Shown: in pieces, positions 1 through 64,000 of the stretch | Layout: each line of letters opens with the position of its first letter | Numbering within the stretch: position 1 is the first letter of the stretch | Source of the DNA: Eremomyces bilateralis CBS 781.70 | Lineage: Eukaryota | Length of the DNA: 64,000 bases | Direction: 5' to 3' (one strand) | NCBI GenBank assembly: GCA_010015585.1 | Contig: ML975150.1 | Notes under the pieces: model-generated | The model's input: only the letters and a program-made list of their open reading frames with translations | Database searches by the model: none | Told to the model about the DNA's origin: nothing | Made by a program: the position numbers and the translations under genes

Positions 1-770
1 AGAGATGAGAACTTTGGCTTTGAAGTCGGCAAGTAGTCGGATTGACTGCCTTCACCTGCGGTTCACTGCATCCCGTTTGTACACAGTACATATCTTGCAT
101 GTAGCTGTGGGGATCTGCGGTGGTGGCGTTCTGGGAAGCGGGGACAGCGGGAGGACCGAGTCACCAAGAGCGCGAACGGATGTCTGCAGTGGTGTCGTTT
201 TGCAAGCAATTTCCCCTCAGAGAATGAATGTCATTTGTCAAAGGAAGGAACTGTTATGAAGACGAGGATTCGTCCTGATGTGCAACGTCGTCATAACGGT
301 TGAGAATCGAAATTAGATCGTGATGTTGTCCAGTTGGCCTTGCATCAACCTGCAACGTCTACGGGTGTCGCGCATCGCGTCGGCGTGGAGCAGAGAGGAT
401 CCGCCACGATTGAGACACGCTATCACGTGATCCGATTAACGGTCTACCTGAACCTCACTTCATCTTCATCAGTACTTTGGACAAGCATACAACTAGAGAT
501 TATTTCTCAGACCCTGGGGGTAATTATCACAATCAGACGACGGCATAGTCTCATGGTTTAGGACTGGCAGGTGGGGATCGTAGCACTTGATGCTTACTAA
601 CATTTACTCATGCGGAGTCCTTCAGCTGGAGCCGGAAACAGTTTCGAAAGCACCCACTTATACTGATCTTTCTTATATCGGGACGTTGCTCCTCACAGTC
701 CACAGATACAACATTAATAAGCTGGTCCTGTTCCCCTCCAACTATTTGCGAATGATCGTAGGCCTAGTCG

Positions 771-2327
771 ATGCGTTTATTGATCCAGCCTATCCTACCC
801 AAACTCAAAGGAGGCAATCGTTCCTTCAACAATCTTCGAAATCATCTATCTAGATCTTGTTCGACCATGTCTCGGGCACCGTATGATGCGGTCATCATCG
901 GCTCTGGGCAGTCAGGGAATCCATTGGCAAAGGCCTTCGCGGATACCGGACGAAAGACGGCCTTGATTGAGAAGGCGGACATAGGAGGAACATGTGTGAA
1001 CTGGGGCTGCACCCCAACGAAGACCATGATTGCATCAGGAAGAGCAGCATACTTGGCCAGGCGAGGAGCGAACTACGGTGTCAATGCCGGCAAGAATGTC
1101 AATTCTGACGTCTTGGTCGACATGGAAAGAGTCCGGGAACGCAAGAGAGATATCGTAGCGAGCTTCAGCGGAGGGAATGAAAGTCGATTGCTGGAAGCAG
1201 GAGTGGATGTTTTAAAAGGAGAAGCTAGGTTCACGGGGCCGAAGTCGCTCACTGTGAGGATGAACGATGGTGGCGACAAGGAGGTCACAAGCGATCTGAT
1301 CTTCATCAACGTGGGAGAGCGGCCGTCGAGACCAGATCTGTCAGGTATTGATAGCATTCCGCCTGAGCGAGTGCTAGATTCGACAACCATCATGGAGCTT
1401 GGCTCGGTACCAGAGCATCTGATCGTACTTGGCGGCGGCTACATTGGATTGGAATTCGGACAATTATTCCGTCGATTTGGTTCGAAGATTACGATCATCC
1501 AACGGGCGGAACGTCTTATACCTCGAGAAGACCCGGATGTCTCGAAGTGCATGTTGGATATCCTGGAAGAAGATGGAACCTGTGTCTACCTATCGAGCCA
1601 GCCCAACTCCATATCGCGTACAAAGAATGAGGCTTTGCCAGTTTCATTGAGCATCAAATTTACTGACGGCAGGACGAAAACCATCGAAGGTTCGCATTTG
1701 CTCCTTGCTGCGGGTCGAACTCCCAACACGGACACGCTCAACTTGACTGCTGCCGGGGTCACTACTTCTCCCCGCGGCCATGTTCTCGTCCACGATGACC
1801 TTTCTACCCATGTTCCAGGCATATTTGCAATCGGCGACGCCAAGGGTGGCCCTGCCTTCACTCACATATCCTACGACGACTTCCGCATCATTCGCTCCAA
1901 CCATATTCCATCCGCCATGTCACCAACGGCGCGGAGGCTGTCGACAACGAAGGTGTCATCGTCGCGAAGGCTGACCCCGTACGTGATCTATACCGATCCA
2001 CAAGTGGGACACGTTGGCATTCATGCGTCGGATGCTACGACTGCGCCGTATCAGAATCGGAAGGTCAAGACGGCTTCAATGCCGGCGGAATACGTTGCTC
2101 GTGGGCTGGAGACGGATGAGACTCGCGGCATGCTGAAGGCGACTGTGGATGCGGATACAGGGGAGATCTTGGGATTCACGGCCGTATGCACGGAAGGGGG
2201 GGAACTGATGGCCGTTGTCCAGACCGCAATGATGGGCGGACTAAAGTATTGGGACTTGCAGGAAGCGGTCTGGGCTCATCCGAGCTGGGCCGAAAGTTTG
2301 AACAACCTCTGGGCATCCTTGGAGTGA
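771..2327 (+). CDS. Pyridine nucleotide-disulfide oxidoreductase (class I flavoprotein disulfide reductase, MerA/LPD-like), intronless; second in-frame ATG at 867
   Basis: GSGQSG FAD-binding motif, redox-active GGTCVNWGCTPTK, GGGYIGLE NAD(P) motif, AIGD, C-terminal HPSWAE; no C-terminal Cys-Cys pair as in true MerA. Confidence 0.9.
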   Translation: MRLLIQPILPKLKGGNRSFNNLRNHLSRSCSTMSRAPYDAVIIGSGQSGNPLAKAFADTGRKTALIEKADIGGTCVNWGCTPTKTMIASGRAAYLARRGANYGVNAGKNVNSDVLVDMERVRERKRDIVASFSGGNESRLLEAGVDVLKGEARFTGPKSLTVRMNDGGDKEVTSDLIFINVGERPSRPDLSGIDSIPPERVLDSTTIMELGSVPEHLIVLGGGYIGLEFGQLFRRFGSKITIIQRAERLIPREDPDVSKCMLDILEEDGTCVYLSSQPNSISRTKNEALPVSLSIKFTDGRTKTIEGSHLLLAAGRTPNTDTLNLTAAGVTTSPRGHVLVHDDLSTHVPGIFAIGDAKGGPAFTHISYDDFRIIRSNHIPSAMSPTARRLSTTKVSSSRRLTPYVIYTDPQVGHVGIHASDATTAPYQNRKVKTASMPAEYVARGLETDETRGMLKATVDADTGEILGFTAVCTEGGELMAVVQTAMMGGLKYWDLQEAVWAHPSWAESLNNLWASLE

Positions 2328-2472
2328 ACATATTGACCAACAAGAAGGGTTGAATTCTAAGTCAAGCGTGATCTTGTCCGTGGTATCCCGTGAAAAGGAA
2401 AAAAGCGCCTAGATAATGCCGCAATCTACCCAGAAACGCCGAAAGATATGCGAGTCTCGTCAGTCATGCAGA

Positions 2473-3873
2473 TTACTCCTCCGTCGCCAAAACCATCTTC
2501 TCTCTCTCGCTCCGTCTCTTCGTCTTCGATTTCATCCGCGAACTTCTCCTCTCGTTTTCTTCCCGGCGCTTGATCGAGCCTAGCTCCTCCCGCTTGATCG
2601 TCTCCGCCCGCTTCACCTGCTTGGGCAGGTGACGATGCCGTGCGATTCTTCGAATCTCGGGCATGTGCTTGTACCGCTCCTTCAGCGCGTCGTCATATTC
2701 GAGCTTCTCTCGCTCACGGGCCGACTTGACGCCCTGTCGCGCAGATGCCTTGGCCCGCCACAGTCGTACGTTGCCGTCGTCACTGCCAGAGAGGACATAG
2801 GCATTGTCCGGAACATAGGCCACGCTGAATACGCGCTGCATGCGCTTCGTGTGGTACATATCTCGGCTGTGGCCCTTACTACGATCCCAGAGGCGGACGC
2901 TTCGATCATAGCTCCCAGACACGAGCTCCTCGCCTGTAGGCGAGAATGCCACACTCATAGCTGCGGCAACATGGCCCTTGAGTACGTTGAGGGCCCGACT
3001 CATTTTTCGCATGTCGAAGATGTAGATGTTGTGGTCTTCGGAGGCGGTGGCGAAGTTGAAAGCCTCCATCGGGTTCCATGCAATGCTGTTGCTTGCGAAA
3101 CTTAGAACGGTTCGGTGTAGCGGAGAACCCGTGCGAAGGTCGTAGAGGATTATGGATCGATCGGTGCCAGCGCTGGCGAGAATGGATGTTTCGGTTTGAT
3201 TGAAGGCGCAGGTGGTGATCGTGTCCACCGTCGAGGGCCAGACCAGGGTTTGACTCGGGGAAGAGCTTTCTCTGCTGTAATCGTAGATGGAGATCTGTCC
3301 CGACGAAACAGCCACAGCAGGGAGGCTTCTATGATGTGATATGGAAGTAAAGGCGCCTTGTCCTTGGTAGATCGCAGTCGGCCCTGGGCGACCCTCCGAG
3401 CCGTAGGGGTCGAACATCTTGACCGTTCGATCCGTTCCACAAGTGAGCATTTTGCGATCGCGAGTCCACGCGATTCCCTTCACGATGTTATCGTGTGCCT
3501 TGCATTGCCATATCTCCTCCCTGCTAGGAAGATCCCAGACTTTCACCACGCCATCGCCGCTCCCACTGGCAAGACGTTCCAAAGAGCCCGGGTCTTGCGC
3601 CATGCTGTAGACGCCATCGACATGGCCTTTTCCCAGCTGGCCCAAGAAGGGCGCAGCGAACATGCGCTCTAACTTGGTCGCATTGAGAGCGCGGGTATAC
3701 TCTCTTGCCCGCTCAAATGGGTGCAGAGAAGGATCGAGGTTTCTGAGGAGTCGGGGAGTGGAGGAGCCGGGAGGCTGTAGCGCCTCTGTTGAGCGCGAGA
3801 GCGCCTTTATCTTCTGTGGTATCAAATAGGTAAGTACTGCGCATGTTATCCAATGTCAATAATTACGTACCAT
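2473..3873 (-). CDS. SOF1: U3 snoRNP / 18S rRNA processing WD40 protein Sof1 (DCAF13); exons 3873-3871 and 3813-2473
   Basis: Spliced N-terminus M|KIKALSR (intron 3870-3814, GTACGT...CAG); HPFERAREYTRALNATKLERMFA, WD40 repeats, YHTKRMQRVF, IRRIARHRHLPK. Confidence 0.95.
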
Positions 3874-4054
3874 GCCTTAAATTCTGGGTGCATTAGGATA
3901 CACGTATGTTGAGACTGCATTCACTGATGCATTTTTGGACATGCATGGAATTTTTTGGAGGGGACGTCGAAATCTTGGCATCTGGAGGTCAAGGGGCTTG
4001 GCATTGACAATTTTGACAAGACGGAGAAGGTCACGGGATAAGAATCAAAATACC

Positions 4055-4073
4055 CACGTGAGTAGTCACGTGA
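4055..4073. promoter_or_regulatory. Two E-boxes (CACGTG; GTCACGTGA, Cbf1-type) in the divergent promoter between SOF1 and the coiled-coil gene
   Basis: CACGTG at 4055-4060 and GTCACGTGA at 4065-4073, about 190 bp upstream of the SOF1 ATG; function inferred. Confidence 0.4.
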
Positions 4074-4459
4074 TTGTACCTTAAGGATCAGGTGACCTCC
4101 AAGCATCACCGTAGCAACGGCCGTGCGTCACAACAGACGTCGTCACCATCAACTCCACCCACTGACACGCGACGAGAAGGATGAGACTGTTGACAACCCT
4201 GCTCTCCCATATCACCACCTCCGCCTCGACCTACTCTAGCTTCACTTCATATTAAGACACAAATCTCCAACGCTGCTTGATCCCTTTCCCTTTCTCCATT
4301 TCGAACCTCATCTCAACCATAAACATACCCTCGATCAAACTATGACAACATAATCGCCCCCCTGTCCACCGATATCGAAAACACGCATTCCGGCCGCTGT
4401 CACTGGGCGACGAGCCTACATTCTCCAAAATCACTTTTCGAACTGACGAATTGAATACC

Positions 4460-7400
4460 ATGCCTGCTGAAAGCAGGGAACCATCTCGCGATCGAGACCA
4501 GGTGGTGAAATACCATCACCAGCATTCCTATTCCGAGTCGGGCCGCGCCTCAGTCCCAATGTGAGTCCCTTCGCAGCTCATCTCAATCGTCAGCACTTTT
4601 CACGCGCAGTAAACGCACATCGCATATCTCCTGGGCCCATGCCGCTAACGAGTTTTCTGAAAATTTCAGGTGGGATAGTAGCGATCCAGACCGAGCTCCA
4701 CCTCCGCTCCCACTCAACCCATCATCCCCTCAGCTTCCGAACCCGCGCATCAACCCAGCATCCCATATCGCAGCAGCAACTGCTGCACTTCAAGAGAAGG
4801 CCCGAGAAGGCCTCGCGCCAATGACGTCCAACTACATCACAAATGGCGCCCCGTCCGATGGGAGCAAATCCCCCGAGCGCTCTCTGGTCAAAGGCGCCCA
4901 GCACCGAAGACTCCAATCCTTGCAAACCCCGAGCGTAAAGGATCTCCGGAGTTACTTGGATGGTAGCCGTTCGCCTGAGCGATCTCCCGACCGTGCGACC
5001 GGTCGGGCGGGTACGCCGTCTTTTAGTCGCGATGACAGAGACCTTTCGTCTCCGGACAAGAGTCGAGAGAGCACTCCAACTCCAACGAGCCGGGAACTAT
5101 TGAGGGATTCGATCCCGAACTTACGACCGACGTCGCGGAGCCCGCCTAAAGCCATACTTGGCGAGCACACTCCTCCTAGCGCGACGATGCTTGCACTTCA
5201 AACCATACCCGGTCGAGACCCCGATACGCCACTCGCAAATATGACGAGGGAGTCTGAGCACACTCCTGCGTCGGCCGCAAGTGCATCAACACCCCGAGCT
5301 ACTCACGGAGCACCCCAGGTCCCAATCGAGTCAATTAGCACCCAGATATTGGGTCTGACAACCATTGCCACGAAACTCCAACGAGAGATGGAGCAGCTCA
5401 GTCGAAGAAGTCGGGATAATGCGACAGATCTGGTCGCACTCAAAGACGCGACCAGGAGCCGGGATGAGGACATCAGAAAGTCTCTCCGCGAGCTGGTACA
5501 AAACCTTCCCTCGTCGAAGCTCTCACTTCCCGATCAGATCCCCACCGGAAATGCGAGCCGCAGCGGCAGCTTTGGCGTTTCCACTCCGCCACCTGCAGGA
5601 GCTCCAAAGTTCACCCTCCCACGAATCCCTTCCCCTGCCTCTTTTCTCTCCGATGACCGATCGGGTAGTCCTAATCCATTTAGTCTTGAAGGCGCAGCAT
5701 CGGTTGCAATGCTGGAGAAGATCATCCGTGAGATGGTGACAAAGGAAGGTCAGGAACGGCTTCTTGCGACACTCAGCCAACTCTTCGATAAATCAAGCAA
5801 AGAGAGTGGCGATACAGCGCGCAAAGTCGAGCAACTCACTGAGTTTATCCGACAGTCTTCTTCACAAGCTCTTGTTACGCGAGGAAGGAGCCCGACCGTT
5901 GCAGGTGCGACCTCATCCGATGCATCTAAGCTTTCACTGAACTTCGATACCGGTGCGGTCGCCGCTCGTGGCGGATTTGAGGATGTAGTACCTTCAGATG
6001 GCACCAGATCATTCACTGACGCGAACGCAAAAGAATTCGTTTCCGACGAAGTCATGAAGATATTACGAAAGATCAAGGACAGCGTCGGTAATACCGGTGG
6101 TCTCGTGGCCGAAGTCAAAGCACAACAACGAGACCTGCGCGGAGAAGTGCTGCATATGGGCCGGGATCTCATGCGTCGCATTGACGAAGCAATGAAGCCT
6201 GCCAGTGCTGCGAACGGCCCATTGAAAGCGATCGAAGATGGACGAGAGGCCGAAAAGATCGATATTGCGCGCCTAGTTCAGGAAGGCCTAGAGGAAGTGA
6301 AGAGTCGCCTGGACGATGCCATGCGTGAACGACGGCGGCAGAGCTCGAGCAGTATCGTTTCGCGAACCACGGTCGATTCCCGCGAGGTATACGACGTGGT
6401 GAAGCACGCGCTCGCCGAACGTGATCTTGACCGAGGGTATGGTGCTCCTGTTCAAGCTCAGTCGGAGCAGCAGCCGCTGGATAGGGAAGCCATTCTGGAG
6501 GCGGTTAAAGAAGCCTATGAGGCCTACAAGCCGGAGATAGAATTGCAGCAATTCGGACTGGAGCGAGACGAAATCCTACAGTGTCTCAAAGATGGACTGG
6601 AGGACTACCGTTCCAACATGACCAATCCCCGAGAGCGCAACGGGATCTCGAAAGACGAAGTCATGGACGCCGTTCATGAAGCAATGACGCATTTCAATCC
6701 ACCCTCACCGATAAACGAGTCCAAAGAAATACGCGATGAAGTTCTGCTGGCGGTTCGAGAATGCCTAGATGAGCTCCGACCGGCGTTCCAACAACGAGCG
6801 ATGACATACCATGACACGGATGCTACCAAGGATGCCGTGCTTGATGCGGTCAAAGAAGGACTTGCCTCGCATGGCATCGGTGGAGCTCGAGAGCTCGAGC
6901 TAAACAAAGACGATCTATTCGATGCAGTTCGAGCCGGACTCGAAGCTTCCGGAAATCCATTCGGAGAATACGGACAGCAGGTCGTCAAGCAGCTTGATGA
7001 GCTCCTTCAGGATATGAGAGTGGAGTTCAAGTCATATTCGATGGCCAGCGGGCGAGATACCGAGCAAGTCCTTGACGCGATGAAGGATGGTCTCGAGTCG
7101 CTTCGCGGTGAGATCGAAGCCTACGTTGATCGCTCTCAAGATGTTACCGGGAAGGATGAGATCATCGACACTGTTCGTGGAGGGCTCGAAAATCTGCGGC
7201 AAGATGTACAGGGCTACGTGTCCGAAGGTCCTCAAGGCGACCACGCCGTGAGCGGCAGGGAAATGCTCAATTATGTGAGAAGGGAGTTCGAGCATCTTCA
7301 CGCGGCCATTACGGACGGGTTTACCTCAGTGGACCATCACTCTCTCTTGCAAACTCTTCACCAAGGTCTCGCCGACCTTAAGAGCTCCGGAGGGGCACGA

Positions 7401-10400
7401 GGCCTCGATGGGGAGGCTAATATCGACAGCAGCTCGCTCAAAAATATCCAAGAAGAGCTCGGTCATCTACGCGGGAGCATCGCGACCGCCCTCATTCGAT
7501 CAGGCAGCGCCGATAAGGACGACATAATCGATTCATTCCAATCCTCCTTGGAAACTCTTCGGACCCAGTTAGAGACATCCCAGGGCGCGTCCGCGAAAGA
7601 GAGCCTAGATGCCATTACCATGGAGATTGACCAGCTGCGGTCCGGCATTACCAATGCGGTCGTCGGCGCAGGAACAGATGTGGACAAGGAGTCCATCCTC
7701 GAGGCTATTCGAACCGGACTTGAAGAAATTCGCCCAGCTCTAGGTGGTGGGGCCAGCGATGAGCTCCTCGAGGCATTCCGGGGTGAATTTGAACATGTTC
7801 GCGCCAGCATTGCGACGGGTATGGCTCGGACAGCTTCAAGGGCGGACACCGACGAGGTTCTTGATGCAGTGCGCCTCGGGATCGATGACCTTCGAAGCCA
7901 CCTCGAGAAGAAGATGGACAATCCCGAGGCACAAATGAAAGCAACCGGTGATATTCTGGATGCTTTGAATGATGGCTTGGATTCCCTCAAGACCGACGTT
8001 GGAAAGATGGTTGACAAGCCGGTCGACATGACTGTGAGCTATGAGATCTTGGACACGCTGAAGGATGGGTTATCTGCCATCCATATGGAGATTAGCAAGC
8101 TCAAACCGGGAGATGTCAAGTCGAAGTCAGGGGATGAGATCATTCTTGCGGAGGAAGAGATCACACGAGACGTATCTGGCGGCGAGGTGTCATCCACCGT
8201 CCTGCAGCGAAATGATATCGAGAAGATGGAGGTCCTCCTCGCACAGTTACAGATCAAGGTCGAGGCACTCGACGCAAACATCCAAGATCAGGCTTCCACA
8301 CCCCCCCAACCCGCAGACGACTCCGATACGAAGAAGGTCGATCTGAGCAGTATCGAGGTCTTACTTAAAGATCTCCAGGACTCTGTGGTATCCATTGCTG
8401 CTCGCGAACAACTCGACAATGACAACCTCGCGAAGAAGGAGGACACCGACGCCATCGAGACACTTCTCCGAAACACGAAATCGAAACTCGACGACCTGGC
8501 GGCCCCCGAATTTGACAAGCTGGCTCAAAAGGAGGATCTAGAGAATGTCGAAGCCACTGTCCGAATCGCCCATGAAGCCGTTGACGCCTTAGCAGCGAAG
8601 TTCGACGACAAGACTGCTTCGAAGGAAGATTTGCTTGCGCTCGGAGCCACTATGCAAGATATTAAGGCCGTCATTGAGGAACTCAAAGTGGATCAGGATG
8701 CACCGAAAGAGAAGACCGAAGATGAAGTGACCAAAAAGGACTTGGACATTCTGGGCGTGGTCTGCATTGAGATCAAGAATAAGATTCAAGAGCTGGTTGA
8801 CCCGGAGACCCTGCCATCAAAGGCGGATCTGGAACAGATTATCGGCCTGACCAACGACCTTCGCGAAAGTCATGAAAAGATGAGGGAGGGATATGAGACA
8901 GACATACGAGTCACTGCCAAAGCCTTCGACGACCGCAAGTCCGAATCTCAGGAGATCTTGAACACAATCACTGCGATGAGGTCCTTCCTAGAAGAAACCA
9001 AGGACGACTTGAAACGACAAGTCGAGGATGGCTCGATCTCCGTCGGTATGCTCTCCGAGAATGTCAAAGGTATCGAGGAAACGATCGGCGCGAACTTCAG
9101 CATCGTCACTGATATCAAGGAACTCATGGAAACCGTCACAACTGAATTCGAGAAAACCCATGCCGACTTCGGAAGCCTCCAAGCTAGCCAGGAGCAAGTG
9201 GTCGGCGACGAATGCGAGAAATCTCGTGTTGGTGTTGTCGCGGATCTTTCAAGCAAACTTGAAGAGCATTTCGGTGCGATTACATGCAAGCTGGATGAGG
9301 TTCAAGTCGTTGCAGAGGCACAAGGCCAAACCCTATCCGAGAAAGCGAAAGAACAGGAGGAGATCTTGACGAGCACCAAGGCCATGTCCGACGAATTGCG
9401 AGTCACCATCGACACTCTTGGCGCGACCGTGACGTCGTTGGAGACATCACTCTCAGGCATCACACAGAAGTTCAGCGATGACTCAGAGGCGGTCTTCACC
9501 CGAGTCAACCAAGCTGTCAACAGCATCAACGATACAAACCTCGATGCCAAGGTCGAACACAAGCTGACACGCGACGAAGTCGCCAAAGCGGTGATCACCT
9601 TGGTCGGGCTCCAGTCTGAAATCACCGAGAATCATCCGCAGTTCTTGGTTGCTCTTAAGGAGATCCGGGAGCTGATTTCGACTCATTTCGAGCAATCTCG
9701 CAAGGCGCAGGAGGCGGCAGAAATGTCTGCAAAGGCGATGCTCGAAGAGTCCAAAGTTCATGCCGAGGAACTCAAAAATACCTTTACCTCCCTGCCGGCG
9801 CTCCTACCTCCCGCTTTGCTATCGCCAACTACCGATTCGGCGCCACCACCGTCACTTGGTCCCGTTGAATTCGATGACAGCGCTATCCTTGCGAAACTGG
9901 ATGAAGTGCTTGCTTCAAGGGTGACGGAGTCCCAGGCTGTTGATGTACAAGCTTCACGCCTTGAAGAAATCCAGAAACAGGTGTCCTCAACCGCCGAAGG
10001 CCTCGAGGCGTATATAGCTGCTCAGACTCGACTCATTACCGATGGTCAGGAAACGCGGGAGAAAGAAGCCCAAGAGGCTGTTGCCCTTCTTGAGAAGAGT
10101 TGTGCCGAGAAAGAGAAGGTCGATGCTGAACTGCTCTCCCTGCGCACTGAAAAAGACTCTCTTCTGGCGGTTGTCGAGACGCTGCGGTCCGATAGGGACG
10201 CTCTCGGGGCGCAGAAGTCACGGATGGCGGCAGACGTTGCTTCGCTGGAGACAGCGCTGAGAATTCGACGAGAAGAACTCCATGAGATGGACATTAAGGC
10301 CGATAAGCTTGAGCGCCGGATTCTGGACGGCATCATGGACCATTCCCGATCTCTTCTCATTGCGCGAGATTCTGCAAAGCGACAGGCCGGACAGCACCAT

Positions 10401-11393
10401 CAAACGAGAATGACGACCGCATCCGGGACACGCGTTGCAAGTACTGCATCCCAGAGCACGGTTTCGAGCCTTCCTGTATTCGGCGAGGTCTCTCCCAATG
10501 CCGGCCTCGCCGCTGCTCTTAAGAATCGCCCTGCAGCTAGAGCCCGCCAGCTTGCAGGAAACTCGCAGCGCAACAACCCGACGGCAAGACGGATCGCCAG
10601 TCTGAACCAAATGTCAGGAAAACCTCCGACCGGAAGTCCAGCTTATGTTGGAGCTGCCTCACGGGGTACTGGCGGCGCCGGTAATTCCGATGGCTTGAAG
10701 CGCAGCCACAGTGTGAAGAACTCGTCATATGCACGAAAGAGCAGCTGGAACGGCGGTCGCTTGCTTGGAGACAATGGTGCCGTGATTGAGGAAGCGAACA
10801 AGGAGAACGAAGCCCAAGAAAGCGACGAAGACGCCGATGTTGATTCTCGCATTAGAGATGATGAAACCGCAAGCATGGCTGGCACCGAGCGACGCTTCAG
10901 CAATTCAACAACGACTGGAAGCATAATCACTGGAGCATCTCGCTCAGTCGTATCCGGCACGGATTATGGCGATCGTAGGTCAAGCCACGGGACGGTCACC
11001 GGGGAGAGCGAGCTCACGTATGATACCGGCAGCTACTTGACCGGCTCCATAACCGAGACAGACCGTCGAACCAGTTACGGCTCCACCATTCATTCAACCT
11101 TGGGAGCGGAGTCTCTCTTGGAGGAGGACGAATACGAGGATGAGCTCACATATGCTCCCGAGGAGACAACCGAGACTCAGCCTCAATCGGGAGATGTCAA
11201 AGCGGTCGGAGTCGACGTCACCCAAGCCCTTCCTACGGAGCACGACATCGTGCACCGGAAGGACCTCGTGTTGTTCATGGAGCAGAGTGACAGTGGCCTG
11301 GGGTCCGACATTCACACCGCGGGAGGGTTGAGCGGGAGTGAAACGGACTATTTCAGGCGAGCAATTGAGAGCGCAGCACCGTCGGAGCTGTAA
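4460..11393 (+). CDS. Large fungal coiled-coil protein (about 2270 aa, myosin-tail / 'chromosome segregation ATPase-like' annotation class), function unknown; exons 4460-4560 and 4670-11393
   Basis: 2190-aa ORF extended in frame by intron 4561-4669 (GTGAGT...GCTAAC...CAG), giving PM|WDSSDPDRAPPPLPLNP; repeated helical ILxAVKEGLE units and Ser-rich termini. Confidence 0.85.
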
Positions 11394-12192
11394 ATATTTT
11401 CCGGAGTTCTTATTTTGTCGTCCTTTGGGTATTTTTGGACGGATTGATGAAAGATTGGTGTTGTTTAGGAGTCCAAGAGTGGTGTAGTGTTGGGACTTCA
11501 AGGGAATGGATGGTAGTCTATGATTCTAATTCCTTTTGAAATGGTGTAGTACGAGTTAAGTTGTCCTACAAATTTTATGTATTCCAGTCAATGCGATGTA
11601 GTTTTGTCTTGAAGCCAGTATTTTCCTCCGCGGTGCATTTTGTGAGGCATTTCCATCGTCTTCCTAGTGACGGCGTTGGTGATTGGAAATACAGATATCC
11701 CCATTGGTCAATAGCGTTTTTATCTATCAACACTTCACATTCGAATGGTATAATGCGCCGCAGAATCTGGGACATTATTCATGAGTTCTTGAGGGTCTAG
11801 AGCTGCCGTTCCTTGAGATGAGTACATGGACTATGAAGGTGGATTTCGCAGTTCTTACTCTGCTTTCCGAAGGTCTGATTAGTCTCCGCTCCAGCTAACC
11901 TAAAGATGGGGACTCCGGCTAGACTCGAGCGGGGAATTTTACGCTTTCTGTAGCTCATACCTAGGAATGTGATACTTTTACCGCTTTGGGTCAAGGTCTC
12001 CTATCTATGCCCTACTGGTATTCGGTCGCGATATGGTCCTCAGACATTACAAGTTTCCATCAGGGTCTTCAGGGCACTTACTTATATATGCGCCTGTGCT
12101 TGCTAACCTCAAGAACATATAACTTGGAGTGCCTTTATTTTCATTGCCGCAGACGTAGATTATCTCTGAATTAGATCGCAACGGCTGCCAAG

Positions 12193-13325
12193 ATGAGGAT
12201 AAAATCTGTATGTCGACCATAATTGGAAGATATGCTATCGTCATACTGACGATAGAACCGACAAGCTCTACCTATACCCGATCAAGTCCCTCAGGGGCAT
12301 TTCTATTGATGAAGCACTTGCCACAAGACTTGGATTTCCCCACGATCGTTCATTCATGTTGCTGAAGGTCATCTCTGGGGTGGATGGAGCGGCAGACTCC
12401 ACGAAAACGATGCATGTTCCACACTTTCCGGAGATGTCGCTCTTCATCACCTCTCTGGAAGCAACAGGAGACGGTACGACTGAAATCGTCGTAGACTATA
12501 GACCTCCCGGAAAGTCTTCGAAACAGTTGAGGGTACCACTAGAACCCGACGTGTCCGAACTCGGTTCACTTCATGTCCGGATGTGGAACACGTCGACGCC
12601 AGCATACAACATGGGAGAAACCTTTAATTCCTGGTTCGGCGAATGCTTTGGGTTTCCCGTCATTTTCGCCTACATTGGCGACAATTCCCGGGATGTTCTC
12701 ATGAAAACGTCGAATCCAGATGCGCCCAAGTCGTGGCTCTCGCGTGTTACGTCGGCAGTTGGGATTACTGGCGAGCCCGTGGAGAAGCTCACATTTCAAG
12801 ATTGCGCTTCCTACCTCGTCGTGTCCGACACGTCGGTGCAGAACGTATCTCAAAGGCTTCCGGATGGTGTGGTCATGGACGAGACGAAATTTCGGCCGAA
12901 CATTGTCATCGAAGGGGCACCCGAGCCGTTCGAAGAGGATTTCTGGGGCGAGATCACAGTTTCGGGCGATTCCTCGACCACCTCTGCGGCGACGGCGGTT
13001 GTGAGATTGCCTCAGAATTGCGTTCGGTGCAAGAGCCTCAACATCGACTACGGTACTGGTAAGATGGGGACTGGGGAGGAAGGTCAGGTTTTGAAGAAGT
13101 TGCAGAAAGATCGACGGGTCGACGGGTCGAAAAAGTACAGTCCAGTCTTTGGGAGATACGGCTATTTAGAAAGGAACTCTGGGGGAATAATCAAGGTCGG
13201 CGACGAGGTGTCGGTCACGCTTCGAAATCAGACGAGGACGGGAATGGGTAATTTCCAGTTCCATTTCCACATGTCAACATTAGCTAACCGTGCTCTTAGA
13301 TTGGCCTATGGCCGAGTTCACATAG
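12193..13325 (+). CDS. MOSC-domain protein (mARC/YcbX-like); exons 12193-12207, 12266-13247, 13300-13325
   Basis: MRIKS|LYLYPIKSLRG, GFPHDRSFML, FQDCASYLVVS, KFRPNIVIEG, FEEDFW, NCVRCKSLNID; GT-AG introns with branch points. Confidence 0.9.
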
Positions 13326-13526
13326 ACCTGTGTTCTGAAGCCCACGATTTTCAGAAACCATTCCACCCTGTTGATCATTCTCAGTGTCCCGGTTTTAAGT
13401 GCCATCCTGCTTCCGGTAATCATCAATCAAACTGAGCCTCGCCTTCAGTTGCCTCTGTAGGGCAAACACATTCATCGGCGGCGTAGTCTCGTCCGGCGCT
13501 ATTCGTCCCATTAGCATCGTGCTCAT

Positions 13527-14663
13527 TCACGGTGCTTCCCACTGATATCGTCCCACGTACCTGCTTCCGTTTCGTGCTTCAGGAGTGATGCGCCCGCTAC
13601 GACCTTGCAGAGTCGCTCCAATAATACTTTCGATCAAACGAATCTCTCGTATGAGCGGGACCATCCGCTCTGGGCGCTCTCGTGCAGCTTGGACTAGCTC
13701 TTGCACTTCGCTATAAGCTTGACCGACCTTTCTAACAATGCGTCGCATCTCATCCACCCTCAGCACTGCCTTCGACTCCGATTGCTGACCGGATAGTGCA
13801 ATGTAAAGCCATTCGTCGTGTTTGATGCGAGCTCGTGCGAGTTCCAGAAGGCTGACCAAGAGCTTCTCCGTGACCGACTCGAACATTTTCTTTGACGATC
13901 GTCGGTCTGAATCCTCGCTGTCGACCTCAGTACGCCCTATGGACTCAGTCTTTCCGGTTGCAGAGTGATAGTCTTTCCTGTAGCTCTCCGTGCCAACCCT
14001 CGTGGTACCACTCCACACCGTCCTCGGGCTTCCGTTACTTGTTCGACGGCGGAGAGGATTCACCTTTTGGCGCCAGATCGCCTTCAAGGAGCCTTCGTCC
14101 GCATACGAACGGAGAGGTGCCACTTCTTTTTCATATCCTCGGTAGAACTGTGTATAGAACACTAAGGCATCCTGTGAAGCCAGATTGAGCTTCTTTGCTG
14201 CTTTGACAAAAGGAACACCGGCACTGGCTTTTGGGTGTTGGGCATTGATGGTAGCGATGGACTCCGGAGTCCGCCTCTGGCGCGATGGAACATACTCCTC
14301 CGTGTCCGACTCTTCGATCTCCGTGATCGATGGCGCCCCATTGAAAAGCTGCTGGAGCGACGGCGCGGACGAGCGTTCCCGTTGTCCCTCCTCGCGTAGA
14401 TCATCGTTGTCAGAGAGCTCGAGCGACGGCGGCGCGAAGATCTGATGCATGGCGGCAAAATGGCTGGGCATGTGAGTGAAGCCAGAATGCGCTCGCCAGT
14501 GGTTCGCTGCTGGCATGTTCATGAAGGGTGGAGGTGGTACCCCGTTGAGAAACGGTGGATATGGCGCCGGTGGGACATTCGGAGGGAGGAAAGGTCCCGG
14601 ATACTGGCGAGGATCCGGAGGAAACGGTGAAGGTAGAGGCGGAGGCCATGGCCAAGGATGCAT
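13527..14663 (-). CDS. Hypothetical protein with Pro-rich N-terminus and helical C-terminal half
   Basis: 378-aa ORF; a branch point and acceptor (CTGAC...CAG, about 14692-14673) just upstream suggest a further 5' exon; no family recognised. Confidence 0.6.
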   Translation of the reverse strand: MHPWPWPPPLPSPFPPDPRQYPGPFLPPNVPPAPYPPFLNGVPPPPFMNMPAANHWRAHSGFTHMPSHFAAMHQIFAPPSLELSDNDDLREEGQRERSSAPSLQQLFNGAPSITEIEESDTEEYVPSRQRRTPESIATINAQHPKASAGVPFVKAAKKLNLASQDALVFYTQFYRGYEKEVAPLRSYADEGSLKAIWRQKVNPLRRRTSNGSPRTVWSGTTRVGTESYRKDYHSATGKTESIGRTEVDSEDSDRRSSKKMFESVTEKLLVSLLELARARIKHDEWLYIALSGQQSESKAVLRVDEMRRIVRKVGQAYSEVQELVQAARERPERMVPLIREIRLIESIIGATLQGRSGRITPEARNGSRYVGRYQWEAP

Positions 14664-15055
14664 TTCGGATTCCTGAGATAGGAGCGATGTCAGTACTAAG
14701 GTGAGGTAGTAATTAGCAATGACACAATAACCGGAGCGGATCAGTGGGAGAACAAGTGAATTGGACCGGTTGGCGCTAAAACAGTGCCGTATTTAAATCC
14801 ATCATGAATGATTGCATTTTTGTTGCTCTGAACGCAAGATATGGATTGGCTTCAAACGGAATCGTGATTGATCATGTTTGCCGGATTCTGCAATCATGTG
14901 CGATATGTGGAGTGATAGTAGTTGTCCCACGACTAACAAACCTGAGCCGAGCAAATTCAAATTGGAAGATAATGGATTCCGTAGTCATTGAGTATGCATT
15001 GGTAGAACCAAATAAGACGCTGCGTGGCAATAATTCAGCCAAACGAGCGATACCT

Positions 15056-16957
15056 TTACTTGGGCTTGTTTTTTCTACCCTCAATCACACTCATGACATC
15101 GGCAACACTGTTCTTATCCCCCTTCCGTTTCCTGCGTCTTTTGTCTTTCTTCTCTTTCTTCCCTCCCGCAGCACGGTCATCGTCGTCATCTTCATCCTCT
15201 GCTCCCGCATCCCCCTTCCATTTGCTGAGCTTGATTTTTCGCTCGTCCATATCTTCGGCATCTTCGAAACGACTCCCGCCAAACCCAAGATCGATGTCCT
15301 CCATATCCCGGTCATTCGTCGCCAGCATCTCTGCACGGCGTTTGAGGCGCGCTGCTTCTTCGGGATCTGAAGGGGGCGGAGGTGATCGTGATTGTCGACG
15401 GGGTTTTCGAAGTGCAGCAAGTAGGACTGGATCATGCATGGGGTCGATTCTAGTAGTGGACGGGTCTTCGGGTGCAGAATCCTGGAAATAGTTGCGTTTG
15501 GCAGGGACTTCCGGCTTGGCTTTGGTTGAGTCGACCGGAATGTCTTCTTCCGCAGACAAATCTTCCTCCTCAAATAAGTCTTCATATATTCCAGGCCTCT
15601 GCTCGACTTCTCCTTCATCAGACTCATTAGAATCTGAGTCATCTGCCGCTCCTGCCAGAGGGTTGTACTCCGCGCCCACACCGGTGAATATATCGTCATC
15701 CTCATCGCTCACTGGAGCTAGTGCTTCGAAGCCTTCAGGTACTACCATACCCAGAGGCTTGGCCCCATTCTCTGGCATCAGGAGCTCACTCGTAGGCACG
15801 TCTTTGATTTTCCGGTATTTCCGCTTCTCGTTTCCATCTTCGTCAACGATAATGAGGACTTCCCTGCCTCTGTTATCAACCTCCAGCCGTTGCGACTCTT
15901 GAGTGTGCCCAATCCTTTTGAATTTCGTCCCGAGCTGTGGCGCCTGTGCAGCCTTTGCTTCTGCCGCGGCCTTTCGACTCGCCTTCAGCTCGGCTAGGAT
16001 GGCGTCTCTTTTCCGCTTCGCTCCGCCAATGGCAAGTTGGCCCTTCTTCTCTTTCTTCTCTTGTTGTAGCGGCGCAATGTCTTTGTCTAGCATTGCCTCT
16101 AACTCTTCATCCACGCCCTCTACACCGCCCTCGCCTTGTGGGCGATCGTTCTCAGACTGGCCCGAGGGACTCATTGTCGAGTAAACATCCTCACCCCTCC
16201 TAACCCTCTCCAACAGCCTTCGATCTAAGCCCTTGATAAGATGTGTCGTGCTAATATCGCCTCCGGTTATCTCATCGCGGAGTCGTTCGAATGTCTCCTC
16301 GTCAATGTCGCCATCCTTGAACGACTTCTCCAGGGCGGCGATGCGCTCCGTCCGATCGTCATTCTCAACCTCCTCAGCTGTTCGTCGATCGAGAGCACGA
16401 TCGCGGTATCCGTCGGCGTATTTTGTACCCTTCGGGGCAGCTGAAGATTTGTATTTCGCGGTCGGTGGTCGTCCGCCTTGAGCGGCTATTTGGGCGGCGA
16501 TGTTGGGGACAGTTGTGCCTTTGACTGATCGACTGAAGCAGGTCAGAATCACTGCCCAAAATGTTGTAGTACGGTCACTCTGTGAATGCAGAAATTGATG
16601 GTCAATACCTTTGACATACATCTCCGCGAGCTAGACAAATATATACTGAGTAGCTTAGAGCAACTGCTGCCAGGGAAGGAAGGGGTATATGCTATCGCCA
16701 ATCTGTGAACTCTAGACAGAGCTAGCGCCACTACTAAATCACGTCTGTAGTTCCTTAAGCCCCGGAGGTATACATCTTCACGACCATCAATCTCTGCATC
16801 TACGGAGTGCTTGGGAATGCAGCACTTACGGTGTCATGGGGAAGGAGGCCCTTGATCGGGAGCCAAGCGATGAGGGTGGCGGTCCCCCATTGGAGCCCTT
16901 CGGCTTACCGTTGGAGGAGTTCTCCTGTAATAGTCGCCTAAACTGTTCGTTGTTCAT
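15056..16957 (-). CDS. RED-like (IK/Smu-2 family, RED_N domain) spliceosomal protein; exons 16957-16830 and 16532-15056
   Basis: Exon 1 MNNEQFRRLL...SRSRASFPMTP joins in frame across a GTAAGT...CTGAC...CAG intron; YRDRA and GGDISTTHLIKGLDRRLLERVR match the RED_N signature. Confidence 0.85.
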
Positions 16958-17330
16958 CGTGATGTCGGTGTGGTAGATCAAATGGTTCAGCAATCAACAG
17001 TCATGAAATCTTGACTGCCGTGGAACACTTGGAGATTGATGGTGGAGGGAAGTCGAAGGACGCCTTGTGGCCTTATGTCAATGCCTTGCCTCGTTGCCTT
17101 GATATAATTTCATTTAGTGCCTTAAGGAAATCGCGGAGGCGCAGTCGGATCCAAATTCCAAACTAAATTCATGATTTCCGCCGTCCACGAATCCAATTTC
17201 GACCTTCAATTTGCTGTGTTTGTTCCATTCACTGTGTTTCTGTCCATTTCCAACTCGAATCAAGTCTTGATTCACGTTGTGTTTCCTGCCCAATCCGGTT
17301 TAGCGTCACATAGCCCCACCAGTGATGGAG

Positions 17331-17410
17331 CTAACCCTAATCGGGTTCCAACCTGTCCATAAAAGCCGCCCAACTTCCACTCTTTCCTTTTCTTTTTCTT
17401 CTTCTTCTTC
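17331..17410 (+). promoter_or_regulatory. Putative U1 snRNA promoter: telobox CTAACCCTAA, TATA-like CATAAAAG and a pyrimidine tract
   Basis: CTAACCCTAA 17331-17340, CATAAAAG 17358-17365, CT-rich tract running up to the +1 of U1. Confidence 0.45.
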
Positions 17411-17571
17411 ATACTTACCTTGTTGCAGCGACGCCGTGATCAAGAAGACGGCGGCTTGCTAGACTGCCCTGCATTGCACATCGCGGAGGTGGGCTAGTAT
17501 CAGTCTCCTTCGGGGGCCTGAGCGGCGGAATTTTTGATGGCTACCAAAATAATCTTTTCAATCTTGTCATC
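17411..17571 (+). ncRNA. U1: U1 spliceosomal snRNA
   Basis: 5' ATACTTACCT; SL1 CGCCGT-GATCAAGAAG-ACGGCG (U1-70K loop); SL2 loop ATTGCAC (U1A site); SL3 with UUCG tetraloop; Sm site AATTTTTG 17529-17536; 3' stem GATGGC/GTCATC. The 3' end is approximate. Confidence 0.93.
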
Positions 17572-18282
17572 GCCTGGTGCGACGCTTGGTGGAAGAGCTG
17601 GTGTGAGTGATACCGCCTGGATTTTGCCGGTTGCGGTACATTACCTGTCAGGTATGTTACGCTGTCACGCATGTTGATCCTTCCGAATATCAATCCTCAG
17701 TACAACATATTTTTCCCTCCGTTTGTCCTCGATCTGCTCTTGCTTTACTATGTAGGCGGCCCTGTTGGTGAAAGTCACTCAAGAATCCAGGTTTTGCGCG
17801 CTTCAATTTGTCCATTTTACGCGATCATGATGGGAGGCTTCAGTCTTAACGACACAACTAGAACTACCTCTTAGATACCCCATCGAGCGTCGACTGCTTG
17901 AATCCATTACGACTACAGGCTCATCTAATAATATTCTCTCGGCAGTTGATCCAGTCGAACCATTTCAATTCGCACTCATGTTCTATCATTTCCATGGTTT
18001 CTACAACACAACCTGCGCTGCACATCTGGGATGGTTGCCTACAATACGGAGGACAGAGTCAACGAGCAAAGCTGACACCACATCATCAATAGTACAATTC
18101 TTTGTGTCTTTTATGCGCGCATTCAACTTGGACAAGGATATGAGCATAAGGAATCCATTCGTGCTTGCTCTAACGAGACTCTCCAGGAGCCATTAATCTA
18201 ACCGAAAAACAAGGAAATAAGAAAATCAGGCACAATATCCGGCCCGAAGTCAATTTCATTCTATTCTTTGCGGGTACAGATA

Positions 18283-19232
18283 TCAAACCATTCCATGCTC
18301 CGTTTTCCAGGATAACTCGAGTTCGAAGTAGGTGAGTAGATTTGTCAGCATCTCGACCACCTCCCCGTCGAACGTATTCTCAGACAAGGCGGTGATCGTC
18401 AATGCTGCGGCATCCCCAGAAGACTACTTGTTGCCGGAGAGACTGACCAGAGCCAACGCCTCCACGAAGTCGCCGACCTCCCCAACGAACTGGAATTGCG
18501 AAAGGATCTCGCGCAGAGTCCAAATTCCTATGGGCGCGCTCCTAGGGAGGCAAGGGAGCTCACTCAAAGCTAGACGAACCGTCTAACCGTCCTCCCAGGT
18601 ATGAACGAGAACTTCGAGCAGGCGTATAATCCCGTCGACAATGACTTCCTCGTGGAGCCTCAATCGGCTCAGGGTCTCAACAAATTCGGGGGTGACTTCC
18701 GTGCCACGGGCGGCCAAGATCGCAGCCGTTCGGAGAAGTGTGGTCCCAGAGATGTAGCCATTTTCGTCTAAGTTCTCCAGCGCCAACGCCAGAGACGAAA
18801 CGTTGAGACGTTCGATGGCTGGCGGTGCGGTGCTTGGAGGCTCAGTGACCGGAGGGGTGGAGACTGGAGGCCTGGTGACTGGAGGTTTAGTGGTGGGATG
18901 GATGGTGGCCGGCTCGCTATGCGACCAAAGACCGAAGGAACTCGAAGCCTTGTCCATGCCCGGAGGCCTGGGAGAAGGCTGGGTGGCCGGACGTCTGATA
19001 GCCGGCCCATCAAGTAGTGACCAGTATGAAATCGCCGAGGGCGTCGGATCAGTGCTCGTGGAAGAGGTGGTTGGAGTTCGACGAATGTTACTAAGAAGTG
19101 AAATCTGCGAGCTACTAGTCGAGCTACTAGTCGAGCTACTAGTCCAGCTGCCAGTCCGCTGACTTTTTTCTTACGCTCCTTTATCCTGTCGCTCTTCTCC
19201 CGAAGGAGGGCCAGGAGAGCTAGAAGATTCAT
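18283..19232 (-). pseudogene. Disrupted orphan gene (about 315 codons): one frameshift and two in-frame TAG stops
   Basis: MNLLALLALLREKSDRIKERKKK joins a Ser/Thr/Pro-rich frame via a 1-nt shift in an A6 run (about 19164-19169); the frame stays open past TAGs at 18585-18583 and 18426-18424 to TGA at 18285-18283. Confidence 0.5.
19109..19156. repeat. 12-bp tandem repeat GAGCTACTAGTC x3 plus one degenerate copy
   Basis: Directly visible; reads TSSS repeats in the minus-strand pseudogene frame. Confidence 0.85.
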
Positions 19233-19829
19233 TTTTGTGTGTTCTTTTTGAAGAGGAACTACTGTTCTAAAGAGAAGTAAAAGACGGCTTCATCTATCGC
19301 TGAAGTTAGCTGCTTAGATGCACGAGGTGCGGTGCCATCGTATCCAACTACAATGGCAGAGCAGTATAGGAGCCGCTTTCATCATACTGCTGCTAGTAGT
19401 GCCATTGTTCAGGCTAACAAAGTCGCATTAAATCAAATGGTCTTCCTGTGGATCGAGTCTCTCAAAAGTCGGTCATGTCAGCGTCAGACGGGAAGCCAGT
19501 CGAATTGTTTACAGTCGCGAGGAGATTCGGTTTCCGGTATTACATTTTGGATTCTTCTCAGCGCACGGATGTCTTCCATACGCTTTATTTAAATGATCTT
19601 AAAGCTAAACAGGGATTGAGCTGAAGCTGGCCTCAAAAGAACGCTGTTAAAATGCAGAGAGTATGGTGGCAACGAAAGCCATTTGACTGTCAAGTGGGTA
19701 TATCACTGGACACATCAAATCAACGATTATTACCAATCCGAGAACCGCATGGAATTTACAGCAGATTGATTTCAAAGCAATAGCAGTTCTTGTCTAAATT
19801 ATACAGAATATTTAAGAGCGTGGATGACT

Positions 19830-20677
19830 TTAGGTGGTGGGTGGGGAAGAGGCTGAAAATGATATACCACTGAAGGACTCCAGCAGCTTGACGATACGCT
19901 CGTGCCCGTTCACGGCCGCCCACCACAGCGGCGTCCTACCGTCGTCATCCTTCGAGTCGACGTCGGCCTTGGCCTCGAGCAGCACCTTGACGATACCCTC
20001 GTGCCCAAAATATGACTCTACCATCAGAATGCTTGTGAACTCTGGAATAGGGTGCCACTGGTAAGCCATCTGCCAGTACACATCAAACCAAGTCTTGAAC
20101 CGCTAGGATCGGTTATCGCAGACTCTGGAAATCAAGTGCAACATTTTCTCAGCTGCACTATACTATGCATTTCGGTAGTGGGTAGCCCAAGAACCTGCGG
20201 CATAATCTAAGTAGCCGTCTTTGACTTCTGCAGAGATCTGATCTGTCGCTCCATCAAATTCAGTGAACGAAAGACATGTAAGGCATGCTCTGGCCATAAG
20301 GGTCTCAGAATCCGTTGGAACAAGAGAATGCTTCCATCCAATAGCAGCGGTCTCACTCTTCGCAAGAAGGAATTCTTTTGCGGTCTGGTGGATCAGATAG
20401 ACCTTTCGATTTACTAGTCACAAAGAGCCCGCAGAGGTGTCTCACCGACGCTTCAACCTCGCTTCATCGTCAAGGTCAGGTTCAAGATCGTTGTAGGAGC
20501 GATGACGGTCTTCTATAGTCAGAGCTATGTTTATTTCCCTTAGTGTAAGAGGCCTGGTTACTCCAACAACGATAGAGAGCAATTTCCGTGCTTGTGGTCG
20601 ATCCTCCTCTTCGATTTTTGTAAGAATCGCTTCGTATGCTTCATTAACTGTAGACGGAAGGTCGCTTATATTAACTG
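19830..20677 (-). pseudogene. Remnant of a fungal NLR-like NACHT-winged-helix-ankyrin gene (5'-truncated, with stops and frameshifts)
   Basis: LPSTVNEAYEAIL, RPLTLREINIAL, LCGLFV, VYLIHQTAKEFL, YLDYAAGSWATH, then ankyrin repeats [42 protein letters not shown]. Confidence 0.85.
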
Positions 20678-20956
20678 CCTCTCGGCGAGGCCCATGCGGG
20701 GCTCCCACTACTCTAGAGCGACGCCCCCTGGCCGGCTGGCCCCGTGTCGATTAGTCAGCATTGTGCCCACTGCGGGACTGCGGTCTCATCCTGGTAATTG
20801 ATATTTGGTTATATAACCGTCGTAAACTCCCTTGTTATTTTATTTCTTCAGTTAAAAACTCAACAGTCAGAGTCAATCAAGACCGAGCCCGACACCGCCT
20901 CTTTTTGTATCAGGAATACACAACGAAGAGGTACGGCTCCCGTGCCGAAAGGCCCC

Positions 20957-21901
20957 ATGGAATCCGCGCCAGATTACTCACTGACAAATCCAGTCCGCCT
21001 GACCGGCTCAATATGGGTCGGGAGTGCCAAACCGGATGACATTTCCTGGACTGTCGTGTACCGGCCGTTGCTGGATTGGATCAACCAAAATCAACCCCAG
21101 GCCTTCATCATCCGCTGCCAATTGCTGCTGCTTGACCCTAAAGGCAAATGGGATCCTATTCATACTGCAGTCCACGTTAACAATCACGAGGCTGCCAATG
21201 TACCTCAGTCGTCGCCAGCTCCGGCACGGCTCGGGGGGGAGCTACCGACCGCTTCCCCCACGACATGGACCGCCCGAATGCCCGGCATCTTGCACCTACC
21301 GGGCCTGGATATGTCCGAAATCGTCTGTGTGATCGTCAAAAGCCGCCTCGTCATTCGCTATCTGCTTCTCTGGGAGCACGGGTCGAAGAAAGGCTGGCCC
21401 GGCAAACCCCAGATTCCCTACGGGGTCAAGTATGAAGACCTCCGCACGAAGCTGCTGAAAAGCGAAACCCACAAGGCGGCGAAATCCTCGCTGGCCACAG
21501 CAGCCACGATTCCCAATTCTATCAGCCGTTACCTGAGCAATGAGATGCAAGCACGTAGCGCCGGGAGGCGGAGGAAGAAGGAGGAGAAGCACGAAGGGGA
21601 GCTCAAGAACTCGCATCTTGAAATAAATGTCAGGCTCGTCCTGACGGGTGTCTCGCACACTACCGATCCGCAGGAAGAGGTTGGGAAGTTCGATCCTCCT
21701 GTATATTTCGAGGGCACATTCGATGTGCTTGGGTACAGGGTTTATCCACTTCGGACATCGTTAGCCCAACTGATGCTAGGCCGCCGGAGTGAGCTTCTGC
21801 GGAGTAGCAGTGAGGTAAGAAGACTGAGAAAGGGGAGCAGAATGGAATCAGGCTCGAAAATGCGAAGTCGAGTCCTAAGTCCTGCAACATCGCCAAGGTA
21901 A
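20957..21901 (+). CDS. Orphan hypothetical protein (about 314 aa from ATG 20957); 3' end may be spliced (GTAAGC at 21898, CTAAT..AG)
   Basis: Long ORF with C/G-ending codon bias; no recognisable motif. Confidence 0.5.
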   Translation: MESAPDYSLTNPVRLTGSIWVGSAKPDDISWTVVYRPLLDWINQNQPQAFIIRCQLLLLDPKGKWDPIHTAVHVNNHEAANVPQSSPAPARLGGELPTASPTTWTARMPGILHLPGLDMSEIVCVIVKSRLVIRYLLLWEHGSKKGWPGKPQIPYGVKYEDLRTKLLKSETHKAAKSSLATAATIPNSISRYLSNEMQARSAGRRRKKEEKHEGELKNSHLEINVRLVLTGVSHTTDPQEEVGKFDPPVYFEGTFDVLGYRVYPLRTSLAQLMLGRRSELLRSSSEVRRLRKGSRMESGSKMRSRVLSPATSPR

Positions 21902-22311
21902 GCAAATATCCTGGGCCATGAACGTACTAATAGAATGAGGCAAGTAAAATTTCCTATTTCTCTCAAATGAAAATAGAATCCCCAAATCATAACATCAGAT
22001 TCAATCACAACGCCGAAAAACGTGTTCTCCTGAAATAGTGCACGGGTATGTGATATGCTAGTGGAAGCCATACCGTAGGTATTCGTATTTCAATACAATA
22101 GTCGTGCTTCCGTAAGTCATAATAACCATCATCAATCCGGATCTGCTATCATCACACATGAACCTGAAACCCATGCGAAGGAGGTATCTAGAAAAAAGCA
22201 AAATGAAGCTCATCAATTTGAGCCCACGTACATTGCCCCAAACCAAGCGCCAGTGGCTGCACGAATCGCCGAGACTAGAAAAGGACGTGCAATGCTAAGG
22301 GATGCAACATT

Positions 22312-24271
22312 TTAACCTCTGAATTCCGGTTTTCGTCCGCGATTGACCATAGGCGGTGGTCCGTCTGCATCGGGATACGGTAACCGCGGGCTCGGTCTTG
22401 ACGCCCCCGGAATTGGTGTTTTCGGCGGGATAGGCGGTGGTAAGCCGGCCCCGGGTCGTTGTTCCTCCCCGCTTCTTCTCTGATCGTTGGACCTTCGCGG
22501 TGGCGGTGGCGGTAATGACTGCGGAGCGATGTGCGTCCCGCCGATGGGTGCTGGATGGTGCGGGAGGGTGTCGGGATGCGATTGAACGGGCTGGGGGTAT
22601 TCGTCGGATGATATTACGGCAAACTTCCCGGAGTCGGCAGTTGGCGGTCGTGGGGGTAATGGGGGGTGGAACGGCGGAGGGGCAGAAAAGTTGATTGAGG
22701 GAGGTTGGGATTGATGTGGGGGAAGGGCGACATCTTCGGCAGGGAGCTCGATGGCGATGGGGTTGCTTGGTGGTGGGACCTCCGCGATAGCCCCAACTGG
22801 AGGGCGAAATGGTCCCCATTTGGAGAAGTTACTCCAGTCTTGGGGTTGCTGTTGATCTGGTCGCGCTATGCGCTCCCAGCGCTGCTTTGCGCGGTGGATG
22901 CGAGCCAGCTTCGCGGCGGCATCAAGATTCATCGATTGCACCTTGTCTTTCGCCAGATACATCCGGGTGTTTGTACTGATGTCGGCGAGTCGGTTCCACT
23001 CATTCATGCCGAATTCACCAACACCCACTTCGACGTTGAGGCGGTAGTAGTTTTCCACGTTGACGCCGCGACGTGCAAGGTGCTCTTTCAACACGTAGTG
23101 GTGAATGTCTTCGCACTCTTCGATCTTTTGCATCAGTCTTCGCCGCGCTTCGGCAAACTCCCCAATTGTCGGCCCCACGAAGCCCTCCCACCAGAGTTGT
23201 TGCTGCGAACTTGTCCCTGAAGGACGTTTGCCTGTTCCGATGGATACGAATAATCCGACTTCGCGGCCGGGCCATTCGTTGCAAACAGCTTCATCGAGAA
23301 TTTGTGGGGCAGGGTTGTATTTGCCAACCCCGTCGTCGTGGAAGACGGATTGTCCGATCTGGATAGGCTTGAAAGCAAGGCCGATTGCAGAGGTCGCCCG
23401 ACCGGCTTGCCAGATGGTGCAATCGAATTCCGGAGCTGGCTCCTTTCGAGAATCGTAGCTTCGGAGGAGACTAGTTGAACCGGATCGAGATTGTCCTCGG
23501 TAGACTGCTGTTACAGCGCTGAAAAAGAGCTGTTAGACAACCATTGGTCAGGATGAACGGATAAGTACTCACGTTTTCGTCCTGTTTTCTCTTCGATCAT
23601 ATAGAAGTGTGTTCGGGTTTCCCCATCTTGAGAATCCCCCAAGGCTATATCGCTGGGGCGAGGTGCCGATCTGACTGTATCGACTTGCATTGCTAAATGT
23701 CCGCTGAGGACCTGCGGATCCAGGCATCCTAACGTCCAGACTATCTCGGGTGGGTGATGGCGCGTCTGGCGCATCTTCATCGTCATTCCCTTCATCTGCG
23801 TATAGCGTATGGTCCCTCACGCACTCTCGGATCGCCTCCTCGAGTTTCGCGGCCTTGAACAAAGTGCTGCGGTACGGGATTCCGGCAATGGTCTTGTCGG
23901 TTTCGAAGACGCGCTTGGTCAACCGCACGTAGAGATCTTTGCAAGTCTCAATGTCCAGCCGTAGGCGACCCAACATCAACGCGATCAACCCGCCAGTCCC
24001 CGTTCCCGCAATCAGATCAAAATGATCGCATGGTTTGGGAATCTCGTGTCGCTTCGGAGCGCGGCCTTCGATTTCGACGAATGTCCGGTGCATCAGTTCT
24101 TGAAGGAGGATGAGCATAGAATATCCCCGTACGCCACCGCCATCTGCGAAGATATGTTAGTGTCAGGTCCGAGTTCAGACTATCGCAAGTTTGCGCTAAC
24201 ATACCTAATGACAATATTCGAAGCGGCGGGCCTTTTGTCGTGTCTTTTCTGCGGAGCCCGGAGGCCTCCAT
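22312..24271 (-). CDS. Patatin-like phospholipase domain protein with Pro-rich tail; exons 24271-24205, 24143-23573, 23518-22312
   Basis: LRILSL|DGGGVRGYS oxyanion motif, FDLIAGTGTGGLIALMLGRL, IWQAGRATSA, YYRLNVEVGVGEFGMNEW; canonical introns. Confidence 0.92.
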
Positions 24272-25394
24272 GTTTGGATGGAGAACCGAGTTCCCAGAGG
24301 AGCGATCGAATTTGGTTTGCGATACCGCCAATCCTGCAGCAGTACAGCCTGATAGGCGCAATATAAATGTCTCGCTCGCGTCGGAGTTGATGGAAGCGCT
24401 CGTGAGGTGAAACTGATCCTGAGTGCCCTTTCAACCAAAGCGCCTCTTAGGTATGTAGTATATCCAGGGAAAATCCAGGAATAATGTCGTTGCTTCGTCA
24501 GATCGGGCTATGGTCGCGAGGATTCCTTCTTCGGGTTTACCACGGATGTGATGATCAGCGCTTAGAGGTGACGTCCGTGTTTGCCCCACGTGCGAAGCGA
24601 TAGTAAGGTAGATATAACGACTGGGAAGTCGGAAGGTCAAGGACTTAAGTGAAAAGCACACACAAGCGTATGTCAGATAGCATGGAGAAGTGAATGGAAT
24701 AGGAAGAATAGGTAACGACGGATGGAATTCTATCAACCTTGGGCTGACAAGGCGAATATGACCAACATGCAGGCTACGGGAGAGAACTAGGAATCCTTGA
24801 AGAATAGCAGAGGAATCCTTGGAGAGCGTGAAGGCGAAAGTTGTACAGTTTCTAGGCAATGGTGGATGATTGGCAGCGGGATCTGCCCTGGTGACGTTTT
24901 CGTATTGTGGCTGTGCATGACTTGGTCTATCGTCACCTTCGCTTCGGCATTCTTTTCCGTATCGTCGTTGGATTCATGATCGGTACGGAGCAAAGCTGTG
25001 GCTTTCTTATATAGGTACAGCTGACAGGAGTAGAGTCCCCTTCGACTCTTCAAGGAACAGGAGCCGCGACCGAATGGATGGCCAACCAACTTGTGTATCA
25101 CATCCTCTCCCAGTCTACCGATCGTGCATCTTTCAGTCACTATGCCGTACCGCTCTCCATCGTTTCTTATACCCGACGCTGTATAGTCCTTAAATCAAAA
25201 TGCTCCATACTCAGAACCTTTTCATTAGACACAAAATCACGACCCTAACGTATCTAGAAACCCTTAATTGATACCCCCCCTCCATAACACCCCGCAATGC
25301 CAGATGCTCGCCCTGTCCCTGATGATATCGATTCTCGGCTTCCCCACAAGATATACCACACGACTGTATTGACAACGAAACCAAGCGATCATCA

Positions 25395-28300
25395 TCAAGG
25401 TCCCACCTTGAACTTCATCTTCACCCCCATGCTCATCAGTTCCACGTCCAAATACTTCAACACCCCCGGCACCGCCAACACCCTCACGTCCGTCCCGCCC
25501 GTCATCAACGTCCCCTCCCCATCCTCCCACACCTCCGCCTTCGCGACCCGCCCCTCCACCTTCTTCGCACAGTACCGACACCGCACAATCTGCGTCCCCT
25601 TCCCCCCTCCTTGCCCCCATCCGTCGACCGTCGGACTGACCCCCAGGAAGTGCCCGCACGCCTTGCAGATCCACGCCTTGGTATAGTCGGAGCAGTTCAG
25701 CAGCCGGTCCTGCAGCAGGAACGCCGTCCCGTGTGCGAGGAGTGAGTCGCGCTCCATCTCGCCCACGCGGATCCCGCCGCCGCGCGCCCGCCCTTGGACC
25801 GGCTGGCCCGTGACTGGGTCGTTGATTCCCGTGGCGCGCACCTGGTATTTGTCGCTGACCATGTGCCGCAGGCGCTGGTAGTAGACCAGCCCGACGTAGA
25901 TATCCGCGTGGAGCTCCTCGCCCGTGATGCCACTGTACATCGGTTCGTTGCCGTAGTAGTTGTAGCCCGCGGCGCGGAGCTGGTCACCGAAGTACTCCAC
26001 GGCTCGGTCCTGCTCGTCGAATCGCCATGGGGTACTATCCTGCGCGAACCCGTGCAGCGCGCCTGCCTTGCCGGCTAAAGACTCCACGAACATGCCGATG
26101 GTCATGCGCGACGGGAAGGCGTGGGGGTTGATGATCACGTCCGGCTGCATCCCAGATTCGGAGAACGGGAGGTCGATGGCGGGGAACTTCTGGCTGCACA
26201 CGCCCTTCTGCCCGTGGCGCGAGGAGAATTTGTCGCCGATGATGGGCGCGCGAGGGATGCGGATGGTGACGGATATCGCTTGCGGAGGGCCCTCGCCGGA
26301 TTCGGGGAGGAGTACTTTCACCGCGTCGATGAAGCCGGATTCGCTCTCCTTGTACCGGTGGACCTCCGTCGTGTGGTCTCGGCTGCGATAGGTATTGGTC
26401 TCGGGGTCGTGGCTCACGGTGTACGTCGCGCAGAGAGCGTCGCCTTCGTGGATGAGGGCGCCGATCATCGGTAAGCCGTCCTCGTCAAGCGTAGTTCGCC
26501 AGGAGTTCAAGACCACGCCCTCAGGAGCGAATCCAAACACCTTATCGATCCGCTTCGTGTTGCCTTTCCCTTTGTTCTCCGCCAGGTCCACCTTCTTAGT
26601 CTTGTAAATCGTCCCATATCCGAACCCTCGCTCGTGTGCCGACTTGTTGATAATCATGGCGTCGTCCATGTCATATCCGGTGTAGGAGATCACCGCCACG
26701 ACCGCATTCGTGCCATTGGGAAAGTTGTCGAAACCATACTCATTATGTAGCGGCGGACGGACAATCGGCGTTTGGCCCGTCTGGAGGAGGTACATCTTGT
26801 TATCTCCTCGATACCGGAGACTCGTGCTCGGCGTTCCCATGGTCTGCTTGCCCATCTGACACTGGTACATGTTACGGGGAGATTGGTTGAAGTCGGAAAA
26901 GGGTGTCATGTTCGCGACGATGGAGAGGACGTTGGTTGGGTCATACTCGACATGCGACGATTGGCCCGAAATCTCCGGTTCGGTGCAGGCGATGTTCATG
27001 TACGGCTGCTCGAAGGTGCCGATGTAGTCGAGGCCGTTCACAGGCAGGTACTTGACCGGTCGATACATCCGTTGCGGTTGCGACGAAATGTAGACGCCCG
27101 GATACTGGCCTCCTGTCGTATTCGGCACATAACCGATCTCGAGCTCCCGAGGGATATCATGCATTCCAGTGACCTTCCAATGTCGTAGCGAGTCGTGGAC
27201 GGCCTTGGCTTGTTGGGGAGAACAGAAGCCAAGAATCTTCCCATCCATGAGGACAACGACGCTGTCCTCCAACGACGTGGATGAGGTACTCTTCAGGCCA
27301 AACTGTGCAATTAGTCCGGGAATATTGGACACGGGTAGGCTCTTGGTTGCGATCTTGCATTTATGGGCAAGATGATTGAGTAGCCCACAGGGCGAGCCGT
27401 CGGGAGTATGGATAGGGCAAAGGAACCCCCAACTCTCGGGCAAAAGTTTTCGAACCGTTGTGGTCTTCAATTCCGCGAAGAAGCTGCCACGATGCACCAT
27501 TCGGAAATGGCTGATGAAGCGGTAGAAGTTGATCTTCTCGGCCACGATCGTGAAGCCCGAGGCTTGCTGTAAGTCCAGGCCGCTGGGGCTCGATAGATTC
27601 CCCGTTGAAAGGAAATAGTCGAGGAGACCGCCAAGATTCTCGGTCGTTTTGCGAACAATCTTGGGGAGGAAGTCCTTTCGAAAATCTTCGCTGGTGAACG
27701 GTGCGAAACCGTGCGACTGGCCCCATTCTCGTATCAGCGGTCGGAGCGAGTTGAGCCATTCTTCGAGCCGCTCTTTCAAAATCATCGAATATAGAAACCC
27801 GGGAAGGAGGACTTCCTGCATCGTCGCTCGATCGGGGTCATCGGCAGCGCACTCTCCACCAACGAACGCGTACAGCTTACGGACCATGAAGATCAGCAGC
27901 CGCAATTTGTCTCGGTTCTGTGATTCCGTCACGTTCAAACTGCCGAGATGCGGTAATACGATCCTTCTCAGGAACTCTATTCCGGCGGCATCATCGTCGA
28001 CGTCTTCCGGCAGCTGGAGGATGACCTTGAACCGACTCCCCAGAAACGCTCGGGCTTGGTGCTTTCCTTGCAGTTCGTACGCTTTGTAGGCTCGGACCAA
28101 GAATTCGGCTCGATCCAGTACGAATTGCTTGTCCTCGAGCCCCTTTGATCCGGCCGGTCCAACGACCCCCTCGAAGATCTCGCGATCGTTCGTATCCACC
28201 AGGGCATTCATGACCATCATCACTGGCACCAGATATTCGCTCTTTCGCCATGAAAATCGCATCATGACGTTACCATCGCTGAGGAAATGCAGCACGTTCG

Positions 28301-29033
28301 TGACGCTGGTTTGGTCGGGTCGCGTGGACCGAATCTGGATGCCGTGATCCGTATACAAGAGTCCTCGATTCTTGAACGATGGCCGGGTAATCGCCATCGG
28401 ATAATTCCTCCGATTCTGAATCAGCAATCGGATCATTCTTTCGTTGCCGTTGACGATGAAGTATCCTCCTAGCTCTTCCGTCTCCTCCTTGGCCTGGACG
28501 AGCTCAGCGGGACCGAACCCATCCAAATGGCACTTCTTCGTCCGCAGCATGATCGGCAAGCTGCCCAGGTCGCGCGTGACCTCTTCCCAGTCCCCGTCAT
28601 TGACCCTATACTGCAATCGTGCGCGTAATCTGCCTTTGTATGTGGCGTGCCGCTGTCGACATTCGGACGGGAGGATTTCTCGGCGGGGTGACGTCTTGTT
28701 GGTCGGTGGGAGTTGCGGCTTCTCCAGAAAGACCTCGCCGATGCGGACATGGAGATGGTTGCGGCGTAGAACCTGGTCCAGGGGCCCGTCGACGAACACC
28801 TTGGTGCCAATATCGGCGACGGCGTGCTCGAGGAGGCCGTGTTCCTCGAACGCGGCATTGAAGGAATCGACGTGGGGAGCAATGGCTTCCGCGAGGCTGG
28901 GATAGGCGGTCTTCTCTGGTGGACTGCGGAAGAGCTTCTCACGCTTGACAGTATCGAAGTTCGTGGTCCATTTCGAAGATGGTTTCGGGCGTGCTGTTAC
29001 CGTCATCTGCTTTCCGTTGGCAGAGGGCGCCAT
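25395..29033 (-). CDS. RPA135: RNA polymerase I second-largest subunit (A135), intronless
   Basis: GGYFIVNGNER, SHFRMVHRGSFFAELKTTTVRKLLPESWGFLCP, YTGYDMDDAM, GDKFSSRHGQKG, GGIRVGEMERD, C-terminal Zn finger; first ATG is MAPSANGK at 29033. Confidence 0.97.
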   Translation of the reverse strand: MAPSANGKQMTVTARPKPSSKWTTNFDTVKREKLFRSPPEKTAYPSLAEAIAPHVDSFNAAFEEHGLLEHAVADIGTKVFVDGPLDQVLRRNHLHVRIGEVFLEKPQLPPTNKTSPRREILPSECRQRHATYKGRLRARLQYRVNDGDWEEVTRDLGSLPIMLRTKKCHLDGFGPAELVQAKEETEELGGYFIVNGNERMIRLLIQNRRNYPMAITRPSFKNRGLLYTDHGIQIRSTRPDQTSVTNVLHFLSDGNVMMRFSWRKSEYLVPVMMVMNALVDTNDREIFEGVVGPAGSKGLEDKQFVLDRAEFLVRAYKAYELQGKHQARAFLGSRFKVILQLPEDVDDDAAGIEFLRRIVLPHLGSLNVTESQNRDKLRLLIFMVRKLYAFVGGECAADDPDRATMQEVLLPGFLYSMILKERLEEWLNSLRPLIREWGQSHGFAPFTSEDFRKDFLPKIVRKTTENLGGLLDYFLSTGNLSSPSGLDLQQASGFTIVAEKINFYRFISHFRMVHRGSFFAELKTTTVRKLLPESWGFLCPIHTPDGSPCGLLNHLAHKCKIATKSLPVSNIPGLIAQFGLKSTSSTSLEDSVVVLMDGKILGFCSPQQAKAVHDSLRHWKVTGMHDIPRELEIGYVPNTTGGQYPGVYISSQPQRMYRPVKYLPVNGLDYIGTFEQPYMNIACTEPEISGQSSHVEYDPTNVLSIVANMTPFSDFNQSPRNMYQCQMGKQTMGTPSTSLRYRGDNKMYLLQTGQTPIVRPPLHNEYGFDNFPNGTNAVVAVISYTGYDMDDAMIINKSAHERGFGYGTIYKTKKVDLAENKGKGNTKRIDKVFGFAPEGVVLNSWRTTLDEDGLPMIGALIHEGDALCATYTVSHDPETNTYRSRDHTTEVHRYKESESGFIDAVKVLLPESGEGPPQAISVTIRIPRAPIIGDKFSSRHGQKGVCSQKFPAIDLPFSESGMQPDVIINPHAFPSRMTIGMFVESLAGKAGALHGFAQDSTPWRFDEQDRAVEYFGDQLRAAGYNYYGNEPMYSGITGEELHADIYVGLVYYQRLRHMVSDKYQVRATGINDPVTGQPVQGRARGGGIRVGEMERDSLLAHGTAFLLQDRLLNCSDYTKAWICKACGHFLGVSPTVDGWGQGGGKGTQIVRCRYCAKKVEGRVAKAEVWEDGEGTLMTGGTDVRVLAVPGVLKYLDVELMSMGVKMKFKVGP

Positions 29034-29290
29034 GGTTGGCTGCGGGGAGTGGTAGCGAAGCCGGGGAGAGTCAATATCTGATTCTAGCACTGGAACTGTA
29101 TTTCCGTGCGCTCATGTCATTTCATTTCATGGTAAATATAGGCTTGGGAATTGCTTGGACACTGGTTTCAATTGGTGGGAGACATGGGAGGATCTCCATG
29201 CACCGAAAGATTTTCCTGAGATTTCTGTTGTTCAATCTGATTATCGATAAGATTTGTATGCCTTGCAGCCTCAGGCGTCAACACTCCCTG

Positions 29291-29318
29291 TCGCAACTCG
29301 CAACTCGCAACTCGCAAC
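29291..29318. repeat. 7-bp tandem repeat TCGCAAC x4 upstream of RPA135
   Basis: Directly visible. Confidence 0.85.
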
Positions 29319-30500
29319 CCACTTCTCGTTCTGGCCCATGTCAGGATCTTATGTCATCATCATCTTCCCCTCCTAGCTCCCATAGCTCCGAACTCCAGTG
29401 CTACGCAGGCTGTAGCCAAGTGAATCATCATGCCTTAGCCACTTAACAGTCGATGGAGGAGGGTATGTAGGCCGATATACGCAAGAGGTGAGATGAGATA
29501 TTTTCTCGAGAGAATAAGGAAGTGTCCAATTTGAATAACCAGCCTGAGGGATGGATATGGGACTACTTCTACTTACCTTCTACATATGATGCTTCAATCG
29601 ATCCGATCCTCCAGTCCATATCATTGGGCCGTTGGCGCCCGCAGAGACAGCCCACCTACATTTCGACCAAAGTCATCCCCCGCTCCACCGCCCACCACAT
29701 CCACGCTCTCTCCTGCCTTACCATGTCTCATCGCCTCGATTATCTCTCAGGATCGCTCCGTGCCGCAAACCATCGCCCAAATCACTAGATCCACCGTGCT
29801 TCCCACGCCTCTCGCGCTCCATTTGGCCGCAGGCCGCCATCCCGTATTTCAAGCGCCCACCTTCCCCCCCATTTGCGCCGTTTGCGGAACCAGCACGTCT
29901 CAGCCTCCCGATTTCCCCATTGTGCAGTAAGCGCCCACTGGGCTGGGAGTCCGGGACCGAACCCTCAAGCCTCCGCACGGAACCCAGTGACCGACACAAG
30001 GACGGGCCCGCCGCTGGTTGTCCAGTTGACCTCATCTCTTGTTACAAACCGCCAGGCACCGACGTTCCGTCGCATTTCACCGTTGATCGTACAAGCCTGG
30101 ACATTTGCTGCGCGTGCCGTGTTTTCGTGCGACCCGTCATCCGCCTCGCCTTTTCTGTGTACGAACCATTTTTTTGCGTGGGGAGCGAAAAGGAAAAAGA
30201 AAGTCAAAAATACTTGGATGGAGGAAAGAGGGTTCCGAAGCTTTTGACTGGGGAGAAGCTCAGACAAAGCAACCTGCAGTCTTGCACGCACGAACAAACG
30301 CGGGGGATCCTGGGCATTTTTGGACCACACGCCGCTTTTTCTTTTCTGCACATCCCATCTTTCTGGCGGTGCGGGAAACGATTATATCACCAGGTCTTTG
30401 TTTTCATCGGCCTATTGCCCTCTCACTCTCTAGCGGGTTATCTATCGAGTGCGGGAAGAATAGAGGCTCGGCCGGTCCACAGGCCTAGCACGTAGCGATT

Positions 30501-31581
30501 ATGGCCGGCTTTTTCAGGCGCATTTACGATTGGTTGCTGCGCATGTTCTGGTAAGTCCGCATATCCTTGACCGATGCGAGCCATCACGCACGGCGGAGGA
30601 TATTGCCTCTGTTCGCCTTGCGACCGGCGGCACATATCGACTGCCTCGCGTGTACGGATGGATCGAGAGGTCACCCAGGCGACGCGATATGACGGTGTAA
30701 CTGACCGCATGCGTGCGCATCCACAGGGCGACGGAGATGGATATAACCATGATCGGCCTGCAAAACGCGGGGAAGACGTCCTTGTTGCGAGTGCTCGCGG
30801 TACGTATTTGGAATTGATTTCGTCCACCCGCCAACTTCGCCACGTTGCTTGTGCTAGCGCTGATGCCTTATTGCAGGGCGGAGAGTTCACGATCGAGTAA
30901 GTCGCTTCGCTGGGATCACCGCCTATGTGTATTGCGCTGGATGCAAGTGGGCTGTCGCTAGATAGCCCCTAGCCGATCCACTTGAATGATCGTTCGTAAG
31001 GAGGGCCGCTGACGATCTGAAAGCTCCATACCCACCGTGGGGTTTAACATGAAACGGGTTCAGAAAGGCCATGTAACACTGAAATGGTGAGTCCGCTAAC
31101 TCCATCGACGAGGTGGTCCAGGCCTGGATATACCCTCTCGTGTGCTATTCGAGGCGGTCGGATCTGACATGAGCGTAGCTGGGACCTGGGAGGCCAGCCT
31201 CGATTCCGAACCATGTGGGAGCGATATTGTCGAGGGGTGAATGCAATCGTGTAAGTGCCGGTCCATAGCCTTCGGATGAAGGTGTTCGAAGCTTAACGTT
31301 TGGAAAGATTCATCGTCGACTCGGCCGATCGCGCAGCCTTGCCAGTCGCCAAGGAAGAACTCCAGCTGTTGTTGGAGAAACCCACGCTCGACGGCATACC
31401 GCTACTCGTCCTTGGCAACAAATCCGATCTGCTCGACCATATGAGCGTGGATGAGTTGATTGCGGCCCTGGACCTCAAGACCATCTCGCATCGAGAGGTG
31501 AGCTGCTACGGCATTAGCGCCCTAGAGGAGACGAACTTGGATCACGTACTCAACTGGCTGATTGCTCGAGCAAGCCATTGA
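30501..31581 (+). CDS. ARL8: ADP-ribosylation factor-like GTPase Arl8; exons 30501-30550, 30727-30799, 30877-30896, 31024-31086, 31179-31250, 31308-31581
   Basis: Spliced MAGFFRRIYDWLLRMFWATEMDITMIGLQNAGKTS...IPTVGFNM...CWDLGGQPRFRTMWERYCRGV...LVLGNKSD; five GT-AG introns keep the frame. Confidence 0.95.
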
Positions 31582-33677
31582 ACGATTCACCCCGCCTTGA
31601 AATTCACCAAGACAGCGTCGGTCAGGCGACACTACAATGATGTTACGAGCGCAAGCGACGATGATCCGGATACGATACGATGGCTTGCTTCATGTGCTCG
31701 ACGCACTTCTTCTCTTCACCTTTTCGCTTCATGACTGACGAACATTTCGAGGAAGCCGGCTTTTGGAGAAAATAAGAGTTGAACATGGCTAGCGATGGCC
31801 GCATTCTATAAACTTTGGATAAGCTTCGCGGCGATGTTTCGAGTTTCTGTCTCAGACCGACTTAACGGCGATGAGACGATGAAACCACCTAGCATCTTTG
31901 AGCGGGATCCTGAGTTATAGCATTCTAATTAGTGTCTCCTTTGTTAGTGGTATATAGCGAATTAACCGACTCCGATGTGGTCAGACGATAATCCAGTGCT
32001 TGTGTCGCCAGACCACCACAAAGGACGCCCTGGGGTCGCCCCAAAACGGCGCCCGCCATGCGCTGTCGTTTTGCGGAGGGTAACGATGGTATGCCCCTCC
32101 ATAGGCCGCGAGGGTTCGACGGCACTCTGCGCACCACCACATCGCGACTAACACAGGATTCCAACGAAGTTCCGACACGACGATTGAAAGCGATGAGAGA
32201 AAATTGAAAGAAAGAAAACCAACACGAAACGGGGCAGACGCAGAGGAATGCGCAGAAATTATTCAGAGCTGTCCGCTGTTGATGCCCCCCGGTCGTTTCC
32301 TGCATGGACAACTCATCATATTACCAGGATGTTCTGGCCAATCAGACGTCGGGGCCAGGGGATGACCTGCATGGCTCCGATCGGATCTGGTCTGGTCGGT
32401 CCGCCGTTGCAGTTGGGTTCCGTCTCGAAAGGCCATTATCACGGGAGGGGATGATGAAAATATTGCTGAACACGGAGCAGAAAGAGTTGCTATATTAGTA
32501 CAAATAGGCAAGGTACGTAGGCGTACAGGCCGGTACAGTACTCCGTAATGCGGGAACATTGGATCCTTCATACGAGGATATACTCAGATGCAGGGCCACA
32601 GTGAGACGGGAGCCACCAAATCCTTCGAATTGAAGATCATAAGCGCTCCATTCAAGATAGATATAGGTCCAACGATCCGCAGTAAGCTCAACGAAGAGAA
32701 AATTATTCGGCGAATATCTACGATGACTCTGGCATAACGTCCATTGATTCTAAGGTTAGTCAGAGCCAGACACTAAGCGCATCGCCCACTCAACGCGGGC
32801 AGAGGCAAAGTCCTTCCAAATCATGTTACACAGCCATAATCATTCCAGCAGGCCGACTCGATGTGGAAAATGCAAGATTAGCGTGCATAAGTAGGCTACC
32901 TTGCTGTTTCGCTGCAATTCGATCGGACGTCGCTCAAGACTACTACGAAAGTTACACAGAAATCCAGACTACTCGAGAGTGCAAGGAGTGGAGGTATATT
33001 ATGAACACAGGGAACCGAGATTCGACCGATTCCGGCAGGCCATTGTGCAATCAACCAAGCGAAGGAAACAGAAGGAGCATACCCCGTGTCTCTAAAATAT
33101 GGCGACTGAGATGTAAACGTCGCAGGGTATCTTTCTCTTGTTGTCTCTCTTAGCGCCGGGAAGGACGGGATGACATACTATGTATATCAAGGCTTAGAGA
33201 AGCGAGATCGTCGATCTTATCTGAACTCTGGTATGCCCATAATAGTTTGTCATGATACGAGACAGAAGCTGTGAGATTCTTGTAAGATCAGAGACCGATT
33301 AGGACTTGGTGAGGACCGTGAGGTGCTATGTAAGTTAGTCATGCTGCCCTGCACGTGCACCAGCCTATCGGCTCCACTGCGGCTTGCGCATTCCGTCCCC
33401 AGCCTTGAACTCGTCATCGTTCCACCGACTCAGCCACAAAAAAGCTGGGCGGTCCGATGGATCTAACTACCTAAAAACAGGAAGCACGCCCTCAGTGCTT
33501 TTGGTAGAACCACCTCTCCATTATAATATCGCGTCTAGCTTTGTACTTTTATACCGAATTCTCTCATTTCCATCAATTCCCCAGGCGATAGCTTCCATCT
33601 TCCTTGGGAACTTGGCCATCATCCTTCTTGATTGCCTGTGTTTCAGTAGCTATACACAAACAGTTCCGACCACGACC

Positions 33678-34365
33678 ATGCCGGTCCTAGAGTCACGAGC
33701 GTACGTCTTTCCAAGATTTTCCCGCCATGATCATAGCCCAGACAGAAGAGGATCTCTTTGTCGAACTTCCACGATGCGGCGGAGTCGTCATGGATCACGT
33801 CTTTGAACCCGGAATGCTAACGCCCAGCGCAGTCGTTGCTACTATTCAGGCGGGGTCCGCTACTGCGAACGGACCAACGCATGGAACAGCTGGGTCCGCT
33901 GGTTATTCCTCGGACTCATCATTGGCGGATTTCTCCTCCTCTTCGTCCTCTGCTCGTACGTCCCCCCCTTCCTCGTCTCCCCCAGCGGAGCACCTGGACC
34001 GAAACAACCCCTCAGCTACTGCAAACCAACTAACATTCTCCAGCTGCGTCTCCGCCCGCCGTCGCCGCCGCGCCGGCCAGATGCCCTTCCGCGGCACCGG
34101 CTGGGCCGTCCCCAACCAAGGCCAATACCAACATCAACACCCTCCGCCGCAGAACAACGCCGTCTACTACTCGCAACCCGCGCCGCCGTACAGCCCCCCT
34201 CCGCAGGGCGGATACTACGGGAACCAGGGCCAGCAGCAAGGCTACGAGATGAACAACCAGTCGTCGCAGCCGGCGTATCCGACGCAGTCGTACGCGCAGG
34301 ACGGCGGGAATATGTATCAACCGCCGCCGGGGCCGCCGCCGGGGAAGGATGGGGTGGTGAGATAG
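33678..34365 (+). CDS. RCR-family single-pass membrane protein with PPxY motif; exons 33678-33700, 33833-33955, 34044-34365
   Basis: Spliced MPVLESRARCYYSGGVRYCERTNAWNSWVRWLFLGLIIGGFLLLFVLCSCVSARRRRRAGQMPFRGTGW...APPYSPPP...YQPPPGPPP. Confidence 0.85.
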
Positions 34366-35727
34366 GTGGTGGTGAAGGTGGTTCGGAATGGGGTCATGCG
34401 CAACTTGTGGACTTGGGCTCGGGCAGGGAGAAAATCGACATGCTCTTGAAGTCTTGAGGCTTTGAGCAGAGAAATTTGCAATGAGCTTGGGCAGGCGGCG
34501 TTCTTCGGCATATCCATACAGTAGGAATTTGGAAATGACATGCGGACGTCATCCGCAAATGGCTAGGTTGAGTGGAATTCTGTCACGAACCTAGTCGATC
34601 GGCTTTAATATCTACATAGTTATACTATCATAATTAGCGTGTCCATGCACCTGTCTACCTCTGTTACGGCACGGTAGCTGGATGCACACAACATACACGT
34701 AGCCAAAGGTATTCTAGATTAAGCTGAAGAATAGAACAAGAAGGGGAAACCTTTCTTGTTTCCATCGAAGAGGGTTGGACTCTGATTCAACCCTTGACCT
34801 AACCAGGCTTAGGCTCCCAGCCTTAGCCAACCAAGGGTTTCAACCCATAACAACCTCTGCGCCAACGACCGAGCGACGGGCCAGCTCCCCAACCACAACG
34901 AGTGATATCTTCGGACAGTGAGCTGCGCGAATATCCACATCGCACGACCTTTCCAACCGCGATGTTCACTCGAATCGGATATTTGCTCTCCATTCCTAAA
35001 TCCTCCGTGGGTTTTCCCCAATCCAGCCGCGGTCAGGAGATATCACGGGTTTAACGCCCTATCAGTGGCTATCACAGCCTGTCCCCTGACGCCCGAGGGC
35101 TAACGGGAGTCGGGAATAACATGTCCCCACCGCCGTCCTTTTCCTATGCCGACGCAAGCCTTCCGGACAGCCGATCTAGTCGTCTTATCTGTCGATTCGA
35201 CGAAATTGATTTGAACATAAACATCTGCACATACGGATGGTTCGGTTGTGGTCTGGGAAAATTGCAAAATCTCCAATGGTGACGCCGTCACGTTGGGAAG
35301 AAATTTTGATACGGGTGGAATATCAGTCCTCGCTGAGGCACGGGATACGAAAGAGGGGGATTTCAGCGTCCGAATGGCGGGATTCATTCGATACGGATAT
35401 TTTTGTGCGAGCAAGTCGGTACGCAGGTTGCACTCCAAAAGAGCAGGACGCCAAAGACATTCCCGCGAAAATCACACGGAACGGATACATCGATCACAAT
35501 TACCGACATATTTAAAGGAGATGGATCAGAGCATCGTGGACAAGCAACGAATCGATTCCCAATCCCCGAAGAATTAGCACAAATATGTGCGATGGTATCT
35601 AGGTCATGAAGCGTCCCACGCTCGAGACCATCGGACCCAACGCGGGCGTGCGCAGTCCCCTATCGTTTCCCATTCCCGGATCATGTCACATCACAGTTAC
35701 AATCTTACCCCCCCCGACGTCTCTCAC

Positions 35728-37797
35728 CTAGAGCGCGGCCCTCATCCCATTGGCGTGGCCATTGGCACCGTTGGCATGCCCGTTCCCGACAATTTCGTTC
35801 AACTCATGCAGAATTTTCTTCCCCTCGTCGAACGGATCGTACATCCTCTGCTGCACATACTCGCGCAGCTCCGCATCGGACAGATTCCGCAAGTTCAATT
35901 CCCGATCGACGCTGTTCTTCTGCGCCGCGCGGATGACGCCGATGGCGACCTCGACGCTCACCTCACGGATACGTCGGATATCTGGATACAGCCAGCCGTC
36001 GGCGCGCTCCTGCGCGTTGAGCGAGATGGACAGCGACTCGGCGGAAGCGTAGATCATGTCCTGGGTGATGTTGACGGAGCGGCAGAGGATCGCGCCGAGC
36101 CCGATGCCCGGGAACACATACATGTTGTTCCCCTGGCCCGGGGTGAGCGACTGGCCATCCCACTCCAGCGACGGGAACGGGGAGCCGCTGGCGAAGATGC
36201 ATTTACCGTTGGTGCCGGCGACGGCTTCCTCGAAGGTGCACTCGGACTTGGAGGACGGGTTGGAGAGGGGGAAGATGATGGGGTGCTCGTTCAGCTTGGC
36301 CATCTTGCCGAGGATTTCCGCGTTGAAGGCGCCGCCGATGGTGGAGAGGCCCATGAGGATGGTCGGGCGGACGTAGTCGATAAGGCGGGCGAGCGACTGG
36401 ATCTGCTTGCCGCTGTTGTCGGTTCGCTGGAAGTACACCTTGTGATCGGCGAGCTTGTCACCGCGGTCCGAGGTCACGAGCCCCTGGACGATATTAGGAT
36501 CGGTACAGCCCCGAAACGCATGGAAATGGGCGATTGCTTACATTTGAGTCGACAAACCAGAACTTCTGGCGAGCTTCGTCCTCGGTCAGGCCCTCCTTCA
36601 TGAAGAACTCGACGATTTGCTTCGCGACTCCGACACCGGCGGAACCGGCGCCGAGGAACACGGCACGGTGGTCCCGAATAGGAATTCCTGCCGCCTTGAC
36701 CGCGTTGATGAAACCACCCACGATGACGGCGCCAGTTCCCTGCACGTCGTCATTGAACATGGCATAGGTGTCCTTATACCGTTCAAGAGAGGGGAAGGGG
36801 TTCTTCCAGTCCTCGAATTGGATCACGATGCTGCATTCGGAGATTAGCAATCGGGACGGTGAGAGACCACATGCACTCGGACTTACCCAGGCCATCTCTC
36901 GGTCAACGCCGCCATGAGCTCATCCAGGAACTCCCTCTCCTCTTCCGGAGTGACCTTCGGTATCCGGCTACCCATATATAGCGGATCTTCCCTCAATGCC
37001 TTATTCCCCGTCCCGAGATCCACCGTCAACGGCAGAGTGGCCTCGGGTCGAATGCCCGCGCACGCCGTGTACAGGGCGAGCTTGCCGACCGGAATCCCCA
37101 TCCCGTTGATTCCGAGGTCACCCAGGCCCAAGATCCGTGATCCGTCCGTCACGACGGTGATCTCGACGTTATGCGGCCAATTCTGGACGATGCCGTGGAG
37201 GTTGCCTTTGTCCGAGTGGGAGAGGTACATGCCTTCCGGCTGGGTGTAGAGTTCTGACCATCGCTGGCAGGCCTCGCCGACGGTGGGGGTGTAGATGAGA
37301 GGGGTGAGTTCCTGGAAGACGAGCAGAAGTCAGCTGGCTGCGGCCGAAGCCATTGATGGGAAGAGAATGTACCTTGACGTTTTGTGAGAGGAGGCGGTAG
37401 AAGAGGTGGACGTTGGTGGCGCGGAGGTGGACGAGGTATTGGTATTTCTCAATGGGCGTCTGCTTGAGTTCGAGGATTTTGAGACCTAGTCGTGGTTTAG
37501 CTGACGTCCTCGACGAACGGCCCGATGATAGCCTATTCGGAGGTTGGTGGACTTACATCGTTGCGCCTGTGTCTCGAAGGTCTCGACGGTAGGAGGCACC
37601 AGACCGTAGGTCCGAATGTATTTTCGGACTTCTAGAGGATATGAGGTGTCGTAATCACCGCCCCTAAGTTGTTGTCAGCGTACACGGTCTGCTGCGGTGG
37701 TGACGGACGTCTCCTACGTTGTGGTAAGATGTCTTGAGCCGACGACATGTGGATTATGCTTCACATTCGCGGGTGGATGGGAGTCTCCGTAAGCCAT
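35728..37797 (-). CDS. NAD(P)-dependent malic enzyme; five introns (about 37717-37664, 37556-37486, 37372-37312, 36886-36832, 36541-36484)
   Basis: PLIYTPTVGEAC, VTDGSRILGLGDLG, QFED, FNDDVQGTG, GAGSAG, PIIFPLSNP, PGQGNNMYVFPGIGLG. Confidence 0.95.
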
Positions 37798-40507
37798 GGC
37801 GTAGGTGTCTGAGTAGGCGTCGGCGTAGTACTGTCTGACAAAGGTAGAAGCGAAAGGAGGAGTGGCAATTAACAAAGTAGGATGAGTCGGAGGGGACCTG
37901 AGGGAGCGAGCGGCTTTTGAGCAAATGGCGCGCATTGACAATTTCCTGGTGGAAGGCAAGGCCGAACTAATGCGGAGGGGGGGTATATCTTCTTCCTCAA
38001 ACTTAGCAGATGAAGCGGGAAGCCAAAAGCGGAGGGAATTCCGAAGGCAGCAAGTAGCAGCACGGAAGTATTAGCAAATGAAAGGCGAACTGAATGCTTC
38101 ACATATGGGGTCCATGGAAACCACGAGGGTTGTTAGTGACTCGTCGTTGAAAGTCAAACCACAAGTCCCCGATCCAGTCCGAGTCCGAGCAATGTCACGG
38201 CAACAAAACAACCATGAGCCATCAACGATTAACCCACGGACGGGATGGGGGGAGGGGGATGGGTTAATGAGGAGAGGGATGGGGATCCGAAAGGGTCTTT
38301 TTGGAGACGTGACATGACTGGGACCAGGCGGACGACGGTGTGTGGGGTGGCTCACCGCAAAATGACCCCGACAACAGGACCCCGACGGATGGGATGGTCC
38401 TACGATGAATCCCACCAGCTAATACATGCTACAGGAACGCTTTCACGGGGCGAATTGCTGGATCGACGCAGAGTGATGGCTTGCGCTTTATCGTGACCAG
38501 GACGCAGCTGTACGTATCGCATCACTCACGTAATAGTCATGCAGGAGAGAGGGAGGATAAAAGGATTTCACATGCATGCGACAGCAAACCAGCACCTACG
38601 TATTTTTCCCTCATTCCACGATCACGATGATGACTCTTATCCCCTGTTTCAATCTGATCCGACCATATTATTTTTTTCTCGAAAAAGTTGAGTGGAGTTA
38701 TGGGTTGATGGGCTGAACAGGGGAGGGTTAGTTGGGTTCCGATTGATGTGCACAGTGCATCGGACATGGCTAGGCCAGGGTGCCCCCCGGCCCCGTGGAC
38801 TCGCAGGGGTTCGCTTCACAGAGTCAAGAATCAAGTCTCAACTCTCAACTCTCAAACCGCAACGAGTCAAAGGTGTTAATTACTGGTGTCAGAGTGGGCT
38901 CATGTACAGGTGCCGGTTTTGAGACTATCGCGTGCTTTCTCCTTTTTCCTTTTCCCTTTTCGCAGAACGACTCGCTTCGTAGAATTTACCCTTTTGGGGA
39001 CTACTAATTCCGCATTCGCCGGATCGGCTTGGTCGGTGATCCTCCTGTCCTTCTTCGCTTCCCTCGCTTGCTTTCCCGAGTCCCGACACGCCATTATTGC
39101 CCCTGCTAAGTTTCAGGTACCCAGTATTAGTGAGTAACGGTGTCCGGTAGTCAGTAAACAGCCTGGAGGACTGGGTCGAGTTGCATGCATCTCGGGTCCC
39201 TGCGAAATCTTCGTCTCACCACCCTCACCACCCTCACCATCTCAACCTTGGGGGTTCACGATATCGATATCGATATCGTTGCTCGGTGCCTAGGGACTGC
39301 AATATCTCCCCAATCCTGTCTATCGAATCTCTTGTCATCCCGACTGCCATCCATCCGGATTCCGGACATTCTCGCGCCCACTCTAGAACGAATGAACGAT
39401 CCATGGTACACGATGTGACCGTGGTTCGCTGGATGCATGTGCCGGTGTGGATTCCCACCCGGCGTGCATGTTCGCAATTCATCTGTGTGATCAAACCTGC
39501 TTCCTATTTCTCCCGAAGCCCCCCGATCGCTCACCCTGCCGTCTCCGCATCATCATCTGCCGCCAATTTACAGAATTACGGGTCGACTCGCCGACCACGA
39601 AAAGGCTCCACGAAAAGCCAAGCCGCATGGCGGTTGAATGCTAGCAATGCATGCTCCGCATTTCGACTCATTCGATGGAGCACTCTCGCGCTCGAAAATC
39701 TGGGGTAATTAGACGATGGTTTCGGCAACACCTTGATTGCATGCAGCTTTCATATGGAGCTCCGAGCGGCTGGGGCGCCGCCCAGATCGGTAGGGAGCTG
39801 CGCTGTTGGGCATTCGACGGGATGGACAGAACTTTGACTTTGATGATTGCGAATCGAGGCGCTCCGAAAGGTTTTGCAGGTGCATCCGTAAGTCCGTTAG
39901 GCATGCCAATGAATCGTCGGGGTCGCAATTCGCAACATTGGATTACCAATTCATTCAATTGTCCGACGGAGCAGGAATCACTTTGGACGCAAACCGCTCC
40001 GTTGTTGAGCGCCTCTGTTACGACCGTACGAGTCACGGTAAGCTGCGTGTACATTCCGTTGTGCCAGGGTTAGCTTGCGCACAGAAGATCTGGAAATAGG
40101 ACCTGGTTAAGGAGGTACCATCTTAGATGGATTCGAAAATCGATGGTTGGAATGAATTTGGACTTCCTTTGAATAGAATCACTACACTTTACCAGTTCCC
40201 AGCACAACAGGTAAACCACAGCGGTTCGATAGAAACATCAAGCTTCGTGATGAGCGTGTGCAGTGGACGGATGCGATGGCATCTGCTGTTGCCCATTCAG
40301 GAACATGTAGATCGCCCGAATCCTTACGTCACCGCCAACGGAGGAAACTCATTCGTCAGAGACCGGATTTCCTTGGAACATGAAGCTTCACACTGAGCTT
40401 CTTCCAACCGCATATCTTCACAACATGTCTTTCGCACACGTCCTCTAGGTCGCCTTTCGATCTCCGGACTGTCCATTACTGCATCAGTCCGAAACCTCGC
40501 CGTGGTC

Positions 40508-42803
40508 ATGTCTTCATGTTTCGGCTTCCGCAGGTCGACCGCCCAGGATCGGGAGCCTTTGCTCCCCCAGTACCACGATGACACCCAGCGCCAACATGAG
40601 CTGCACAAGAAACTGCATTCCTATCAGATTCTCCGAGCCCTCCGCAAAGGTTTCATGCCGTCGAACGAGCAATTGATCGTCAATCTGCGCACCTTGCTAG
40701 CTGCAGATGTTTTGAACCCGCAGTCGCAAGATCTGAGCCAATCCGGCCGGCTCCTCATTCAGCGAACCAAAAGATTGCTGCAGCAGTTCATGGACCTCTT
40801 GCAGCACAAGAACTCCGAGGACCAGATCCAAGACTTTCTTTGGTTCCTTCCGAAAGCGAATTTGTCGTTGGATGCCGGCGATATATCTCGCCAAGCCTCC
40901 ACGGCACGTGCAAGGGCGGATACAGCTGCAGGTATACGTTAACGACCATCCCTCAGGGCGCCTAATTGGCACCGTATTAATCCGAACTGCAGCATACCAA
41001 AGCCTCCACACCGTCGGCTCCCTTCTCCTCACCAATTCCGACTTCCGGATCTTCGTCTCTGATCTGACCACGGTCGGTCGCGAGGTGTTCAGGGATACGG
41101 CGTTTTCGCTATCAGGGGTTGCGGAAGAAGCAGGAAGACGGCTAGATCCGCCGAAAGATGAGCAAGATGCTCTAAAATTCCCCGGGGAAGATGCAAGACA
41201 CAGCCCTTCCGGCGACGACGTCACCAGAGAAGTTGCCGAGGTATCTCACGAGGTCCAGACCGGCGCCGTTCATGTCGTCCAAGAGGCTAAGGACAGTCTG
41301 GCCGACAAACTGCACGGCGGCGAAAAAGACACGCTTGTACATCGGTTGAAGCAAGCTGTCGCTAGTTTGAGGAAGAGGCCCGATTACGATGATTCCGTCT
41401 CCACAATTGCGATGTTGCTCAAACGGTACGTGCTGGTGTACACGCGTGCCCTGGAGGACACGGTAAGCACGGCGGAAAGTGACGTCCACGTCAATTCCGA
41501 GATGGAACTTGCCATGAAAAACTTCTGGAGCTTCCTGATCTCGTTTGGCGACCGGCATGAATGGCAGAAACTCGAGGAGAAAGCCAAACATGTGATCGAT
41601 CAAACCAAACATGACCCTGAGTTCGAGGGTTTACTGGTTGATGTCGGGAATTCCCTCGAGGGTCTGTTAAAGGATCCGGAATTCTTTGACCACATCGAAG
41701 AAAGATTCCAAGAGCTACGGGTAAAATCTGAGAAAGCTGGTAAGCAGTCGAGCCTTCGTCAAGAAGTCGAGGAGCTGTTGCACCAAATCTCTATCACGTT
41801 CCAGAGCGTCGTTCGCGACGACGACATTTCCAAGCTACTCCAGACTGCACTGTCCGTGGTCCATCTCTTTTCCCCGCAGGGGGAGTATGTCAATGACGCT
41901 CTGCTTTCCGATTCCCTGTCTGTCTTTATCCCTCTCGTCATCCAAGCCGTTCAATATGTCCCCATTCCACGACTTGAAGTATCTACCCCTGAAATCGACC
42001 TTCTCCTTGAGAACCTCATCCTCGAGCCCGGCAAAACCATCAACCACACTTCCTTCCTGCCCTACAAACTCGATCTCAACACCGTCAACAACGTCACCGT
42101 CCGCGCCGCCCATGTGCACACCGTATCCACCGTCACCACCAGCATCACAGTGACCCTCTCCGGCCTAACCCTCTGCGCCTCGGAGCTCGGCTTCTGGTTC
42201 CGCCTCCACAAATTCCCCCTCTTTCTCACCTCCTCCGGCCTCGCCAACTTCGCCCTCGACAACCGCGGCCTCGACCTCTCCTTCACCATCGACATACCCC
42301 GCGGCCCCGGCCTCTCCCGCCCCGATTCCATAGCACGCCTCCGCGCTGCCCGCGCGCACGTCCATCAACTCGACTACTCCCTTAAGCAATCAAAACTCTC
42401 ACCCCTCCTGTGGCTGCTGAAGCCCATCCTGCGCCCGCTTCTGAAGAAGACGCTGGAGTGGCGGATCGCGAACGCGGTAGCGGACGGCCTTCGCGCTCTG
42501 GATCGGGAGTTCGTGTTTGCGAGGGAGCGGCTGAGGGCGACGAGGGTTGCGGAGCCGAGGGATTTGGTGACGTTCTTGAGGGCAGTGGCGGCGCGGTGGA
42601 CGCCGGAGGAGGATCCGGAGGTCTATACGAGAGTGGGGGTGGATGAGCCGGGAGCAGGTGTGTTTAGGGGTCGGTATGCGCCGGGGAGCTTGGTGAAGCT
42701 TTGGAAGGAGGAGGCAGGGGAGGCGGCGGTTAAGGTGGAGGAATGGGATCGTGGTGGGTGGCGGAATTCTGTTTTCGATGTCCACGGCGTTACGATGGGT
42801 TGA
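40508..42803 (+). CDS. DUF4449/DUF5923 family (BPI/TULIP-like fold annotation) protein; exons 40508-40931 and 40993-42803
   Basis: LHKKLHSYQILRALRKGFMPSNEQL, LLLTNSDFRIFVSDL, YVPIPRLEVSTPEIDLLLENLILEPG; intron GTATAC...CAG joins the two ORFs in frame; family recalled, not searched. Confidence 0.8.
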
Positions 42804-45800
42804 GCGTGTAACAGGACTTTCATGGTCAAATTGTGTATTGTGGTATTGAACTCAAAGTTGTTTAGTCGACGTACTAGCATACATAGGTACATATAGGCAA
42901 CATCGGAACTGGGGAGACTTATTCGAATATTCGGAAATAATATGTAGATACGAATCGAAACGAGAAAACCCATCTATGATGGGTCAAGGCATAAAAGTTA
43001 CTTTAAAGTATCCAGTATTCCCTGAATCTTATGTCGCATAGACTTAATATAGTACGGCTCTTGATGTATATCTCCCCATTTTTCGTTTATATGCCTTTTT
43101 GCAGCAGGATAGGCCTTGAGAACTTTTATTGTACACATGATCTCAATAGACCAATTCGTCAGCAGTCCCTCTTCTTGATGCTAAGTCTTCCACCAAAACT
43201 TCCGTCAACCCTGACACTCCTCAGACCGAGGAGATTACTGAGTTCCCATATGACATTGCCTTCTGCGTTCTGAAGCATCCTCCAGGGGCCGACTATGGAG
43301 TATGGCTGAGGTAGGCGATACGAGAAATCAAGCCGTCCGTCATGTTCAAGAAATACACCTCGGGTAATAGAAATTAAGTAGGCCCTCTCAATAATGCCTA
43401 CTCAATTGCACTGCTCCAACAGCCAATTGAAGGAAGCTTCTGTTCCCAATGCAGCTTGGGAGTACCGGCGATGAGAATCCGCGGGGATGCCAGTGGAATA
43501 AGCACCAGCAATAAATTAATAGTGCAACCTCACCGTCATCCTTCTCGCGTCGCTTAGTTGTTTTGGGCCACGATCTATGATTTCACTTCTTAAAAGGAGA
43601 GGATAGCTCGTACACCATTTTATCGACTGTCCTGTCTCGACTTCAGCATTGTAGGGAGAAAAGCATCTGATATTCATAACTGAACTGAATTCTGTACTTC
43701 CGCGGCGAGTAATGGTATCCCACCAGTGTAGTGGTGGACGCCTTTAAGCACAACTAAGCCGGAGACCTGATGAAGGGCAACAGTCTCCACCAAACATCCG
43801 TTTCCAAGATGGATCCTGATCTGGAAGGAGCTCGCATGGTGCAGCGACCCCTGGTCGTCCCAGCCCACTGGAGCCAGCTTGCCGGGCGCTTTCCCTGCCG
43901 ATCAAGGGGTGGGGGCACGGCTAAATCCCGGAGATAGCACGCTAGCAGGACTTTAATTGAACTTCATCCCGTCCCATCTTCATCGTGATTGTAGATTTCT
44001 AGACAATGCTCGCTTCAACGCGTTGGTTATTCCCAAACTTACTAGCGTGGCTGGTGAGGCGAAGCAGGATGACTTGACATACTCCCATCTCAAGTCTCAG
44101 CGTTGTCTCGCAGCAGGAGAACCACCTCGGGACTCGCGCATCGTCTGGCTCTCAGGAGACAGTGCTCCATCGTAGCCTATGAGGTTTGTCCGCGGTAGGT
44201 GTTATAAGAAGTACGGCGAGACGCCAACGTTTTCATATATGTTGTATGTCATATGGTGTTTGTCGTTCTCGTTGCCTTAAGTCGTCGTCGCCCTGAGCTC
44301 TACGGACCCGCAATAAAGCTACCTTTCATGCGTGTTTGCGATGATTTCATACGATTCTTGACGAGGGGCTCCGGCACGTTCCATTTCGAAACGGGATGCA
44401 TCCAGGTGGTTCCTAAATGCCGTTGTTTGCCTCCAACGTCTCTTTGTCCCGATCAATGCATGCTCCTTGTGGTCTCCTATCCAACCAAGGGAGAAGCAGC
44501 TGGCAGCGAGGTTGGGTTCTGATTGCATTATCTCCCAGAGCTCTGGATGGTCGAAGCATGTCTATGTGCAGTGCTATGCAGAGAATCTGAGGCATCTTGT
44601 CGCCTCATCGCCTTACGAGGCTAGCAAGGCGCTATTGTCACAATCACCACGTGCCCCTTCGGATATTGGGCTTGGAGCTCCCCCGCACCAACCTCAGCCA
44701 TAACAAGACCCAAAGATATCTGCAAGACGCATGTTTGCTCCACCTCTTTCATCGATTTGTTTTCTCCAGAGACAATGACCGAGGCCCTGGATTCGACGGG
44801 CGTCGAGACACATCGTCACGAGCTTTGAAACTGCAGGAACAGTCTAGATGCCACAACGGAGATCATCCTCGCGCTCCGGTCCGGAATGCAACCACCCAAC
44901 GTTTTGGTTGGTTGCATGATGATCGTGTCCTCGCGGCCTCGCCCCTGGACTTGATCAATCATCAGGAGCCCCACGCAAAACGCATCTGTACGTCAATATT
45001 CCACGCTGACGTGACTTTCACTACCTATCCAACCCCACTGACATCCTCAACAAGAACAACCCGTTTCAGATCACTTGGCTGCTCAATGCGCCTCTGGGTT
45101 TCTTGTTGATGATGTTGTGGCGCAGGAGCTCAAAGCCGCTGGAACGGAAAACACTATCGTTGCTGCAAGACCTGTAGGTGAGTAGACTAGTGGTGACTTT
45201 TGAATCTGTCCGCGTCTTGAGACTTCTAACGACTTGTCCATTAGCTTGAGGCCGACGACTGGAGAAGATCCTTACTGGACCGAGCTGTGATGAGTAATTC
45301 GGATCTTGTACGGTGCGGCAGACTTCTAACGGTGAGATTGACATTCCGGGATGCTGAAGTTGACTCCGCTAATCCAGCCTTACCCATCTCAATTGGGAGA
45401 AGAGGATTTCCGCTTGTCGACGCCGATTTCTGGCGACGCCCTGAGATTTCATAAAAGCTCCCCAACCTTCGCGGAACTCCTAACTAGACTCGCCCTGGAA
45501 CCAAGAAGCACGCGAGCTCAACAGCCCCTTGGTCTCCCACTGAGTGTAAGTCTGCGGTTGATGATAACTGGTTATGATCCATATTGACTAGTGCCGGATT
45601 CATTGATAGGATCCATGTTGCAGTCTGAACTGAAACCTCCTCTCGTCCCTTGATCAGCGGCTAGCGGAGAGTTCGCTCCCACTGCAGCTCACCATGCCTG
45701 TAGGGACAGGGGCCTCCATTCAGGGGTTGATAAGCCAGGAACCAAGGAAACACTGGCTATTACGACCACATTCCAAACGATCCCCCAATACCCGCAATGC

Positions 45801-46109
45801 TTGTTTTGTTGTCGATTGCAACATCGCGACCGCCTTTGGCACAGCCGGAAATGTTAAGAGGCCATTCGAGTCGTCGAGATTTTTCTTCCCCATATTGACC
45901 CGAGGCTTGGCGTTGAGACCCCAAGCAACACCTGTTGTATCGCAATACTAGAATAAGCGCTGCTTGTTTTCCCAAGTCGCTCTACCATGCGGCTGGGTCG
46001 ACTGTTGGTCTCGTCTTCAAGGCAAACCGCTCCCTGGTAAGGCAAGACAGAGGCCGACGCCCCATCCTTCTGTGTCCCAAGCCGGGGATCGAGCGTTCAG
46101 TCATATTGG

Positions 46110-47441
46110 TCAAGCCCATATTTTGAACCCCTATTAACGAGAGGACCATTAGTCAGCTCCGGACCAAGCCCAGGAGCCTTTGGACTAGTTCCACCCCGAA
46201 AGTGCAAGAGTTGTCCGAGGATAAAAGGGTGCCCCCCTCTCAGCCTCCTGCACTTAACAAGCCGACGTATCACCAGGTCTGCGCCGATTGCATCATCGCG
46301 GTATTGTAGCCTTCAAATGACCATCTCTTCGAACCCCCAAGGTTTGTGCTTCAACTACATCCGCTCAAACAGATCGTCGACATCGGCTGAACCGCCGAAA
46401 ATGATATGGAGCTATCGGGATATATCGACTCGAGTGTCCACATCGTTTAGCGCCGGTACATGTCGTTCTCGGTAGGGGCCTCTAGTCCTGCCCTATGTAG
46501 CGCAGGCTTTGTCGAGGACGATGTTGTAGTATCAAGTGTACTGACTGCCGTATTCTATATGGTGCAAGGGTCGCTCTCGGTGGTTAGCCCTCAGCTCCAC
46601 TCCATGCTTTTGAATTTACAGCCCACTCACCTCGTGTAGTTACGGATACCGTTGTCCATGGGATATAGCCAGGTTACCGCAGTCGGTTCTAGTCGAACGC
46701 ACAGAAGTTCCTTCGGTTCAGGGGTTCAAATCAGTGCTTGTGCCGAATCAACGCAATTCCGGACCGGGACTCCCCTGCCGTGGCCTGCATTCTTGGCCCT
46801 CGTCTTGCTGTCTAGAGAGCGCTTTGTGTCAAGGGGCTCGTCGCCTCGATTGTCCTTCCTCCTGTTCTTGGGTCCCTCAGGCCTAAGGGTTCCGGTATGT
46901 ATGTCCAAGCCTTCCAGAGTTTGAGAAACCTTTGCAAGCTTTAGACACAATCCGAATTGCGGCTATCCGCAGAAATTCCGAACGTGACCCGAAGAGCAAA
47001 CTCGGGTATAGTGCCTCGATGGCGGTTTGCTCCCCAGACTTTGTTCGGACTTCGCTCTAGGGGTTATGCGTGCATGTAAAGTATCACCGCCTTCCCGTAA
47101 GGGATATTGGGATATCGCTGCCTCTGTGCCTGCACGAATCGGTCAGAGGTCTCATCGGGAGATACCCGTCGATTGGGCTGGAAGGTATGTCGATGGCTTG
47201 GTCCCTTGTCCCCTTTGTTACGCTTAACTTCATTTGATTGCTGAACCCCTGATGATAATATAGGTGATCTCTTGGAGGTCTTTGATGGTGTTTCTTTTAC
47301 CTTGGAGCTGAAAGCCGCTCGATCTCTGCCATTCCCGTCAGTGGATGTTAGTTGCTCTCCTTCCTCCCAGGCAGTTCGACGACGAGAGAGGGGAGGTATG
47401 GGCCCTATTGATGACCTTCGAATGGAAGATAAGTCAGTCAA
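46110..47441 (-). pseudogene. Possible decayed gene divergent from DNMT5
   Basis: Coding-like frame HVPALNDVDTRVDISR*LHIIFGGSADVDDLFERM*LKHKPWGFEEMVI*RLQYRDDAIGADLVIRRLVK (about 46460-46250), a GTGAGT donor near 46630 and short upstream ORFs; no family recognised. Confidence 0.3.
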
Positions 47442-47838
47442 ATTGAATCATATTAACAAAGAACCCCCTCGCCGCTTGAGCATACCCTGACCTTGATATT
47501 TTGGGCTGCTTCACAAAGTATAGGTTCGATATACATACAGCACGTGCACCCCTCTTACCAGGCGGAACACCCACTCCCGCAATACTTTCGGTATTCCACA
47601 GACACCTGCAACATCACAGCATGCCTTAGCGCCTCACTCGAATCCCCCGAAATCGATGTGGTGATCTATCTTTTCCACTCGTTCGCACTGATTTTCAAAA
47701 ACTTCACTCTTCTCTTGTTCTCACAACAGTAGCTTCACTTTTGACGAACTTCATCGACTCTGGATACTTTTCATCCTTTTGTCTTACAGACGTTCATCTT
47801 GCTCTTTTGACGCTTTACAATTCTTTCATACCTCAAAA

Positions 47839-50800
47839 ATGCCTCCCAAGCAGATCGGAAAGCGTAAGCAGGACGATCTTCCTGCGGGCGATCCCACCGC
47901 GTCCTCAACGCTTCCTTCTGACGATGCTCCTGCCCCTGCGAAGCGAGCGAGGATAACGCGTTCGTCCAAAGCGACCGTGCCTATCGATGAACCAACTCCG
48001 ATGGATATCGATGATCCCGACATCGTCGACGATCCTGATGGTGTCACCGATAACCCTGGCGGCTACAAGCCATCTCCCTCGATCAAGAAACATCAGCCAA
48101 AAACACGGGCTTCTACCAAGGTCAAGGCTCCTCTGGCACGGCAGCAATCCGATGAGAGCGATACTGATGGCGATAATTCAGCGGGTAAGCAGACATTTCA
48201 TTTATCCCCCTTACATCGGCCACCTCATTGTGGCATCCCGATAAGCCATTTAGCAGAATGCAGGATTTCAGGCATGCTTTCTCATCCATTCTGAAGAACA
48301 TCACTGGCTCTGCCACACTGCTTGACAGCTACATATCATACCCTTATCGAATCTCACTACTCTGTCACGTCAACACTGCCCACCAACACAATGTCACACC
48401 AACAAACACACTGCCACGCCAATCCTCCTGGATTTCCAGCTACAGTTCCAGTAAAGCCCCATGATATCGCTTCGATATTCTTGCTGTCGCATAAGGATAT
48501 CGTGACAAGTCACCATTATTATACTTCCCATCGATGCTTCTTATGTTAGCTTGCGACCAGTCAATCAGTCTCCTATCTTCCAATGCCGTCAATTTAAGGC
48601 GCTAGATGTGGTGGCCGACTCGCCTCACTAGTGGCTCGGCGTTTTGGCTTACACAAAAAATGACTTCTGTCCCCGGGATGTCCCCATTATCCAACCACTT
48701 CAGCCAGCCAGTACCCTTCCCCTGAATTTACGCAACATCGTCGCGCGAGCAAAGCCCCTTTTGTACTCTTCATGGATTATACCGATGCCAGCAAAACACA
48801 TTTTACATCGGCGACTTCAAAACAGCTCAACCCCTTTCCTTATGTTAAATTGCTCCGTCATATAGCTTGCATGCCAACAATCTCCCGCTTTATCACCATG
48901 GCCCCCAAGTTTTCCCTCCATTATCCTGGCTCTCCTTACATTCAACGCAATCATTCCTGGAACCTTTTCTTTTTTGGCATCTTCTCACGGTTTTCAATCC
49001 TTTTCGCGAAACCCTTTGCATCAGTGCTCGCTTCCTCCCATCGACTTCTTTCCAAACCCCCCTCATGCTTGTCATTCCAGGTTAAACCATGCGGACTGAA
49101 AGCACCACATTTCTTCTGATGCTAACAACATATAGATGACTCGGGTTCTGTCGATGGAGACGGCGCTGGGAATGCATCAACCAAAGTCCTAGCGCTGAAC
49201 GATGAGCAGAAAATAGCGCTCAAGAAGCCAAAAATCGATTTCTCCCTTGCACCGATAACCGATGTCAAGGACATGTTCGAAGACATGGTAGGGCGTGCAT
49301 TGGGTGCCAACCTGGACGCGGCCGCGGCAAAATTTGGCAACAAGCCGCTCCGTGTTGCGACGATGTGCTCAGGCACAGAGAGTCCCCTTCTTGCATGGAA
49401 AATGATCAATACCGGCCTTGAGAGCAACATGAAACGCCGCATCGAATTTAGTCACGAATTCAGCGCCGAAATCGAGCCGTTCAAGCAAGCCTATATCGAA
49501 CGGAATTTTGATGTTTCACTGTTATTCAAAGACGTCGTCGAGATGACTCGAAAGAAATTCGAGAAGGCGACCACCGCATATGGTAGAGAGGCGGAAATCC
49601 CTGGAAATCTCGATTTCCTCATTGTCGGATTTTCTTGCGTCGACTTTTCGAACCTTAATACCAACAAGAAAACCCTCGAAGCAGACGGGCAATCTGGCCA
49701 AACCTTCCGTGCCGTTATCGGATATGCGGAGAAGTGGTATCCGAATATCATTCTTGTGGAGAACGTCTCGGGATGCAAATGGGACGGGCTCAAAACAAGC
49801 TTCGATGCGATTGGCTACGAGTTCGAGTGGGTGAAAGTAGATACTAAAGACTACTATATTCCGCACACTCGTCAGCGAGGCTATGGCATCGTTGTCCGTC
49901 GTGCAATCTTCAGTAGCCCAACGGATGCGAGGAAAGCGGTAGAAGCTTGGAAACGCCATCTGACAGTAACGTTCAAACGTCCTGCTTCGTCAACATTCAT
50001 CGACTACCTGCTTCCCGAACATGACCCACGAATTCAGAAGGCCAAGTGGGACCGGGCAGCGAAAAAGTCAAATAACACATCTTGGGAAGCGTCTCAGGTC
50101 CGCCATGAAGAAGTGCGCCAAGATTTGGGATTGGGTGACAAACGCGAGTTCCTCAAGTGGGTTTCCAATGGGGGATGCCGACCGCGAGAGTACATGGACA
50201 GAGACTGGATTCTCAGAAGAGCCGAACGAGAATTGGACCTTTTGGAAGTTGTCAACCTTCGGGCGATCTGTGAACTGGAAGTCGACCCTGAATTTAAGGC
50301 GATGGTCTTCGACATTTCACAAAACCCAGAGCGTCTCATGAACGCCTACCCACAACACGTTATCAATTGCATCACGCCACGAGGTGTCAAGTACCTGACC
50401 TACAAGGGCCGTTCGCTTACTGGATTCGAACTTCTTCACCTACAAGGCATTCCCATCGACACAATTTCTCTAACCAACGAGACGGACGAGGAACTGTCCG
50501 ATCTTGCAGGGAACGCGATGAGCACGACTGTCATCGGAGCCTCCATATTGTCCGCCATGTTGGCGGTATTCCCGCTGCGGAACCCGAATCCGGCTAGTTC
50601 TTCGAATACCAAGGATTTGAACGGACACGCAAACAATGGGATTCTACCAGCAAAAAAGCGAGATGAGAAGAAAACGGCGAAGAAGGTCAAAACATTCAAG
50701 TCCGACTTCCACCCTCCCCTGGAGCCGTATGCGGGCGGCGACGACGATCCACGAGCCAAGGATTGGAACCCAGATGTCATGCCCGGCAAATACGACGATG

Positions 50801-53800
50801 AGATAGACGTACCTCGTGTTAGCAATTTCGGATCATATCTTGAAGGCCTTCGAATGAGTCCAAGATATGATGATGTTGAACTCGGAGCAATCGAAAGTGC
50901 CCGAAAGTGCTACTGCGAAGGCTTCGATCGGGTTGCTCCTTCAGCAATCCAGCGTTGCCGTAGCTGCAACCACACCACTTGCGTCACTTGCGGCCAACAT
51001 CCGGAGCACGAGTACCAAGTCGTCACGACGGCGACCAATTTCCCACGGGCACCGAGTCCGCCTCCAAGCCCTAAAATAGTTGGCAAGGAGCCCAAAAAGG
51101 GTTCTGACAAACCTCCTCACGTTGAGCATTGGGATATCAACAACAGAAAGAGTGACGGGAGATTAGAACCCCATGAATTCAAGCAGACGTGGGCAAAATC
51201 GTTTCCGCTCAAGATTCGACTTACAGGATACACTGAGAACCCAACTGGCAGTATAACCTTGAGGGATCGGGTTCAACTACGGACTCGCAATGCTCTTACA
51301 CAGCCCCTGTCGCTAAAGCAGATCATTCGGTCGACAAGTTGGATCGTCCAGTACGGCAATGATGACGCCCGGCTCCAAATAGTCATCAATGACCATTCCC
51401 GCATTCGGTTGTTCATCAAACCTGACCACGCGCTCCCCCTCGGTGACCCCTTGAGGCAGTTTTTGGAACTTTTCCCCGTCGCCGAGTGTCAGTTCAAGTT
51501 TGACTTCTGGAAGCCCAGCTATCGCCAGGAGTGGGAATGGTTAGAGCCATTCGATTGCCCCAGCCTAACTCCAGACAGAAATGTCCTGGAGCAGGCGCCC
51601 CCGATGCCGATCACCATCATCGGCAAAGTCAGAGAATCGCCCTCGGCAAGGGCCCAAACGGGGATTGAGAGGTGGGCCAACGAGACAGTCCCGTCGGAAC
51701 TTGAGATTGACGCCTCAAATTTCGATATGGAACAGCCCTCTTCGAGGACCCGCATCTCCGGGACGTACCGATACCTCCCCAAGTGCGGTACAGCATTCTC
51801 CTGCCTATATTCTTTACAGGGCAGAAGCCAGGGCGAGAACGTCTTCTTTTTCTTGGAGATGTCAAAGTTCGACGGCAAGGAGGCCGATCGATTCGTGTTC
51901 TCCCCGGAGCACGAACGACTAGACGACGGCCAAGTCCGGCCGATAATCGCCTTGCTGAACTCAGCATGGCGCCCCTGGGGTCTACCCATCCAGTCAGACC
52001 ATGCACCCCATCCCCCCTCCCCCTCCCCCGACAAGATCGCGGCGATCTCTGGTGGCAGCACGATGGCCATGGATACGAGTATTGCCCCAGTACTCCGTAT
52101 CCACGGAAAATGGTGCCCAATGGAGACCCGGCTGGAAGTTGTCGACTCCGCCATAACCGTAAAAGGTTATGGCCGGAGCGGCCTTTCGGACCATGACTAT
52201 GGCAGCTGCGATGACCATTTCTCCCTGGTCACAGTACGGGTGCCGCGACCGGAAGTGTGGCAACACACCAAAGCACGGTGGTACACGCTGACGGACGTTG
52301 GCATCCCGGAAGAGCTCGCGGGGAATTTCCTTTGGGCCATTCAAGCAATCCAGAGCGATTTGGGCAAGGACCCCAGACCGATCCCGATTCGAACGATCTC
52401 GAAGGAAGATCTCCCAGCTGCACTTTGTTTCACGTGTGCACCAAGTAAACCGATGACCGTCTGGAAACGCGATACAGACAGGCCGAATGCCACCATGGAA
52501 TCCCTCCTCCCATATGAGGAACCCGCTGTCGCGCGTCGCTACGAGATGAAATTGAAACGGCAACCGCCACGACTGTCAGCGACGGTCAGTGAAGACGGCG
52601 ACTCCCGGCTTTCAGTTCGAGTAAGCGGAAGTATTCGGCTACTCGAGCACATGGCTATATCATTACTGAGCGAGACCTTGGCTGCACCCATCAAACGGAG
52701 CCAGCTCATCGAAATGGGCACAATGTGGCGCCTCGACCCTTTCTTCGTGCCCTCCACTGACCACCACGCTCCCGTATTTACTCTTCAGAGTAACAAGGAG
52801 ACAGCGCCATATGTGAATACCGGTCTCTTCAACGGAAACCTAAAGCTGAGAGACGACCAGCAGCGATCACTCCAATGGATGCTGGAGCAGGAGCGAGGAA
52901 AGGTCTTCGAAGTCGAAGAATGGGAGGAAGCCTGCGTGCAGAAAGTGGGCTGGCGACTGTCCGTTGGAGCAAAGGCAAAGGTCCTTGTCAAGGGCGGTGT
53001 TATCGCTGACCAAGTCTCCTATGGAAAGACCATCATCTCTCTGGGTCTCATCTCCACGGACGTTGTTAAGAAACCAGACGCAAGCCAGAAGGAGTTCAAA
53101 GCCCAGCCAGCGAAGTCACAAACTGAACCCGGCCAGGTTGATGCAACACTGGTTATATGTCCAAGCCACCTAGTCGAGCAATGGGCGGACGAAGCCAAGA
53201 TCTTCCTCCCGAAAGAATACTTTGGCGGGGAAAAGGTCCTAACGGTTAGGACGATCGGTGATCTGAGAAAGATCACTATAGCCAAAGTCCGCAACGCACG
53301 CATAATTGTCCTAAACTGGGACATCTTAACTAACAGTACATACGTGAACGACCTTGCGAAGTTCGCCGCCGTTCCGAAACCGGTCATTTACAAAGGTCGC
53401 GCCTATGCTTCCTACCACGCGACGCTAATGACCGAATTTCAGAAAGAGGCGAGCCGGATGTGGTCTGACAAGGCCGCCTTCACGAAGGAGTTTGCAGGGA
53501 AGCGCCGTCTTGACAAGATGAAAGAAGAGATATTTACAGGGAATCGATTCAGTGAGCCGGCACTGGACCTAAAGGACAAGTTTGTTGGAGTTCCCTTGCA
53601 GGCCTTCAAATTCAGGCGGATTATCGTGGATGAGTTCTCGTACGTGAACGAGAGGACGGATATTGAGAACCGGAAGCAGACACTGCTGATCGAGCTATCT
53701 GCTCTGGAGGCCGAAGCTCGGTGGCTCCTTTCTGGGACCCCTCCGCTATCGACCTTTGAAGATGTCAATCGCGTCGCCACACTCCTTGGCATCAGTCTAG

Positions 53801-55659
53801 GTGTAGCTCGATATACCATGGCAGAGCTGAAGTCGAAGCAGCGCAGCCCAGGCGAGATTTTTGCGCAGTTTAAAGAAGCGCGGAGTACGATGTGGACACA
53901 GGCCCGTAACCGACAAGCGGCCAAATTCCTCGACGTATTCGTCCGACAGAATGAGGCGGACCTCTATGGGGTCGATTGTTACGAGATCATCATGCCCGTA
54001 TACCTCCATCCCGACCACAAAGCGCAATACCTTCAACGCGCGCAGCTGCTCAACATCATTGACAACAATGTCAAAACCGAGGACGACAAGATCTCCCGCT
54101 GTGAGGGACTTCTCGATGGTATGAGCAGCCCGGCATTGGCCTTACAGCAGTCTGCGACGGTGTTCTCGGGAGAAACTCTGAGGGACATACTTTCCGCCCG
54201 GAAAAGCCAGTCCGACAAGATCTTCAATGGTAATTTCACAGGCTTCGTCAAGATAGCCTACGGTTGCTATTGCCAGGCGAATATGGCGAACAAACAGCAG
54301 AAAAGAGCCGATATGACGGAGATCCTGCAGCGGTATGAAACATGGAAACAAGGGACCATAAAGGGTACTTACAACGACCCTGAGTGCACCCGTCGCTTCG
54401 CCTCTCTCATCAAGCATGTGGAGTCTGGTGTAGCGGACACCAGTGTACCCGACAAAGGCGAAGAAGATGGAAAAAACCCTCTGGTTGCCGATTGGAAAAA
54501 ACCCCCCATGTCAAATTTCCGCGAAGTGATTCTCCGTATTCGGAGAGCGGCCAAGGATATTGTTGAACATGAACGAGGGTTGCGCTTCGTGAGACACACG
54601 CAGCGCATGATCGAGCTCGCGCCTTATCTCCCTTCCAACGTTTCGATGGCCTGCAGCAAGTGCAGCGTGCCTACGAATATTTTACGCTTACAAGTCCTCT
54701 CTTTGTGCGGACACATCCTTTGCGACGCATGCCATGGGACCGGAACACCTACGCCTCCATGCACCATTGATGGGTGCGATGGATTCGCCCACAAGATCGT
54801 AGGCGTACGCCTCCACGATCTTATTCCTTCCAAAAAATACCAAGTTCATCCGTTCTCAGGCAAATACGGGGAAAAGTTGTGCAGAGTTGGCCAATTGATC
54901 GAAATGTTTAAAGACGACAAGATTCTGCTCTTCGTGAGCACTACACGTCAACGCGATGAAGCCGTTCGCGTCCTCGATTTCCTCCAGATTGGTCACCTCA
55001 CTCTGTCTTCTGAGGCCCCGTCGAGTGACTCTGCAAGGAAGAAGAAGGCTGGCATTAGCGAGATGATGAAGGACGCAGACGAGAAGCTCGCTCATTTCAA
55101 AACAGAGCCCGAGATGAGAGTCCTGATTCTAAACCAAGGCGACGAATGTGTGGCCGGCGCCAACCTTACCGAGGCACGCCACATCATCTTCCTTTGTCCC
55201 GTGTTGGCCTCGACTCAGCAGGAGTACCGAATGCAAATGTGCCAGGCCATTGGCCGGAGCAGACGATATGGCCAGAAAAATAAAATTTTCGTCTGGAGAT
55301 TCGTCTCCTTACAAACCATTGATGTTGACATCCTGGAGCATAGGGAGCATCGTACGCGGGTTGTGCGGTCTCTTGAGGAAGCGGTCAACCCGGCAAGCTT
55401 TGCTATTTCTCCTCACCCAGCTGACATTCATGCACCTCTACAAGAGCCAGGCTTCAACGAGAAGGTCGGAAGCGTCCTCGAATTAGTGTCGAAGAAGGTG
55501 AAGATACCGGATCCGAAAGATGCGACGAAAACGGTGGAGGTGATAGAGTCTCGCTATGAACTCAACCGGAGTGCGAGGGAAAGGGAGAGCGACGGTGTAG
55601 TCCGAAGAATTGGAAACTTCGCTTCAGCTATCAAACTGACTGCCACATTCTCGGAGTGA
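47839..55659 (+). CDS. DNMT5: DNMT5-family C5 cytosine methyltransferase fused to SNF2 ATPase and RING (often annotated 'Rad8'); exons 47839-48184 and 49136-55659 (about 2290 aa)
   Basis: MTase motifs LRVATMCSGTESP (I), GFSCVDFSNLN (IV), VENV (VI), HTRQRGY (VIII), DLAGNAMS (X); SNF2 motifs GGVIADQVSYGKT, IIVDEF, LSGTP, GANLT, QAIGRSRRYGQ; RING CSKC..CGHILCDAC..CTIDGC; intron GTAAGC...GCTAAC..TAG is in frame. Confidence 0.92.
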
Positions 55660-55892
55660 AGACACAACGTTGATCACGGCGAGAAAGGAGATTACGGGGA
55701 GCGGGGTCCCTTTTGCTTTCATTGTACGGTTCGTCTGCTTGCTTCACGACCGCAGTCCTGTATATCCACCGCCTATCGAGGCCATGGTGTGATGTTGGCG
55801 TGTCGGCCAACACTTGCCCTTGTTTCCCTATCGACCGGAGACGTGGATGGCGACGATGGTATTGCACCTAGCCATAGAAGATAACCGAACCT

Positions 55893-56325
55893 GAGAGGCT
55901 CCTGCAGTGGCCGGGGAACCACTGTGCATGCAAGGTATCGGAAGACGAGAGATGCTACTGAGCTACAAGCATGAGAGACCCTACAGTGGGCTAGGGAACC
56001 GCTGTGCATGTGAGGAATCGGTATCTATATGTGCCAGAGCATGAAGGTGAGCTATTGGCCCGGGGGACTCCTGCAGTGGGTTGGAGAACCGCTGTGCATG
56101 TGAGGAACCGGTGTCCAGACACACGGGGGCGAGTTTTACGGAAGAAAGGGATTGAGAAAGAGGACCGAAGACCTGAGAGGCTTCTGCAGTGGCATGGGGA
56201 ACCATTGCGCATGCGAGATATCGGACGTCTGATGAAAATCTTGTTGGTTGCCGGCCCGAGAGACTCCTGCAGTGGGTTGAGGAACCGCTGCGCATGCGAG
56301 GAATCGGTGTCCGGATGCGCCAGTG
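55893..56325 (+). repeat. Array of five degenerate ~50-bp hairpin-containing repeats with variable linkers
   Basis: Cores start at 55893, 55973, 56062, 56175 and 56258; consensus GAGAGRCTCCTGCAGTGG-N8/9-CCRCTGYGCATGYGAGGWATCGG. Confidence 0.9.
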
Positions 56326-57731
56326 ACGGCCGGGACAACGATTCACGGTAGAGGGATAGGACCCATGGGGGCACGGAAATCAAAAGCTGGAGGGACGATG
56401 TTCAGAACGAGTGGCTGTGTTCACTACGCCATGGCAACGGTTGGAAGGTCACCTGCCCGAGAAGCACTCGAGGATATGACACGATTGACCAGCCACTATT
56501 GGCCTCGTGGCGTGGACGGACGCAACTAGATCCAAGAGCCGTCATGACGACAGGAGATTTGGGCGGGTTTCTCGCTATTCCGACCACTCCGCAAACAGCT
56601 CGCACGGCACCATCGAAACGAAGCCGAAGAATGCCTCACATGATCATTCAAGACAGATATTCCGATACTTCTAAAGGCTTACGCGATGCGTTTCCTTTTT
56701 CCGGCAATCTCCATCGGGAGCGCCTCGCGGACCGACTCGGCAACATCGACATTGCAACTCTCGGGGAACACGCCAAGGGAGAATGCTTCGGATCTGGAAA
56801 GCTCTTCGGTCTTCACGGAGGCAACGAGAGACATCGACCATGAATCACAATAAGCTGGAGAGCACTGGCACTACTTGGCAAGGTTGAATGTATATCAATG
56901 CCATAGTGTAGAGGACGATATCGGACGATCGGATATTCCTGTGCCGTCAATACGCACCATGAAGGTACTCAGATCCCGTCTGCCTTGCTGTGCCTTGCCA
57001 TTGCCATAAGTCATGGAATCCTGTTCTGCCAATCGACTATCAAACCGCACTAACCACTACTTGAACAAGCCAAGCCTAATTCGATGGACGTGCTTACTAT
57101 TCATTCATATCGTGATATCGGACAAAGACTCTCATTCGCTAATTTCCGGAGGCGTGAGAACCGGCAGTGCCCAGTGGGGATATCCAAATTGCAAGCTAGT
57201 GAGATAGTCACGTGCGGGTGCAGCACAGCCCACCCGCCCCGCGTCTGGGCAGCCCGGACTAAACTCCATTCGGCATCGACCGTCTTCATCATGGTTTCCA
57301 CAAGGCTCAGTATTGGGCGCTCGTACATTGTAGGGAGGCGCATCCCGGTCAAACATCACCACGTTCCTTCCGTTGGATCCGCATTCACAGCTTCATGGAG
57401 TGGCCTGACGACACCACAGTACATGCATCCAGTAACCGTTGGAGACGCTTCATCTATTAAGCTCCCTCCATCCGCCGTTCAACTTTCGCTTTCGCTCTGC
57501 ATTCATTCCTCAACCCGAAATCCTTCGATCGCTGTTGAGACTTATACGACATTGTTTGGAGTGAGCATTCTTCCACATCTCTCGAGGGCGTGAGCATTCA
57601 GCATTGCAGCACCAACTCACCTTGAAACAATAAAAGTGTCACACAAAGCCGCTTCCACTCGAAGCCTTCTCGCACCCACATCCGCATCGTCTCACCGACA
57701 ATCTTCCATTGAATCGTCAATTCCAGTAGTC

Positions 57732-58898
57732 ATGGCCTCCAACACTGGCAAAGGACGCGACGCCGGCGATTCGATCAACGGCGCTCCCGCCACTCGTGAA
57801 CCCGAGCCGCTCATCAAGGTGCAACCTCCGCGCCGTGAAGACCTACAGCCCTCGTACGCGCAGGACATCCATCCCGACACAGAGGATGCATCGGCACATG
57901 GCTGGTATGGTGGCATGGTCGACGCTTTCGGACAGGTTATTGGTACCCTGGGTGCCGTTCCGTGCTGCCCCTTCCCGAATCCGTATCGACCTGTCAACCA
58001 GGGCAACGTGGGCTTGGTGACCAAGTTCGGCCGATTCGCCAGGGCGGTTGATCCAGGTCTTGTTAAGGTCAATGTATTGAGCGAGAAGATCATTCAGGTG
58101 GACGTCAAGATTCAGATTGTCGGTATGTGTTTGCGATGCGAAGCTGGTTGATATGCCCAAAGCTGATTGAACCTACAGAGGTCCCGCAACAGGTCTGTAT
58201 GACCAAAGACAACGTCTCTCTCTACCTCACGTCCGTCATCTACTACCGTATCACTTCGCCTCACAAGGCCGCCTTCGGCATCAGCAACATCCGCCAAGCT
58301 CTCGTCGAACGCACACAAACCACGCTGCGTCACGTCGTCGGTGCTCGCCTGCTTCAAGACGTCATCGAACGCCGTGAGGAGATCGCGCAAGACATCCGCA
58401 GCATCGTCGAGGAAATCGCGGCCGGCTGGGGCGTGGACGTGGAAAGTATGCTCATCAAGGATCTGATTTTCAGCCAAGACCTCCAAGACTCGCTGTCCAT
58501 GGCGGCGCAGAGCAAGCGAACGGGAGAAGCCAAGGTCATCGCCGCGCGTGCGGAAGTCGAGAGCGCCAAGTTGATGAGGCAGGCCGCCGATATCTTGTCC
58601 AGCGCACCGGCCATGCAGATTCGATACCTCGAGGCCATGCAGCAGATGGCAAAATCTGCCAATAGATAAGTCCCTTCGCTTCCTCAACACACCCCTGCAT
58701 GCTAACTTTCTTTGTACTAAGGTGATCTTTTTGCCGTCCAGCAACCAAGGCGTCACGGAACAGATGACTCGCCTTGCCGATGGCCCTGAAGGGAGCAATT
58801 ATGGAGGTGGTGAAGGCAGCAGTGCCGCGCAGGAATATGGACATGGGAATGATGGGATGCAAAGGGCGATCAACTCGGCTGTCATTGAACGCATGTAG
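57732..58898 (+). CDS. Stomatin-family SPFH/band-7 protein; exons 57732-58122, 58179-58665, 58718-58898 (second intron AT-AC)
   Basis: VNQGNVGLVTKFG, EVPQQVCMTKDNVS, QTTLRHVVG, AMQIRYLEAMQQMAKSAN|SKVIFLP. Confidence 0.92.
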
Positions 58899-59418
58899 AG
58901 AAAGTTCTACAACTGCGATCGTTTGGCGGCTGCGGAAAGGGAATGGAGCTGGGAATCTGGGTTTCTTTCTGTTTTAATAATGTTTGGGCTGCTTCGGGAA
59001 ATTTGGTGTTCATATTTGGGGCACTCGTAGCGATGGGAATCGGGGAGACAGGACGCGGAGATTGATCTCGTTGTCGCCATTCCTCTCATCAGTCGTTTCA
59101 GATACCCAATTGCAACTCGGATTTTCGTTCGTCACACAAATCAGATCCTTTGCTTTCATGACATGCGTCTCAATTGACTAGATATCGCAGCCGTCGGCAC
59201 TTCTCTGGCGAAGCGTGATGGATATCGGCGCTTCGGTTCACATACACACAATGGACCTGCAGCATTGATTCATCTGGCGCTCAGACACGGATGCTTCGCC
59301 AGTTCATGTGCATTTCAACCAGCTACATAATGCATATTTTTCGTGAAAGCAGACCCGATGATCGCAGTAATGCCAGCCGTTCCACGCCCATGATGAAAGG
59401 AAATCCTTATCGAATCCT

Positions 59419-60060
59419 TTAGAACCCTGATCATCCGTTAATATTCCACCCATAAAATTCACGGGGGGCGGAAAACACTTACGCAACGCAGTGAAGAACC
59501 ACCGGTTCTTCCCACTCTGGTACCGCTCCTCCAACGTCTTCTTGATGTTCTTCTTTGCCTCCTCCCGTTGGCTCACCTCCTTGAACGTGTCGTTGTTGAC
59601 GGCGCCCTTCAGGCCCTCGAGGTCCAGGGTGTAACGGGTCGGCATCAGGTGGTTGTAGTTGATGACCTTGATGAACGGCTTGACCTTGGAGCGGCGGGTG
59701 ACGCGGGCAGCGGACATGCGGCGGGTGACTTTGGATGGGTAGCGCTCGATGCCGGCGACGAGGGCGTGCGGGAAGGGGTGGGACTTGTTGCCTGAGTCTT
59801 GGGGCTGGATGATCACGACCTGGAGGGCGCGCTGTTAGAACACTGATGGCTTCATCGTCTCGTTTCTGCGTTCATCGACTCTGGGGAATATTTCCCGGTC
59901 CGCGGGTTCGCACGGCGTCATGAGGGAGTGTTCGGTGCGTACCTTCTTGCCGGCATATCGTCCTCTTGTGACAATGGCCACACGGCCAACTTTCATGACT
60001 ATCGCACGGCGTTAGCAATTTTCCTCATGCAATCGATACATCGTCAAACTTACACTTCAT
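59419..60060 (-). CDS. RPL27: 60S ribosomal protein eL27; exons 60060-60054, 59998-59943, 59819-59483, 59426-59419
   Basis: Spliced [27 protein letters not shown]...[17 protein letters not shown]...[12 protein letters not shown]. Confidence 0.97.
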
Positions 60061-60411
60061 TTCTGCGTCGTGTGCGATGTGCAGAAAGAAGAATGTTGCT
60101 CCAATCACCAGGTTCGAAGTTCGTTGATGTCAAATTCGCTTGAGAGATTGGGAAATGTGTGTGGAAAAACGAGCGCCCCGACATCCGACGCGCTAGACTG
60201 CTTTGGGACTAGCGCATCCATCCCCATCGTCCGTCGCTCCTTCCAGGTTCATCTACTCCATCGTCACCTTTTGATGCCTTGACATTGGACCTGCAGCTGC
60301 GTGTTATTTGCTTGAACAACTCTACATTTTCTCTCTCACACGACCATACTCATCACCTTCTCCCCTCAGCCACCGTGCCCTACAGTCCCCGATCCACACT
60401 AACTCTCCACG

Positions 60412-61801
60412 ATGCCTGCAGCGACCACGTCCGGCTCGGCGGACACCCCGAAGCTCACCGAAGCGCAGTCGCTGGCCAAGAGCTCGCCCGAAAAGGCCGA
60501 GGCCATCTACAAAGATGTGCTATCACGGCATCCCGGGTCAAGCGAAGCGGCTATGAAAACGTTCGAGTCGGCGTTAATAGGCTTGGGCGGGCTGTACCGC
60601 GACCAGAATAAGGCGAACGAGCTGGCCGAGTTGGTCGGGCAAACACGAGATTCGCTCAGTGGGTTCGCGAAGGCGAAGACGGCGAAATTAGGTATGTGAT
60701 TCACGATGGCTGGTCGGCTATGGAGACTATTGGCACGACCTTCTTATTATCTCGTCGGCGGATGCGTCTATATACTGACAGCCTGGGTCAACAGTTCGCC
60801 AACTACTCGATCTCTTCAGCGGGATCCCCAAATCACTCGAAATCCAAATCGCCATCACACGCTCATGCATCGACTGGGCCAACCGCGAACGCCGGTCCTT
60901 CCTCCGCCAGTCCCTGGAAACCCGCCTCGTCGCCCTCTACATGGAGAAGAAAACCTACTTCGAAGCCCTCCAACTCGTCAACACCCTCCTACGCGAACTC
61001 AAGCGCCTCGACGACAAGCTCATGCTCGTCGAGGTCCAACTCTTGGAATCCCGCATCTACCATGCCTTGGGCAACGTGCCGAAAGGGCGGGCAGCGTTGA
61101 CGAGCGCCCGGACATCGGCGGCGAGCGTATACACGCCCCCGGCTCTGCAGGCGGCGCTGGACATGCAGAGCGGGATGCTCCACGCCGAAGACAAGGACTT
61201 TTCCACGGCGTTCAGCTATTTCGTTGAGGCGTTGGAGGGCTACCACGCGCAGGAGGACAAGCAGAAGGCCACAGCGGCACTGCAATACATGCTGCTCTGC
61301 AAAGTGATGCTGAACGCCGGCAACGACGTCTCCTCGATCCTGCTCTCGAAGCACGCGGTGCGGTACGCCGGGCCCGGGCTGGACGCGATGAAGGCGGTGG
61401 CGCGCGCGCACGAGAACCGCAGCCTGGAGGAGTACGAGAAGGCGCTGACGAAGTTCCGCTGGAACCTCGGGGCCGACCGGTTCGTCGCCAGCCACCTCGC
61501 GCACCTCTACGACGCGATGCTGGAGCAGAATTTGGTGAAGCTCATCGAGCCGTACAGTCGAGTGGAGATCGCGCACGTCGCGAAGCAGGTGGGGCTGGAC
61601 ACGCACCAGGTGGAGCGGAAGCTAAGCCAGATGATCCTGGATAAGGTGATCGTGGGCGTGCTAGATCAGGGAACGAAGTGTCTGATTGTGTACGACGAGG
61701 GAGAGCGGGATGGGGGTTACGACGCGGCGCTGGAGACGATCGAGAAGTTGAGCAACGTGGTGGACGTGCTGTACACCAACCAGGCTTCCATGTTGGAGTG
61801 A
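60412..61801 (+). CDS. RPN6: 26S proteasome lid subunit Rpn6 (PSMD11); exons 60412-60691 and 60795-61801
   Basis: FAKAKTAKL|VRQLLD, LLRELKRLDDKLMLVEVQLLESR, PCI domain LLEQNL-like MLEQNLVKLIEPYSRVEI, VERKLSQMILDK. Confidence 0.97.
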
Positions 61802-64000
61802 GAATCATCGAGGAGTCATTGAGCAAATCCGCTATACCTGGCCGGCGTCATTGAAGCCTACCGTGCATCGTGGGGCGTTTTGGTGCAGTGATAAGAGGCC
61901 AACTTATGTACCGTATAGACGGGATCTACGATTTCCGAATTCCATTTGCGCAGTCTTTGGACATCCTTCTCTGGATTGTTATTCAGTCTTTCGCTTTAAC
62001 TGTGGTCATTCCCCAATCGATTGCTCTGGAGAGTTCTCACATCAATGTCTCCCTCTCAGCCTCAAGAATGAAGCCAATCCGTGTAGCCTACTGAGTACTG
62101 TCAACTCTCAACACAACCCAAGTCGATCACGCCTAGGATAATATTAATAACCCGAACATTGTTGAGAGACTTGCTGCGCACTGCATGAGGTTGGGTGGAT
62201 CCTCAGCAAAAAGATTCAACCGCGCTCTGACTAACTAACAATCAAATCATTCGCAATTGCGAACACTCCAACAGAACAAAGCACAATTAAGGAATATTTG
62301 ACGCCACCGACAGATCCACTCTGGTTCGACCGTTCGAGTGTTCTGACTACGACTTCTATCCGCATGTGAAAGGTGTCGAATACTGGGTCCAACTTGATAT
62401 CTTCGCCAATTGTCCAAGTATCTCTACCCAGACCTGCCTCCAAGCCCCAAGGCATCTAGGCCTTGCCACCACTGAGTCCATGTTCCATCACGACATCAGT
62501 CGATAATCAGGCCAAGCACCAAATCCAAAATGTTGAATGCCCGTGCTGCCTTGACAGCGGCCCACTATCCTTCCCGGTTGGTATCAACCTCCGTTAATCC
62601 ATCCTCCGAGCCAATCCAGCCACTGCGTGAATCCGATTCTGGCAGCTCGCTAAGCCGAAGCATGTACGCAGAACTATAGTAAGTGCATGGACGGAATCCA
62701 TCGAACAGCAACAGGAATAGTATTACCTAGTCAATCATGCATTCGGCGAGAACCCTTTGCTTCATGTATCACATGTCGATCCCAACCTACCGGTTCGAGG
62801 ATTTTCGTCCAAACCATCAGGCGAATTAATTAGTCGCTTCTGCACGTCATCGCGTAGGCGGGTCCAAACCCGATGCTTCATAACCGCGACGTGAAATCTC
62901 CACCAGCGCCAATGCCTCGCGCCTGGAGGGTCGCCGTTCCGCGGTATGTCGGCGCCGCTCAATGGGATGTCCGTCGACACCGAATTTACTGATATCCAAC
63001 CCTCCGCAGCCCATCCTCGATCGTCGTCCGGGATCCCCAATGCGATGCGACGTGCCATTCTCACGGCACTATCCCGTCCAGCACCGACGGTGTCAGGGAA
63101 GCTTCCCGATGATGGCACGACACGACCACTGTGGGATTGTGCAATCTACCACCCGCGGGCATTTGTTGGAGTGCCGTTACTCTCAATCCTGACGCCCAGG
63201 GCTGGAGAGTGCAGGAATCCGAGCCGTATCGCGCTTGGCGAAGCGGGGACGAGGCGACAGGAGGGAGCCGGTGGCTCCGAGGGTCAGATTGAGCGAGTAG
63301 GAGCCTAAGAGGGCGGAACATGGAGGGATTCCGACCGGGTGGTTGTGTCACGGTATTAAGTGAACCACTTAGGGGCTGGTCGGGGAGGGTCGACACTCGA
63401 CACGATGGCAGCCGTTGAGCGAGGCGTTTGACGCAGATTGTTTGCATCACCGTACTTATGATGCAGCCAATTGATGGGACGGTGATACAGTGAGGATGGG
63501 AGGACAGGCGCGGGGTATCAACGGTTCTCAGACACGCTGTGGGCGTATTGTTGCGTCCTAGCTGCTTGCGTGATTCGTCCTTTACACTCTACACCGTACG
63601 ACAAGTCCTGCCATTCTCTAGAGGCGAAACTTTACTCGAACGGAACATGAAACCCTGATATCAGTGGTTGATGGAACCGGATGCGCTCCCTACCGCCTAT
63701 CCGTAAGCAGAATCCAACAAGGAAGCTTATCGGAGCAATTGGACGCAGGAGAGGCAGCCCGGGCGATTGCAGATCGAGTGGTTCCCTTACGCATCAAGGC
63801 AGTCTGCACACTCGTTACACGTACGACGGTCGGAAATGGGAGGGATAGTGATAAACGATTGATGGAGGGGAGTGGATGAGGATGGAGGATGGAGGAGGAC
63901 CACCTTTATGTCACAAGGGATGTTCAGGGAGGGGAGCAGGGCTGAACCAGCAATTCAGAATCCACCGTAGAAAATCGATCTTCACATGTGAAAAAGGACG

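Follow-up and report, generated by a model that had tools for sequence, protein, structure and literature searches.

Our analysis of the RED-like gene of Eremomyces bilateralis CBS 781.70 reveals that the 297-nt interval between exons 1 and 2 is an alternatively spliced unit with one productive route and one stop-carrying route. In the productive route, the whole interval is removed as a single intron, while in the stop-carrying route two mini-introns, A and B, are removed and a 167-nt cassette exon is kept between them. The interval carries the strongest local inverted repeat of the whole 64-kb stretch of DNA that was analysed (the window), with one arm in each mini-intron. We propose, with slightly better than even confidence and on the basis of predicted folding and splice-site geometry, that a stem formed across the two mini-introns would loop out the stop-carrying (poison) exon, leading to its skipping and to productive mRNA.

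The RED-like gene and its two exons

The window matches Eremomyces bilateralis CBS 781.70, since the translation of exon 2 shows 100% identity to a protein of this species. The gene product contains a match to Pfam RED_N (PF07808; 30.4 bits against a cut-off of 22) and has 952 relatives, many of which bear a RED-like name and the best named of which are RED-like proteins of Dothideomycetes. The score above the curated Pfam cut-off, together with orthology to named RED-like proteins, identifies it as a RED-like protein. Exon 1 (16830..16957, minus strand; 128 nt) starts with the ATG at 16957-16955 and ends in codon phase 2, and exon 2 (15056..16532, minus strand) is an open frame of 491 codons plus the stop. 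Exon 1 encodes 43 residues at the start of the protein, which agree with the N-terminus conserved among orthologues P0003-P0034.

Two splicing routes through the 297-nt interval

Splice joints were taken from contigs of four public runs (X1, X3, X4, and X5) aligned to window positions 13000-21000, where X5 gave no alignment. Run X1 consists of DNA and may be what the assembly was made from; a single X1 contig crosses the region and has no joints there. Run X3 was taken to be cDNA, its RNA origin being inferred from canonical GT..AG joints at several introns. X3 joints starting from 16830 mark the border of exon 1, and an X3 contig covers 13561-16532, including exon 2. Three X3 joints fall in the 297-nt interval, all of them GT..AG on the minus strand, and none is present in the DNA run.

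The first of these joints (16532>16830, X3 depth 173.5) removes the outer intron (16533..16829, minus strand; 297 nt), which has the form GTAAGT...CTGAC...CAG. Removal of all 297 nt gives a spliced translation that is continuous with conserved sequence, and hence the productive mRNA. The joint and the conserved N-terminus of the orthologues confirm the minus-strand borders of the outer intron, 16829 (GT) and 16533 (AG), that had been assigned in the initial annotation. The second joint (16775>16830) removes mini-intron A (16776..16829, minus strand; 54 nt), which shares the outer 5′ splice site, and the third joint (16532>16609) removes mini-intron B (16533..16608, minus strand; 76 nt), which shares the outer branch site and the outer 3′ splice site. 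These two joints bound the cassette exon (16609..16775, minus strand; 167 nt). Having the same depth, 104.2, and 30-nt sides, they are best read as parts of one short contig that contains the 167-nt exon.

When the 167-nt exon is included, the reading frame changes and, 11 new codons on, runs into a TGA (16741-16739), making it an alternative exon with a premature stop, as in the structure-controlled poison exons of the BRD2/BRD3 type. Translation of the inclusion form revealed no downstream ATG that would restore the RED frame after removal of the 76-nt intron. X3 depths are contig means and indicate orders of magnitude only; on that scale both isoforms are clearly present and the inclusion form is abundant among X3 contigs (104.2 versus 173.5, as rough figures), indicating that the stem discussed below does not suppress the exon efficiently. 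The other X3 joints listed in 13000-21000, a spot check of the earlier claim that most introns here are short, span 52, 62, and 68 nt.

The public gene model of the locus, P0002, differs from both routes. In particular, within 16553-16621 (minus strand) it starts at ATG 16621, inside the optional exon, and uses a 56-nt intron that ends at 16553, and it does not contain the first 43 residues conserved in the orthologues. The 3′ site that its N-terminus requires is absent among the X3 joints listed, and the inclusion isoform probably led to an erroneous annotation in P0002. Separately, ATG 16621 is in frame with exon 2 when mini-intron B is kept, giving a 521-aa ORF (15056-16621, minus strand); judged from the reading frame, a transcript that includes the exon and retains intron B could therefore encode an N-terminally truncated RED-like protein.

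An inverted repeat with one arm in each mini-intron

The upstream arm of the inverted repeat (16782..16809, minus strand) lies within mini-intron A, and the downstream arm (16576..16603, minus strand) lies within mini-intron B, so that complementary regions are present in both introns flanking the exon, as in BRD2 and BRD3. The arms are 28 nt long and 86% complementary (24 Watson-Crick pairs, 2 G-U pairs, and 2 mismatches), in agreement with the 28-nt repeat with 24 exact pairs first described at these positions. They come very close to the inner splice sites: the upstream arm is 6 nt from the inner 3′ splice site, and the downstream arm begins 5 nt past the inner 5′ splice site. At match and mismatch scores of +1/−1, the repeat scores 20, compared with maxima of 14-19 in whole-window dinucleotide shuffles, none of 40 of which reach its score; at +1/−2, one of 40 whole-window shuffles reaches it. 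Pure chance was rejected as the origin of the repeat on these shuffle results.

The predicted folding energy of the 297-nt intron RNA is −95.7 kcal/mol (z = −2.6), a value reached by 0 of 200 shuffles, and the predicted fold has an uninterrupted helix of 20 bp. The opposite strand of the intron folds about equally well (z = −2.8), and the core duplex is equally stable on either strand (−40.0 kcal/mol transcribed versus −39.9 kcal/mol opposite). The core is thus strand-symmetric, indicating a repeat at the DNA level whose existence requires no selection at the RNA level. Beyond the core, the rod can be extended to 57 bp (47 Watson-Crick and 10 G-U pairs), and here the predicted stability is −70.5 kcal/mol on the transcribed strand versus −60.7 kcal/mol on the opposite strand, a difference that amounts to no more than a weak hint.

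The inner extension of the rod joins, in the minimum-free-energy fold, a 5′ side (16758..16776, minus strand), which takes in 18 nt at the start of the cassette exon and the base just before them, the final one of mini-intron A, to a 3′ side (16613..16632, minus strand), which lies in the last 24 nt of the cassette exon. Specifically, the extension consists of helices 16776-16769/16613-16620, 16767-16763/16622-16626, and 16762-16758/16628-16632, and the second helix proposed initially, 16613-16626/16763-16776, is part of this fold. Several G-U pairs of the inner extension form on the transcribed strand only. An accompanying proposal, that G-U pairs favour the minus strand, accordingly stands for the extensions and falls for the 28-nt core; a G-U strand bias in the core was rejected, the counts being symmetric on both strands.

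Splice signals and a proposed loop-out of the poison exon

The branch-site consensus of filamentous fungi is CTRAC. The outer splice signals of the interval follow consensus (GTAAGT, CTGAC, and CAG), while the inner splice sites are weak (GTATTG at the 5′ site and AAG at the 3′ site). The branch site that serves both the outer intron and mini-intron B, located by motif search, is CTGAC at 16542..16546 (minus strand); its branch A, at 16543, precedes the 3′ splice site by 10 nt. Mini-intron A has a sole branch-like motif, TTGAT (16790-16786), and this candidate lies inside the upstream arm. In the full pre-mRNA the predicted pairing probability is 1.0 at 16789-16785, overlapping TTGAT. In nascent transcripts that do not yet contain the downstream arm, the predicted pairing of 16790-16786 is 0.6-0.77, and it rises to 1.0 once that arm is present.

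The core stem begins at 16809, 20 nt into the intron, and 32 nt separate the end of the downstream arm at 16576 from the branch A at 16543. Single-stranded linkers of 20 nt on the 5′ splice site side and 32 nt on the branch side therefore remain outside the core stem, and the effective donor-to-branch distance of about 50 nt given in the initial annotation holds, at 52 nt. By comparison, the distance from 5′ splice site to branch site is 42 nt and 65 nt in the two mini-introns and 286 nt in the unfolded long intron. Outer predicted helices, 16819-16810, begin after 10 nt and would probably need to open for a zipper geometry.

These features suggest a model in which the stem influences the choice of route. 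Removal of the whole 297 nt through the strong outer sites gives productive mRNA; in the alternative, the two mini-introns are removed and the 167-nt stop-carrying exon is kept. The stem, when formed, would bury the sole branch-like motif of mini-intron A as well as the neighbourhoods of both weak inner splice sites, and it would leave the outer 5′ splice site, together with the branch site, on the 20- and 32-nt linkers, such that the long intron would act as a short fungal intron. Inclusion would result if splicing of mini-intron A came ahead of transcription and pairing of the downstream arm, which follows at a distance of 178 nt, and the amount of functional RED mRNA would then be set by how the two routes are balanced.

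Since each arm lies in one mini-intron, the likely role of the stem is a loop-out combined with a zipper effect, rather than merely to create a RED-sensitive intron. The original reading of the fold-back as an influence on splicing was right in that the structure is real and is placed to affect its own transcript, and it missed the 167-nt exon with its premature stop. If the stem works as proposed, the interval would offer a compact, easily mutated model, about 300 nt in size, for the rescue of a long intron by structure in an organism that splices by intron definition, and it could reveal the way in which a hairpin insertion comes to control the dosage of a spliceosomal protein.

Orthologous introns and the origin of the element

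A metagenome scan yielded 80 orthologous loci, 76 of which include the N-terminus. An intron is present at exactly the same codon position and phase in 53 of the 76 loci, with a length of 48-87 nt (median 55); 22 of the 76 have no intron at the site, and one (L026) is unclear. A single tblastn alignment runs across the N-terminus in 42 of the 80 loci, including the 22 intronless ones. The shared position in 53 of 76 loci indicates that the site is ancient and that the 297-nt length is lineage-specific. As a side observation, the length is divisible by three in 20 of these 53 introns (including those of L003, L006-L008, L017, L018, L035, L036, L038, L043, and L052); retention of such in-frame introns would add residues and no stop.

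The nearest relative seen, X4, is diverged: its best-conserved exon parts are 81-88% identical, and only conserved pieces align. On a collinear X4 contig, 477 letters separate the positions corresponding to 16339 and 16822, compared with 482 in E. bilateralis (the intron plus 193 nt of exon), while neighbouring coding gaps differ between the two genomes by 0 or 3 letters. Judged by this spacing, X4 probably keeps an intron of about 290 nt, and the long intron is probably old. Absence from orthologous introns had been named at the outset as an observation that would speak against a regulatory structure. The fold-back element is absent from all 53 distant introns, which are 48-87 nt long and unalignable, and the nearest relative seen probably has an intron of similar length.

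A possible but clearly less probable explanation than loop-out of the poison exon is that the element is a neutral remnant. A hairpin insertion of about 234 nt (a MITE, an introner-like element, or a local inverted duplication) would have entered an ancestral intron of about 63 nt, and cryptic splice sites within the insertion would give rise to an isoform that is noise and of no use; a stem might still form, with no selected role. Several features are consistent with such an origin. The element (16576-16809) is 234 nt long, within the roughly 100-600 bp of MITEs and introner-like elements, and has 28-nt terminal arms of 86% complementarity; size and arms are like those of small DNA transposons and like the terminal repeats of fungal sister stwintrons. 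Its removal leaves a 63-nt intron with all outer signals, which points to insertion or local duplication, and 63 nt lies between the extremes of 48 and 87 nt among the introns of the 53 orthologous loci. Internal direct repeats (D1 and D2) are present at both ends of the cassette exon. The strand symmetry of the core repeat would also be given by a neutral insertion, and the splicing noise of a recent insertion would look like the abundant inclusion isoform.

Other features argue against a neutral remnant. No second copy of the element is present in the 64-kb window, and X1 depth over the intron is not raised: at 168.4 it equals that of the flanks, which is the single-copy level at a likeness of at least 80%, in contrast to a true repeat at 19.5-20.7 kb, where X1 depth climbs about 19-fold, to 3200. 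The multi-copy MITE remnant that the initial annotation had set against its own reading was thus not encountered, nor, within the window and at the at least 80% likeness to which X1 depth responds, was the multi-copy character expected of a MITE. The flanks of the arms share no direct repeat of 2-9 nt, so that the arm ends show no visible target-site duplication, although a short one could have decayed. Moreover, X4, whose less conserved exon parts have diverged too far to align at 80%, still appears to have the intron of about 290 nt, and unconstrained arms of such age would be expected to keep fewer than 26 of 28 pairs.

The likeness to MITEs, introner-like elements, and sister stwintrons (PMC3609843 and PMC9024468) lies in an intronic element, about 234 nt in size and ending in inverted repeats of 28 nt, and in the stable hairpin that it is predicted to form and that would mask a branch site. 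The element differs from them in having no multi-copy family, as far as the window and X1 depth indicate, and no visible target-site duplication. Since the intron position itself is ancient, the RED-like intron is not an intron gain.

Autoregulation and non-coding RNA as alternatives

Nearly all fungal introns are short. An effective distance of 52 nt is therefore the norm for a fungus and makes the folded intron an ordinary one; the RED sensitivity proposed in the initial annotation is speculative. The premise of that proposal, that human Smu1/RED is needed when the distance from 5′ splice site to branch site is short, is found in Keiper et al. (2019, PMC6692369).

A different form of autoregulation is conceivable, although it is speculative and we regard it as improbable. 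The gene would gauge its own activity as a RED/Smu1 sensor: high activity would promote splicing of the mini-introns through a RED-dependent route and hence more poison inclusion and poisoned mRNA, low activity would leave removal of the long intron, and the result would be negative feedback, with the stem acting as a timer that closes the mini-intron route and forces removal of the 297 nt. The distances fit, being 42 and 65 nt in the mini-introns versus 286 nt in the unfolded long intron, in view of the requirement for human Smu1/RED, which become essential at short distances (PMC6692369); unproductive splicing of splicing-factor genes is, in addition, described as widespread and as present in fungi (PMC4379411). 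Against such a sensor, the long intron with its stem formed is also short, at 52 nt, which removes the differential; shortness is in any case near-universal among fungal introns; and the arrangement occurs in no other orthologue among the 53 introns compared. If true, it would constitute a case of negative feedback in a filamentous fungus that is gated by structure, read out kinetically, and derived from a hairpin insertion, with the first poison cassette exon of such a type described in fungi.

Inverted repeats near exon splice sites favour circularisation in animals. With inverted repeats in its flanking introns 5-6 nt from the exon splice sites, and with its 20-bp uninterrupted helix, the fold-back could in principle be a milRNA or snoRNA precursor or cause the 167-nt exon to be back-spliced to form a circular RNA, but we consider this very improbable: a scan of 15000-18500 against Rfam 15 gave no covariance match within 16533-16829 at E ≤ 1, ARAGORN found no tRNA in the intron, so that the ncRNA or milRNA reading offered initially gains no support, and no joint that goes back is seen in the interval among the X3 joints listed. 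A box C/D snoRNA was dropped as a candidate on reading the sequence, there being no C/D box arrangement beside the terminal stem.

Comparison with known systems

In animals there is good documentation both of cassette poison exons and of the long-range RNA structures by which they are controlled; to our knowledge both are hardly documented in filamentous fungi, in which introns are tiny and intron retention is dominant. Inverted Alu pairs reportedly act in loop-out exon skipping (PMC13019027). In the literature that we searched, we found no case of a fungal poison exon looped out by a structure. On its predicted fold, the RED-like intron would join two known kinds, the loop-out poison exon and the zipper stem, the functional part of which we infer.

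The first of these kinds is represented by human BRD2 exon 3b and BRD3 exon 5b, poison exons whose control by complementary regions in the flanking introns was shown experimentally (Petrova et al. 2024, PMC10789245). The RED-like interval resembles these genes in having a premature-stop cassette exon between two complementary intronic segments, in that the structure would be expected to decide between inclusion and skipping, and in that the outcome would depend on folding time. It differs from them in belonging to a filamentous fungus with intron-definition splicing, in having flanking introns of just 54 and 76 nt, and in having arms that fill most of the mini-introns and cover a branch site, with a pairing that is predicted from one species.

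The second kind is represented by the zipper stems of the Saccharomyces cerevisiae introns RPS17B and RPL7B (Rangan et al. 2025, PMC12350175). A zipper stem is defined there by a length of at least 6 bp with few bulges, together with support from in vivo probing or from a change in splicing. The stem predicted here falls within the positional limits described for yeast, with 20 nt plus 32 nt, 52 nt in total, and exceeds the length limit, with 26 of 28 positions pairing at a predicted −40 kcal/mol. Unlike the yeast stems, which enclose intron sequence only, it has between its arms an alternative exon that brings splice sites of its own.

A third comparison is with unproductive splicing coupled to NMD in splicing-factor genes, which includes the fungal SRSF5 orthologue srp2 and takes the form of intron retention there (Lareau and Brenner 2015, PMC4379411). 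Like srp2, the RED-like gene is spliceosome-related and has a stop-containing isoform that derives from an intron unusually long for a fungus. Unlike the retention event in srp2, the event in the RED-like gene is a cassette exon; the same paper describes the fungal SRSF5 orthologue as having no poison cassette exon.

Neighbourhood of the RED-like gene

A U1 snRNA gene (17411-17544, plus strand) is divergent from the RED-like gene and lies about 450 nt from its ATG. The Rfam U1 match has 60.4 bits and an E-value of 8.7e-14, below the gathering score of 69.5, and both the U1 5′ end, ATACTTACCT, and an Sm-like element, AATTTTTGA, are readable directly in the sequence. A second, slightly different U1 copy is present in runs X1 and X3, and X4 keeps U1 beside the RED gene. 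In distant loci, Rfam gave 0 matches near RED at the gathering threshold (19 of the 80 loci) and blastn gave none, while nhmmer with the U1 of the window gave one match over the 80 loci, in L010, downstream of the gene and thus on the opposite side. The U1-RED neighbourhood was rejected as a conserved feature, this downstream match in L010 being the lone U1-like match among the 80 loci.

Farther along the window, the region 19510-20660 is multi-copy, with a summed X1 contig depth of about 3200 versus 168 in its flanks. Many diverged contigs, and joints that go back by 62, 81, and 99 nt, suggest tandem or dispersed repeats. The region is also found in X3.

On the other side, one unbroken X3 contig (13000-16532) links exon 2 of the RED-like gene to the minus-strand gene that comes next (ORF 13527-14663), with introns of 52 nt (13247-13298) and 62 nt (13499-13560), and the transcripts of the RED-like gene and of this neighbour abut or overlap.

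Follow-up and report, generated by a model that had tools for sequence, protein, structure and literature searches.

Background

Beside a DNMT5-type DNA methyltransferase gene of the fungus Eremomyces bilateralis CBS 781.70, a non-coding stretch carries five direct copies of a core of 60–67 nucleotides (nt), all on the same strand. The question raised by this locus is what kind of element the array represents: a structured RNA that belongs to the methyltransferase gene, or a tandem repeat that lies next to the gene and whose unit happens to be palindromic. A preliminary description of the sequence had argued for the former, i.e., an array of hairpins in a 3' UTR or non-coding RNA, physically coupled to DNMT5, in which every variant of the stem keeps Watson-Crick or G-U pairing on the plus strand and would produce A-C mismatches on the minus strand. 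Our search of the literature found no description of such an element.

In the present work, we characterize the array within the window (by which we mean the whole 64,000-nt stretch of contig ML975150.1 that was analyzed) and in the contigs of the same genome, and we weigh the reading as a passively carried repeat against three rival explanations. If the core proves to be under selection, what lies beside, and perhaps on the mRNA of, a CG maintenance methylase would be a modular element of RNA or DNA that has newly arisen. As things stand, the array is an orphan repeat, clearly defined, in a fungal lineage that is isolated.

Results

The array and the genes on either side

The upstream gene is represented in the window by its last long exon (49126–55659, plus strand), an open reading frame (ORF) of 2177 codons with its stop at 55657–55659. 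Pfam matches within it are DNA_methylase (PF00145, 1.4e-17, residues 96–471) and SNF2-rel_dom (PF00176, 1.5e-14, from residue 1245). A C5 DNA methyltransferase domain and an SNF2-type ATPase thus lie in one polypeptide, the combination given for DNMT5 in bioRxiv 10.1101/2020.01.05.895227. The ORF corresponds to the C-terminal part of a public 2289-residue protein of E. bilateralis CBS 781.70, with 2174 of 2174 residues identical and the same last residue. PF00145 and PF00176 are common to all of its top-listed relatives, many of which have PF00271 as well. The next best relative among those listed is only 35% identical, over the C-terminal third, from which we conclude that the lineage is isolated.

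The first repeat unit begins about 230 nt past the stop codon. The intervening 225-nt spacer (55660–55884, plus strand) is unique sequence containing neither a repeat copy nor a covariance-model match, with a CpG observed/expected ratio (o/e) of 1.11 and a GC skew near zero. The distance of 234 nt given in the preliminary description is right for the position from which it counted, 55893. On the 3' side, the array is followed by unique sequence without a convincing ORF (56315–57138). The next gene downstream encodes a stomatin/SPFH (Band 7) protein (57516–58700, plus strand; Pfam Band_7, 1e-24), and the RNA-like contigs described below begin over it at 57516, 1.2 kb from the end of the array. 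Only short ORFs are present between the array and this gene, none of them with a Pfam match, and a 99-residue ORF among them (56544–56840) returned no relatives.

The repeat search and a covariance model agree on five plus-strand copies of the core at 55885–56314, which bears out the earlier claim of five core copies downstream of DNMT5. In the repeat search, a 33-nt family has five copies, at 55909, 55989, 56079, 56192 and 56275, and a 63-nt family has four copies. The covariance model was built from an alignment of five units of 64–65 nt and searched over both strands of the whole 64-kb window with filters off. We refer to the units as c1 (55885–55948, 72.7 bits), c2 (55964–56028, 74.9 bits), c3 (56054–56118, 84.0 bits), c4 (56167–56231, 77.4 bits) and c5 (56250–56314, 87.2 bits), all on the plus strand. 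The five score 72.7–87.2 bits, versus 13.6 bits for the next best among the 20 matches listed. A degenerate pattern of the core matches four times in the window where 0.01 matches are expected, and a count of four was reached in none of 100 shuffles; c1 escapes this pattern because its loop is 1 nt shorter than that of the other units. From the score gap and the pattern counts, we conclude that the array is real and unique in the window.

Tandem Repeats Finder did not report the array even at a score of 30, as the indels between copies and the diverged linkers make it invisible to this program. No other local direct repeats scanned in the window form a comparable array. A 12-nt unit is present as three to four perfect tandem repeats at 19108–19155.

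The copies are arranged head to tail in one orientation, as in a tandem repeat or minisatellite, with start-to-start spacings of 80, 90, 113 and 83 nt. Three of these had been given correctly before; the second had been given as 89, and the accompanying statement that no spacing is a multiple of 3 holds for 80, 113 and 83 but fails for 90. The conclusion drawn from it, that this is not a peptide repeat, nevertheless stands, because spacings of 80, 113 and 83 shift the reading frame and because the ORFs over the array, those on the minus strand included, have neither Pfam matches nor relatives in translated searches. One match of an array ORF to a plant-type leucine-rich repeat, the only one among 1.84 billion representatives, extends over just 25–31 residues and was discarded as spurious.

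Subtypes and build of the array

The cores are 67–82% identical over the ten pairwise comparisons, versus 28–52% for the linkers, so the linkers are far more divergent than the cores, as had been described. The division into two subtypes is likewise recovered: subtype A comprises c1 and c4 (81% identical), and subtype B comprises c2, c3 and c5 (77–82%, with c3 and c5 at 82%), while identities between subtypes are 67–75%. When the c1-c2 dimer is aligned with the c4-c5 dimer, 105 of 139 positions are identical, and this likeness of dimer to dimer indicates that the array is built as A-B, B, A-B. Within the dimer alignment, the cores have 95 of 113 positions identical versus 32 of 56 for the remainder (Fisher p = 2.6e-4). 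For the inner linker, the likeness is that expected by chance, with an identity of 0.43 versus 0.46 for shuffles, 369 of 500 of which reach the observed value.

Each core is an imperfect palindrome with conserved arms around a variable center. The stems read as the preliminary description gave them, with RCAGTGG opposite CCACTG, CCGCTG or CCATTG. Columns that are invariant in all five copies include unpaired motifs, namely GCATG directly 3' of the stem, GAA where the loop ends, and CGG. The invariance of GCATG and GAA outside the stem suggests, at the level of the sequence, that the core may be recognized in a sequence-specific manner.

Neutral decay predicts that cores and linkers erode equally. 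The contrast between them, taken together with a 67-nt near-identical twin of one unit at another locus (see below), therefore points to constraint on the core, conversion between copies, or mobility.

Base composition and substitution pattern

The plus strand of the array is G-rich (G 0.36, C 0.22). A sharp, positive GC skew of 0.22–0.35 is limited to about 55900–56400, i.e., the array and approximately 100 nt beyond it, and the skew is near zero on either side. Among 54 core columns, 22 are variable; 18 of the 22 are pure transitions, and seven of those are at CpG sites. Seven variable core columns read as alternations of CpG, TpG and CpA.

Over 55885–56325, the CpG o/e is 0.74 and the TpG+CpA o/e is 1.32, against a window mean CpG o/e of 1.04 (standard deviation 0.16) and values near 1.0–1.1 in the flanks. 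This mild depletion of CpG with an excess of TpG and CpA would fit methylation-driven or RIP-like decay, here beside the gene for a CG maintenance methylase. Decay from CpG to TpG and CpA next to DNMT5 raises the question of whether the repeat is itself methylated.

Folding and strand preference

On the plus strand, RNAalifold predicts a consensus hairpin of 16 pairs with an energy of −15.16 kcal/mol. Its three stems are an outer one of 4 bp, a middle one and an apical one of 8 bp. The consensus on the minus strand reaches −7.16 kcal/mol. Each core is able to form the hairpin. Standard pairs occupy 76 of 78 pair cells (97.4%), and two pairs are changed on both sides. Covariation is not above that of column shuffles, 123 of 500 of which reach the observed pairing statistics in this comparison of five sequences only, where power is low. 

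Individual units fold at −14.3 to −28.5 kcal/mol, with z-scores of −2.00 to +0.41 on the plus strand and −0.97 to +0.47 on the minus strand. By unit, the plus-strand z-scores are −1.12 for c1 (−21.7 kcal/mol), +0.41 for c2 (−14.3 kcal/mol), −0.72 for c3, −0.91 for c4 and −2.00 for c5 (−28.5 kcal/mol), the last being both the most CpG-rich and the best-folding unit. The whole 446-nt array is no more stable than its dinucleotide shuffles (plus strand, z = +0.46; minus strand, z = +0.85). In absolute terms the plus strand is the more stable, but so are its shuffles, and we attribute the difference to composition. The full extended hairpin is kept in c5 alone and the outer stems are gone in c2, a pattern that looks like decay from a palindromic ancestor rather than maintenance of a structure.

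These results bear on the argument that G-U pairs are tolerated on the plus strand only. The plus strand does pair better in the consensus. The wobble argument itself is weak, since a transition in a Watson-Crick pair produces G-U on one strand and A-C on the other, so that about half of such changes favor a given strand by chance, and since most changes here are transitions on a G-rich strand. By a hand count from the pair table, five of six independent single changes favor the plus strand (one-sided binomial, about 0.11), which leaves the argument suggestive rather than decisive. Apparent strand-specific variation of hairpins through G-U pairs should be read with caution more generally, as it can stem from transition and CpG bias on a G-rich strand. 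The earlier proposal of a structured RNA thus keeps part of its basis: the array is non-coding and capable of forming hairpins, pairs better on the plus strand and has conserved cores, but neither its covariation nor its fold stability exceeds that of shuffles.

Transcription

One sequencing run was judged RNA-like on account of its depth range, its adapter-bearing loose ends and the hundreds of tiny contigs over the stomatin gene. Within 4 kb, its summed depth climbs from 62 (DNMT5) to about 3e5 (stomatin gene). A 5109-nt contig of this run is colinear with the window from a point within the DNMT5 ORF, across all five units, up to 57138, with no differing letters and no gaps over 54500–57138, and it takes in the unique sequence 3' of the array. 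The array is therefore present in the RNA-like library on an unspliced piece continuous with DNMT5, where the contig informs on neither the strand nor the presence of a single transcript. A colinear RNA-like contig through the array makes its transcription likely.

The depth of this run is slightly higher over c2–c3 (64.4 versus 62.4), which hints, with little weight, that the second locus described below is also in the RNA-like library at low depth. The run has no cover over 57139–57515. Over the stomatin gene, its contigs begin at 57516, where a loose end carries adapter sequence; this suggests that a stomatin transcript, very strongly represented, starts near that position.

Copies elsewhere

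We compared the genome contigs of a sequencing run that may be the source of this DNA with 54500–58500 at a likeness of at least 80%, a threshold below which more diverged copies would fall. A 53-kb contig covers the present stretch, and on a distinct contig of 41.5 kb from the same genome lie two more copies of the core, approximately 120 nt apart. Both align with c3: one differs from it at 2 of 67 letters (56048–56114) and the other at 6 of 58 (56058–56115). The two copies share one orientation and are again in tandem. Neither the 53 letters separating them nor the outer flank on either side resembles the DNMT5 locus. By eye, the loose end after the second copy opens with what looks like the 5' edge of another unit, one that has diverged further.

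At this threshold, the genome contigs thus hold seven copies, five beside DNMT5 and two on one other contig, so this is not a high-copy element. The two copies on the 41.5-kb contig also mean that the repeat is not specific to DNMT5, which undermines the physical coupling that the preliminary description had proposed. That description had itself named, as the outcome that would speak against it, a dispersed core unlinked to DNMT5, a lack of transcription and no array at syntenic DNMT5 loci; of this, unlinked copies of the core are what we find.

Beyond this genome, a strict pattern of the core returned no loci in metagenome contigs, prokaryote genome contigs or viral contigs. A looser pattern returned 42 loci in metagenome contigs, with one match each, which the covariance-model scores mark as chance matches: 21 matches have E ≤ 1 with a best score of 23.1 bits, the best-scoring ones span just the positions fixed by the pattern, and those that are nominally full-length score at most 16.2 bits.

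Comparison with known classes

Several known classes of element were considered. Rfam 15 gave no match at the gathering score in the whole window and none at E ≤ 10 in 55600–56700. ARAGORN found no tRNA genes in 55000–57600, and in the absence of a cloverleaf a tRNA or tRNA-derived SINE was rejected. The boxes that define snoRNAs are C (RUGAUGA), D (CUGA), H (ANANNA) and ACA. By eye, no such box is common to all five units: TGATGA follows c4 alone, and CTGA lies at the 5' edge of c1 and c4 but of no other unit. A C/D or H/ACA snoRNA cluster was rejected.

Among binding-site classes examined by eye, CNGG loops of the Smaug/Vts1 type fit c1 only, Pol III A and B boxes fit poorly and would be adjacent, and pairs of CGG of the Zn-cluster kind are about 44 bp apart. 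Sites of the Whi3/Rbfox type, (U)GCAU(G), are present in all five copies; this candidate was dropped as well. A MITE or foldback transposon was rejected as well, with seven copies at a likeness of at least 80%, one orientation per array, and no target-site duplications by eye.

The array resembles a minisatellite with higher-order structure. It is head to tail with a period of about 80–113 bp and a duplicated A-B dimer, its copies have diverged, and it appears restricted to its lineage, with no relatives in the collections searched. It differs in that core and linker have diverged at very different rates and in that a near-identical core occurs at an unlinked locus, neither of which a plain neutral minisatellite predicts.

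Polycistronic snoRNA clusters of fungi and plants share with the array tandem units of small-RNA size on one strand, free spacers and a Pol II-transcribed stretch, but the array lacks conserved C/D or H/ACA boxes (by eye) and any Rfam match at E ≤ 10. Fungal MITEs and foldback elements share the small palindromic hairpin unit, the presence at more than one locus and the unlike flanks. The array differs from them in its very few copies, its single orientation, its regular tandem arrangement and the duplication of the A-B dimer as a block, and no terminal inverted repeats or target-site duplications were recognized in it.

Discussion

The explanation that we prefer, and to which we assign a little less than an even chance, is that the array is a lineage-restricted, low-copy, non-coding tandem repeat with a hairpin core, which grew by dimer duplication, decayed through transitions, is transcribed passively and is not specific to DNMT5. 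The family would consist of units of about 80–113 bp arranged head to tail, each with an imperfectly palindromic core of 60–67 bp. The array most likely expanded when an A-B dimer was duplicated or unequally exchanged, with one extra B unit. Later changes in the copies would have been mostly transitions, many of them at CpG sites, while the stretches between cores would have been randomized by indels and substitutions. The likeness of the cores may have been kept by constraint or by short-tract conversion between copies, including those at the second, unlinked locus. The stretch downstream of DNMT5 appears to be transcribed, and RNA from it probably includes the array; on this RNA each core could form a hairpin capped by the 8-bp stem, a candidate structure that would be intrinsic to the palindromic unit. 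The proximity to DNMT5 would then be positional rather than functional, and it is in this sense that we infer an absence of function.

Several observations go against such a passive repeat. The cores are far more alike than the linkers, the 67-nt twin has 2 differences in the midst of unlike flanks, the plus strand pairs better than the minus strand, and there are invariant motifs outside the stems. Passive carriage leaves unexplained both the likeness of the cores against randomized linkers and the origin of the twin, and for this reason three rival explanations remain.

The best surviving of these, which we regard as unlikely though deserving of serious consideration, is that the five cores are candidate protein-binding hairpins that together would form a multivalent platform controlling mRNA stability, localization or translation. 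The module would comprise the apical 8-bp stem, the invariant GCAUG just 3' of it and the GAA at the end of the loop, and its carrier would be an unusually long DNMT5 3' UTR (up to about 1.5 kb) or an overlapping non-coding RNA. The RNA-like contig running colinearly from the DNMT5 ORF through the array to 57138 counts in favor of such a carrier, although contigs do not show the strand of the RNA. The consensus fold of −15.16 kcal/mol on the plus strand versus −7.16 kcal/mol on the minus strand, the 97.4% of pair cells that are paired and the two pairs changed on both sides all point the same way, but the covariation does not rise above shuffles, there is no thermodynamic excess, and the strand preference is largely explained by G-richness and transition bias. 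Conservation of the cores beside randomized linkers, with unpaired motifs that are invariant, also favors a module, as does the near-identical core within unlike flanks at the second locus; the loss of the outer stems in c2 and the lack of an Rfam family count against it.

If it exists, such a module may work like the A-repeat of Xist, with the second locus being another RNA that carries the same module. The A-repeat has been described as 7.5 copies of a 26-nt hairpin motif with U-rich linkers (PMC2602763). Like it, the array has several conserved cores that form hairpins and are set apart by linkers of low conservation, all on the same strand of a non-coding region, and there is a thematic link to epigenetic silencing; the A-repeat would be an analogue in its working and not a relative. 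The differences are considerable. The core of the array is 60–67 nt rather than 26 nt, its linkers are not U-rich, there is no sequence similarity and the host is a fungus; furthermore, the core also occurs at a second, unlinked locus.

A more specific version of the same idea would make the cores modules of a fungal multivalent RNA scaffold. Each would consist of a hairpin with a purine-rich loop and, after it, the invariant GCAUG, and would be occupied by a single molecule of an RNA-binding protein. The five on the DNMT5 3' UTR or on an overlapping long non-coding RNA would govern what becomes of the methyltransferase mRNA or bring factors to it. By analogy with the A-repeat this is conceivable, but we consider it decidedly improbable. 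Were it true, the second array would place another transcript under the same control, giving a small post-transcriptional regulon, born in this lineage, with the maintenance DNA methylase among its members.

The second rival, which we find improbable, holds that the array acts as DNA, as a cis element between two tandem genes. In one form it would be an array of factor sites, with inverted half-sites CAGTGG/CCRYTG around a variable center of 8–9 bp and a GCATG(C) palindrome, and a variable center between conserved arms does suit a dimeric DNA binder as well as it suits an RNA loop; units of 60–67 bp are, on the other hand, long for factor sites, and no known motif was matched by any tool. In the other form, the array would be a G-skewed pause or termination zone, prone to R-loops, that would stop DNMT5 transcription and protect the stomatin gene downstream, which is strongly represented. 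We count in favor the idea that G-rich, R-loop-prone zones 3' of poly(A) sites aid termination, together with the confinement of the GC skew of 0.22–0.35 to about 55900–56400 and the position of the array, 0.23–0.66 kb after the stop codon, with the contigs of the next gene starting 1.2 kb farther on. As the RNA-like contig extends past the array as far as 57138, we see no evidence of termination at the array itself.

The third rival, that the units are tiny foldback (MITE-like) insertions or novel snoRNA- or milRNA-like genes cut from one precursor, we hold to be the least probable of all. In its favor are the imperfectly palindromic form of every unit, the lack of relationship among the flanks that separate them, the twin at the other locus, which has 2 of 67 letters changed and unlike flanks, and a spacing of 80–113 nt, within the size range of small RNAs. 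Against it, the five copies here and the two there share one orientation, their ends show no clear terminal inverted repeats or target-site duplications by eye, seven copies at a likeness of at least 80% are far below the copy numbers of MITEs, insertion leaves the duplication of the A-B dimer itself unexplained, C, D and H/ACA boxes are not conserved (by eye, with TGATGA after c4 only), and there is no tRNA and no Rfam match even at E ≤ 10.

The neighborhood in other organisms

In the run of a relative, the matches at a likeness of at least 80% are confined to coding parts (54916–55276 and 57803–58500). At this threshold neither this run nor that of another organism, described below, has any cover over the array, a comparison that carries no weight as to the presence of the array. 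The DNMT5 piece (54916–55276) and the stomatin piece (57803–58500) lie on different contigs of 49 kb and 93 kb, on opposite strands, and judging from these sequences the pairing of DNMT5 with the stomatin gene may not be conserved in the relative. Beyond the stomatin gene in the window, an ORF on the minus strand (59304–59834) resembles ribosomal protein L27, a name given by eye from its translation.

The run of this other organism contains short contigs at a depth of 3–7 with no differences from the stomatin gene at 57508–57713 and 58178–58473. The same run also has its own diverged stomatin copy, with 43 differences in 218 letters, and the contigs with no differences look like carry-over between libraries rather than shared DNA.

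Follow-up and report, generated by a model that had tools for sequence, protein, structure and literature searches.

How can a reading frame that runs into a stop codon in the last third of a gene yield a complete protein? The stomatin gene of Eremomyces bilateralis CBS 781.70 poses this problem. The gene is encoded on the plus strand at positions 57732-58898 of the window (the whole 64-kb stretch of DNA analysed here) and has three exons specifying a stomatin (SPFH/Band 7) protein. A preliminary description of the sequence had claimed that a 52-nt segment with AT...AC ends, which lies in this last third, is an intron needed to complete the gene. We find that the frame is restored when the segment is removed and that an RNA-like contig carries the corresponding 58665/58718 joint, so that the 52-nt AT...AC intron is confirmed as real and as cut exactly in RNA. 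Taken together, the evidence makes it highly probable that 58666-58717 is a constitutive spliceosomal intron in a dothideomycete stomatin gene, one of the rare AT-AC introns of the U2-type ("type II").

Organization and identity of the stomatin gene

Exon 1 (57732-58122, plus strand, as are all features of the gene) begins with the ATG at 57732 and ends one base into a Glu codon. Its translation corresponds to residues 1-130 of the public protein P0004, and its match to the Band_7 domain is weak. It is followed by intron 1 (58123-58178), an ordinary GT...AG intron of 56 nt (GTATGT...ACAG); an intron at this position with GT...AG ends is also found in 31 of 80 related loci, these being the best 80 of 217. 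Exon 2 (58179-58665) encodes the SPFH/Band 7 core together with the wall and cap helices, matches Pfam PF01145 with an E-value of 1.1e-23, is 85-95% identical to its orthologues, and ends in ...GCC AAT AG. Next comes the AT-AC intron (58666-58717; 52 nt), which carries an in-frame TAA at 58667-58669, and then exon 3 (58718-58898), which supplies the last base of a Ser codon, the residues KVIFLPS of the beta-barrel strand, and the tail, up to a TAG stop codon at 58896-58898.

A search with the exon 2 protein returned 1518 longer relatives at E-values of at most 1e-20. The top match is 100% identical and belongs to Eremomyces bilateralis CBS 781.70 itself, where it is recorded as a "hypothetical protein" of 293 aa; the other relatives among the 120 matches listed are stomatin-family proteins, mostly from Dothideomycetes, with identities of 87-95%. 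The alignment of a close orthologue, P0005, with human stomatin chains has an E-value of 1e-36 and extends through ...NSTIVF. The Band_7 domain and the similarity to stomatin over the full length, including the C-terminal strand, place the product in the stomatin/SPFH family. Just downstream of the gene, on the minus strand, there is an open frame at 59304-59834, a putative ribosomal protein L27e-type gene.

Reading frame across the AT-AC intron

The letters around the intron read ...GCC AAT AG|ATAAGTCC...CATGCTAACTTTCTTTGTAC|T AAG GTG ATC..., where the bars mark the boundaries 58665/58666 and 58717/58718. When the segment is left in place, the frame continues as AGA TAA and ends at the TAA at 58667-58669. 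When 58666-58717 is removed, a CDS of 1059 nt results, which encodes 352 amino acids, contains a single stop codon at its very end, and reads AKSAN-S-KVIFLPS...AINSAVIERM* from the junction onward. The nearest downstream AG (58720-58721, plus strand) had been said to lead to an immediate TGA, and direct reading of its product as AAT AGG TGA bears this out; no joint at this AG was present among the RNA-like contigs described below. Use of the next AG and retention of the intron would give the identical truncated product, a protein of 293 aa ending in ...QMAKSANR. Among the options examined (read-through, the 58666-58717 cut, and the next AG), only the 58666-58717 cut restores the frame. The junction cannot slide: the bases flanking each cut differ, with 0 shared letters on both sides.

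We also examined how often the bare arrangement of signals occurs by chance, using the pattern ATAAGT-N25-55-CTAAY-N5-20-AC over the whole 64-kb window and 100 shuffles of it. The ATAAGT...CTAAY...AC pattern occurs 2 times in the window where 0.28 are expected, and 2 of the 100 shuffles reached 2 occurrences, so that the pattern by itself lends weak support. The weight for the AT-AC intron lies in the RNA joint and the conserved frame and not in the bare pattern. The second match of the form ATAAGT...CTAAC...AC lies at 57006-57066 on the plus strand, some 670 nt 5' of the ATG of the stomatin gene, in a region whose flanking frames do not look coding and which falls outside the 57600-59000 interval covered by the RNA comparison. 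It contains a TAA within its ATAAGT, and it may be a chance occurrence.

Conservation of the protein across the junction

The protein sequence that the splice creates is the one found in relatives. We examined the sequences of 22 relatives taken from the 120 listed matches, including all eight whose length is 291-307 aa. The motif A[NG]SK[VI]IF[LM]P spans the junction in all 22, and the tail continues to a C-terminal ...N..[VI]...[MIL] in 20 of them, the 2 others being partial records that end earlier. None of the 22, the eight of 291-307 aa included, has a stop at the AT-AC site. When the C-terminal end of the spliced product is set against ten orthologues in turn, 24-36 of the final 57-60 aligned positions are identical.

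Among the sequences examined, a stop at the AT-AC site is found only in the organism's own public model, P0004, a protein of 293 aa whose end, ...AKSANR, is the unspliced read-through. The expectation that gene predictors would mis-annotate this gene has thus already come true. The final 60 residues are missing from the public model, and with them the strand that homology assigns to the beta-barrel of the oligomer; any annotation pipeline restricted to GT/GC-AG introns will truncate the protein in the same way.

RNA and DNA support for the junction

Four of seven public runs were compared with the window over 57600-59000, in the form of assembled contigs and not of raw reads. One of them, carrying the same organism label but coming from another sample and another study than the DNA runs, was labelled as RNA by a guess; it behaves as RNA. 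Transcript use of the 58665/58718 junction was a check proposed from the outset, and a contig of this run has exactly that joint: it connects 58665 directly to 58718, skips the 52 nt, and thereby removes a segment with AT...AC ends. The word depth of this contig is 25029 and the junction is free of ambiguity ("both 0"). Removal in vivo at precisely the AT and AC ends is thus seen in one contig of the RNA-like run, the shorter side of which measures 26 letters. Splicing of intron 1 appears in the same run as loose ends at 58178. The depth bins are lower over both introns; these bins mix exon and intron bases, and contig depth cannot rank the parts of the gene.

The RNA-like run contains 1625 contigs on the 1.4-kb stretch 57600-59000, many of them 90-99% alike, and its word depths reach about 25000 over this stretch. 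So many near-alike contigs are what one would expect of a transcript sequenced to extreme depth, its error variants included. Pieces of the gene that are 100% identical, at a depth of 3-7, also occur in two runs labelled as other organisms and likewise taken for RNA by a guess, and in one such piece intron 1 has been spliced out; these pieces are probably carry-over between libraries of one year and provide no independent support.

It could be asked whether the joint is an artefact, arising from a template switch by reverse transcriptase or from mis-assembly, in which case the gene would truly end in ...AKSANR. The joint does stand in a single contig with a short side, and this is what the artefact reading has in its favour. 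Reverse-transcriptase template switches need microhomology, whereas no letter is shared at this junction. Furthermore, the junction opens 59 more codons that match the orthologues, and exon 3 is still open and conserved. Given these points, we assign the artefact reading a very small probability.

The possibility that the letters themselves are wrong, with two assembly or sequencing errors disguising an ordinary GT-AG intron, had been named in advance as something that raw reads with GT...AG could reveal. We found no point in support of it. In a re-assembled DNA run the region lies in a single 53-kb contig with a word depth of 160, which has 0 differences from the window over 57600-59000 and shows the same AT...AC letters and no joint; the identity of this contig with the window indicates that neither A 58666 nor C 58717 is a slip of the assembly. 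This run may be the source of the assembly itself, and so does not count as independent of the window. In addition, two errors would have had to strike precisely both terminal guanines, and an explanation by wrong letters is therefore the least credible of all those weighed here.

Splice signals and the type of spliceosome

The 5' splice site of the intron, ATAAGT (58666-58671, plus strand), follows an exonic AG and agrees with the major-type consensus apart from the change of G1 to A. The branch-site motif, CTAAC, is located at 58702-58706 on the plus strand; its branch A (58705) stands 12 nt ahead of the intron's last base, and no other AC lies between the branch site and the terminal AC (58716-58717, plus strand). 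AT-AC introns are classed as U2-type or U12-type according to a rule based on the donor (given in a passage of PMC1557818), and the consensus donors are given in PMC5029451 as /ATAAGT for known U2-type AT-AC introns and /ATATCCTT for U12-type introns. The intron studied here has AT...AC ends and a donor that is of the major type except at +1 (/ATAAGT); compared with the U12-type consensus /ATATCCTT, its donor ATAAGTCC agrees at 3 of 8 positions. In a filamentous ascomycete the distance from the branch site to the 3' end peaks at 11-14 nt, and the 12-nt distance seen here falls inside that peak; a length of 52 nt together with a branch distance of 11-14 nt is typical for filamentous ascomycetes (excerpts of PMC4324775).

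Could the intron nevertheless be removed by a minor spliceosome? Its AT-AC ends would fit a U12-type intron, and so would the TAAC within the branch motif at 12 nt from the 3' end, by the U12 branch-site consensus. Against this stand the donor, which is ATAAGTCC and not the ATATCCTT given as consensus in PMC5029451, and the report that both the components and the introns of U12 splicing are missing in Pezizomycotina (PMC2846911, in part). A U12-type intron is accordingly very improbable. An Rfam scan, made of the 64-kb window alone, gave 0 matches and says nothing about minor-spliceosome snRNAs either way. With an ATAAGT donor, a CTAAC branch motif, no ATATCCTT, and membership of a subphylum reported to be devoid of U12 splicing, we infer that the major spliceosome removes the AT-AC intron. 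The preliminary description had likewise taken the signals to be of the major (U2) type, and the donor and the CTAAC motif 12 nt from the 3' end agree with it; its statement that Pezizomycotina are considered to lack the minor spliceosome accords with what PMC2846911 reports in the part concerned.

Two further statements in that description concerned the consequences of an A at the first intron position, and both hold in the portions of the literature consulted. In passages of PMC1557818 the change of G1 to A is rescued, less efficiently than wild type, by changing the last G to C, in yeast as well as in human, in agreement with the claim that an A...C terminal pair rescues the second step. 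In Aspergillus, an A1 donor (AUAAGU) blocks the second step in the telomerase RNA intron (PMC4299874, excerpts), as had been claimed for this donor.

On this basis the following course of events can be proposed. AG|AUAAGU would pair with U1 and U6 everywhere but at +1, and CUAAC would pair with U2, so that the retained pairing with U1, U6 and U2 would allow a normal first step. In the second step, a contact between A and C would take the place of the usual contact between the first and last guanines of the intron. Ligation would then occur at the first AC past the branch site (58716-58717), skipping the AG that lies four bases on; the proposed manner in which the AC is selected draws on the published mutants. 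Splicing of this kind would yield the complete protein of 352 aa, with the beta-strand by which the stomatin cage is closed.

Distribution and origin of the intron

The history of the intron was examined in the loci obtained from a scan of metagenome contigs, of which the best 80 of 217 confirmed loci were used. Those having intron 1, lying on a contig of at least 10 kb, or carrying an intron inside the stretch were classed as genomic (42 of 80, with one, L065, doubtful); the other 38, which look like spliced transcripts, were left out. Orthologues in Pezizomycotina had been proposed as a place to look for conserved AT...AC termini; among the best 80 of 217 loci, 0 of the 42 genomic relatives has an intron at the site of the window's AT-AC intron. 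No intron at all interrupts the S-K-V-I-F-L-P codons in 35 of the 42. In the remaining 7, GT-AG introns are located just downstream of the site, at +4 nt (L015), +6 nt (L074 and L077) or +7 nt (L071, L073, L075 and L078). Including that of the window, four intron positions therefore fall within 8 nt of coding sequence, a clustering that sliding of introns, or their independent gain at AG|GT sites, might explain.

The closest genomic relative among the best 80 loci, L001, is 81% identical in nucleotide sequence in exon 2 and reads AAT AGT AAG GTC without interruption. The absence of an intron at the site in the 42 genomic relatives implies that the AT-AC intron is not an old shared feature, and it appears to be confined to one lineage among the relatives sampled, a set that includes no close relative. 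Elsewhere in the C-terminal part, another GT-AG intron follows ...FMPSAPN in L046, some 36 nt beyond the site, and L015 has one directly after ...FLP; most lineages have no introns in this part of the gene, and some have many.

As to its origin, a blastn search with the intron against the 64-kb window and the 80 loci, in which an introner or repeat would be sought, yielded nothing longer than 17 nt; neither the window nor the loci contain a second copy of the intron. The tetranucleotide TAAG is present twice, at the 5' end of the intron (58667-58670) and at the start of exon 3 (58718-58721). This repeat, together with the +4, +6 and +7 introns of the relatives, raises the less likely possibility that the AT-AC intron arose through a 4-nt slide of a canonical intron, besides which a gain or a conversion from GT-AG would be candidate origins. 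Such a slide would need exactly a TAAG repeat, and the same repeat is also expected from a consensus donor combined with AGT-AAG codons. The locus thus poses an evolutionary puzzle, namely how an intron that is non-canonical at both ends came to fixation if either change alone ought to cut the protein short.

A structural boundary and the possibility of a switch

In human stomatin the cap helix passes into the beta-barrel at K263-N264, the strand runs from S265 to P270/P272, and the beta-barrel is central to the stomatin 16-mer (both from parts of PMC12344292). The fungal sequence ...AKSANSKVIF (P0005) aligns opposite ...AAEKNSTIVF of human stomatin, and the intron splits the Ser codon that is aligned with human S265, the start of the beta-barrel strand. 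With the cut at this Ser, a transcript that kept the intron would specify a protein lacking both barrel strand and tail. The alignment to human stomatin in this way upholds the earlier suggestion that truncation removes the C-terminal oligomerisation strand.

That suggestion was part of a broader one, according to which inefficient or regulated removal of the AT-AC intron could act as a switch, deciding whether full-length stomatin or a 293-aa form without the beta-barrel strand is made. Several features of the locus would suit such a role. Retention and use of the next AG converge on one product, ...QMAKSANR; the cut lies at the boundary between cap helix and beta-barrel (human K263-N264-S265 by alignment); and a terminal C rescues an A1 donor with an efficiency below that of the wild type (a passage of PMC1557818). 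Moreover, this is the last intron, so that a retained transcript would presumably have no exon junction downstream. However, nothing measured supports a switch: only the spliced joint was seen, and contigs give no ratios. In addition, 35 of 42 genomic loci are without any intron in the stretch, and a switch would thus be confined to one lineage. We consider it unlikely that the intron serves as a switch, and a more specific version, in which the AT-AC pair constitutes a lineage-specific checkpoint at a slow second step and every failure leads to the 293-aa ...AKSANR protein, slightly less likely again. If it were true, the 293-aa form could not close the 16-mer cage, and splicing would tune the balance between cage-forming and open stomatin. 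A constitutive U2-type AT-AC intron remains our preferred reading.

Comparison with known AT-AC introns

Searches of the literature for AT-AC together with stomatin found nothing, and searches for AT-AC with U2-type and fungi or Pezizomycotina turned up nothing on the stomatin gene in titles and the beginnings of abstracts, of papers whose supplements could list junctions. The class as such is well described. According to passages of PMC1557818, 24 U2-type AT-AC introns have been catalogued in five species, for example in human SCN4A and SCN5A. The stomatin intron resembles these animal introns in its AT...AC ends, its /ATAAGT donor and the absence of U12 motifs. The animal introns are conserved in orthologues, between human and puffer fish and, in TAF2, between human and fly (same passages), whereas the stomatin intron is absent from the 42 genomic relatives, is fungal, measures 52 nt, and has a strict CTAAC.

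A compensating pair of terminal changes has also been engineered: double mutants with G1 changed to A and the last G to C were made in yeast and in human pre-mRNAs (Parker and Siliciano 1993, as cited in parts of PMC5029451 and PMC1557818). The stomatin intron has the same compensating end pair as the yeast double mutants, likewise in a fungus which, by the literature on its clade, has no minor spliceosome, but it is natural and is required for a conserved protein. With the Aspergillus telomerase RNA AUA(A/C)GU intron it shares the AUAAGU donor and the subphylum. There, the block of the second step by A1 serves 3'-end formation (excerpts of PMC4299874); the stomatin intron, in contrast, ends in AC, and its second step is completed. 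It therefore offers a natural, RNA-supported A1/C(-1) compensating pair in a subphylum where A1 alone stalls splicing past the first step.

Among fungi, AT-AC ends account for 69 of 14305 RNA-seq junctions in Trichoderma longibrachiatum (PMC4324775), they are among the non-canonical sites of Fusarium graminearum (PMC3577648), and AT-AC introns were hypothesised earlier in xylanase genes of filamentous fungi (PMC1557818), each as stated in excerpts of these papers. These cases belong to the same intron class and the same fungal group as the stomatin intron; they are bulk counts or hypotheses, and the excerpts do not name the stomatin gene or site. In fungal annotations, AT-AC has been treated as a minor class (PMC7072748, in part). 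The nested AT-AC intron of RPL30 in Saccharomyces cerevisiae is likewise an AT-AC splice in an ascomycete without U12 machinery. This non-coding splice is found in 1-2% of transcripts and uses a donor that differs from /ATAAGT (for all of which see parts of PMC5029451), whereas the stomatin splice, with a consensus donor, yields the form that codes for the conserved protein. U2-type AT-AC introns are thus already known and rare, and the stomatin gene adds one clean example that leaves the known picture unchanged; its only unusual points are the lineage-restricted distribution and the place of the intron at a structural boundary of the protein.
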